This document shows positions 1-21,476 of a stretch of DNA of 21,476 nucleotides, piece by piece (position 1 is the first letter of the stretch; each line of letters begins with the position of its first letter). The DNA is from Candidatus Thorarchaeota archaeon (GTDB lineage Archaea; Asgardarchaeota; Thorarchaeia; Thorarchaeales; Thorarchaeaceae). Both the position numbers and the translations under genes were made by a program. Where the stretch lies: contig JBHLRQ010000051.1 of the NCBI GenBank assembly GCA_048882385.1, positions 1 through 21,476 of the forward strand. The letters are read 5' to 3'. The notes under the pieces are model-generated. The model saw only the letters and a list, made by a program, of their open reading frames with translations. It was not told where the DNA came from and searched no databases.

Positions 1-2
1 TA

Positions 3-725
3 TTCAAGAAGAGTGTGACGTTTGTCATTGACTATTCTGGTAGTATGCAAGCACAGAACAGAATACGAGCTGCTGTGAAAGGAGCACTTGAGATTCTTCA
101 CGAACAGGTCAATCCTCAGGATGCAGTTTCGGTGATTGTCTTCAACTCCTCATATAGAGAGCTTCTCCCACTCACAATAAAAGGCGAGCGAGAAGGGGAG
201 GACAATCCCATTGTGACGACTCTGCAGTCTCTGAAGTATCCAAACTATGCAACAGCTTTCTATGACGCCCTTGGAAGAGCGCTTGAGGAGCTAGAAAAGA
301 TCGAATCAAGCGAGCATCGATGGGTCATCGCACTCACTGATGGTCAAGACAACTCCTCGAAGAAGTACTCTCTTGATGTCCTTGAAGGAATTCTAACTGA
401 GAAGGACCGGCTGAAGAGAAAGAGACCTCTCACGATAGAGGGCTTCATCCGTGACCACCACCTTGATGTAAATCTGCTAATCATTGGTGTTGGGCAAGAG
501 CTCAGTGACAGAGCGGACACAAAGCATCGCATTCATTCCGCAAAAACAGGGAAACCAATCACAACTGAAGAGCTCTTAGAGTCAATTTGTGAAGGAATAC
601 CTCAGGGTCAGTACATCTCAGTCGTAGATAGCATGAACGTGAAACTGGATATTGAAAGAGCCTTTGAAAAGGTAGGTGTCATGATGGCGCAACTGGAGGT
701 TGGAGGGACTACTACGGATTACTAA
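3..725 (+). CDS. von Willebrand factor A (vWA) domain protein, 5' truncated by window edge
   Basis: Frame is open from position 3 (FKKSVTFVIDYSGSM). MIDAS DxSxS (DYSGS), T in YATAFYDAL, LTDG motif and IIGVG strand are all present. Confidence 0.9.
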   Translation, partial: FKKSVTFVIDYSGSMQAQNRIRAAVKGALEILHEQVNPQDAVSVIVFNSSYRELLPLTIKGEREGEDNPIVTTLQSLKYPNYATAFYDALGRALEELEKIESSEHRWVIALTDGQDNSSKKYSLDVLEGILTEKDRLKRKRPLTIEGFIRDHHLDVNLLIIGVGQELSDRADTKHRIHSAKTGKPITTEELLESICEGIPQGQYISVVDSMNVKLDIERAFEKVGVMMAQLEVGGTTTDY

Positions 726-734
726 GGATGTGGA

Positions 735-2204
735 ATGATAATGGCGCAAACACAAACCCAAACCAAGAAGAAAGGCAAATTCCGAACCACTGTAATCCTG
801 ACCTTTCTAGTAATTTCGTTAATTTCCCTTTCAGCAACTGGATTCATCTCATTAACCTTTGTCAATTTGATTGGAAATTCGACCACAGACCAGAGCTCTG
901 ACGCACTAGAAAGCCAGATTCAGACGAACATGGATCAGACAGCACAGAAGACAGCTCTTGTGATAAATCAGAAGCTAGCTAGTGCAGAGGGAATGATTGC
1001 AGCTGCTGCCCAAGAGCTAGAAGCTCTATTCGAAACCGACTCTCCGTATGAGTATAGAGAGGTATACTACGACCTGCTCTTTGAGAACGACACTGTCGCA
1101 CCGGCGCCATCTGATAATCACTATGATCCAAACTATGGTCTGAATGTATCTTGGACTTACAGTAGCTGGTATATCCAAGGAACTATTTCATCAGACTATG
1201 ATACATATGAGGCCACAAACGCAGACAAACTTGGGCGAGTTTCAAACATGGACTACATATTCAAGGCAATCCATGATCAGCTTGAGTTCAGATGGCTATA
1301 CATAGCCTTTGCAGATGATGGTCTGTTTATCAACTATCCAGGAAGTATCCTAGGAGAGATGACCGATCCCGCTAGACTGGCGAATCCCTATGATCCTAGA
1401 GGTGAAGACTGGTATCAGACAATCTGGGCCGGAAATGGTGATATGGTTTTTGTCGAGCCCTACTATGATGAATTTGATAATGTACTTCTGATATCAATCG
1501 GCAAGGTTGTATACCGAAACAGTATACCCTTCGCAGTGATTTCTGGTGATATCACTATTGAAGATATCAGGGATAAGATCATCAATGTGGAAGTGTTAGA
1601 AAGCGGTTATGCTTTTCTGCTGAGTTCCACTGGTCTCGTAATCGCTCATCCCGAAGTTGCAGACGAAGACTATGCTTCTGGATTGCCCCCACTCACGATT
1701 GTTGAAATCAATCCAGGTGGTTCGTCAGCTCTAACACAGACGAATATTGACCAAATAACCAATGTTGCTGCGGGAGCCACTGGGACACTTCGTTATACAA
1801 GAGCGGGCGAGGAAAACATCTTAGTGTTTACCCAGGTAGGCAAGGGTGATTACATCTGTGTAATTTCTGTACCTCTAGCAGAGGTGTTGGAGAGTATACC
1901 TTTGCTCGAAGCACGTATTGCAGATCAGAACACTGCGGCTGCATCATACATCATCCTGGTCACTTTAGCTGGTATTCTAATTGCAGGAGTAGTGGCTGTT
2001 GCCATTTCGAATACTATTACTAGGCCATTGCAGTATCTAATGAGCCTTGCAGAGAGAAATGTTGCAGCGAGGATTCGAGATCAACCACTGGATACAACTG
2101 ATCTTCAAGTCGATGCGACTTATATCGCTCAAGATGATGAGATAGGTGAACTTGCTCGAGCTTTCCAAGGAATGCTTGAGTCAATCCGTGAGGAAGAAGA
2201 ATAG
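735..2204 (+). CDS. Membrane sensor: TM - extracellular dCache_1 - TM - HAMP, no cytoplasmic output domain
   Basis: Basic N-terminus then hydrophobic TM1. Cache motifs YDPRGEDWY, EPYYD, SGDI and GYAFLLSSTGLVIAHP. TM2 (YIILVTLAGILIAGVVAVAI). HAMP (ITRPL...DEIGELARAFQGM) ends just before the stop. Confidence 0.88.
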   Translation: MIMAQTQTQTKKKGKFRTTVILTFLVISLISLSATGFISLTFVNLIGNSTTDQSSDALESQIQTNMDQTAQKTALVINQKLASAEGMIAAAAQELEALFETDSPYEYREVYYDLLFENDTVAPAPSDNHYDPNYGLNVSWTYSSWYIQGTISSDYDTYEATNADKLGRVSNMDYIFKAIHDQLEFRWLYIAFADDGLFINYPGSILGEMTDPARLANPYDPRGEDWYQTIWAGNGDMVFVEPYYDEFDNVLLISIGKVVYRNSIPFAVISGDITIEDIRDKIINVEVLESGYAFLLSSTGLVIAHPEVADEDYASGLPPLTIVEINPGGSSALTQTNIDQITNVAAGATGTLRYTRAGEENILVFTQVGKGDYICVISVPLAEVLESIPLLEARIADQNTAAASYIILVTLAGILIAGVVAVAISNTITRPLQYLMSLAERNVAARIRDQPLDTTDLQVDATYIAQDDEIGELARAFQGMLESIREEEE

Positions 2205-2230
2205 TTCGTACGTTTCCAATAAAACAAGCA

Positions 2231-4084
2231 TTGGTGATATCTTTGGTAGAAGGCACTTGGTCAGTAGATAAATCAAGAGTTGTCTATGGAGTGAATCGAA
2301 ATGATCTCCACTTCTTGGATATTTCAGAGGTTGGAGATCTGATTATACGTCTTCGGGATAAGACTATCACTTTCAAGGAGATCATTGAAAAAATCAAAGA
2401 AATGAACGGTGACTCTCCAGGATATGCCTCATCTTTTACTATACGAATGCCACAGCTTGTGACCTATCAAATCAAGAAATTGAAGGCTGCTTTCCAAAGA
2501 GCAACGACAGAGCTTGATTATGATGGTAAATTCGTCGGAATTTATCCAGTTAAGGTCAATCAGCGCAAAGATTGTGTAACTGCAGTTCTTCGCTCCGACT
2601 CAGATTATGGGTTGGAAGCAGGAACAAAAGCAGAACTTCTACTAATCAAGAAGGTCATCGAGAGCGAAAAACATAGACCCATTGTTTGTAATGGAGCGAA
2701 AGATCCTAAATATTTGAAACTGATCAGGGAATGTATGGAGGAAGGATACAATATCGCAATCTCAATTGAGTCGGTTCATGAAGCAAACTTGATTGTAAAG
2801 AAATTCAAACCTGAGAATACCAATCTAGTATTGCGAATCAAACCCTACCTTAGTGTTGAGGGACACTGGTCCCATTCCACAGGGAGAGACTCAAAATTCG
2901 GTTTAAGTATTCACGATCTCTATGATGTTGTCGAATTGCTAAAACAGAAAGGATTTGCAAAATCAGTCCAAGCAATTCTTGCTCACGCAGGTTCACAGAT
3001 AACAGAGATTGAGGCTTTTGAGAAATTTGGTAGGCTTCTGACAAAACTCTATGCTGAACTAAGGAACATGGGACTAACCAATCTTGAAAACATAGATTTT
3101 GGAGGTGGACTTGCTATTGACTACACAAGTTCAGAAACATCGGATTTGATGTATCGCTACGCTCAACTGCTAGTATCAGGTGTAAAAACGCAACTATCTG
3201 AGATTCATCAAAAACACCCAGCTCCAAACATTATGATTGAATCAGGTCGAGGCGTAACTGCACTCTCAACAATGGTAGTTGTTGAAGCTCTAGAGGCACG
3301 TTCAATATTTCCTCCACGAGGTGAGGGATACATTTCTGAAATCATTGAGGATGATGAGAGGAAAACACTTGAGAAAATCAAGAATGCTTCAACTCTCGAG
3401 GAGATAAGAGAGATCTGGAATGATTTTCATGACAAGTATGGAGGTTTGAATCTTGGAGGGATGAAGTTCATTCTTGAACAAGAAATGGTGACAGGAGTTC
3501 TAGAGGATGCTGTTAGAGCAAGGCTTGTGGAATTGAATCTAAAATCGTATGAGATAGAAGGATTGGTTAGGAGCTTTTGGCATCCTGAGCATATTGTCAT
3601 TGGTAACTTCAGTGTATTCAACAGTATTGCAGATCATGTCCTGGTTAAACAACACTTTCCTGTCATTCCAATTCGAGATCTCGAAGTAAGACCTCAGACA
3701 ACTGTACGTCTAGTAGACATAACATGCGACTCTGATGGTGAGATTGCACAATTCTATAGACCCATGACAGACACCATCTGGTTCACCAAGGACAACAGAC
3801 TCTTGACCTCTAATAATGGAGAAATGGGCCAAGGTATCCCAGTAGGTAGTCTAGAGAAGATTCCTGGTACTTGTTTTGTGCTTATGCTTACGGGAGCTTA
3901 CCAAGATGCAATCGAAATGGATCACAATCTACTTGGAGACCTCCCAGATGTTGAGCTGTATCTCCAGGATGATGGTCAATGGGCGCTCTCTTGGGTAACT
4001 GGTGCTGAATCAATTGAGGAACTTCTAAAAGATGTTGGTTATGCTGATATTGACGTGGATGAAGACCCATACATGTGGGATTGA
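2231..4084 (+). CDS. speA: Biosynthetic arginine decarboxylase (PLP fold III, bacterial/plant SpeA type)
   Basis: YPVKVNQ (PLP Lys), GLEAGTKAEL, CNGAKD, SKFGL, HAGSQI, DFGGGLAIDY, ESGRG, DITCDSDG, GAYQD and HNLLG motifs. Confidence 0.9.
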   Translation: MVISLVEGTWSVDKSRVVYGVNRNDLHFLDISEVGDLIIRLRDKTITFKEIIEKIKEMNGDSPGYASSFTIRMPQLVTYQIKKLKAAFQRATTELDYDGKFVGIYPVKVNQRKDCVTAVLRSDSDYGLEAGTKAELLLIKKVIESEKHRPIVCNGAKDPKYLKLIRECMEEGYNIAISIESVHEANLIVKKFKPENTNLVLRIKPYLSVEGHWSHSTGRDSKFGLSIHDLYDVVELLKQKGFAKSVQAILAHAGSQITEIEAFEKFGRLLTKLYAELRNMGLTNLENIDFGGGLAIDYTSSETSDLMYRYAQLLVSGVKTQLSEIHQKHPAPNIMIESGRGVTALSTMVVVEALEARSIFPPRGEGYISEIIEDDERKTLEKIKNASTLEEIREIWNDFHDKYGGLNLGGMKFILEQEMVTGVLEDAVRARLVELNLKSYEIEGLVRSFWHPEHIVIGNFSVFNSIADHVLVKQHFPVIPIRDLEVRPQTTVRLVDITCDSDGEIAQFYRPMTDTIWFTKDNRLLTSNNGEMGQGIPVGSLEKIPGTCFVLMLTGAYQDAIEMDHNLLGDLPDVELYLQDDGQWALSWVTGAESIEELLKDVGYADIDVDEDPYMWD

Positions 4085-4125
4085 ATAGTCAGAGTATCGA
4101 ACCGGGGCGATGCATGAAAAAACAT

Positions 4126-5319
4126 CTACTTGATGCAAATCAGTTCCTCTTGCGGTTGTGATAGAAATTCACATCCATTTCTAGTTATGAGTATGTTCTC
4201 CTCCAGACTGACCTGACCGAAATGTTCAGTTGTTACATAGAACTCTAGAGTGAAAACATTTCCAACCTCTACTACCCCCATAGGACTGTTTCCATAGCGT
4301 TCCCATTTGGGTCCAAGTAGAGTGCCGCCATCATGAGCCAATCTACCAAGTTGATGACCTAATGCATGTTGGTATTCCTCATATCCAGCAGCCTTTACAA
4401 ATTCGCGAGCGATATTATCGACTTCATAGCCTACAGCTCCGGGTCTAATCCATTTTGCAGCTGCTTGAATACCATCTCTCACTGTTTCGAAAGCATCCTG
4501 GACTTCTGAAGGAATTTCATTCTTACTCCCAAAGAAAAACATCCTTTGAATGTCTGAACAATATCCATTATACTTCACCCCAAAATCAAAGTGAAGGAGA
4601 TGACCCCTTTTGGTCTTGTAATCTAGTGGACCTGCGTGACCAAACTGCTTGTAGGGACCAGCATCAACAGCTGGACAGTGATCTATATCCCAAGCTGTAG
4701 TTACTCCATACTCCTTCATGCAAGAGTGAAAGTACTCATAGATATCAATCTCAGTCATTCCAACTTTCACGAACTTTGCTACATGATCAAAAATACTCTC
4801 GGTTATTTCGATTGCTTTACGAATTCTCGAAACCTCTTCAGAAGTCTTTCTACCTCTGAGTTTCTGTATATGGTTCTCTGCAGACATGAAACGGTTGGAA
4901 TATGGTGTGTTTTTGAGATAATCCTGAAGAAGTATATGCATTCCCACACTCAATCCATCAGCTGCAACATCATTCACACTATAGTTGATTGCAATCTTTT
5001 TGGGATCTTTCCTTGACAGCTGTTTGATTAGCTCATCTCGAATACTAGCAGTGTACGGAATGACTGTATCATAGATTCCCTTAGCCTTCACGCCCCCTTC
5101 GTCAAAGTTGCCAACAATCGCTATTTTCTCATCTTCTGTAAAGATGAGCGCTGATTGCCAAGTTAGATCTCCACTAAGGATGAGATCTAGAACAGGGTCT
5201 GCCATTTGAGAAGTTTCACGCACCCAAACAAGCCAAGCATCAATATCCTGTTCTTTGAGAATCTCACATGCTTGCTTTGCTTTCTCTTTCTGAATCGTGT
5301 AGTCCAAATCAATCACCAT
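4126..5319 (-). CDS. M24 family Xaa-Pro aminopeptidase/prolidase
   Basis: Metal-ligand pattern DFG..SDI..HALGH..TLE..LEE, plus an N-terminal creatinase-like domain. Start is probably ATG 5319 or TTG 5307 (after GGTGA), overlapping or adjoining the ADH stop, rather than 5388. Confidence 0.88.
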   Translation of the reverse strand: MVIDLDYTIQKEKAKQACEILKEQDIDAWLVWVRETSQMADPVLDLILSGDLTWQSALIFTEDEKIAIVGNFDEGGVKAKGIYDTVIPYTASIRDELIKQLSRKDPKKIAINYSVNDVAADGLSVGMHILLQDYLKNTPYSNRFMSAENHIQKLRGRKTSEEVSRIRKAIEITESIFDHVAKFVKVGMTEIDIYEYFHSCMKEYGVTTAWDIDHCPAVDAGPYKQFGHAGPLDYKTKRGHLLHFDFGVKYNGYCSDIQRMFFFGSKNEIPSEVQDAFETVRDGIQAAAKWIRPGAVGYEVDNIAREFVKAAGYEEYQHALGHQLGRLAHDGGTLLGPKWERYGNSPMGVVEVGNVFTLEFYVTTEHFGQVSLEENILITRNGCEFLSQPQEELICIK

Positions 5320-6421
5320 GAGGTTTGATAACAGCTTTGAGTGAAACTTGCTTTTCTTGTGCTTCCAGTGCTTTCTGAGCATCATCAAGAGAGAATCTAT
5401 GAGTTACCAGCTCCTCGAACGGAAACCGGTCGTAGTTTTCTGCAACGGTCTTGATTCCCTTGTAGACATGGAGGGTTCTCGATCCCCAGACTGTCTTGAT
5501 TTCGAGATGTTTCTTGTTCATCAGGTGTGTATTGATTTCAGTAGTTCCGTGGTCAGTGTATTGTCCACAGATGGTGTAACTTCCACCCTCTCTTACGAGC
5601 TCTATGCCCTCTGGTATAGCGTGTGGATTTCCTGTAGCTTCATACACAATATCTGGTCCGTGTCCACCTGAAATCTCTCGGAGTCTTTCCTTTCGTTCTT
5701 CTAAAGTGGTTTCACCAATATTCAGTGTATCAGTTGCTCCGAATTTCTTTGCCACATCAAGACGATTCTTTGCCTTATCCAGAACTGTAACTGATGCAGC
5801 ACCACTCACACTGGTTAAGACTGCAATCATCAAGCCAACCGGACCAGATCCTTGAATTGCTACATTCGCACCCCATGTGATAGGACTACGAAGAACTGTA
5901 TGTACAGCCGTAGGCATTGCACATCCAACAGCACTGGCTCCTTCGAAACTCACGTGATCTGGTAACTTCATGATGTGAGTTCCAGGAGATAGATAGAGGT
6001 ACTCACTGTACCCACCTATCAAACGTGGAAATTTGGTTGAGTCCATGGTTATCCCATAGACCTTTCGATTGGGACACTTTGTGGGAGCATCTGCAATTAG
6101 GCAGTAGTAGCAAGAGAAGCATGTGTCAGTGACATCATGGAATCCTACACGGTCTCCAACCTTCAGCTCATTACCATCCAGGTCATTGATAGGTTTCGAA
6201 CCTATAGCCTCAATTGTCCCGACAACTTCGTGACCTAGAATCAGGGGATACGGCACTCCTGCAAGTTTGCCATGCCAGAGGTGGACATCTGTCCCACAAC
6301 ATCCAGCCAGCCCAACCTTCATCAGAGCAGCTCCTGGTTCTATGTTGGGGAGTTCATATTCTTCGATGACTAAATCTTCACTTGGTTTTGGTACAACTGC
6401 TGCTCGACTAGTTTTTGCCAT
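5309..6421 (-). CDS. Zinc-dependent medium-chain alcohol dehydrogenase (MDR)
   Basis: CGTDVH and GHE catalytic Zn motifs, structural Zn CFSCYYC-x8-C, Rossmann GSGPVG, and Asp in VLDK (NAD preference). Start placed at ATG 6421 (MAKTSRAAV). Confidence 0.92.
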   Translation of the reverse strand: MAKTSRAAVVPKPSEDLVIEEYELPNIEPGAALMKVGLAGCCGTDVHLWHGKLAGVPYPLILGHEVVGTIEAIGSKPINDLDGNELKVGDRVGFHDVTDTCFSCYYCLIADAPTKCPNRKVYGITMDSTKFPRLIGGYSEYLYLSPGTHIMKLPDHVSFEGASAVGCAMPTAVHTVLRSPITWGANVAIQGSGPVGLMIAVLTSVSGAASVTVLDKAKNRLDVAKKFGATDTLNIGETTLEERKERLREISGGHGPDIVYEATGNPHAIPEGIELVREGGSYTICGQYTDHGTTEINTHLMNKKHLEIKTVWGSRTLHVYKGIKTVAENYDRFPFEELVTHRFSLDDAQKALEAQEKQVSLKAVIKPHGD

Positions 6422-6514
6422 AGCATCATATCCGAAGTCTAACAAGCGTTCACTGTGCAAACCCAGATTTAAAAGAGTGCAAACAGGCTCGTGGGTAACA
6501 ACACTACGTATGAA

Positions 6515-7987
6515 TTATTGAGATTCGTAGCCCTCTGGCGGTTGGAATCCCCCAATGATATCCGCCAATTTACCAGCAATATCTATTGGAGTCGCATCTT
6601 CTAAATAGGGACCTATAATTTGAACACCTACAGGTAATCCGTCTTTTGTTAGTCCAATTGGAGCCGTTGTTGCAGGGAGGCCAGTCAATGTTGCAAAGGA
6701 TATCCAGAATAATAAATCGCTATATTGTCTTGGGCCTTCTGGGGTGTTTAGAATACGATGAATAAATGGTTGACTGTGGTCGTGAGGAAAAGCAGGAATA
6801 AATGCTGTAGGGAGGAGAAAAGCATCGTGGGTACGGAAGTAATCTTGCCAAATTTCTCTGGCTGCTATCCGTGCTAAGCTGGCAGATTGGAAATGTTTGT
6901 GTGGGGCAATCCATGCTTGAGCAAGCCTTGAGTTATAGAACTCATCCTGATTTGCAGCTAGTTGGTGGAATTCCACTATTTTTTCGTCTTGTAGTTGATA
7001 CGCAAATGTGGAATATAATAAGAAAAGATAGGTATCATATTGATTTGAAGGATTGACACCAGGCGGCCAACCTTCTTCTAAGACTAAGCCTGCCTTTCGA
7101 AGTGCTTCAACTGCTTGAGATAGCACCTCCTTCACGTCAGATGTAACCGGGCAAAGCGGATCATCTATTATGTAACCAATACTATAGTCCGCTAAACGAA
7201 TTCCTCTCGCAGGTGGTAGAGTCCACTTGTATGCAAGAGTATCATTTGGACTTGGTCCTCCGATGATTTCAAGTGCTAATATGAGATCATCTGCACTTCT
7301 GGCAAGCGGTCCAACTACAGCTAAATCCGGAGGTGGTGCTAGGATACCTGGGGGAGGTGGGATATGACCGTGCATAGGGACAACATTTAGGCTAGGTTTA
7401 TGACCATATACACCACAAAAGTGAGCAGGAATTCGGATAGATCCTCCTATATCACTCCCTATTGACAAATAACTTAACCCAGCAGCAAGTGCAGCTGCCC
7501 CACCACCTGTTGAACCTCCAGGGGTAAGTTTGTGATTCCAAGGATTATTAGTTGTACCAAAGATCTCGTTGTAGCTCTGCCAGTCATCGGCCATTGATGG
7601 TGTATTTGTATGACCAATGATGACCGAACCTGCTTCACGAATCCGTTTAACAGCCTCTGCATCTCTTCTTGGAATATGAGTAGCTAATTCAGTTGTTCCA
7701 GCGGTTGTAAGAACATTAGCTATTTCGAGTGTGTCTTTGATTGAGCAAGGGACACCATGTAGTGGTCCCCATGATTCTCCTTTTGTTAGTGCTTCATCTG
7801 CGGCGCGAGCTCGATTTAGTGCATCATCCCCGATGAGTGTGATAACTGCATTGAGACTTGGATTATATTTCTCAATTCGTTCTAGAATTTGTTTAGTGAG
7901 TTCTAGGGAGGATACATCGCCTCTCTGAATAGCCCTTGCTACCTCTACTGCGGAAGAAAACACAAAGCTAGAGGGTTCTGTCGACAA
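6515..7987 (-). CDS. Amidase signature (AS) family amidase
   Basis: LHGVPCSIKD (Lys), PGGSTGG and GSDIGGSIRIPA give the Ser-cisSer-Lys triad; GLPVGVQI at the C-terminus. Start placed at TTG 7987, downstream of AGGAGG. Confidence 0.9.
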   Translation of the reverse strand: MSTEPSSFVFSSAVEVARAIQRGDVSSLELTKQILERIEKYNPSLNAVITLIGDDALNRARAADEALTKGESWGPLHGVPCSIKDTLEIANVLTTAGTTELATHIPRRDAEAVKRIREAGSVIIGHTNTPSMADDWQSYNEIFGTTNNPWNHKLTPGGSTGGGAAALAAGLSYLSIGSDIGGSIRIPAHFCGVYGHKPSLNVVPMHGHIPPPPGILAPPPDLAVVGPLARSADDLILALEIIGGPSPNDTLAYKWTLPPARGIRLADYSIGYIIDDPLCPVTSDVKEVLSQAVEALRKAGLVLEEGWPPGVNPSNQYDTYLFLLYSTFAYQLQDEKIVEFHQLAANQDEFYNSRLAQAWIAPHKHFQSASLARIAAREIWQDYFRTHDAFLLPTAFIPAFPHDHSQPFIHRILNTPEGPRQYSDLLFWISFATLTGLPATTAPIGLTKDGLPVGVQIIGPYLEDATPIDIAGKLADIIGGFQPPEGYESQ

Positions 7988-8083
7988 AGACCAATTCCTC
8001 CTACAATCCCTACATAGTTTTACTAGTTTGCTAAAAACACTTTGGAGCAATAAATGAGCCCTAATTTGCTTTGTAGATATAAT

Positions 8084-8114
8084 CAAACTTATAAGAATCA
8101 GTTAACAATTGTTA
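8084..8114 (+). promoter_or_regulatory. Putative archaeal BRE/TATA (CAAA-CTTATAAG) plus 12-bp palindrome TAACAATTGTTA upstream of the tusA operon
   Basis: TTATAA at 8089-8094 preceded by CAAAC, about 35 nt before ATG 8127. Perfect palindrome at 8103-8114. Confidence 0.5.
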
Positions 8115-8126
8115 GTTGTGAATTCC

Positions 8127-8372
8127 ATGGCGGATATGGAACCGGCTGAGAGCCTGGACTGTGTGGGGCTATTCTGCCCGCAACCACTATTCCAGACCCG
8201 AGAAGCAATTGATGAGTTAGAACCTGGCCAAATACTTGAGATGCTGTCTGATGACCCAGCTGCAGAAGAGGACATCAAACGATTCGCAAAACGGACTGGA
8301 CATGAGTTATTGCTCTTCGAGCGTTTGGAAGATGGTGTGCAGAGATTTCTCATAAAGAAAAAGGAGGCGTAA
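8127..8372 (+). CDS. tusA: TusA/SirA family sulfur carrier
   Basis: LDCVGLFCPQP (CPxP motif), LEMLSDDPAAEEDI, about 81 aa. Confidence 0.92.
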   Translation: MADMEPAESLDCVGLFCPQPLFQTREAIDELEPGQILEMLSDDPAAEEDIKRFAKRTGHELLLFERLEDGVQRFLIKKKEA

Positions 8373-8377
8373 GAAAA

Positions 8378-8731
8378 GTGGCAAGCATTTTGTATGTTCA
8401 AACATCAGATGATCCAGAACGCCAATATTCTCCTTTTGTCCTAGCTCAGAGTGCAAAAGCAATGGATATTGAGCCTATGATATACTTCTTAGGACAAGGA
8501 TTGAGAGTATTGCAACCTGGAGCAGCTGAAAAAATCAAACTGGGCACCTTCCCAAGTCTTCAAGAGATGATAAAGAAGACAGTTGAGATGGGTATTCCAA
8601 TTTATGTTTGTGAGGCGTCCAAACAAATGCTGGGCTGGGATAAAGTTGAACTTGACCCAGACCTGAAAATTGTCGGAGCCGCAACACTTAACGACCTTGT
8701 CCTAGAAGCAGACGCGACACAATGGTTCTAG
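8378..8731 (+). CDS. DsrE/DsrF-like sulfur relay protein
   Basis: 117 aa with DsrE-fold pattern: IYFLGQG, GIPIYVCEAS (single Cys), IVGAATL. GGAGG precedes the GTG start. Confidence 0.8.
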   Translation: MASILYVQTSDDPERQYSPFVLAQSAKAMDIEPMIYFLGQGLRVLQPGAAEKIKLGTFPSLQEMIKKTVEMGIPIYVCEASKQMLGWDKVELDPDLKIVGAATLNDLVLEADATQWF

Positions 8732-8748
8732 AACAAGGATGATGAGTA

Positions 8749-9912
8749 ATGAAACAGGTGTATTTAGACTACCACAGTGCCAAACCAGTGGACCCTAGAG
8801 TTATTGATGGAATGACGAAGTATCTCTATGATGCTTTTGGAAATCCCTCCTCTCTACATCAAGTTGGGGATGAAGCCACTGAAGCATTAGAAGAGAGCCG
8901 TAAGACAATTGCCAAGTATATCAATGCCGATGAAGATGAGATTGTATTCACCTCTGGCGCAACAGAATCAATAAACCTAGGAATAATTGGGTATGCTCTA
9001 AGGAACAAAAAGAAGGGCAATCACATTATCATGTCTGAAATCGAACATATCTCAATTCATAATATTGCTAAATATCTTGAACGTGAAGGATTCAAGATAT
9101 CAAAAGTCCCAGTGGACCAATACGGAATGGTTGACATACGAAAAATAGAACGGCGCATCACAGATCAGACAATACTCATCACAGTTGGTATGGCAAGTAA
9201 CGAGATTGGAACTATTCAACCAATCAACGAGATTGGTAAGCTTGCAGCTGACAAGGGTATCACATTTCACACCGATGCTGTAGCCGCTCAAGGACTCCTC
9301 ACGATTGATGTCAAGAAAGACAACATTAACCTAATGGCATTATCATCAAACGATTTCTATGGCCCAAGAGGTGTCGGTGTTCTCTATATGCAGAAAAAGT
9401 ATCGAGTAAATCCGATTATGATTGGTGGAGGACAAGAACGCGGTCTTAGATCAGGAAGTGAAGATATTCCTGGCATTGTAGGTATGAAACTTGCTGTTGA
9501 TATTATGAAGAAAGAGATGAAAACTGAAATAAAACGATTCAGAGGATACCGGGATCGAATGATCGAACAAATTCTCAATGATGTACCAGATAGTCATCTC
9601 AATGGACACCCAACTGAGAGACTAGCAAGTAATGCACATTTCAGATTCGAGGGAATTGAAGGCGAATCGATTCTCCTCTCATTCAAGGATTTAGGCATTT
9701 CAGTGTCAACAGGGTCAGCATGTACATCGAAAACATTGGAACCATCCCACACACTGATTGCGACTGGCCTCTTACATGAAGAAGCTCATGGATCATTACA
9801 GCTCACTACTGGAAGATTCAATACAGAAGACGATATAGATAGAGTGTTGGAAGTCGTGCCGCAAGTCGTTTCGCGACTTCGAGACCTCTCCCCAATTTAC
9901 ACTAAGAAGTGA
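8749..9912 (+). CDS. iscS: IscS/NifS-like class V PLP-fold protein with PLP Lys replaced by Asp (Archaeoglobus IscS type)
   Basis: FGNPSS, FTSGATE, NEIGTIQP, GGGQERGLRSG and STGSACTS (Cys325) are intact. The canonical SxHKxYGPKG reads SSNDFYGPRG (Asp202). Confidence 0.9.
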   Translation: MKQVYLDYHSAKPVDPRVIDGMTKYLYDAFGNPSSLHQVGDEATEALEESRKTIAKYINADEDEIVFTSGATESINLGIIGYALRNKKKGNHIIMSEIEHISIHNIAKYLEREGFKISKVPVDQYGMVDIRKIERRITDQTILITVGMASNEIGTIQPINEIGKLAADKGITFHTDAVAAQGLLTIDVKKDNINLMALSSNDFYGPRGVGVLYMQKKYRVNPIMIGGGQERGLRSGSEDIPGIVGMKLAVDIMKKEMKTEIKRFRGYRDRMIEQILNDVPDSHLNGHPTERLASNAHFRFEGIEGESILLSFKDLGISVSTGSACTSKTLEPSHTLIATGLLHEEAHGSLQLTTGRFNTEDDIDRVLEVVPQVVSRLRDLSPIYTKK

Positions 9913-9919
9913 AAGAAAA

Positions 9920-10699
9920 ATGAAATCAACAAAGTACAGCGAAAAGGTTCTGGATCACTTTCGAAATCCACGAAATGTGGGTACACTGGAAGGAGATGAT
10001 GTTGCAGTTGGCAAAGTAGGAAATCCTACATGCGGCGACATCATGGAGGTCTACATAAGGATTGATGGTGACACCATCACCGATGCAAAATTCAGGACCT
10101 TTGGATGTGGTTCAGCAATTGCGACAACAAGCATGACCACAGAGATGGTCAAGGGGATGTCCCTTGATGAAGCAATGAAACTCACAAGGCAAGATGTTGC
10201 AGAGGAATTAGATGGTCTACCTCCAATAAAGATGCACTGTTCAAACTTGGCAGCTGATGCTCTTCATGAGGCGATTATTAACTTCCGAAAGGGAAGAGGT
10301 GAGCATATTGACGAAGTGGAGATGACATCTATACCGGAACCCGGGTGTGTGGTGGGGCAAGATGAATTTCTCAACAAGGGCGTATGGCTTAGTGTTGAGG
10401 ATCCCAAAGATTTCAAGGACCTTCGTACACTTGTCCTTCACTCAGGTGATGAGTCAGTCCAGATTGCATTGGATTTAACCGAGCAGACAGAACGAGTCAT
10501 ACTTCTTACACCTGAGAAGACAGTGATGACAACTCCTGAGCTTGAAGAAGAGCTAAGTAATTCAAGTGTCAAATTGTTGACAGAGTCACGATTGCTTGAG
10601 ATACGTGGAGAATTTGAAGTTGAGAAAGTTCTCATTTTCAACATTGATGAAGATGAGGAATACGAGCTTTTCGTAGATGCAGTTGTAATAATCGAGTAA
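9920..10699 (+). CDS. iscU: IscU/NifU_N Fe-S scaffold with C-terminal degenerate TrxR-like Rossmann domain
   Basis: YSEKVLDHFRNPRNVG, GNPTCGD, FGCGSAIA and LPPIKMHC; followed by an extra acidic domain of about 115 aa. Confidence 0.9.
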   Translation: MKSTKYSEKVLDHFRNPRNVGTLEGDDVAVGKVGNPTCGDIMEVYIRIDGDTITDAKFRTFGCGSAIATTSMTTEMVKGMSLDEAMKLTRQDVAEELDGLPPIKMHCSNLAADALHEAIINFRKGRGEHIDEVEMTSIPEPGCVVGQDEFLNKGVWLSVEDPKDFKDLRTLVLHSGDESVQIALDLTEQTERVILLTPEKTVMTTPELEEELSNSSVKLLTESRLLEIRGEFEVEKVLIFNIDEDEEYELFVDAVVIIE

Positions 10700-10745
10700 T
10701 TCATCGACAGATACTAATGTGAACATATTTTGAGAATTAGATAAG

Positions 10746-11207
10746 ATGCTCGAAATCAGAAATGCCACTCAGGATGAAATACCTCTACTAAAGCAGATGT
10801 ATATGACTGAGGTTGAAGAACACGAAAAAAGAGCTCAAACTTTTGCTAATGAATTGGTAAATCGATTCAAAACAATGTTGGCGTTCAAAAATGGTAATCT
10901 TTGTGGAACTGCATCGTGGGATATCAGGGGTGGTCTTGATGATGGCGTTGTTGAGATAATTGGCATTGGTGTAAATTCGGATTACCAACGTCAAAAGATC
11001 GCTTCAAGTTTGATTGATTCTGTGACTGATGAAGCGAATCGATACTATTCTGAGGCGGGGTACAAGCTCAGAATAATTATGTTATTCATGGAGAAGGGAA
11101 ACGAAGTAGCTCATAAGTTTTACACATCAGTGGGTTTCGAGGAAGTTGCCTGCATTAATGGACTCTATCCTCATGATGATGGCTCAATATGGATACGTCA
11201 TCTATAA
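10746..11207 (+). CDS. GNAT family N-acetyltransferase
   Basis: IRNAT N-terminus, IGVNSDYQRQKIASSL (motif A), NEVAHKFYTSVGF (motif B). Confidence 0.88.
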   Translation: MLEIRNATQDEIPLLKQMYMTEVEEHEKRAQTFANELVNRFKTMLAFKNGNLCGTASWDIRGGLDDGVVEIIGIGVNSDYQRQKIASSLIDSVTDEANRYYSEAGYKLRIIMLFMEKGNEVAHKFYTSVGFEEVACINGLYPHDDGSIWIRHL

Positions 11208-11261
11208 GAAATCCCAAGGACTGATAAGAGACCTCTGCACATAGACCTCAGAGGGTTCATT

Positions 11262-12443
11262 GTGGAAAATCAAGATTTGAAGCTCATCTATCCTGGAAAG
11301 GAACCTCGTGAAAACATCATTTCCTCAAAGAGTTCAACGTTCAGTACGACACTACAGTATGGCGCTACTGAAAGGGACATGTGGGTTAACAGGATTTTCT
11401 GGAGCGACAATCTAAATGTACTCCATTACTTGTTGACTGATTCAGCTATACGAAATGCGATTGATGAATTGGGGGGCATCAAGCTTGTCTATATCGATCC
11501 ACCATTCGGGACAGGGGATATGTATTATTCTCAAGGAAAACTTGCATACTCTGCGGAACTACAAGGACCAGACTACATTGAGTTTGTGAGAAGGCGGTTG
11601 ATTCTATTACATGAGCTACTTGAGGAAGATGGTAGTATCTTTCTCAGAATTGACTATCATTTTGGTCACTATCTAAAGATAATCCTAGACGAGATTTTTG
11701 GACAAAGGAACTTCCGAAATGAGATTGTCATTAACAGACGAAGAAAGAGTGCACAAGAAACAAAGCGCTACAATGTTGCTAATGATGTTCTCCTTTTCTA
11801 TTCCAAGACTGACGATTTCTATTTACAAAAGAAGATTCGGAAAAGACTCTGTACATTCTGCAGCCAAGAGAAAAAACCAGACTGGCATGCCATGATTTCT
11901 TCTGGTGTTAGAAACCCACCTGAAAGAGTGATTCTCGGTGAAACAAGACTACCTCCTAAGAAAATGCATTGGACATATCGACAGGAAAAGATTGACAAGC
12001 TTGAATCAGAGGGCAGACTTAGAATCAACAAGAAGTTGACCTATGTAGATTTGAAGGGGGAACAGGTCAAGGGAATGCCAGAGTATCTCCAATCCGATAA
12101 AGTCCCGGTTGACTCGTTGTGGATTGATTTGAAGGGGTACACTCATCGATGGAAATATCCATCTGAAAATTCAGAGGAACTTCTTGATCGTGTCATTTCT
12201 TCGTCTTCAAGAGAGAAGGATTTAGTTCTTGATGCATTTGCGGGATCAGGAACAACAGGAATAGTATCAGAGAAACTGGGGAGAAATTGGATTCTAATTG
12301 ACTCTTCAGAAATCGCCATTCAGACAATACTCAGGAGATTGTTCAGTATGAAAAAAGGAATAGGAAACAGAGGAAAACTACTTACCCCAAGACCCTTTGT
12401 GCTTCATGAATGTATGAAATCAGTTAGGAAGAAATCTCAATGA
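11262..12443 (+). CDS. Beta-class amino (N6A/N4C) DNA methyltransferase, Mod-like
   Basis: Motif IV YIDPPF precedes motif I VLDAFAGSGTT. Also has FRNEIV and KLGRNWILID. Confidence 0.9.
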   Translation: MENQDLKLIYPGKEPRENIISSKSSTFSTTLQYGATERDMWVNRIFWSDNLNVLHYLLTDSAIRNAIDELGGIKLVYIDPPFGTGDMYYSQGKLAYSAELQGPDYIEFVRRRLILLHELLEEDGSIFLRIDYHFGHYLKIILDEIFGQRNFRNEIVINRRRKSAQETKRYNVANDVLLFYSKTDDFYLQKKIRKRLCTFCSQEKKPDWHAMISSGVRNPPERVILGETRLPPKKMHWTYRQEKIDKLESEGRLRINKKLTYVDLKGEQVKGMPEYLQSDKVPVDSLWIDLKGYTHRWKYPSENSEELLDRVISSSSREKDLVLDAFAGSGTTGIVSEKLGRNWILIDSSEIAIQTILRRLFSMKKGIGNRGKLLTPRPFVLHECMKSVRKKSQ

Positions 12444-13120
12444 GTCAATCAATAGGGACTCTCCAAGAGGGTTCTTTACATTCAAGCATCAAGGAGCTCT
12501 ACACAAAAGGAGGTGCAGAAACGGAGATAGTTGTGGAAGGGTATGTGATTGATGTTGTACGTGATGGACTTCTGATAGAAGTCCAAACTGGGAATTTTGC
12601 GAAAATCAAGTCAAAGATATTATCACTGATCAAGAACCATCGAGTTCGTCTTGTGTACCCAATTCCTAAAGAAAAGTGGATTGTTCGTGAGAGTCCCGAT
12701 GGGCTGAAAGAGCTTAGTCGAAGGAAATCACCTAAGCAAATGGATTTCATTGATTTGTTTGATGAGTTGGTCAGATTTCCAAGTTTTATTGCACACAATA
12801 ACTTCTCTCTGGAAGTGTTACTAATAAAAGAAGAAGAGATTCGTCGTAAGGATGGAAAAGGAAGTTGGAGAAGAAGAGGATGGAGTATTATCGATCGGAA
12901 ATTGATTGATGTTGAAGACAAGCGATTATATGAACAACCATCGGACTTCCTAGAATTCATCCCTGATTCATTGACGAAACCATTCAGAAATTCTGATTTG
13001 GCTGAAGTGTTAGGAATTCATACCAGAATTGTTCAGCGAATGACATACTGTCTTCGTAAGATGGACGCACTCAGAGTTGTTGGCAAAAAGGGAAACGCAC
13101 TACTACTTGATACAATATGA
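12440..13120 (+). CDS. Uncharacterised PD-(D/E)XK-like nuclease fold protein with C-terminal wHTH
   Basis: E..SLH..K helix, IDV...LIEVQT (D...ExQ variant) and a C-terminal FRNSDLAEVLGI..RMTYCLRKM HTH. ATGA overlap with the MTase stop. Confidence 0.65.
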   Translation: MSQSIGTLQEGSLHSSIKELYTKGGAETEIVVEGYVIDVVRDGLLIEVQTGNFAKIKSKILSLIKNHRVRLVYPIPKEKWIVRESPDGLKELSRRKSPKQMDFIDLFDELVRFPSFIAHNNFSLEVLLIKEEEIRRKDGKGSWRRRGWSIIDRKLIDVEDKRLYEQPSDFLEFIPDSLTKPFRNSDLAEVLGIHTRIVQRMTYCLRKMDALRVVGKKGNALLLDTI

Positions 13121-13126
13121 ACACGA

Positions 13127-14230
13127 TTACTTCTTCTTTGCTAGAACATTCTGGATGTCTTGCAAATACTCATCTCCAGGAGTTCTCCAGCCATTAGAAT
13201 CTCTGTCAAAGAGGTCATAGGGATGTGAATCCATACTCTTTTGTGAATCATGTACTGTTTGAATTAAGTAAGACGATAGATATGGACGCAGTATATCGAA
13301 GCCCTTCAGAAAACCCTTGAGATCATGAGCCGAGAGATTCATACTCATTGCATAGCGAGTTTTTGATTCCATTATGATGGTTGCTGGGAAAGGCAATTCA
13401 TAGATACTGGATAGAATAGGGCTCTTAGGGCTTTTTAACTCGAAGAAACAGAATAGAGGTAAGAATTCCTCTGATTCACAAACTGCAGATCGATACCCCT
13501 TGATTATACCTTTTTTCTCAAGACGGCGAATTCTTTTGTTGACTTGTGCTTCTGATAGTGACAACAACTCTGCAAGCTTCTTCTGAGTTATTTCACCATC
13601 ATCAAACATCAGTTTCAGAATTGATACATCATTGAAGTCAAAATCAACAATTGTCTGTACAGCATTCATTGGAGGTTTGAATTGTTTTTTGGATCGAATG
13701 TTTTTCTGGATCTGAGTCAACCATTTGTCCCAATCCCAGTTCCATCCAATGTCTGCGTCGTATTTTGAGTAGTCTGCACGTTTAACATCATAATCAGTTA
13801 CATCAATAATGAAGAAATCCGATATGAGATCTGACTTCTGGCATTCCTCGAGAATTCTTCTCACTATTCTTGGAGTTGATAGTGAATAGAGTGAGTAGCC
13901 TAGGAATCCATTATACTTTCCATAGGTGGAACTGTAGTGGTATATTGTATCAATGGCATAGAAAATATCTGGCAGGTATTTGTATCCATCAAACATTGCA
14001 TTGACAAGAAAGACATTTTCACCAAGACCCATTCTTCTCTCAAGCGCCATTACTCGAGTAGGACAGAGTACACCAGTTTCGCGGAGCCTCTTTATTCGAT
14101 AACGAACGGTCCTTGCAGGAATGTCTACTATCTCGCTTACTTCCTCTGTAGACATTTTTGGCCCGAGCTGATCTAGAGCCCCGATGATATCCATATCTTT
14201 CCGGTCCGGTCTCTTTGTCGTTGGTGTCAC
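13127..14230 (-). CDS. Tandem wHTH Lrp/AsnC-like transcriptional regulator
   Basis: Two HTHs: STEEVSEIVDIPARTVRYRIKRL and ITQKKLAELLSLSEAQVNKRIRRLEKKGIIKGY. Start placed at GTG 14230. Confidence 0.85.
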   Translation of the reverse strand: MTPTTKRPDRKDMDIIGALDQLGPKMSTEEVSEIVDIPARTVRYRIKRLRETGVLCPTRVMALERRMGLGENVFLVNAMFDGYKYLPDIFYAIDTIYHYSSTYGKYNGFLGYSLYSLSTPRIVRRILEECQKSDLISDFFIIDVTDYDVKRADYSKYDADIGWNWDWDKWLTQIQKNIRSKKQFKPPMNAVQTIVDFDFNDVSILKLMFDDGEITQKKLAELLSLSEAQVNKRIRRLEKKGIIKGYRSAVCESEEFLPLFCFFELKSPKSPILSSIYELPFPATIIMESKTRYAMSMNLSAHDLKGFLKGFDILRPYLSSYLIQTVHDSQKSMDSHPYDLFDRDSNGWRTPGDEYLQDIQNVLAKKK

Positions 14231-14300
14231 TCTCGTTATTTTAATCGCCAAAATTATAATTAATATCACGTTTCTGAGCAATTCGATTATATTACGTTAT

Positions 14301-14380
14301 TGGCAATCTTTATATTAAAGATTTGCCAGAAAAATACACAGGCGTGTGTTAATGGCAATAAGTGATTTCACACACTGCCA
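14301..14380. promoter_or_regulatory. Duplicated operator-like dyads TGGCA-N18-TGCCA between divergent regulators
   Basis: Copies at 14301-14328 and 14353-14380, both TGGCAAT-N16-TGCCAGA. The first encloses TATA-like TTTATATTAAAG. Confidence 0.65.
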
Positions 14381-14407
14381 GATGCATACAAGCAATTGGT
14401 GGTTACG

Positions 14408-14692
14408 ATGAGCCAACCTGTCAACCTGACAAAGAGCACTTTGCTCGTATTAGACAAGCTAGACAGAGATGGACCAATGAGTCCTCAAGACCTGGCAAAG
14501 TCGTCAGGACTTGCTATGAGAACAGTCACTCTGGCTCTAAAGACCCTTCTAAGTGGGAATCTATGCCGGAGAATTCCAAACTTGATGGACATGAGGAAAC
14601 CTCTCTATCATGTTGATTCAGAAAAAGTCCGCGAACTAAGAAGAAATGCGGACATCTGGCGATCCATGGCACATCTTCGAGTCATGAGATAA
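14408..14692 (+). CDS. Small MarR-like winged-helix DNA-binding protein
   Basis: GPMSPQDLAKSSGLAMRTVTLALKTL HTH and wing NLMDMRKPLY. Start is ATG 14408 (alternatively 14396). Confidence 0.82.
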   Translation: MSQPVNLTKSTLLVLDKLDRDGPMSPQDLAKSSGLAMRTVTLALKTLLSGNLCRRIPNLMDMRKPLYHVDSEKVRELRRNADIWRSMAHLRVMR

Positions 14693-14704
14693 TCCATCAT
14701 GTTT

Positions 14705-14730
14705 TGACCGCGGAATTTCTGCGGTCATTT
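14705..14730. terminator. Hairpin between convergent genes, probable terminator
   Basis: TGACCGCGGAA-T-TTCTGCGGTCA inverted repeat with one G-U pair, flanked by T-rich tracts. Confidence 0.55.
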
Positions 14731-14763
14731 ACTTCATTTTATGAGTTTTGAAATTCAATCATT

Positions 14764-15105
14764 TTAGGAGCAGCCATCATTAAAGCAATTTCTTAGAACT
14801 GCATTCATGACAGCACCTCTAGCTACATCCATGTCTGGTAGACCTGCTATGAACTCATCGCACACTCTCATTGCAGGAAGTCCAAGTGGTGCAGGAAGTC
14901 CACAGCCATCATCAAGTCCAGATGAAACATCAACAATTCTGATTGTTTCGGGGGGAAGGCCAAAATCAGAAAGAACATTATACATGATCTCAAGAGCAGC
15001 ATCACAAAGCACACAATGTTCACTAGAGTATACAATTATGCAACTGCATCTTCCACACTCTGTACGTAAAACCTCATATGAAAACTTCTTCAGCGCTTGA
15101 GTCAT
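14764..15105 (-). CDS. Thioredoxin/glutaredoxin-fold protein (CxxC)
   Basis: IIVYSSEHCVLC, IVDV, cis-Pro-like GLPAM and FIAGLP. GGGTGA RBS upstream. Confidence 0.72.
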   Translation of the reverse strand: MTQALKKFSYEVLRTECGRCSCIIVYSSEHCVLCDAALEIMYNVLSDFGLPPETIRIVDVSSGLDDGCGLPAPLGLPAMRVCDEFIAGLPDMDVARGAVMNAVLRNCFNDGCS

Positions 15106-15350
15106 GTTCTGTCACCCAACAATATGGGAAAAAGGGAAAAATTGAATATAACCAGTATGAGCAAACAAACCCGAAATAGAATGCCCCATCTAGACGAATA
15201 GACCCAATCTAGAGAAGGTTTGATTTTCGAACTTGGAAATTTCGTGTGTTGAAGAGCAATTAGATTCTAGTCAGTTGTCTATGTCAAGTTATACCTTTAC
15301 AAATGGCCATATCACACAGATATTACTAGAGCAATATGTGAATTTCCAAG

Positions 15351-16529
15351 TCATTTGCATACTAAATCAAGTGCTGATGTGAGGTCCATGAGTAGATCAT
15401 CCGCATCTTCGATTCCAACTGACAATCTCACAGTTGATTCAGAGATGTTCATCTCTGCGAGAGCTTTCTCATCCAATCCATAGTGTGTTGTCAGAGCAGG
15501 AATACTAGCTAGACTTTCAACACCGCCTAAAGAAACTGCGTTAAGAAAGATCTTGAGAGAGTCAACGAAAGTGCTTGTTCCAGCTAAATCTGAATCTATC
15601 TCAACACTCATCATACCCCCAAATCCATCCATCTGTTTTTTGGCTACATCATGATGGGGATGACTTGGAAGTCCTGGATAGTGGATGCGTCGGATTCTCG
15701 AGTCTTTTTCTAACTTCTCCGCAAGATACTTTGCATTGGAGTTGTGTCTCTCCATCCTAACACTCAGGGTCTTGATTCCACGATCTAGTAGGAATGAAGC
15801 GAACGGATCCATGGTGCCTCCTAAAAGTTTTGCAGCACTACGTACTTCAGTCATAAGCTTGTTTGATCCAGAAACTGTTCCAGCGATGATGTCACTATGA
15901 CCTCCCAGGTATTTGGTTGCACTATGCATTACTAAATCGATACCAAGTTTATGTGGTCGCTGATTGATTGGAGAACCAAAGGTACTATCTATCATACTAA
16001 TCAATCCGGATGCTTTTGCAGCATCAGCTACCTTCTCTATGTCAACAATCTTCAGAGTTGGATTAGTAGGAGTTTCAAAGAAGACCAGCTTATACTTGTC
16101 ACCAGAGTCTTGAATTCTATCAATTAATTCATCAGTATCAACATAGTCAACCTGAATTCCATTCTGAGGAAGTATCTTATTGAAGAGCTGAACTGTCCCA
16201 CCATAGATTGAGTCACTCGAGAGGATTCTTTCTCCACCCTTCATGAGACCCATAACAGCAGAAGATATTGCCGCCATACCCGATGCTAGAACATGAGTAT
16301 CCTCAGTTCCTTCAAGAGCACTGAGTTTTTCTTCAACGCTCTTAGTAGTTGGATTAGTCCATCGCGTATACACATGTCCTCCCGACTTTCCCTGAACTGC
16401 GTCAAGCATTTCCTGTTGATTCTCAAAGACAAAAGTTGAGGTTTGAGTTATTGGAACAACAGCAGGACCTGAAGTCTGCATGTGCGTACCTTGGACACAA
16501 AGTGTAGAAAGGTTTCTCTCCGTTTTCAT
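15351..16529 (-). CDS. Cys/Met metabolism PLP enzyme (cystathionine gamma-lyase/synthase or methionine gamma-lyase family)
   Basis: YTRWTNPT, ASGMAAI, YGGT, ETPTNP, HSATKYLGGHSD (PLP Lys intact), SLGGVESL and RLSVGIED. Confidence 0.93.
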   Translation of the reverse strand: MKTERNLSTLCVQGTHMQTSGPAVVPITQTSTFVFENQQEMLDAVQGKSGGHVYTRWTNPTTKSVEEKLSALEGTEDTHVLASGMAAISSAVMGLMKGGERILSSDSIYGGTVQLFNKILPQNGIQVDYVDTDELIDRIQDSGDKYKLVFFETPTNPTLKIVDIEKVADAAKASGLISMIDSTFGSPINQRPHKLGIDLVMHSATKYLGGHSDIIAGTVSGSNKLMTEVRSAAKLLGGTMDPFASFLLDRGIKTLSVRMERHNSNAKYLAEKLEKDSRIRRIHYPGLPSHPHHDVAKKQMDGFGGMMSVEIDSDLAGTSTFVDSLKIFLNAVSLGGVESLASIPALTTHYGLDEKALAEMNISESTVRLSVGIEDADDLLMDLTSALDLVCK

Positions 16530-16627
16530 AATAGGTAATCCTCCATTATAGTTGGAAACAAATGCCCGTAGAAACTATAGTGAGAATAAGAGATTAACTA
16601 TATTAAACGTAATGAAGAGGCAATTAC

Positions 16628-16840
16628 CTACGGTTCTTCGGGGATTATCAACCCAATAACAATGTATCCGAGAAGTCCAATCACGGTAAGGGTGAAGAGG
16701 AACATCAGGACTCGGACAAGTGTTGAATCCATGTTGTAATACTTTGCAATCCCACCACATACACCCAGAATCATTCGGTCTGTTTTCGAGCGATAAAGGC
16801 CAGTGCTTGGGGTATGACTAGGAGTTGGTATTTCCGCCAT
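16628..16840 (-). CDS. pspC: PspC domain membrane protein
   Basis: LYRSKTDRMILGVCGGIAKYYNMDSTLVR followed by a TM ending YIVIGLIIPEE. Confidence 0.9.
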   Translation of the reverse strand: MAEIPTPSHTPSTGLYRSKTDRMILGVCGGIAKYYNMDSTLVRVLMFLFTLTVIGLLGYIVIGLIIPEEP

Positions 16841-16936
16841 TCTACCACCATATGTTTTGTAGATATGGTAGATATTAAAGATTTAGAGGAGATTATCGCT
16901 ACATACATAACCTCGTACTTGGAGTCCAGTCAAAGC

Positions 16937-17974
16937 ATGAATATCATCGAAGCAATCAGAGCCCTCCCAAAAGTTGAGCTTCATGTTCATACCATGGGAT
17001 CAATTCAACCTTCGACACTTCTGGGAATCATAAGAGAGGAAGGATTTGAAACACCTTATGATACAGAGCAGGACCTTGTGAAAAGATTCCAGTACACCAA
17101 CTTTGTGCACTTCATTGAAGTTTATGTGGAGATAATTGACTACATCTCCGATGAGAAACACTTCGAACATATCACCTATGAAATGCTAAAGAATTCATCA
17201 GAGTGCAATACGCGTTATGTGGAGGCAAGTTTTTCTCCAATTGACCATATGCAGCGTAATTTGGAATTTTCAAAGATGGTGAGGGCAATCAACCGAGGAA
17301 TAGACCAAGCAAGGGATTCCTTTCAGATTGATGCTAATATCAGAATTGACCTTGTTCGCAGTTCAACGCAAGAGGAAGCCATGGAGATTCTTGACCTTGT
17401 TGAGAAACATCCCAAAAACATTGTATCTATCGATATCGGTGGTGATGAAACAAGGTTTCCGCCAAAGCCATTTGCTGAAGTATATGAACGAGCTAGTGAG
17501 ATGGGACTCCACCTTGTCGCGCACGCTGGAGAAGCTGCTGGACCTCGGTCAATTTGGGATGCAATTGAGTTCTTGAAGGTAGAACGGATTGGACATGGTG
17601 TGAGTGCACGTGAAGATCCAAAATTGGTTAACTTTCTCAAAGAAAAGAAGATTGGTATTGAAATGAATCCGGTGAGTAATATAAGAACAAGAGTTGTTGA
17701 ATCAATCCAAAATCACCCTATTCGAGACTTCTTTGACAAAGGTCTGTTGGTCACAGTCAACAGCGATGACCCTTCATTGTTCCATACTGATTTGAACAAC
17801 GAGTATATTCAGATCCACAAGCACCTAGCCTTCTCAATTCAAGAATTACATCAACTATCTTTTAATGGTATTAAAACATCGTTCATCACTGAAAACAAGA
17901 AAATGGAATTGAGAGAAGCGTTTTCAGAGGAGTACAGTAGGATTGTGAGTCAAATTGAGTCAAAGCACTACTAA
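16937..17974 (+). CDS. add: Adenosine/adenine deaminase family metallohydrolase
   Basis: LPKVELHVH, HAGE, RIGHG, PVSN and VNSDDP. Start placed at ATG 16937. Confidence 0.92.
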   Translation: MNIIEAIRALPKVELHVHTMGSIQPSTLLGIIREEGFETPYDTEQDLVKRFQYTNFVHFIEVYVEIIDYISDEKHFEHITYEMLKNSSECNTRYVEASFSPIDHMQRNLEFSKMVRAINRGIDQARDSFQIDANIRIDLVRSSTQEEAMEILDLVEKHPKNIVSIDIGGDETRFPPKPFAEVYERASEMGLHLVAHAGEAAGPRSIWDAIEFLKVERIGHGVSAREDPKLVNFLKEKKIGIEMNPVSNIRTRVVESIQNHPIRDFFDKGLLVTVNSDDPSLFHTDLNNEYIQIHKHLAFSIQELHQLSFNGIKTSFITENKKMELREAFSEEYSRIVSQIESKHY

Positions 17975-18588
17975 TCATCAACTGAACGCCAAGCTAGATA
18001 TGTACCCACAGTTTCTAAGGGATGCCATTTTTTGGCAATTTCCTCAACCTGTTTCTGAGTAGGCACTTCAGCAAGCCCATAGAGTTTCATAACGCCTTTT
18101 CTGACACCAAGGTCTCCTGCAGCAATGACATCCAATCTGCCTAGTGCGAAGATTAGATACATCTGAACTGTCCAAATGCCTACTCCTTTAATCTTAGAGA
18201 ATAGGGCAGTAATTTCAGCAGTAGAAAGTTCTGAGAGAGATTCTGTCTTCCGATATTTCCAGAGAAATCCACCCCTACCAAAGGCTTCTGCAACATTATG
18301 GATGTAGGAAGCTTTCTGCCTCGAGAGTCCAACAGATCTCAACTCCTCTTGTGTTTTGGCAAGGACTCTGGTTGGTGTTAGTTGCCCGACAAGTTCAAGA
18401 AACCGGTCGTGAATTGTTTTGGCTGCTTTGTATGCCAGCTGTTGATAGAGTATGGATCTCACAAGCATATTGAATGGCGGCTGATGTGATGGTTCAAGTT
18501 TAATCTTGGCATTTCTTAATGCACTCTCAAGCTCTGGTACCTGTTTTGCGAATTTATCAAGAGTCTTTTTTGTGAAGACATTGGTCAT
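17971..18588 (-). CDS. alkA: DNA-3-methyladenine glycosylase II (AlkA/HhH-GPD family)
   Basis: RSILYQQL, GLSRQKASYI, KIKGVGIWTVQM (HhH) and AGDLGVRK (catalytic Asp). Start placed at ATG 18588. Confidence 0.88.
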   Translation of the reverse strand: MTNVFTKKTLDKFAKQVPELESALRNAKIKLEPSHQPPFNMLVRSILYQQLAYKAAKTIHDRFLELVGQLTPTRVLAKTQEELRSVGLSRQKASYIHNVAEAFGRGGFLWKYRKTESLSELSTAEITALFSKIKGVGIWTVQMYLIFALGRLDVIAAGDLGVRKGVMKLYGLAEVPTQKQVEEIAKKWHPLETVGTYLAWRSVDD

Positions 18589-18665
18589 TGTGAGAGTGAT
18601 TTGCAAGATATTCGTATTAACTATATTCATGTCTGCCATTCATTCGATAATAGAATTAATAGAAA

Positions 18666-20348
18666 CTATTTTCTGAATCTTGATACCTGCACAAGAGCCG
18701 CCAAAGGGAGCAATGGAATCGGTATCGTCATTGTCACCAATGCAATGATTCCCATTATGACCAGTATAGCTGCGATTGTTCTGAGAACTTCACTTCTGCT
18801 GATATCCCCACTGATAAAAAGCCAGAATCTTCTCACAACGATTGCGGAGAGAATGAACCAGACTAGACCAAATACTATGTAGTGCAAAGTTATCGAAAGG
18901 CTGATTGTCCAAGGGAATGAAAACTCGAGAGGGAAGTGTCCCCAAGAGGGATGCGCAGTCCATGATAGAACTCCGAATGATGTTGAAACCCAGATGGACC
19001 ATCTTGCGGGATTAAAGGCTGGCAAGTAAAAGTGTATCGCTGATGGGAGTAACATGAATAATAAGAGTGGGACTACAAAACGTTCTTTCGTATCCCAATC
19101 AATAATGTTTGGTTCAAGGGGATGACTCCGTCTAGCCCTTTTTACGAGAATTACTGAAAATACAACACATCCTGATATAATGAGGAGAATGGAACTAGAG
19201 GTAGCCACAAGAAGAGGCATATTCTTTGGTTCAGGATCACTATCATAACTTCCAGCAACTCCAGCAATCGGATACCAACCATACCCAATATAATCATCCC
19301 ACCAATTACCTATCCAGATATTTCCTTGACCTGCATCGTTTGCGTGTTCAAATTCGTTAGCCAAAAATGAGTTCCTGCTAATTCTATTATTATCACCCGC
19401 GATCCAGAGTCCATATTCATTATGATGAATGGAATTGGTTTCCAGAGTGCAGTTTTTTTCATCCGACCACAGGTTGAAACCAAGATAGTTGTCGTAGACA
19501 GAATTGTTTGTGACAATGGTATTCTCTGCGCTCCATAATTCCATACCAAAGTAATTCTCTGAGATGGAATTATTCACTATCAAACCATTAAATGAACTAC
19601 CGATGGTCAGACCTTCATCTTCATGATTTTGTATAGTATTATTCCTAATCTCAAACCCAATACTCCCAGAAACTAATAATCCACCATGTGCGTTATACCC
19701 GCCAATCATTTCGTTCGAGAGCACGACTAATTGGTCAGTATCTTCAGTGTAAAGCTCCCAGGTATGAAGACTGCTTACCCGAGAATTTGAAAGAATAAAG
19801 AAGGTGCAATTTGTTGTGTGTAAACCATTCCATTGTGCAGTTATGTCGCATCTATCAACCTGACAGAAATCCGAGTCATCTATGAAGATTGCATCAGCCC
19901 GAGAAGATAGCATCGAATCCACAATCTTGCCATTTGTGACGTTTCGGAAATACACACAAAACTGACGAGGCATCATTTCATACACATCAGCATCTAGAAC
20001 ACAATCTTTCACAATGAAGAATGCATCAGTATCTGTAATGTTGATGCATGTTTGGTTTGCAAATATGGAGAGGTTTTCGATGATGAAGGGACTACTCTCA
20101 GTTCCATTCCCAGGCCATCCTTGAGATACAAAATCTGAGTTACCAGAGATTGTTATCTGGGAATGAGGTGTAGCATCATTCAAACACCAATTGGGTAGGG
20201 TAATGGACATTTGGTTTTCGTTTAAGAGTACAGGAACATGTGCTAGCTGAACCATGAATGAAAATAACAGTAGAAAACACGTCATGTAGATAAACTTGCT
20301 ATTGACCCGATGTTTGAACAATAAAATAAACCCCCAAAAAATATTCAC
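18666..20348 (-). CDS. Right-handed parallel beta-helix (NosD-like) surface protein with C-terminal multi-TM anchor
   Basis: N-terminal hydrophobic segment, GWPGNGT..PFIIENL, repeated I.NN.I..N..G, GNWWDDY and D..P, then several hydrophobic helices. True start is uncertain (may be 20321 or 20285). Confidence 0.85.
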   Translation of the reverse strand: MNIFWGFILLFKHRVNSKFIYMTCFLLLFSFMVQLAHVPVLLNENQMSITLPNWCLNDATPHSQITISGNSDFVSQGWPGNGTESSPFIIENLSIFANQTCINITDTDAFFIVKDCVLDADVYEMMPRQFCVYFRNVTNGKIVDSMLSSRADAIFIDDSDFCQVDRCDITAQWNGLHTTNCTFFILSNSRVSSLHTWELYTEDTDQLVVLSNEMIGGYNAHGGLLVSGSIGFEIRNNTIQNHEDEGLTIGSSFNGLIVNNSISENYFGMELWSAENTIVTNNSVYDNYLGFNLWSDEKNCTLETNSIHHNEYGLWIAGDNNRISRNSFLANEFEHANDAGQGNIWIGNWWDDYIGYGWYPIAGVAGSYDSDPEPKNMPLLVATSSSILLIISGCVVFSVILVKRARRSHPLEPNIIDWDTKERFVVPLLLFMLLPSAIHFYLPAFNPARWSIWVSTSFGVLSWTAHPSWGHFPLEFSFPWTISLSITLHYIVFGLVWFILSAIVVRRFWLFISGDISRSEVLRTIAAILVIMGIIALVTMTIPIPLLPLAALVQVSRFRK

Positions 20349-20561
20349 ATGATGTCAGATAAACCATGTGTCCTATTTAGACAAAAACGATCTAAGTATC
20401 ACTATCAGGGTTTGGAATCTTGAGAGTCTGCACCAGAGATTATTGAACCTAGGTGTCCAGGTGGAGATATTTACCATCTACCTTCTTAGTAGAATTTGTG
20501 AAACTGCTCAGATAGACAATGTAATATTGGTCACCCAATACATAAAATTTGGAGGTTTATT

Positions 20562-20900
20562 ATGCAATCAAAAACACCAAGTTTCAACGAAATCATCACC
20601 TTCATTGCTCAGCTTGTTCCAGACATTCCTGAACCAAGTGAGATAATGTATGAAATTGAACACAAAGGCAAGGTTCTCTGGCTTGAAGGATGGTGTGACG
20701 GTTGTATTGCTAGCAAGGGATTCCCACCCAAGGGCAAAGGAAAGCTGCAAGAGAAATTAGATTATCTCAGAGAGTTGACACCAGGATTCTTAGAAGAGAG
20801 AGCCGTGAAAAGGGAAATGAAAGTGGAGTATTCAGGATTTATTCCATTAGATGACAAAGAGTTTCTCTATGGTGTATCTTGGGCTATTTTCAAGGAATAA
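20562..20900 (+). CDS. Hypothetical protein with WCDGC motif
   Basis: 112 aa ORF with GGAGG RBS before the ATG, filling the gap between two minus-strand genes. Confidence 0.7.
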   Translation: MQSKTPSFNEIITFIAQLVPDIPEPSEIMYEIEHKGKVLWLEGWCDGCIASKGFPPKGKGKLQEKLDYLRELTPGFLEERAVKREMKVEYSGFIPLDDKEFLYGVSWAIFKE

Positions 20901-20965
20901 ACTCTTGATACGTGTAATTAATCTAGTTTCCTCTGTTTTACAAGTCCTATGCATAGTTTTGTCAA

Positions 20966-21475
20966 TCATACTCCCCAGTATGCTTGTAGGAAATCCCACC
21001 ATCCTTCATGTGGAAACTGCATTGCAAGGTAGTCATCGCCGTTCCAATAGACGTTGTTGGTGAAAGACCCGTAGGAACCTGGGAAGAAGATTCCCAAACC
21101 TTCAGCTGAAGCCAATGCATTGCTTGTCTTTACATACATTGATTCCACGAGAGTTTCATATAGTTCAGATGCACCTTGAACATCGTTGATCGCCAAATAA
21201 TTGACAAACGTTGGTAAATCGATGTACGCCTCCCAACCATATTGGGACCACCCTAGATTGCCTTCTCCTTTGGCTTCAGATATCATTTCATGTGTTGCGT
21301 CCCTATCGTCAAGGAGTAGATTTTCCAAAACATCCGTCATCTGTCCAAGTTGCTCCACTATCAAATCGATAGAGCTCATGTCAATTGCTGCTAGCTCGAC
21401 AAGCCGTGAAGCAGGTCGTAAAGCTTCATAGTAAGCAATATAGTTGTCCACTATTGTCATGGATAGGTCGAATGC
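20966..21475 (-). CDS. Clostripain (peptidase C11)-like protein, C-terminal part; 5' end outside the window
   Basis: Frame is open to the window edge. AAIDMS, YIDLPTF, GLGIFFP and WWDFL match the C-terminal pattern of C11 proteins. Catalytic residues are not in the window. Confidence 0.6.
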   Translation of the reverse strand, partial: AFDLSMTIVDNYIAYYEALRPASRLVELAAIDMSSIDLIVEQLGQMTDVLENLLLDDRDATHEMISEAKGEGNLGWSQYGWEAYIDLPTFVNYLAINDVQGASELYETLVESMYVKTSNALASAEGLGIFFPGSYGSFTNNVYWNGDDYLAMQFPHEGWWDFLQAYWGV

Positions 21476-21476
21476 A

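Follow-up and report, generated by a model that had tools for sequence, protein, structure and literature searches.

The window analysed here, the whole stretch of 21,476 nucleotides at the start of contig C51 of a Candidatus Thorarchaeota archaeon, opens inside the 3′ part of a long gene (gene A), which is followed by a second, paralogous gene (gene B) and a gene for a SpeA-like arginine decarboxylase (Table 1). The earlier note on this DNA had described a von Willebrand factor A (vWA) frame with an intact MIDAS that ends 9 nt before a dCache gene, and this is what we find (frame 3..725, ATG at 735, Pfam VWA_2 and dCache_1). Its end coordinate of 1670 falls within gene B, whose last base is 2204. 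Its guess that the genome might be Asgard agrees with the names of the homologues, which are Asgard and Thorarchaeota.

Table 1 Features of the receptor locus at the start of the window
Feature	Position	Strand	Basis
Assembly junction	1..77	.	Exact 77-nt overlap with the end of C41
Gene A 3′ end, residues 718-957, vWA domain	3..725	+	5′-open 240-aa frame, TAA 723-725
Gene A MIDAS codons	30-32 D, 36-38 S, 42-44 S, 252-254 T, 339-341 D	+	
A-B spacer, 9 nt	726..734	+	A stop 725, B ATG 735
Gene B, 489 aa: TM1, dCache_1, TM2, HAMP, short acidic tail; without output domain	735..2204	+	
B first hydrophobic segment, residues ~20-42, after KKKGKFR	792..860	+	Kyte-Doolittle, window 19
B extended N-terminal part of membrane-distal module, residues 95-218	1017..1388	+	Aligns with alpha2delta-1 VWA_N segment
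B YDPRGEDWY, residues 219-227, counterpart of bacterial YDPRxRPWY	1389..1415	+	Alignment
B second hydrophobic segment, residues ~403-426	1941..2012	+	Kyte-Doolittle
B HAMP, residues 424-486, then tail REEEE	2004..2192	+	Pfam
SpeA-like biosynthetic arginine decarboxylase, 617 aa, directly downstream of B	2231..4084	+	NF003763, PDB 3nzp

Bases 1..77 of the window repeat exactly the 77 bases with which contig C41 of this genome ends, and this 77-mer was found at just two places genome-wide, the end of C41 and the start of C51. The assembly contains 240 directed end-to-start matches of 77 nt, in line with a k=77 graph. The last residues of the C41 fragment are the first 25 of the window frame, and the joined frame reads through as a protein of 957 aa; the basis of the join is k-mer overlap together with orthologues, not a continuous read. 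Most full-length homologues of the C41 part measure 941–965 aa, many of them exactly 957; they have Pfam dCache_1, TPR and VWA domains and bear Thorarchaeota names, and genomes of the same genus carry the whole of gene A in one frame. Of 201 sampled Asgard genomes, 30 have a vWA orthologue at E ≤ 1e-40, comprising G000 and 29 of the 43 other genomes of the window’s family, with 0 of 157 from other families. This orthologous vWA closes an open frame of 921–988 aa in 27 of the 30 matches, the other three being cut or split. One orthologue (P0134) bears the source name McpC, for which its Pfam list gives no backing.

Gene A encodes, in order, a transmembrane segment (TM), dCache_1, a second TM, a HAMP-like linker, about five TPR repeats and the vWA domain. 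The part on C41 matches dCache_1 at 66.4 bits and several TPR families in Pfam; the label HAMP-like comes from position and pattern, as Pfam gives no HAMP on gene A at E ≤ 1. Hydropathy identifies two hydrophobic segments only (~7–30 and ~397–424), the second followed by an Arg/Lys-rich stretch, and on the positive-inside rule residues 425–957, vWA included, are predicted to lie on the cytoplasmic side. Because it sits past TM2, the TPR–vWA part would be an intracellular output or adaptor module rather than part of an ectodomain, and a vWA on the cytoplasmic side would therefore not pair with an ectodomain.

The vWA frame matches Pfam VWA_2 at 1.2e-12 (48.8 bits) and VWA at 2.4e-10, and the metal-site motif is complete, with D10, S12, S14, T84 and D113 of the MIDAS invariant in all 50 aligned orthologues. 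Searched against the PDB, a profile of this domain (A4) found TRAP at 2.2e-6, then ITIH, Bat and ANTXR2 at 0.003–0.009, and neither alpha2delta nor CACHD1 at E ≤ 0.01, from which we conclude that the vWA of gene A is not of the kind inserted in alpha2delta. The inserted vWA of an Asgard protein described below (P0418) gave no match to the vWA of gene A in the window’s genome at E ≤ 0.001; what it does match there is a VIT–vWA gene on contig C16. A complex prediction for residues 425–957 of an A orthologue with the HAMP and tail (422–487) of its cognate B orthologue and Mg reached a score of 0.02 where the mark is 0.32, and we count it neither for nor against an interaction.

Gene B shows the layout of a prokaryotic dCache_1 receptor, in which two membrane segments flank dCache_1 (Pfam, 54.8 bits; cut-off 45) and HAMP (30 bits; cut-off 25) follows the second. 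A and B are paralogues, with 28% identity over 454 residues (E 1e-41), and Pfam finds MCPsignal on neither at E ≤ 1. The acidic tail of B is present in 25 of 25 close orthologues and is confined to these, the tails of remote B-like proteins being variable.

Across Thorarchaeota loci the gene order is conserved: a cytoplasmic propeller/Zn-ribbon gene, A, B and the SpeA-like gene. The propeller gene is present in 43 of the 44 loci that extend 4500 nt or more upstream, the fused A frame in 46 of the 47 that extend 2950 nt or more upstream and the SpeA-like gene in all 46 that extend 1900 nt or more downstream; the spacing of A and B in 49 related loci is estimated at −7 to +10 nt. The SpeA-like protein reaches 356.4 bits with NF003763 (cut-off 369) and 1.1e-58 with PDB 3nzp. 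On one complete chromosome (L040), B adjoins the SpeA-like gene with A absent, and B may therefore function on its own.

In animals, alpha2delta-1 and CACHD1 are dCache_1 proteins into which a vWA has been inserted. We built one profile from 57 N-terminal ectodomain segments of Thorarchaeota (A5) and another from B orthologues alone, residues 95–232 (A3), and searched the PDB with each. A5 found 13 distinct sequences at E ≤ 10, all of them alpha2delta-1 (E 8.4e-4 to 1.6e-3), and no bacterial dCache structure at that threshold, despite the common YDPRxRPWY core. Its positions 10–182 (173 positions) align with alpha2delta-1 64/73–242/250, the whole pre-vWA segment, ending at YDVRRRPWY. With A3, alpha2delta was missing at E ≤ 10, and the five matches were at chance level (trehalase, fusexin; E 0.36–0.63). 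Pfam VWA_N is absent from A and B at E ≤ 1 and scores 22–31 bits on their relatives, under its cut-off of 34.7. The likeness to the VWA_N region of alpha2delta-1 that the earlier note had described holds at the level of a profile, in the A5 alignment, and is not seen with Pfam VWA_N or A3; of its four segment pairings, HMMER reproduced three (SNMDYIFK, RWLY..FINYPG and YDPRGEDWY) and shifted the first by 6 residues.

Over the whole domain, the best PDB matches are 6iop (8.1e-13), 3lib (9.3e-12) and PctA (3.1e-11), ahead of CACHD1 (2.6e-9) and alpha2delta-1 (6.6e-5); because bacterial chemoreceptor domains outscore the animal proteins, the core of the ectodomain is not especially alpha2delta-like. 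In the VIA comparison, alpha2delta-1 superposes with 295–327 residues of the B model and bacterial ligand-binding domains with 214–263, at similar Z (18–22). Pfam scans of homologue representatives, in batches of 8, 35 and 20, covered 63 of 149. Among MCP-type relatives (600–700 aa), the N-terminal region was unmatched in all six checked that carry MCPsignal, and the prokaryotes named among the members of the radiation that we looked up are all Asgard archaea. Metagenomic forms with two Cache domains also occur (P0290, P0351 and P0354); the closest named relatives of P0290 are Asgard proteins, and the Thorarchaeota ectodomain HMM aligns with P0290 on both sides of its vWA, positions 10–194 with the part before it and 185–269 with the part after it. 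These results place the A and B ectodomain in what appears to be a largely Asgard dCache_1 radiation with an extended N-terminal region, which in alpha2delta goes under the Pfam name VWA_N.

A search for vWA-inserted dCache_1 proteins in a word-indexed protein set and 201 Asgard genomes identified a family (A6; P0410–P0428) of 569–634 aa (~595), including members from Heimdall/Hodarchaeales-type genomes. In these proteins the vWA is inserted right after YDPRxRPWY, the alpha2delta site, and the proteins are anchored at the C-terminus with hardly anything on the cytoplasmic side. We take this family to be another branch of the radiation to which A and B belong. They match CACHD1 (3.3e-42) and alpha2delta-1 (1e-34) end to end, across both junctions, and the next gene is a tandem un-inserted paralogue. 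B aligns with P0418 over residues 9–220 (30% identity) and 402–480 (28%). Because B is in this way colinear, minus the insert, with vWA-inserted Asgard proteins, A and B are un-inserted relatives of an alpha2delta-like family. Queries with P0418 and P0414 found no A6-type gene in the window’s genome, and the best score in a protein atlas search with P0414 was 0.88, below the lead threshold.

We built a tree of 146 ectodomain rows (LG+G4, quick search, with SH-aLRT as the only support measure) after removing the vWA inserts and keeping rows in which at least 170 columns were filled. The vWA-inserted proteins cluster together (21 rows, support 96), and A and B fall in other groups; judged by this tree, A and B are not immediate sisters of the vWA-inserted family. 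Because the rows do not include eukaryotic alpha2delta or CACHD1, the tree is mute on the direction of descent.

The proposal of the earlier note, a split alpha2delta/CACHD1-like ectodomain that could be related to the pre-fusion state, would have the vWA as a protein of its own, secreted or at the cell surface, that joins the dCache protein extracellularly. In its favour, the two frames adjoin across a 9-nt gap, the MIDAS site is intact, the N-terminal region of the dCache protein resembles the alpha2delta-1 VWA_N segment and the adjacency is conserved. The vWA is, however, not a gene of its own but the last domain of the 957-aa gene A, cut at the contig end: the upstream sequence, which the note had wished to see and which lies on C41, shows TM, dCache_1, TM and TPR ahead of the vWA, not a separate exported protein, so that the domain stands past two hydrophobic segments, the HAMP-like linker and the TPR. 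The adjacency that synteny was expected to reveal is indeed kept in 46 of 47 loci, as a fusion within gene A. The vWA profile found neither alpha2delta nor CACHD1 at E ≤ 0.01, the inserted vWA of P0418 points to the gene on C16 and not to that of gene A, and the note’s own caveat, that the vWA might be cytoplasmic with its N-terminus beyond the window, is met by a joined frame that is predicted to put the domain inside. We regard this proposal as wrong, with hardly any probability left to it. Another reading is that the C41–C51 join is an assembly coincidence and that the vWA frame is part of some other gene, the 5′ portion of which did not enter the bin. The window does begin at a contig end, and graph branches outside the bin are invisible, but the 77-mer is restricted to those two contig ends, the joined length of 957 aa is the modal orthologue length, the C41 fragment ends with the frame’s first 25 residues and same-genus genomes carry the gene in one frame; we rate a coincidence as less probable still.

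More weight attaches to the view that the alpha2delta likeness is generic dCache_1 homology or chance, and that A and B are ordinary, horizontally acquired Cache sensors of bacterial type. The whole-domain search, with bacterial MCP domains on top and alpha2delta-1 at just 6.6e-5, speaks for this view, as do the lack of matches with Pfam VWA_N and with the B-only profile and the position of A and B away from the vWA-inserted clade, and the A5 match is marginal (E ~1e-3) and in effect to one family. It fits less well that A5 finds alpha2delta-1 alone, over 173 positions, and no bacterial dCache; that the N-terminal region is unmatched in the six MCPsignal-bearing relatives checked; that relatives in the radiation reach 22–31 bits with VWA_N, although below 34.7; that the Thorarchaeota HMM aligns on both sides of the vWA of P0290; and that the prokaryotes named among the members looked up are all Asgard archaea. 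On balance we consider generic homology or chance unlikely. Our preferred reading, to which we give a probability of about 0.8, is that the locus encodes two paralogous membrane receptors, A and B, in a conserved cluster, with an ectodomain from a largely Asgard dCache_1 radiation and a ligand and mechanism that can be proposed as follows below.

As receptors, A and B resemble bacterial and archaeal dCache_1 proteins (PctA, 5ltx; Mlp24, 6iop; Mlp37, 5ave; the Methanosarcina mazei kinase sensor, 3lib) in having a TM, a double-PDC ectodomain, a TM and HAMP (HAMP-like in A); sequence matches over the whole domain are best with these proteins, and the fold of the B model agrees with theirs at Z 19–21 and rmsd 2.1–2.9. 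Unlike them, A and B lack an MCPsignal, kinase or cyclase output (TPR–vWA takes that place in A, nothing in B), their ectodomain is ~100 residues longer ahead of the YDPR motif and the carboxylate-binding Arg is replaced by Glu or Asp. Gene A shares with alpha2delta and CACHD1 the presence of dCache_1 and a MIDAS vWA in one polypeptide, but its vWA is C-terminal, behind the TPR and predicted to be cytoplasmic, whereas B has none. A second dCache_1 and VGCC_alpha2, both alpha2delta traits, were detected on neither A nor B at E ≤ 1, each having one dCache_1, and the amino-acid motif is broken in both. With the A6 proteins, from the same phylum, A and B share the extended N-terminal region, and they differ from them in the inserted vWA, the complete motif and the C-terminal anchor. 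Bat proteins of the aerotolerance operon combine a membrane anchor, TPR and a MIDAS vWA, as gene A does, but have no Cache sensor and a different domain order. The matches of gene A to BatA/BatB-type proteins and their kin are weak and well under family cut-offs (PDB 4jdu, 0.0042; 3ibs, 0.0092; NCBIfam TPR_BatC, 9.7e-4).

The amino-acid motif of dCache_1AA domains consists of Y121, R126, W128, Y144 and D173 in PctA numbering, and the same text describes the vWA of alpha2delta and CACHD1 as inserted in the membrane-distal dCache_1 module, splitting this motif (PMC8915833). The carboxylate-binding Arg (R126) corresponds to Glu224 in B; the position is Glu or Asp in 45 of 45 B orthologues and Glu in 28 or Gln in 3 of 31 A orthologues, against Arg in 114 of 165 rows of a wider alignment and in 19 of 19 A6 proteins, in which the motif is complete. 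The equivalents of Y144 and D173 are both kept in B (26 of 26) and nearly always in A (29 of 31 for Y144, 31 of 31 for D173). A and B therefore depart from the dCache_1AA motif at the R126 position and largely retain the others. Because the amino-group contacts are kept but the carboxylate-binding Arg has become Glu or Asp, this charge reversal, together with the synteny with SpeA, suggests that an amine or polyamine (for example, agmatine) is a more likely ligand than an amino acid. The idea of an amine ligand in general comes from work on the dCache_1AM amine sensors, in which the AM_motif includes W155, F188, D235 and R103 of PctD, and of which 3lib, the second-best sequence match above, is a member (PMC10589655).

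Architecture, paralogy, conservation and motif change are what the sequences show; beyond these, we propose that a small molecule would bind the membrane-distal module of the sensor and that the signal could pass the membrane through TM2 and HAMP, altering which partner the TPR–vWA scaffold holds through its MIDAS site; B may be a co-sensor that acts with A.

For the animal proteins, the paper that defined the amino-acid motif sets three events around the last eukaryotic common ancestor: dCache_1 was acquired from bacteria, a vWA was inserted and two Cache domains became nested; according to its authors, the bacterial donor could not be identified (PMC8915833). The A6 family raises another possibility, one that we find plausible although somewhat short of probable: that the eukaryotic alpha2delta/CACHD1 ectodomain, with its vWA after YDxRxRPWY, was inherited from Asgard archaea rather than assembled from bacterial Cache domains at the last eukaryotic common ancestor, and that A and B are living relatives of the pre-insertion state. 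A single Asgard radiation of long-N dCache_1 domains would then comprise un-inserted forms, A and B as well as the tandem paralogues of Heimdall-type genomes, and the vWA-inserted forms. Alpha2delta is the gabapentinoid receptor, a major drug target, and the origin of this receptor becomes testable by phylogeny and by ligand binding on archaeal proteins. The locus itself is ordinary, and its value lies in this evolutionary lead: the sensor domain in the window was the sole prokaryotic query used that found the alpha2delta-1 VWA_N segment, and it led to the Asgard same-site insertions. The locus also adds an uncharacterised type of receptor, conserved in a family of Thorarchaeota, in which a Cache sensor with a TPR–vWA scaffold as its only output is accompanied by an output-less paralogue and an arginine decarboxylase.

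The vWA frame at the start of the window (Pfam VWA_2 1.2e-12, VWA 2.4e-10) retains its metal-site residues D10, S12, S14, T84 and D113 in all 50 aligned orthologues. As the earlier note had it, this MIDAS-intact frame ends 9 nt before a dCache gene, here called gene B, and coordinates and Pfam agree on this; the region does not end at 1670, as was claimed, because gene B continues to 2204. Nor is the vWA a gene of its own. The genome (3.7 Mb in 256 contigs, of which the window is C51) contains a second contig, C41, whose last 77 bases are identical to bases 1–77 of the window; the words of this overlap are found nowhere else in the genome, and the assembly has 240 directed 77-mer end matches of this kind, the pattern left by a k=77 graph. 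Read through the overlap, the frame starts at C41:22992 and encodes 957 amino acids (gene A). The 742 residues on C41 match dCache_1 (66.4 bits, residues 201–379) and several TPR families in Pfam.

Homology searches used the C41 part and the window part of gene A separately. Homologues of the C41 part are mostly 941–965 aa long, many of them exactly 957, carry Pfam dCache_1, TPR and VWA, and are Thorarchaeota by source names. At E <= 1e-40, in a sample of 201 genomes of the phylum, a vWA orthologue occurs in 30 Asgard genomes: that of the window and 29 of 43 others of its family, including 13 of 14 of its genus; the 26 other families, sampled with 157 genomes, lack it throughout. An open frame of 921–988 aa is closed by the vWA in 27 of the 30 matches, the exceptions being the window's own genome, a match at a contig start and one with a split frame. 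Because the 77-nt overlap is unique, many orthologues are 957 aa long and frames in genomes of the family end in the vWA, we consider the contig join sound and the vWA frame to be, on sequence grounds, the tail of gene A. One same-genus orthologue (G093:C93:10951-11656) has two overlapping frames within the vWA, reflecting a frameshift or an assembly error. A further orthologue of A, P0134, is named methyl-accepting chemotaxis protein McpC at its source, yet its Pfam list lacks MCPsignal, so that this is probably a misannotation.

Features of the locus and of related loci
Feature	Location	Strand	Length and remarks
vWA frame	3..725, 5' open, stop 723-725	+	240 aa
Gene B	735-2204	+	489 aa; ATG, nine bases past the stop of the vWA frame
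dCache_1 of B	residues 182-374	+	Pfam 54.8 bits, cut-off 45
HAMP of B	residues 424-486	+	Pfam 30 bits, cut-off 25
Gene just upstream of A (C41)	L003:6286-7728	+	480 aa
Asgard alpha2delta-like family	P0410-P0428, loci L089-L094		569-634 aa
Un-inserted Cache paralogue	L089:3210-4544	+	444 aa; weak VWA_N hit, 26.1 bits
VIT + vWA gene	G000:C16, L084:634-2652	+	672 aa

A and B are 28% identical (E 1e-41) across 454 residues that reach from the first membrane helix to a little beyond the second. A Kyte–Doolittle scan places hydrophobic segments at ~7–30 and ~397–424 in A, with none later and an Arg/Lys-rich stretch after the second, and at ~20–42 and ~403–426 in B, which begins with KKKGKFR. In all characterised dCache_1 receptors, PMC8915833 reports, the Cache domain lies outside the cell; the HAMP-like linker, TPR repeats and vWA of A are thus predicted to be inside. 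With the vWA predicted there, there is no basis for an extracellular vWA–Cache pair, and the proposal that the two proteins join as an ectodomain falls away. No kinase, cyclase or MCP signalling domain occurs in A or B at Pfam E <= 1. The C terminus of A consists of two protein-binding modules (TPR and vWA), and B ends eight residues past its HAMP domain in an acidic tail. All 25 close orthologues keep this tail, whereas more distant B-like proteins do not. Given these ends and the lack of signalling domains, we hypothesize that A is a receptor whose output would be altered binding by its TPR–vWA scaffold, and that B may work with it as a co-sensor.

A locus scan with one genome per species gave 80 loci, of which the 55 Asgard loci L004–L058 were analysed; L059–L083, bacterial or fragmentary matches, were left out. 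A single fused dCache–TPR–vWA frame precedes B in 46 of the 47 loci with at least 2,950 nt upstream, and ends about −7 to +10 nt from it. Conserved vWA adjacency is therefore borne out, but as one fused frame and not as a separate vWA gene. The sole exception, L040 (CP070658.1, a complete Thorarchaeota chromosome), has B and a SpeA-like gene with no A upstream. The gene downstream of B is kept in 46/46 loci with at least 1,900 nt on that side; it encodes a SpeA-like biosynthetic arginine decarboxylase (NF003763 356.4 bits, cut-off 369; PDB 3nzp 1.1e-58). Equally, the gene preceding A is kept in 43 of the 44 loci with at least 4,500 nt upstream. Its product is cytoplasmic, lacks hydrophobic segments and combines propeller-like repeats with a zinc ribbon and a C-terminal part that is helical; the gene is probably in the same operon as A. 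Farther upstream on C41 are genes for a PAS histidine kinase (L003:451-1980, −), a ferredoxin-type reductive-dehalogenase-like protein (L003:2052-3410, −), a RACo-type corrinoid activator (L003:3487-5136, +) and a histone-deacetylase-family protein (L003:5131-6219, −); we saw no link between these four (L003:451-6219) and the sensor pair.

The ligand site of both receptors departs from that of amino-acid sensors. HMMER aligns the bacterial YDPRKRPWY and YDPRVRPWY with YDPRGEDWY of B, which places Glu224 at the position of R126 in the bacterial amino-acid receptor PctA, the residue that holds the carboxylate of the ligand (PMC8915833, whose numbering we follow). This position is E or D in 45/45 B orthologues and E in 28 of 31 A orthologues (Q in three); it is R in 114 of 165 rows of a wider alignment. 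The amino-group contacts Y144 and D173 are kept in 26/26 B sequences, and their equivalents in 29/31 and 31/31 A sequences, respectively. An amine-sensing branch of dCache_1, derived from an amino-acid sensor, has been described (PMC10589655). Because R126 has changed to an acidic residue, Y144 and D173 are kept and an arginine decarboxylase is encoded next door, we infer that the ligand of A and B may be an amine, such as agmatine or a polyamine.

By whole-domain profile, the Cache domain of the window is no more alpha2delta-like than usual: bacterial structures head the PDB matches (6iop 8.1e-13, 3lib 9.3e-12, PctA 3.1e-11), followed by CACHD1 (2.6e-9) and alpha2delta-1 (6.6e-5 or weaker), all restricted to the part after the YDPR motif. 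The ectodomain of B is, however, ~100 residues longer than those of the bacterial structures, and its predicted model (mean pLDDT 72.3; most of the ectodomain ~75–92) superposes on alpha2delta-1 over 295–327 residues versus 214–263 for bacterial domains, at similar Z (18–22). A profile of the N-terminal region from B orthologues alone gave no PDB match of note and no alpha2delta. When A paralogues were added (57 Thorarchaeota sequences), 13 distinct PDB sequences matched at E <= 10, all of them alpha2delta-1 (8.4e-4 to 1.6e-3) and none a bacterial Cache structure. The alignment runs from the long helix to YDVRRRPWY, the whole pre-vWA segment. At the level of this profile the likeness claimed earlier may thus reach VWA_N, with three of four residue pairings reproduced and the first shifted by six residues; Pfam VWA_N itself gives no hit on A or B at E <= 1. 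We regard this likeness as real but not strong alone, as the E-values are modest and the matches are in effect one family.

Among the best 150 of 1,447 relatives, 33 of the 35 long representatives scanned with Pfam have the architecture of A. The N-terminal region is matched by 86 sequences, a count that includes both proteins of the window and several orthologues added to the set; MCP-length proteins do not match it, and the six checked all carry MCPsignal. The records P0382, P0314 and P0367 comprise proteins with the layout of A (dCache_1, then a C-terminal vWA) from transcriptome sets of the protists Trimastix marina and Platysulcus tardus, and a protein of 1,634 aa from the dinoflagellate Durusdinium trenchii in which a pair of Cache domains is combined with a vWA at the C terminus; they are either real eukaryotic genes or culture contaminants. 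Three metagenomic proteins, P0290 (993 aa), P0351 (1,043 aa) and P0354 (863 aa), group as vWA and Cache proteins with weak VWA_N hits: the vWA is found in P0290 and P0351, the VWA_N hits in P0290 and P0354. Each has two Cache domains, and in this number they come closer still to the alpha2delta/CACHD1 layout. Residues 45–237 of P0290 align with positions 10–194 of the Thorarchaeota ectodomain HMM, its Pfam vWA spans 234–405, and residues 414–498 then align with positions 185–269, which places the vWA, by alignment, after the YDxRxxxWY helix.

The kinship of the window's Cache domain with alpha2delta led in this way to a family of vWA-inserted Asgard proteins. Residues 40–240 of P0290 retrieve 19 further proteins (569–634 aa, 45–59% identity), all with dCache_1 and VWA; the ten with NCBI organism names are all Asgard (Heimdallarchaeota, Hodarchaeales, Hodarchaeota, Kariarchaeaceae, Thorarchaeota and Promethearchaeota). 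After a membrane helix at the N terminus and a long N region, they have an invariant YDPRxRxWY with the MIDAS vWA immediately after it; what remains of the distal module, including the equivalents of Y144 and D173, comes next, then a proximal module and finally a C-terminal anchor, beyond which there is almost no tail in the cytoplasm. Their amino-acid motif is complete in the alignment, with R at the R126 position in 19/19. Against PDB, their profile matches CACHD1 in one stretch (3.3e-42, 156–477 to 177–537) and alpha2delta-1 (1e-34, 153–518 to 171–559), crossing both junctions of the insert, and bacterial Cache domains over the part after the insert only (PctA 6.4e-15). In Foldseek, ranks 1–14 for the P0414 model (pLDDT 85.9) are all alpha2delta-1 or CACHD1 (4.4e-32 to 5.8e-23, TMq 0.56–0.65), and the next match is to the vWA only (1.7e-17). 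VIA aligns the model with alpha2delta-1 over 453–506 residues (468–472 in most rows; rmsd ~4.3–4.7, Z 24.7–28.1), in most rows 42–552 to chain positions ~72–630. The kinship claimed between the Cache domain and alpha2delta is upheld.

Near-full-length colinear matches occur in seven of the 201 sampled Asgard genomes, in two families; an eighth match is truncated where its contig ends. One copy of the gene is flanked by a restriction-modification methylase gene and an un-inserted Cache paralogue, a context that argues against eukaryotic contamination; this Heimdall-type tandem echoes the A–B pair. Queries with P0418 and P0414 found no vWA-inserted Cache gene in the window's genome (95.3% complete), where the inserted vWA finds its best match in a VIT–vWA gene on C16 with a layout like inter-alpha-trypsin-inhibitor; many genomes in the family of the window have similar frames of 620–700 aa. 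B itself is colinear with P0418 minus the insert. In an ectodomain tree of 146 rows (inserts removed by script, LG+G4, SH-aLRT only), none of them a eukaryotic alpha2delta or CACHD1 sequence, the inserted proteins form one group (21 rows, support 96), which the second Cache domains of two-Cache proteins adjoin; A and B fall elsewhere in separate, well-supported groups. A and B are thus relatives of the inserted family, but not its nearest un-inserted kin.

The locus is a conserved Thorarchaeota Cache receptor pair, one member having a predicted intracellular TPR–vWA output. Its reading as a split, pre-fusion alpha2delta is rejected, as the vWA is the predicted intracellular tail of A. According to PMC8915833, every eukaryotic dCache_1 protein carries the vWA insertion, insertion and transfer from bacteria date to around the last eukaryotic common ancestor, and no bacterial donor group is identifiable. 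The word Asgard is absent from its main text; among genomes with the amino-acid motif, its supplementary tables hold a single Asgard one, Heimdallarchaeota B3_Heim, the NCBI organism of P0414, with one dCache_1 gene of 1,260 nt. As tabulated, that gene is not long enough to encode the inserted protein of 595 aa; its length is near that of the un-inserted paralogue. A full-text literature search, with subscription journals outside its scope, listed no paper joining an Asgard term either with dCache and VWA together or with alpha2delta or CACHD1. In view of the Asgard inserted family, the alpha2delta/CACHD1 ectodomain may have originated in Asgard archaea.

Follow-up and report, generated by a model that had tools for sequence, protein, structure and literature searches.

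In A. fulgidus, the IscS homologue IscS2 is inactive in cysteine desulfuration; this dead protein holds IscU and provides a cysteine that serves as the fourth ligand of the [2Fe-2S] cluster, according to the account in PMC7585200. Complexes of the 4EB5 type, with the A. fulgidus IscS as a cluster ligand, are likewise described in PMC13066941. Why some archaea retain an IscS unable to desulfurate cysteine has been a puzzle since these structures appeared. A second point of reference is MIS, the minimal two-gene MisS-MisU Fe-S system of Garcia et al. 2022, as reported in PMC13066941 and PMC12192291. For the minimal ISC system, a 2026 review states that the sulfur source and the electron donor are unknown, and according to the legend of its Fig. 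3 no system other than SUF has yet been found to use an intermediate sulfurtransferase (PMC13066941). Our analysis of a Thorarchaeota operon and its relatives suggests how a "dead" IscS gets its sulfur, through a pairing with sulfur carriers that is conserved in distant anaerobes.

The operon, tusA-dsrE-iscS-iscU, is hosted by a Thorarchaeota archaeon and lies in a window of 21,476 nt, the whole stretch of DNA that was analysed. All four open reading frames are on the + strand, and both their coordinates and a base-by-base reading bear out the co-oriented arrangement, with gaps of 5, 17 and 7 nt, described in an initial annotation of this DNA. That annotation also read the proteins correctly as a TusA with a CPQP motif, a DsrE with a single cysteine, an IscS lacking its PLP lysine and an IscU with all scaffold ligands, but it missed the 125-residue domain at the C-terminus of IscU. 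A Pfam and gene survey of the window found no IscR, IscA, HscB, HscA or ferredoxin, so that the locus differs in content from a canonical ISC operon; the window also holds no tRNA genes and no Rfam matches. There are no shdr or dsr genes at the operon, where the only candidate sulfur sink is IscS-IscU.

The iscS gene (positions 8749..9912, + strand) encodes a 387-aa lysine-less protein of the IscS/MisS type (Pfam PF00266, Aminotran_5, 7.3e-73) that scores below the NCBIfam equivalog cut-offs for NifS and IscS. Its S199-S-N-D202 aligns with S-G-H-K206 of E. coli IscS, placing an aspartate at the site of the PLP lysine, and the mobile-loop cysteine is kept (GSAC325TS). The best PDB match is 4eb5_A, the A. 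fulgidus 'cysteine desulfurase 2' (IscS2), with an E-value of 7.6e-134 and the same SSND motif. Across the 14 Asp-type proteins compared, the loop cysteine is invariant, H100 and D176 are kept, and the replacements K to D202, H to N201 and Q to A179 occur in 12 to 14 of the 14, depending on the position; K, H and Q stand at these PLP sites in all 67 lysine-type loci drawn from the best 80 of 600 stretches. The protein falls within a well-supported clade of 20 rows, every one without the lysine, and aspartate at the lysine site is invariant in 19/19 clade members. With its PLP lysine gone, along with another two residues of the PLP pocket, the protein cannot, judging by its sequence, be a normal cysteine desulfurase. 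The initial annotation presented this K-to-D type as new, which it is not: it has already been solved and studied in A. fulgidus, whose 4EB5 protein is naturally SSND.

Two candidate sulfur carriers precede this gene. The first, tusA (8127..8372, + strand), encodes an 81-aa TusA-family protein (Pfam PF01206, 1.4e-24); among solved chains, those of E. coli TusA, 1dcj and 3lvj_C, come closest to it (about 7e-12). It has the CPxP cysteine of the family (C17-P-Q-P) and its two conserved aspartates (D43 and D49); these three residues, together with P18, P20 and R25, are invariant in 14/14 cluster TusAs. Its score against the NCBIfam TusA equivalog NF001423 is 57.4 bits, below the cut-off of 78, and the protein is accordingly classed as a family member, with no functional equivalence to E. 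coli TusA implied. The same TusA subfamily includes an IscR-like Rrf2-TusA fusion, and in a scan of 17 long representatives, two (P0294 and P0332) proved to be fusions of TusA to lysine-bearing IscS relatives. The second carrier gene, dsrE-like (8378..8731, + strand), encodes a 117-aa DsrE3-like sulfur transferase of the DsrE fold family (Pfam PF02635, 1.7e-15; PF13686, 6.2e-13). Its single cysteine, Cys78, is kept in 8/8 cluster DsrEs and aligns with the active cysteine (YVC) of the nearest solved chain, 3mc3_A (5.8e-10), named as DsrE3A of S. solfataricus in PMC11094781. An apparent TusA-DsrE fusion, P0391, was rejected as a probable frameshift read-through, the N-terminus of its DsrE being swapped for unrelated residues.

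Linkage of the four genes across genomes, proposed earlier as a check on the operon, was borne out by a scan in which the best 80 of 600 stretches comprised 13 Asp-type and 67 lysine-type IscS loci. Within this set, tusA lies directly upstream in all 13 Asp-type loci, 3-124 nt 5' of the next cluster gene (dsrE or iscS). A dsrE gene is present in 8/13 and missing from 5/13, another Thorarchaeota locus (L001) among them, and iscU is found in 11 of the 12 loci with a readable downstream side; one locus, L007, has tusA-iscS and no adjacent iscU. Searches with phmmer and with HMMs built from the cluster proteins found TusA or DsrE in 0/67 lysine-type loci, over flanks of up to 7 kb; the scanned set does not extend to the A. 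fulgidus and Methanosarcina loci, and the closest lysine-bearing sister lineages are represented here without genomic context. IscA, HscB, HscA and Fdx are absent from the 13 Asp-type loci, and HscA occurs in 7 of the 12 lysine-type loci examined.

The hosts of the Asp-type loci span at least five phyla and include Thor-, Prometh- and Bathyarchaeota, Methanomethyliaceae, Actinomycetota and Nitrospinota. Flanking genes are otherwise unrelated between phyla, and the base composition of the cluster matches each host; mis-binning of the actinobacterial loci was rejected, with cluster and flanks both at 64-68% GC. Distances among the TusA proteins track those among the IscS proteins, a sign of co-inheritance (Mantel r = 0.75, a value reached in 0 of 5000 permutations). 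Since the gene order recurs in 13/13 loci across at least five phyla with unrelated flanks, the arrangement goes beyond chance; since the 13 loci form one clade, the association represents one retained evolutionary event and not 13 independent ones. The linkage of tusA and dsrE to a lysine-less IscS-IscU pair appears to be new, and a literature search, whose scope excluded most subscription journals, returned no description of it.

The last gene, iscU (9920..10699, + strand), encodes 259 aa in two parts. Residues 1-134 (9920..10321, + strand) form the scaffold domain (Pfam PF01592, NifU_N, residues 5-124, 5.3e-48), which keeps the ligands C38, D40, C63, H106 and C107 as well as the LPPIK motif, and which matches PDB chains 7c8m_A (1.1e-50) and, ranked sixth, 4eb5_C (1.2e-45). 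Separate from this scaffold is a conserved 125-residue C-terminal domain at about residues 135-259 (10322..10699, + strand), a degenerate NAD(P)H-binding domain that matches TIGR01292 at 1.5e-11 over profile positions 117-232. Queried by itself it matches PDB 2zbw_A at 4.7e-08, and a profile built from 7 sequences improves this to 1.2e-13; all 35 profile matches are TrxR, FNR or AhpF. The homology is to the NAD(P)H domain found in low-Mr thioredoxin reductases and TrxR-type ferredoxin-NADP reductases. The domain occurs in loci L001-L006 and in 257 database proteins, the source-named ones all from Thorarchaeota except one from Sifarchaeia. It has no FAD domain and no conserved cysteine, hence no redox CxxC; the GGGxxA motif is reduced to xxGxxS, and the sole invariant motif glycine is that of HSGDES. 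With the FAD domain and a conserved cysteine missing and the dinucleotide motif degraded, its residues mark it as a derived domain and not a reductase. Comparison with the Pyr_redox protein of L009 showed no similarity, and a literature search of the same scope found no description of an IscU with a reductase-like tail.

Taken together, these features lead us to give a probability of roughly 50% to the reading that the operon is a minimal Fe-S assembly module of the A. fulgidus ISC/MIS type, equipped with its own sulfur relay from the DsrE3-like protein to TusA. Sulfane sulfur, as persulfide or derived from polysulfide or thiosulfate, would load Cys78 of the DsrE3-like protein where dsrE is present, and would then pass to Cys17 of TusA. 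From TusA it could move to Cys325 of IscS, to IscU or to both, and be reduced and built into a cluster, so that TusA would act as an intermediate sulfurtransferase in place of cysteine desulfuration. Genomic context also counts in favour of this reading, namely the IscR-like Rrf2-TusA fusion and the TusA-bearing fusion protein beside the cluster in 3/3 Promethearchaeota loci. The C-terminal domain of IscU, a catalytically degenerate, reductase-derived module, might dock a partner such as an electron donor; this guess is the weakest step of the scheme.

The part of the initial annotation that cast IscS as an adaptor instead of an enzyme agrees with the work on the A. fulgidus homologue reported in PMC7585200. 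It had also proposed a flow from DsrE and TusA to IscS, and here the evidence divides. DsrE3-type proteins donate to TusA and hardly the reverse, according to PMC11094781, a preference that by analogy fits the first part of the relay, but linkage itself gives no direction, since there are lysine-bearing IscS relatives that carry a fused TusA as well. Which way sulfur would move through the operon is something that we infer. The TusA-IscS linkage may even predate the loss of the lysine, given that lysine-bearing fusions exist and that E. coli TusA accepts sulfur from IscS. Nor can the E. coli interface be assumed, since its TusA-docking residues are not kept: the position of IscS W45 is never W in the 14 Asp-type proteins, and the equivalent of TusA R31 is D or E in 13/14 and Y in the remaining one. 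Furthermore, the A. fulgidus complex, produced as recombinant protein, came with its cluster in place (PMC7585200), which means that a cluster as such can form without TusA. A wider claim is possible but on the doubtful side: that cysteine desulfuration plays no part in how an entire clade of anaerobes makes its Fe-S clusters, with sulfane sulfur passing via a dedicated relay of DsrE3 and TusA to the loop cysteine of the dead IscS and being reduced on an IscU whose reductase-derived tail recruits an electron donor. If true, two gaps in the minimal ISC system would close, TusA supplying its intermediate sulfurtransferase and the IscU tail its point of entry for electrons.

Free sulfide might instead feed the dead IscS and IscU directly, leaving TusA and DsrE as outputs towards tRNA or molybdopterin thiolation, or as modulators, with TusA competing with IscU for IscS and thereby tuning assembly. 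Methanococcus is described as drawing on sulfide for its Fe-S clusters in vivo, and minimal systems as able to use it (PMC7585200; PMC13066941). An output role would also match E. coli, where TusA receives its sulfur from IscS and TusA and IscU are mutually exclusive on IscS (PMC2854127), and the lysine-intact TusA-IscS fusions speak for it too. We nevertheless consider this explanation unlikely: an IscS without PLP chemistry has no known route to a persulfide that it could hand on, the published DsrE3 preference points sulfur towards TusA, and no thiolation enzyme was found in the window or in the 13 Asp-type loci.

The module could alternatively buffer, detoxify or sense reactive sulfane sulfur, in which case the dead IscS would be a further carrier of persulfide, and IscU would serve as sink or sensor. 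In its favour, 3/3 Promethearchaeota loci have, next to the cluster, a protein that resembles CoA-persulfide reductase and is fused to TusA and rhodanese, and L007 has its tusA-iscS pair without an iscU beside it. What makes this role decidedly improbable is the state of IscU, whose cluster ligands and LPPIK motif are invariant in 118/118 fused forms; in addition, the closest relatives to have been studied are complexes that genuinely bind clusters, and the operon DsrE is closest to DsrE3, not to DsrE4.

Cysteine may still be the ultimate source if an active desulfurase encoded elsewhere charges TusA, the operon then providing no more than delivery and scaffold at the far end of a relay that is otherwise ordinary. 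The portion of the genome covered is 21 kb, which favours this account, as does the presence in M. acetivorans of a lysine-less IscS1 alongside an active IscS2 (PMC7585200). Nothing directly opposes it, but it leaves unexplained why tusA is coupled so tightly and exclusively to the dead IscS and not to an active one, and we regard it as having only a slim chance of being correct. A last idea, which loss of the catalytic lysine and two PLP-pocket residues might suggest, takes the lysine-less IscS for a pseudo-enzyme in decay and the gene order for a relic; it is scarcely credible and was rejected on conservation, with 75 positions, Cys325 included, invariant in 19 lysine-less proteins down to 50% identity, intact reading frames and a clade spanning at least five phyla.

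A minimal Fe-S module with its own sulfur relay would matter chiefly for the two gaps in the minimal ISC system. The presence of a sulfur carrier in every examined lysine-less locus offers a concrete candidate answer on the sulfur side, and the reductase-like domain fused to IscU hints at where to look on the electron side. Among sediment Asgard archaea and Bathyarchaeia the cluster is widespread. The initial annotation had further held that, given an Asgard host, the operon would bear on Fe-S biogenesis before mitochondrial ISC; this link between Asgard archaea and eukaryotes proved weak, as Bathyarchaeia, Methanomethyliaceae, Actinomycetota and Nitrospinota have the cluster too. The operon has little bearing on the origin of mitochondrial ISC, a system of the lysine-bearing bacterial type.

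Set against known systems, the locus most resembles A. fulgidus IscS2-IscU (PDB 4EB5, 4EB7 and 4HVK; D199K variant 4R5F), with which it shares the aspartate in SSND, the retained mobile-loop cysteine and an adjacent IscU. It differs in having both TusA and DsrE in the operon, whereas the published work on A. fulgidus, as far as its available text goes, names no such partner, and in an IscU of 259 aa with the reductase-like domain where the A. fulgidus chain has 153 aa and lacks it. Like MIS, it consists of adjacent IscS-like and IscU-like genes without IscA, HscB, HscA or Fdx; MIS is described, however, as using an active cysteine desulfurase as sulfur source with no further components, whereas here the lysine and the PLP-pocket His and Gln are replaced and two sulfur carriers are added. 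The E. coli IscS-TusA relay (PDB 3LVJ) offers a TusA with the CPxP cysteine, equivalents of Asp45 and Asp51 and an IscS-family partner, and its R27, essential for binding, corresponds to the invariant R25 of the cluster TusAs. In that relay an active IscS supplies TusA for tRNA thiolation from non-adjacent genes, whereas here IscS is inactive, the genes are adjacent and the docking residues differ, W45 being lost and R31 replaced. The DsrE3-TusA relays of sulfur oxidisers (sHdr-associated; M. cuprina DsrE3A/TusA) likewise place a DsrE3-like protein with an aligned cysteine beside tusA, but they feed a dissimilatory oxidising complex, in place of which the candidate sink here is IscS-IscU. Finally, isc1 of Methanosarcina acetivorans is described as IscS1 (MA0808) and IscU1 (MA0807) with four further genes (PMC7585200). 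The representative P0369, a candidate Methanosarcina IscS1, has the same loop motif and carries Thr, not Asp, at the lysine site. M. acetivorans, in which genetic work is possible, seems to have a related arrangement, which makes experiments feasible.

The four co-oriented genes reported in the initial annotation, with gaps of 5, 17 and 7 nt, were confirmed by ORF coordinates and by direct reading of the DNA. The cluster opens with tusA (8127–8372, starting with the ATG at 8127; Pfam TusA, 1.4e-24), followed, all on the forward strand, by a dsrE-like gene (8378–8731; Pfam DsrE, 1.7e-15, also DrsE_2), an iscS-like gene (8749–9912; Pfam class-V aminotransferase, 7.3e-73) and iscU (9920–10699; Pfam NifU_N, 5.3e-48). 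The absence of the PLP lysine from IscS was likewise borne out, as the alignment places SSND where E. coli IscS has SGHK. The same SSND occurs in the top solved-structure match, the A. fulgidus 'cysteine desulfurase 2' (4eb5_A, E 7.6e-134); 4r5f_A carries SSNK. The A. fulgidus IscS is described as inactive in desulfuration owing to Asp in place of the catalytic Lys, and as contributing a Cys to the ligands of the IscU-bound [2Fe-2S] cluster (PMC7585200; PMC13066941). The proposal that IscS acts as an adaptor rather than an enzyme is thus already established for this type by published A. fulgidus work, and its claim to novelty falls away. The window protein scores below the NCBIfam equivalog cut-offs for both NifS (461 vs 530.75) and IscS (404 vs 548), and its close homologues are labelled Thorarchaeota, plus some Promethearchaeota, Sifarchaeia and Odinarchaeota, which marks the host as Asgard and most probably a thorarchaeote.

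Lys is kept in 133 and absent in 17 of the best 150 representatives clustered at 50% identity, the window's own protein excluded. A FastTree phylogeny was built from 167 rows, comprising the window, L001–L030 of 80 loci from a genome scan and 136 representatives, with motif columns included and 14 representatives outside 340–460 aa dropped beforehand. The window IscS falls in a clade of 20 rows (local support 98), every one without Lys: Asp occupies the site in 17 and other residues in 3. Elsewhere in the tree lie a few lysine-less singletons and a separate group of seven lysine-less rows (P0299, P0365, P0362, P0321, P0354, P0371 and P0386, with motifs QG, QQ, HR, HT, NQ, QS and NT), and this second group indicates that Lys was lost more than once.

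The genome scan, queried with an alignment of lysine-less relatives (A1), provided the best 80 loci of at least 600 stretches, a sample rather than a census. Asp replaces the PLP lysine in 13 of these 80 (12 ND, 1 WD), and 67 are of the lysine-bearing HK type. The Asp-type loci are archaeal (Thorarchaeota 1, Promethearchaeota 3, Bathyarchaeota 4, Methanomethyliaceae 1) and bacterial (Actinomycetota 3, Nitrospinota 1). Set against the 67 lysine-bearing loci, Asp-type IscS have A or P at E. coli Q183 and N or W at H205; H104, D180, T76, S203 and C328 (E. coli numbering) are kept. The suggested four-gene linkage held in this sample for tusA, which by Pfam lies directly upstream in all 13 Asp-type loci, 3–124 nt from the next gene, and for iscU, which comes next in 11 of 13; L013 is cut, and in L007 an opposite-strand NUDIX gene takes its place. 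It held only in part for dsrE, present in 8 of 13: six copies are intact between tusA and iscS, that of L011 is split by a frame change (its iscU is frameshifted too), and L010 has a different DsrE subtype after iscU. DsrE was not found in the fetched sequence of L001 (a 4.9-kb contig), L004, L007, L008 or L013 (which ends within iscS).

Neither TusA nor DsrE was found in the flanks of the 67 HK loci, whether by phmmer of ORFs with the window proteins or by HMMs of the cluster proteins (E ≤ 0.01), nor among 50 selected ORFs from 12 of these loci. Those 50 ORFs included HscA in 7 of the 12 loci and IscR, IscA, HscB or ferredoxin in several, none of which occurs in the 13 Asp-type loci. One member of the control set, a Nitrosopumilus IscS-like gene (L027:6550-8173), directly follows a DndE gene; this position makes it a probable DndA-type desulfurase, serving DNA phosphorothioation rather than Fe-S assembly.

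Outside the cluster, no Pfam family is common to the flanks across phyla in the 13 Asp-type loci; cluster GC tracks each host, from 33% to 68%, and distances between TusA proteins track those between their IscS partners (Mantel r 0.75, a value reached in 0 of 5000 permutations). Accordingly, the cluster genes have moved jointly and remained linked. Because all 13 loci form one clade, the association of tusA with this IscS represents one origin kept many times, not 13 independent ones. The lysine-bearing comparison consists of the 67 HK loci, which lie outside the lysine-bearing lineages closest to the clade. TusA is also fused to lysine-bearing IscS relatives in two of 17 long representatives scanned, at the N-terminus in P0294 and the C-terminus in P0332, so that the linkage is not unique to dead IscS and may be older than Lys loss; what is specific to the lysine-less clade is its retention after that loss. 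Complete tusA-dsrE-iscS(Asp)-iscU(long) clusters occur in Actinomycetota MAGs (L002:2042-4648, L003:6350-8971, L011:6295-8839), and their proteins are nearest to those of Thorarchaeota. Their GC of 64–68% matches that of their flanks, which argues against mis-binning, and these clusters look like an old transfer between domains.

In the window, no sulfur-trafficking or Fe-S assembly role is evident for the genes neighboring the cluster, which is flanked by a divergent amidase upstream and by a GNAT acetyltransferase and a DNA methylase downstream. The amidase ORF (6515–8086, reverse strand) has a listed TTG start 40 nt from tusA; since its Pfam match begins only at residue 62, the true start probably lies further inside the ORF, and the two divergent genes probably share a wider promoter region. 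A TTATAA spotted by eye 33 nt 5' of the tusA ATG is a candidate element. The GNAT gene (10746–11207) lies 46 nt 3' of iscU in the same orientation, and the gap shows no clear T-run; the two may therefore be co-transcribed. In L005, too, a GNAT gene follows iscU, but there on the opposite strand. The DNA methyltransferase (PADLOC MTase_II, 8.7e-69) and next ORF span 11262–13120; a 226-aa ORF without a family match overlaps the methyltransferase end by 4 nt, and the two may form a restriction-modification pair. The sole further sulfur-related gene of the window encodes a Cys/Met-metabolism PLP enzyme (15351–16529, reverse strand; PF01053, 2.7e-130), about 4.6 kb downstream of the cluster and close to two HTH/MarR regulators.

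The nearest solved chain to the window TusA is E. coli TusA. Residues C17, P18, P20, R25, D43 and D49 are invariant in all 14 cluster TusAs (the window plus 13 loci); D43/D49 correspond to E. coli D45/D51, and R25 to E. coli R27, whose mutation abolishes IscS binding (PMC2854127). Other contacts differ from those of E. coli: the position of E. coli TusA R31 holds D/E in 13 of 14 and otherwise Y, that of F58 holds R in 11 of 14, and IscS W45 is W in 0/14 Asp-type proteins vs 61/67 HK loci. A search for longer proteins with this TusA yielded P0393, in which a TusA of the cluster's subfamily is fused to an IscR-like Rrf2 domain bearing three Cys; a TusA-DsrE fusion, P0391, was rejected because its junction resembles a sequencing frameshift. 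For the DsrE-like protein the nearest solved chain is 3mc3_A (5.8e-10), and the alignment includes its only Cys. PMC11094781, which names 3mc3 DsrE3A, reports that TusA receives sulfur (or, in M. cuprina, thiosulfonate) from DsrE3-type proteins and passes little or none back; this supports the order DsrE to TusA.

Surroundings in Promethearchaeota point to a handling of sulfane sulfur near the cluster. All three loci carry, 0.4–1.3 kb downstream, a gene for a CoA-persulfide-reductase/Npsr-like flavoprotein of about 800 aa (L004:10245-12638, L005:9789-12188, L006:9363-11741; PDB 3icr, 2.4e-183), whose top matches are rhodanese-containing CoA-disulfide/persulfide reductases (3icr; 3nta; 8a56, 'CoA-persulfide reductase') and which includes one TusA and two rhodanese domains. 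The window contains no such gene.

The initial annotation overlooked a separate region, residues ~135–259, of the 259-aa window IscU. In TIGR01292, the thioredoxin reductase model, this tail matches the NAD(P)H-binding domain (1.5e-11, profile positions 117–232), and a seven-sequence profile of it matches 2zbw_A at 1.2e-13; all 35 PDB matches of the profile are thioredoxin reductases, TrxR-type ferredoxin-NADP reductases or AhpF, the same domain throughout. Neither an FAD domain nor a conserved Cys was found in the tail; of the dinucleotide motif, just one Gly is invariant, and LSVE aligns with the TrxR redox cysteines. The region is conserved, matching 257 database proteins, those with a named source being Thorarchaeota bar one Sifarchaeia. 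It occurs in L001–L006 (Thorarchaeota, Promethearchaeota, Actinomycetota) and, frameshifted, in L011, and is absent from the Bathyarchaeota, Methanomethyliaceae and HK-locus IscUs of the best 80 loci.

Sulfane sulfur would enter IscS Cys325, on the mobile loop, and IscU via a DsrE-like/TusA relay, and the chances that the relay feeds them in this way appear evenly balanced. Alternatively, sulfide may be used directly, with TusA as an output or modulator; sulfide-based Fe-S assembly is already published, as are lysine-less IscS and a minimal ISC system. The module might instead buffer sulfane sulfur, or the system might depend on an active desulfurase encoded elsewhere. A fixed TusA/DsrE-IscS-IscU partnership and a reductase-like IscU tail were not found described in the literature searched, which covered few subscription journals. 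The cluster is very probably (roughly 0.9) an A. fulgidus-type module of dead IscS and IscU to which TusA belongs as a dedicated partner and a DsrE3-like protein as an optional one.

Follow-up and report, generated by a model that had tools for sequence, protein, structure and literature searches.

The third gene of a four-gene operon in the window analysed here (the whole stretch of 21,476 nucleotides) encodes an IscS/NifS-type protein lacking the Schiff-base lysine, which we consider, with a probability of roughly 80%, to be a non-catalytic partner of IscU of the type represented by Archaeoglobus fulgidus IscS2, its inactivity being carried over from this homologue, which is absent from our phylogenetic trees. 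The protein is a further member of an already known kind of lysine-less IscS. The operon has the gene order tusA, dsrE-like, iscS and iscU-X, with gaps of 5, 17 and 7 nt, respectively, and it is flanked by amidase and GNAT genes. The genes and the features within them are as follows:

8127..8372, + strand: tusA, the first gene of the operon; a sulfur carrier of 81 aa with Cys17 in CPQP
8378..8731, + strand: dsrE-like gene; 117 aa, GTG start, a single cysteine (Cys78) at the conserved cysteine position of the family
8749..9912, + strand: iscS; 387 aa, IscS/NifS-type class-V fold without the Schiff-base lysine
9283..9285, + strand: codon GCC of Ala179, aligned by HMMER with Gln183 of E. coli IscS
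9343..9372, + strand: SSNDFYGPRG, degenerate SxHK motif, residues 199-208
9721..9732, + strand: Cys325-Thr-Ser-Lys328 of the mobile loop; the persulfide/ligand cysteine is retained as Cys325, and Lys328 is clade-specific
9920..10699, + strand: iscU-X; 259 aa, with a U-type scaffold (residues 5-124), a disordered linker and a C-terminal domain
10349..10690, + strand: C-terminal domain of IscU-X, residues 144-257, thioredoxin-reductase NADPH-domain-like

The iscS frame comprises 387 codons with zero internal stops, as seen by inspection of the ORF, and its product matches PF00266 over the entire model (E 7.3e-73, model positions 1-371 of 371). The best solved match by HMMER is 4eb5_A, the IscS2 of A. 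fulgidus (E 7.6e-134, 449.8 bits, aligned 4-385), and E. coli IscS (1p3w) scored 325.4 bits (E 4.9e-96). The alignment with these two proteins, which had been proposed as a check, places SSND opposite the 'ssnd' of A. fulgidus IscS2 (4eb5/4eb7/4hvk), the 'ssnk' of its D199K variant (4r5f) and the 'sghk' of E. coli IscS (1p3w). Hence, Asp202 (codon GAT, 9352-9354) occupies the column of the Schiff-base lysine and Asn201 (codon AAC, 9349-9351) that of the preceding histidine, in agreement with the original prediction on both residues. Of the span 9340..9372 given there for the motif, SSNDFYGPRG itself takes up 9343-9372 and position 9340 belongs to the codon of L198. Cys325 (TGT, 9721-9723), the sole cysteine of the protein, is in the loop cysteine position, where GSACTSK pairs with the 'gsacssk' of 4eb5_A, and it was correctly described as intact together with the rest of the frame. 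The N-terminal DYHSAKP sequence had also been taken as matching the A. fulgidus clade; A. fulgidus does contain a similar DYTSAKP, but other lysine-less relatives differ in this region. Beyond that prediction, we observed the substitution to Ala179, the operon context (tusA, dsrE and an extended IscU) and a genome without SufB/D. Ala179 stands in the column of Gln183 of E. coli IscS, which we take to be a residue contacting the cofactor. Due to the replacement of Lys by Asp202, His by Asn201 and Gln by Ala179, the protein would not be expected to form an internal PLP aldimine.

The NCBIfam scores of the protein were all under the cut-offs of the NifS and IscS equivalog models (TIGR03402, 461.1 vs 530.75; NF010611, 403.8 vs 548; TIGR02006, 400.6 vs 643.2). 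The protein lacks the features that define an active type I cysteine desulfurase (IscS/NifS), viz. the lysine of SxHK, the histidine before it, the Gln183 equivalent and a score at the equivalog level, and it possesses several of those of the lysine-less A. fulgidus IscS2 type, viz. a full-length type I fold, SSND, a loop cysteine and an adjacent IscU with the cluster residues. As had been anticipated for automated annotation, its homologues are labelled 'cysteine desulfurase (family protein/NifS)' in public sources, and this naming may lead metabolic reconstructions for Asgard archaea to assign them an activity that they probably lack.

In the phylogenetic trees, an analysis that had likewise been suggested and which was carried out without the A. 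fulgidus sequence, the window's IscS branched within a group whose members are all lysine-less, comprising 14 rows in the FastTree analysis (support 100) and 15 rows in the IQ-TREE analysis (SH-aLRT 98); its link to A. fulgidus IscS2 rests on the ranking of the PDB matches. A second, separate group that is mostly lysine-less (7/8 rows) and scattered lone lysine-less rows were also present in these trees. A single loss of the lysine was rejected, as the trees demand at least 3-4 label changes on well-supported branches. Individual columns were counted in 14 diverse lysine-less rows, 119 close homologues (sequences with at least 75% identity) and 133 lysine-bearing rows, the latter having Lys in 133/133 by definition. 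Alanine is found in the Ala179 column of 12/14 diverse lysine-less rows and 119/119 close homologues, as against Gln in 128/133 lysine-bearing rows, and a histidine precedes the lysine in 113/133 lysine-bearing rows, where the window's IscS has N201. These counts indicate that the K, H and Q of the active pocket have been replaced jointly in the lysine-less group. The loop cysteine (Cys325 column) is kept in 13/14 and 119/119 of the lysine-less rows. R356 was considered as the substrate-binding arginine, but the lysine-bearing rows vary at this position (R in 67 and K in 32 of 133) and hence we make no claim regarding it.

The product of iscU-X shows strong similarity to U-type scaffolds (PF01592, E 5.3e-48; PDB 7c8m, E 1.1e-50; 4eb5_C, E 1.2e-45), and its Cys38, Asp40, Cys63, His106 and Cys107 are invariant among the compared loci. 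From its sequence, the C-terminal tail resembles the NADPH domain of thioredoxin reductase (TIGR01292, E 1.5e-11, model positions 117-232; PDB 2zbw, E 1.8e-7) in a degenerate form, with no CxxC and a degenerate glycine loop, HSGDES. In the model of IscU-X, the blocks from residue 151 onward have pLDDT values of 80-93 and the linker block 131-140 has a value of 37; the linker includes a cysteine. The tail is conserved in 21 other loci, each of them beside an SSND IscS, and in most complete loci an IscU gene lies directly 3' of the lysine-less iscS.

The two genes upstream of iscS encode putative sulfur carriers. The TusA protein matches PF01206 (E 1.4e-24, 86.2 bits), and its Cys17, Pro18 and Pro20 are invariant in 31/31 aligned TusA proteins from such cassettes. 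Among the sampled loci, a TusA ORF was present directly upstream in 11/11 that are lysine-less vs 0/69 that are lysine-bearing. In the phylum sample, TusA was found upstream of 17/22 SSND loci, and a contig end cuts 4 of the remaining 5; in the other one (L121), room is present upstream and tusA is absent. The DsrE-like protein matches PF02635 (DsrE, E 1.7e-15), and its best solved match, 3mc3 ('DsrE/DsrF-like family protein', E 5.9e-10), has the cysteine aligned, this residue being kept in 21/21 homologues listed. A DsrE-like ORF is present in 8/11 lysine-less vs 0/69 lysine-bearing sampled loci. As cassettes without dsrE are found in seven genomes of the same genus and in several other lineages, DsrE is not obligatory. 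The cassette of the window thus contains both components of a TusA/DsrE relay, a CPxP cysteine in TusA and a conserved cysteine in a DsrE-family protein; a second TusA/DsrE pair and a separate DsrE-DsrF-DsrH-like operon are found elsewhere in the genome. A complex prediction with two copies of IscS (alignment A3) and TusA (alignment A2) gave values of 0.49, 0.24 and 0.02 in three runs, which, with a median under the mark of 0.32 and the controls not folded, speaks neither for nor against binding.

The genome, with a completeness of 95.3%, yielded zero SUFBD_core matches in a profile search for SufB/D in which 14/14 controls were positive, and genome searches found neither an A-type carrier nor Nfu. 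The iscU-X gene is its one NifU_N match and the sole U-type scaffold found. Two stand-alone, lysine-bearing SufS-like genes are present and radical-SAM Fe-S proteins are also encoded. Among genomes of the same genus, SufB/D is absent in 10/10 of those whose IscS is at least 82% identical to that of the window, and it is present in 7/7 of those where this identity is 76-79%. The adjacent IscS-like and IscU-like genes, without HscAB, Fdx and IscA, correspond to the MIS layout, an assignment made by gene arrangement.

We propose that the window's IscS, in which the fold and Cys325 on the mobile loop are retained along with the greater part of the cofactor pocket, most likely serves as a fixed partner of the scaffold IscU-X, whose gene begins 7 nt further downstream. 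Cys325 would then act on the [2Fe-2S] cluster during its formation, be it as a ligand, as a sulfur-delivering arm, or as both. The sulfur would in this case not derive from the chemistry of the protein itself; persulfide could instead pass along Cys78 of the DsrE-like protein and Cys17 of TusA to Cys325 or to IscU, with the carriers being charged either from reduced sulfur in the environment or by the genome's pair of stand-alone SufS-like desulfurases. Because of these two lysine-bearing genes, the sulfur might ultimately still come from cysteine. The supply of the IscS/IscU pair by a TusA/DsrE persulfide relay, whose direction we infer from gene order only, has in our estimate slightly less than even odds. 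It may also be, at somewhat longer odds, that free sulfide reacts directly on IscU and that TusA and DsrE are doing something else. Equally tentative is the broader proposal that tusA, dsrE, iscS and iscU-X constitute the only Fe-S assembly machine of this lineage, without a desulfurase step of its own, in which sulfur would move from DsrE Cys78 to TusA Cys17, then to IscS Cys325 and on to IscU, the 'dead' IscS having turned into a structural subunit of the scaffold and the arm on which the sulfur is received. If this proposal is true, the direction of the relay would be opposite to the textbook transfer from IscS to TusA.

The retained part of the cofactor pocket bears on whether the protein could still be an enzyme. 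T72, H100, D176 and S199 are kept in 14/14 and 119/119 of the lysine-less rows, and Lys is found in the Lys328 column of 11/14 and 119/119 of these rows vs 13/133 lysine-bearing rows. As the pocket is otherwise conserved and Lys328 is located three residues past Cys325, some cofactor-dependent chemistry is possible; the protein might form persulfide from cysteine, or carry out another PLP/PMP reaction, without an internal aldimine, by means of a non-covalently held cofactor and another base such as Lys328. The A. fulgidus IscS, in which Asp199 replaces the lysine, binds PMP even so, for a reason called elusive in a review (PMC8918507). However, this protein, which has the same SSND and a 'sacssk' loop, is reported in two sources to have no cysteine desulfurase activity, and its D199K variant did not regain PLP (PMC8918507, PMC7585200). 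The precedent of A. fulgidus invoked in the original prediction is thus supported by these texts, which also describe how, in the structure of IscS with IscU D35A, one ligand of the [2Fe-2S] cluster is a cysteine of IscS (PMC8918507, PMC7585200). In view of this inactivity and of the joint replacement of three pocket residues, we regard a surviving enzymatic function as quite improbable.

A different function for the cassette as a whole was also considered, in which it is mainly non-Fe-S and the IscS is the docking hub of a TusA/DsrE thiolation relay that supplies sulfur for tRNA or cofactors, comparable to the IscS-TusA-TusBCD path of E. coli, with IscU as a by-stander. The gene content does parallel the E. 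coli IscS, TusA and DsrE-family TusD, and the link to TusA is universal among the sampled lysine-less loci. Nevertheless, this explanation appears very unlikely to us, as IscU follows directly downstream in most complete loci, and IscU-X is the sole U-type scaffold of a genome in which no SufB/D, A-type carrier or Nfu was found and which yet encodes radical-SAM Fe-S proteins; moreover, the separate DsrE-DsrF-DsrH-like operon is available for relay functions.

The loss of the lysine itself is consistently observed. SSND is present in the window's IscS and in all 119 other homologues listed (120/120, 75-99% identity), as is STGSAC. In 32 fetched SSND loci, the Asn is encoded by AAC in 16 and by AAT in 16, and the Asp by GAC in 16 and by GAT in 16; due to this even synonymous split at both codons, the Asn-Asp pair is seen to be maintained despite synonymous drift. 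In sequencing runs of three studies, contigs span positions 9340-9372 with no listed difference over the motif. One of these (X7 record 9) covers 8100-9417 with 0 other letters, and the other two, X5 record 6 (8100-9827) and X4 record 3 (8100-10700), have 3 differences each, at 9529, 9565 and 9624; X4 possibly has a connection with the source sample. The 120/120 conservation, the agreement of the three studies, the codon turnover and the intact 387-codon frame rule out, as far as sequence data allow, both an origin of SSND in sequencing or assembly errors and a decay of the gene, in line with the earlier statements that this is not general decay and that a sequencing error is unlikely. In an RNA-library run (X20), two contigs of 151 nt match 9430-9713 with zero differences, a weak hint only, as the motif lies outside this region and DNA carry-over is possible.

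How a [2Fe-2S] cluster is assembled on the A. fulgidus IscS-IscU without cysteine desulfuration by IscS is raised as an open question in the review (PMC8918507). The locus described here provides a natural test case for such assembly, as it combines a lysine-less IscS with the only recognisable scaffold of a genome in which, as in its 10 closest sampled relatives, no SufB/D was found, and as two carriers are (nearly) always co-encoded. The question thus becomes directly addressable with four small proteins.

Among the known systems, E. coli IscS (1P3W; 3LVL with IscU, 3LVJ with TusA) shares with the window's IscS the type I fold, a cysteine on the mobile loop and partners that belong to the IscU family and to the TusA family. 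It differs in having SGHK with Lys206, and Gln183, in place of Asn-Asp and Ala179. In E. coli, IscS charges TusA and the sulfur runs from IscS to TusA and then to the DsrE homologue TusD; unlike E. coli IscS, the window's protein is predicted to be unable to make the persulfide itself. The TusA/DsrE relays (E. coli TusA-TusBCD and the DsrE3A-TusA of sulfur oxidisers) have the CPxP cysteine and the conserved DsrE-family cysteine in common with the cassette. The known relays of this kind function in dissimilatory sulfur oxidation or in the thiolation of tRNA, and in the literature searched we found no paper that connects such a relay with an IscS-IscU pair lacking the lysine. For a minimal SUF system, complementation experiments in an E. 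coli strain devoid of ISC and SUF are reported in a preprint. A 2026 paper reports an Asgard association for NFS1, the desulfurase of eukaryotes. The IscS1 of Methanosarcina acetivorans (MIS, MisS/MisU) is reported to lack the catalytic lysine and was proposed to act in the manner of A. fulgidus IscS (PMC7585200); it is, like the window's IscS, an archaeal IscS paralogue adjoining IscU, a likeness drawn from its description. According to the same text, M. acetivorans also has an active, lysine-bearing IscS2 and SufBC-type systems (PMC7585200), whereas no such set is present in this genome. The closest counterpart is A. fulgidus IscS2 (4EB5, 4EB7, 4HVK; D199K, 4R5F), which likewise has SSND for SxHK, xxK after its loop cysteine, and a partner IscU. 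The present host differs from A. fulgidus in being, by the source names of the homologues, a Thorarchaeota-type Asgard archaeon, with no SufB/D found in its genome, and in the scaffold itself, the A. fulgidus chain 4eb5_C being of 153 aa whereas IscU-X is of 259 aa and carries the thioredoxin-reductase-like tail.

The gene for the window's 387-residue IscS/NifS-type protein is the third of four genes in a tight same-strand row, where it is preceded by tusA and a dsrE-like gene and followed by iscU, with intergenic gaps of 5, 17 and 7 nt. The genes of this cassette and the reading frames near it are as follows:

8127..8372, forward strand: tusA (PF01206, E 1.4e-24), with Cys17 in a CPQP motif
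8378..8731, forward strand: dsrE-like gene (PF02635, E 1.7e-15), whose single cysteine, Cys78, falls on the Cys of 3mc3 in the alignment
8749..9912, forward strand: iscS, an intact ORF of 387 codons
9920..10699, forward strand: iscU (PF01592, E 5.3e-48), a scaffold gene of 259 codons
10349-10690, forward strand: C-terminal domain of IscU (residues 144-257), resembling the NADPH domain of thioredoxin reductase
10746-11207, same strand as iscU: GNAT acetyltransferase gene, 46 nt after iscU
11262-12443: N6/N4 DNA methylase gene (PF01555, E 1e-39)
12440-13120: 226-aa ORF with no Pfam or NCBIfam family matched, overlapping the methylase gene by 4 nt
14764-15105, reverse strand: 113-aa ORF that has a CVLC pair among its several cysteines and no Pfam or NCBIfam match

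A TATA-like sequence (TTATAAG, 8089-8095), a candidate by sequence inspection, lies upstream of tusA. The methylase gene and the ORF overlapping it may constitute a restriction-modification pair.

Residues 199-208 of the window's IscS read SSNDFYGPRG, with Asn201 encoded by AAC (9349-9351) and Asp202 by GAT (9352-9354), and its sole cysteine is Cys325 (TGT, 9721-9723). In HMMER alignments to solved structures, the SSND was aligned with the 'ssnd' of Archaeoglobus fulgidus IscS2 (4eb5, 4eb7 and 4hvk); in its D199K variant (4r5f) the counterpart is 'ssnk', and in Escherichia coli IscS (1p3w) it is 'sghk'. Based upon these alignments, Asp202 occupies the Schiff-base lysine column and Asn201 the histidine column, and together with the ORF translation they show that the original prediction had read both substitutions, at 9340..9372, correctly. 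The SSND and STGSAC motifs are present in this protein and in all 119 other homologues listed (75-99% identity), whose source names are Thorarchaeota, Sifarchaeia, Odinarchaeota or Promethearchaeota.

The columns of the cofactor pocket were compared in three sets of sequences, viz. 14 diverse lysine-less proteins, the 119 close homologues and 133 lysine-bearing proteins, with the E. coli residue equivalences taken from the HMMER alignment. The columns of E. coli Thr76, His104, Asp180 and Ser203, which like Gln183 have roles in the pocket, were retained in the lysine-less proteins, as was the loop Cys. The lysine is replaced by Asp, and the histidine by Asn, each in 11 of the 14 diverse lysine-less proteins and in all 119 close homologues, while the Gln183 column is Ala in 12 of the 14 and in all 119, versus Gln in 128/133 lysine-bearing proteins. 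Because most columns are kept while the Lys, His and Gln columns change together in the lysine-less proteins, the pocket has been remodelled rather than abandoned. Lys328, three residues past the loop Cys, is likewise a lysine in 11/14 and 119/119 lysine-less proteins, as compared with 13/133 lysine-bearing ones. The adjoining Thr329 (Lys328-Thr329, 9730-9735) shows the same clade-typical pattern.

According to a 2022 review (PMC8918507) and a paper on the M. acetivorans ISC system (PMC7585200), A. fulgidus IscS has Asp199 in the lysine position and PMP bound, it has no desulfurase activity, its D199K variant still binds PMP, and in the complex of IscS with IscU D35A it coordinates the [2Fe-2S] cluster through a Cys; Methanosarcina acetivorans IscS1 likewise lacks the lysine. 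The alignments and these two sources bear out the precedent on which the original prediction had drawn (an SSND motif, no desulfurase activity and a Cys ligand to the IscU cluster), and its interpretation is supported by them. The remodelled pocket fits the PMP binding reported for the A. fulgidus protein. In view of the homology, the conserved substitutions and this literature, the window's IscS is probably (about 80%) of the A. fulgidus type, a partner of IscU with no catalytic role.

The Pfam Aminotran_5 match of this protein spans the entire model, and its top solved-structure match is by far A. fulgidus IscS2 (E 7.6e-134, 449.8 bits), with E. coli IscS at 325.4 bits. The NCBIfam NifS and IscS equivalog models matched it under their cut-offs (461.1 vs 530.75, 403.8 vs 548 and 400.6 vs 643.2). 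Among the query and the best 150 representatives of 50%-identity clusters, the lysine is present in 133 and absent in 18. Phylogenetic trees were constructed from 78 sequences, comprising 17 full-length lysine-less proteins with the query among them, 16 locus proteins and, of the full-length lysine-bearing representatives, the 45 best; P0195, a 288-aa fragment, was left out. In the FastTree analysis, the window's IscS branched within an all-lysine-less group of 14 sequences with a support of 100, and an IQ-TREE quick search (LG+G4) gave such a group of 15 (SH-aLRT 98) with an inner group of 8 (100). The closest sequence is from a Thorarchaeota contig (72% identity). A second, separate and mostly lysine-less group was also observed, and as well-supported branches force at least three to four changes, this family lost the lysine repeatedly.

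A species-genome scan provided a sample of at least 80 IscS-family loci. Among those listed, 11 have SSND or SSWD and 69 the lysine; a TusA ORF is directly upstream in 11/11 of the former versus 0/69 of the latter, and a DsrE-like ORF is found in 8/11 versus 0/69. Because related genomes are not independent, the association is given as counts, with no statistical test. The lysine-less loci listed belong to Promethearchaeota, Thorarchaeota, Bathyarchaeia and Methanomethyliaceae, and to MAGs with the bacterial labels Actinomycetota and Deltaproteobacteria. A second sample consisted of 29 loci from 30 relatives in the phylum; SSND is present in 22 of them, with tusA upstream in 17 of these 22, and four of the five lacking a visible tusA are truncated where their contig ends. 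The fifth, L121, is a second copy in its genome and has SSND with no tusA upstream, and neither tusA nor dsrE was found at the three lysine-motif loci of this sample or at L119 and L120, where no motif was recognised. The carrier cysteine is invariant in TusA (31/31) and kept in all 21 listed DsrE homologues.

Cassette genes are also present on contigs (up to 305 kb) labelled as Actinomycetes/Actinobacteria (L009, L016, L018) and Deltaproteobacteria (L022) MAGs. All four genes, including a long iscU, are intact in L009 and L016; L018 has broken frames for dsrE and iscU, and the L022 contig ends within iscS. The lysine-less IscS of L009 and L016, the two bacterial-MAG loci in the tree, is nested in the Asgard clade beside Thorarchaeota sequences, which, provided that the contigs were binned correctly, suggests transfer of the whole cassette from one domain to the other.

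The C-terminal domain of IscU matches TIGR01292 (E 1.5e-11) and 2zbw (E 1.8e-7); it has no CxxC, and its glycine-rich loop is degenerate (HSGDES). In the structure model its block pLDDT is 80-93, starting at residue 151, after a disordered linker (block 131-140, mean 37). Linker Cys142 (10343-10345, PEPGC) is, by eye rather than by computed count, apparently kept in all but one of 22 aligned long IscU proteins. The tail is conserved in 21 other loci, every one adjoining an SSND IscS; it is not obligatory, as a short IscU accompanies lysine-less IscS in L012, L023, L111, L114, L115 and L121.

The window's genome (3.70 Mb, 256 contigs, 95.3% complete) contains no match to SUFBD_core, a model that detects all 14 control genomes, methanogens included, and no A-type carrier or Nfu domain was found in it. 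Its only NifU_N match is the window's iscU, and radical-SAM proteins are encoded. When 18 genomes of the same genus were compared, the 10 in which IscS shares 82-86% identity with that of the window have no SufB/D match and carry dsrE in the cassette where the locus is visible, whereas the seven at 76-79% all have SufB/D and none has dsrE in the cassette. This clean split along relatedness speaks for a real loss of SufB/D rather than incomplete assembly. In the window's genome, two stand-alone lysine-bearing SufS-like genes (contigs C27 and C9), with no SufE, SufU or SufBC beside them, could charge the carriers from cysteine.

A second lysine-less class-V paralogue of this genome, SufS-like (type II), is located at C1:82156-83409 (L092:4962-6215, reverse strand); against the 'fsghkgpmgptg' of 5b7s it reads 'fsanvglmgppg', with Asn-Val for His-Lys and the loop Cys kept. 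It is solitary, and its neighbours encode a GlmS-like protein and a nucleotidyltransferase-domain protein. Elsewhere in the genome, one further TusA gene and one further DsrE-like gene face apart with ~500 nt between them (C142:3670-4860, L123), and a DsrE-DsrE-DsrH-like row adjoins a radical-SAM gene (C195:1609-2648, L124).

Synteny and the conserved cysteines tentatively suggest, as the likeliest route, a relay in which the DsrE-like protein and TusA would pass persulfide sulfur to Cys325 or to IscU, although we hold this to be slightly short of an even chance. In E. coli, sulfur flows from IscS to TusA, which counts against such a relay, as does the dispensability of dsrE in several lineages. 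The main alternative, somewhat less probable, is that free sulfide is used directly on IscU and the carriers have another purpose; the 2022 review cites a free-sulfide proposal and treats the sulfur source of the A. fulgidus system as an open question (PMC8918507). The conserved pocket and Lys328 could indicate residual enzyme activity in the window's IscS, but the A. fulgidus biochemistry makes this improbable, and it is marginally less probable still that the cassette is a thiolation hub unrelated to Fe-S. That SSND is an artefact or marks a decaying gene has a negligible chance, since it is present in all listed homologues, since synonymous codon turnover at its Asn (AAC 16, AAT 16) and Asp (GAC 16, GAT 16) in 32 loci is the pattern of purifying selection on both residues, and since the motif is spanned by contigs of runs from three studies, none of which has a listed difference there and one of which may derive from a sample connected with the source; the earlier view that Cys325 and the frame are intact, with no general decay or sequencing error, thus holds. 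In a sediment metatranscriptome library, two contigs of 151 nt each match iscS at 9430-9713 without differences, a hint of its expression, with DNA carry-over possible.

The literature search found no paper joining TusA/DsrE to a lysine-less IscS-IscU pair and no description of a lysine-less Asgard IscS; the paper defining the MIS system, outside its coverage, may bear on both. With its operon context, and with IscU apparently the sole scaffold, the cassette opens the long-standing question of where the sulfur comes from to direct testing. Archaeal IscS/IscU-like pairs constitute the little-studied MIS system, as a 2026 review has it (PMC13066941). The Asp-for-Lys type of IscS is already known from A. 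fulgidus, and the window's protein is a further case of it; A. fulgidus IscS2 also shares with this protein the lysine at the third position past the loop Cys.
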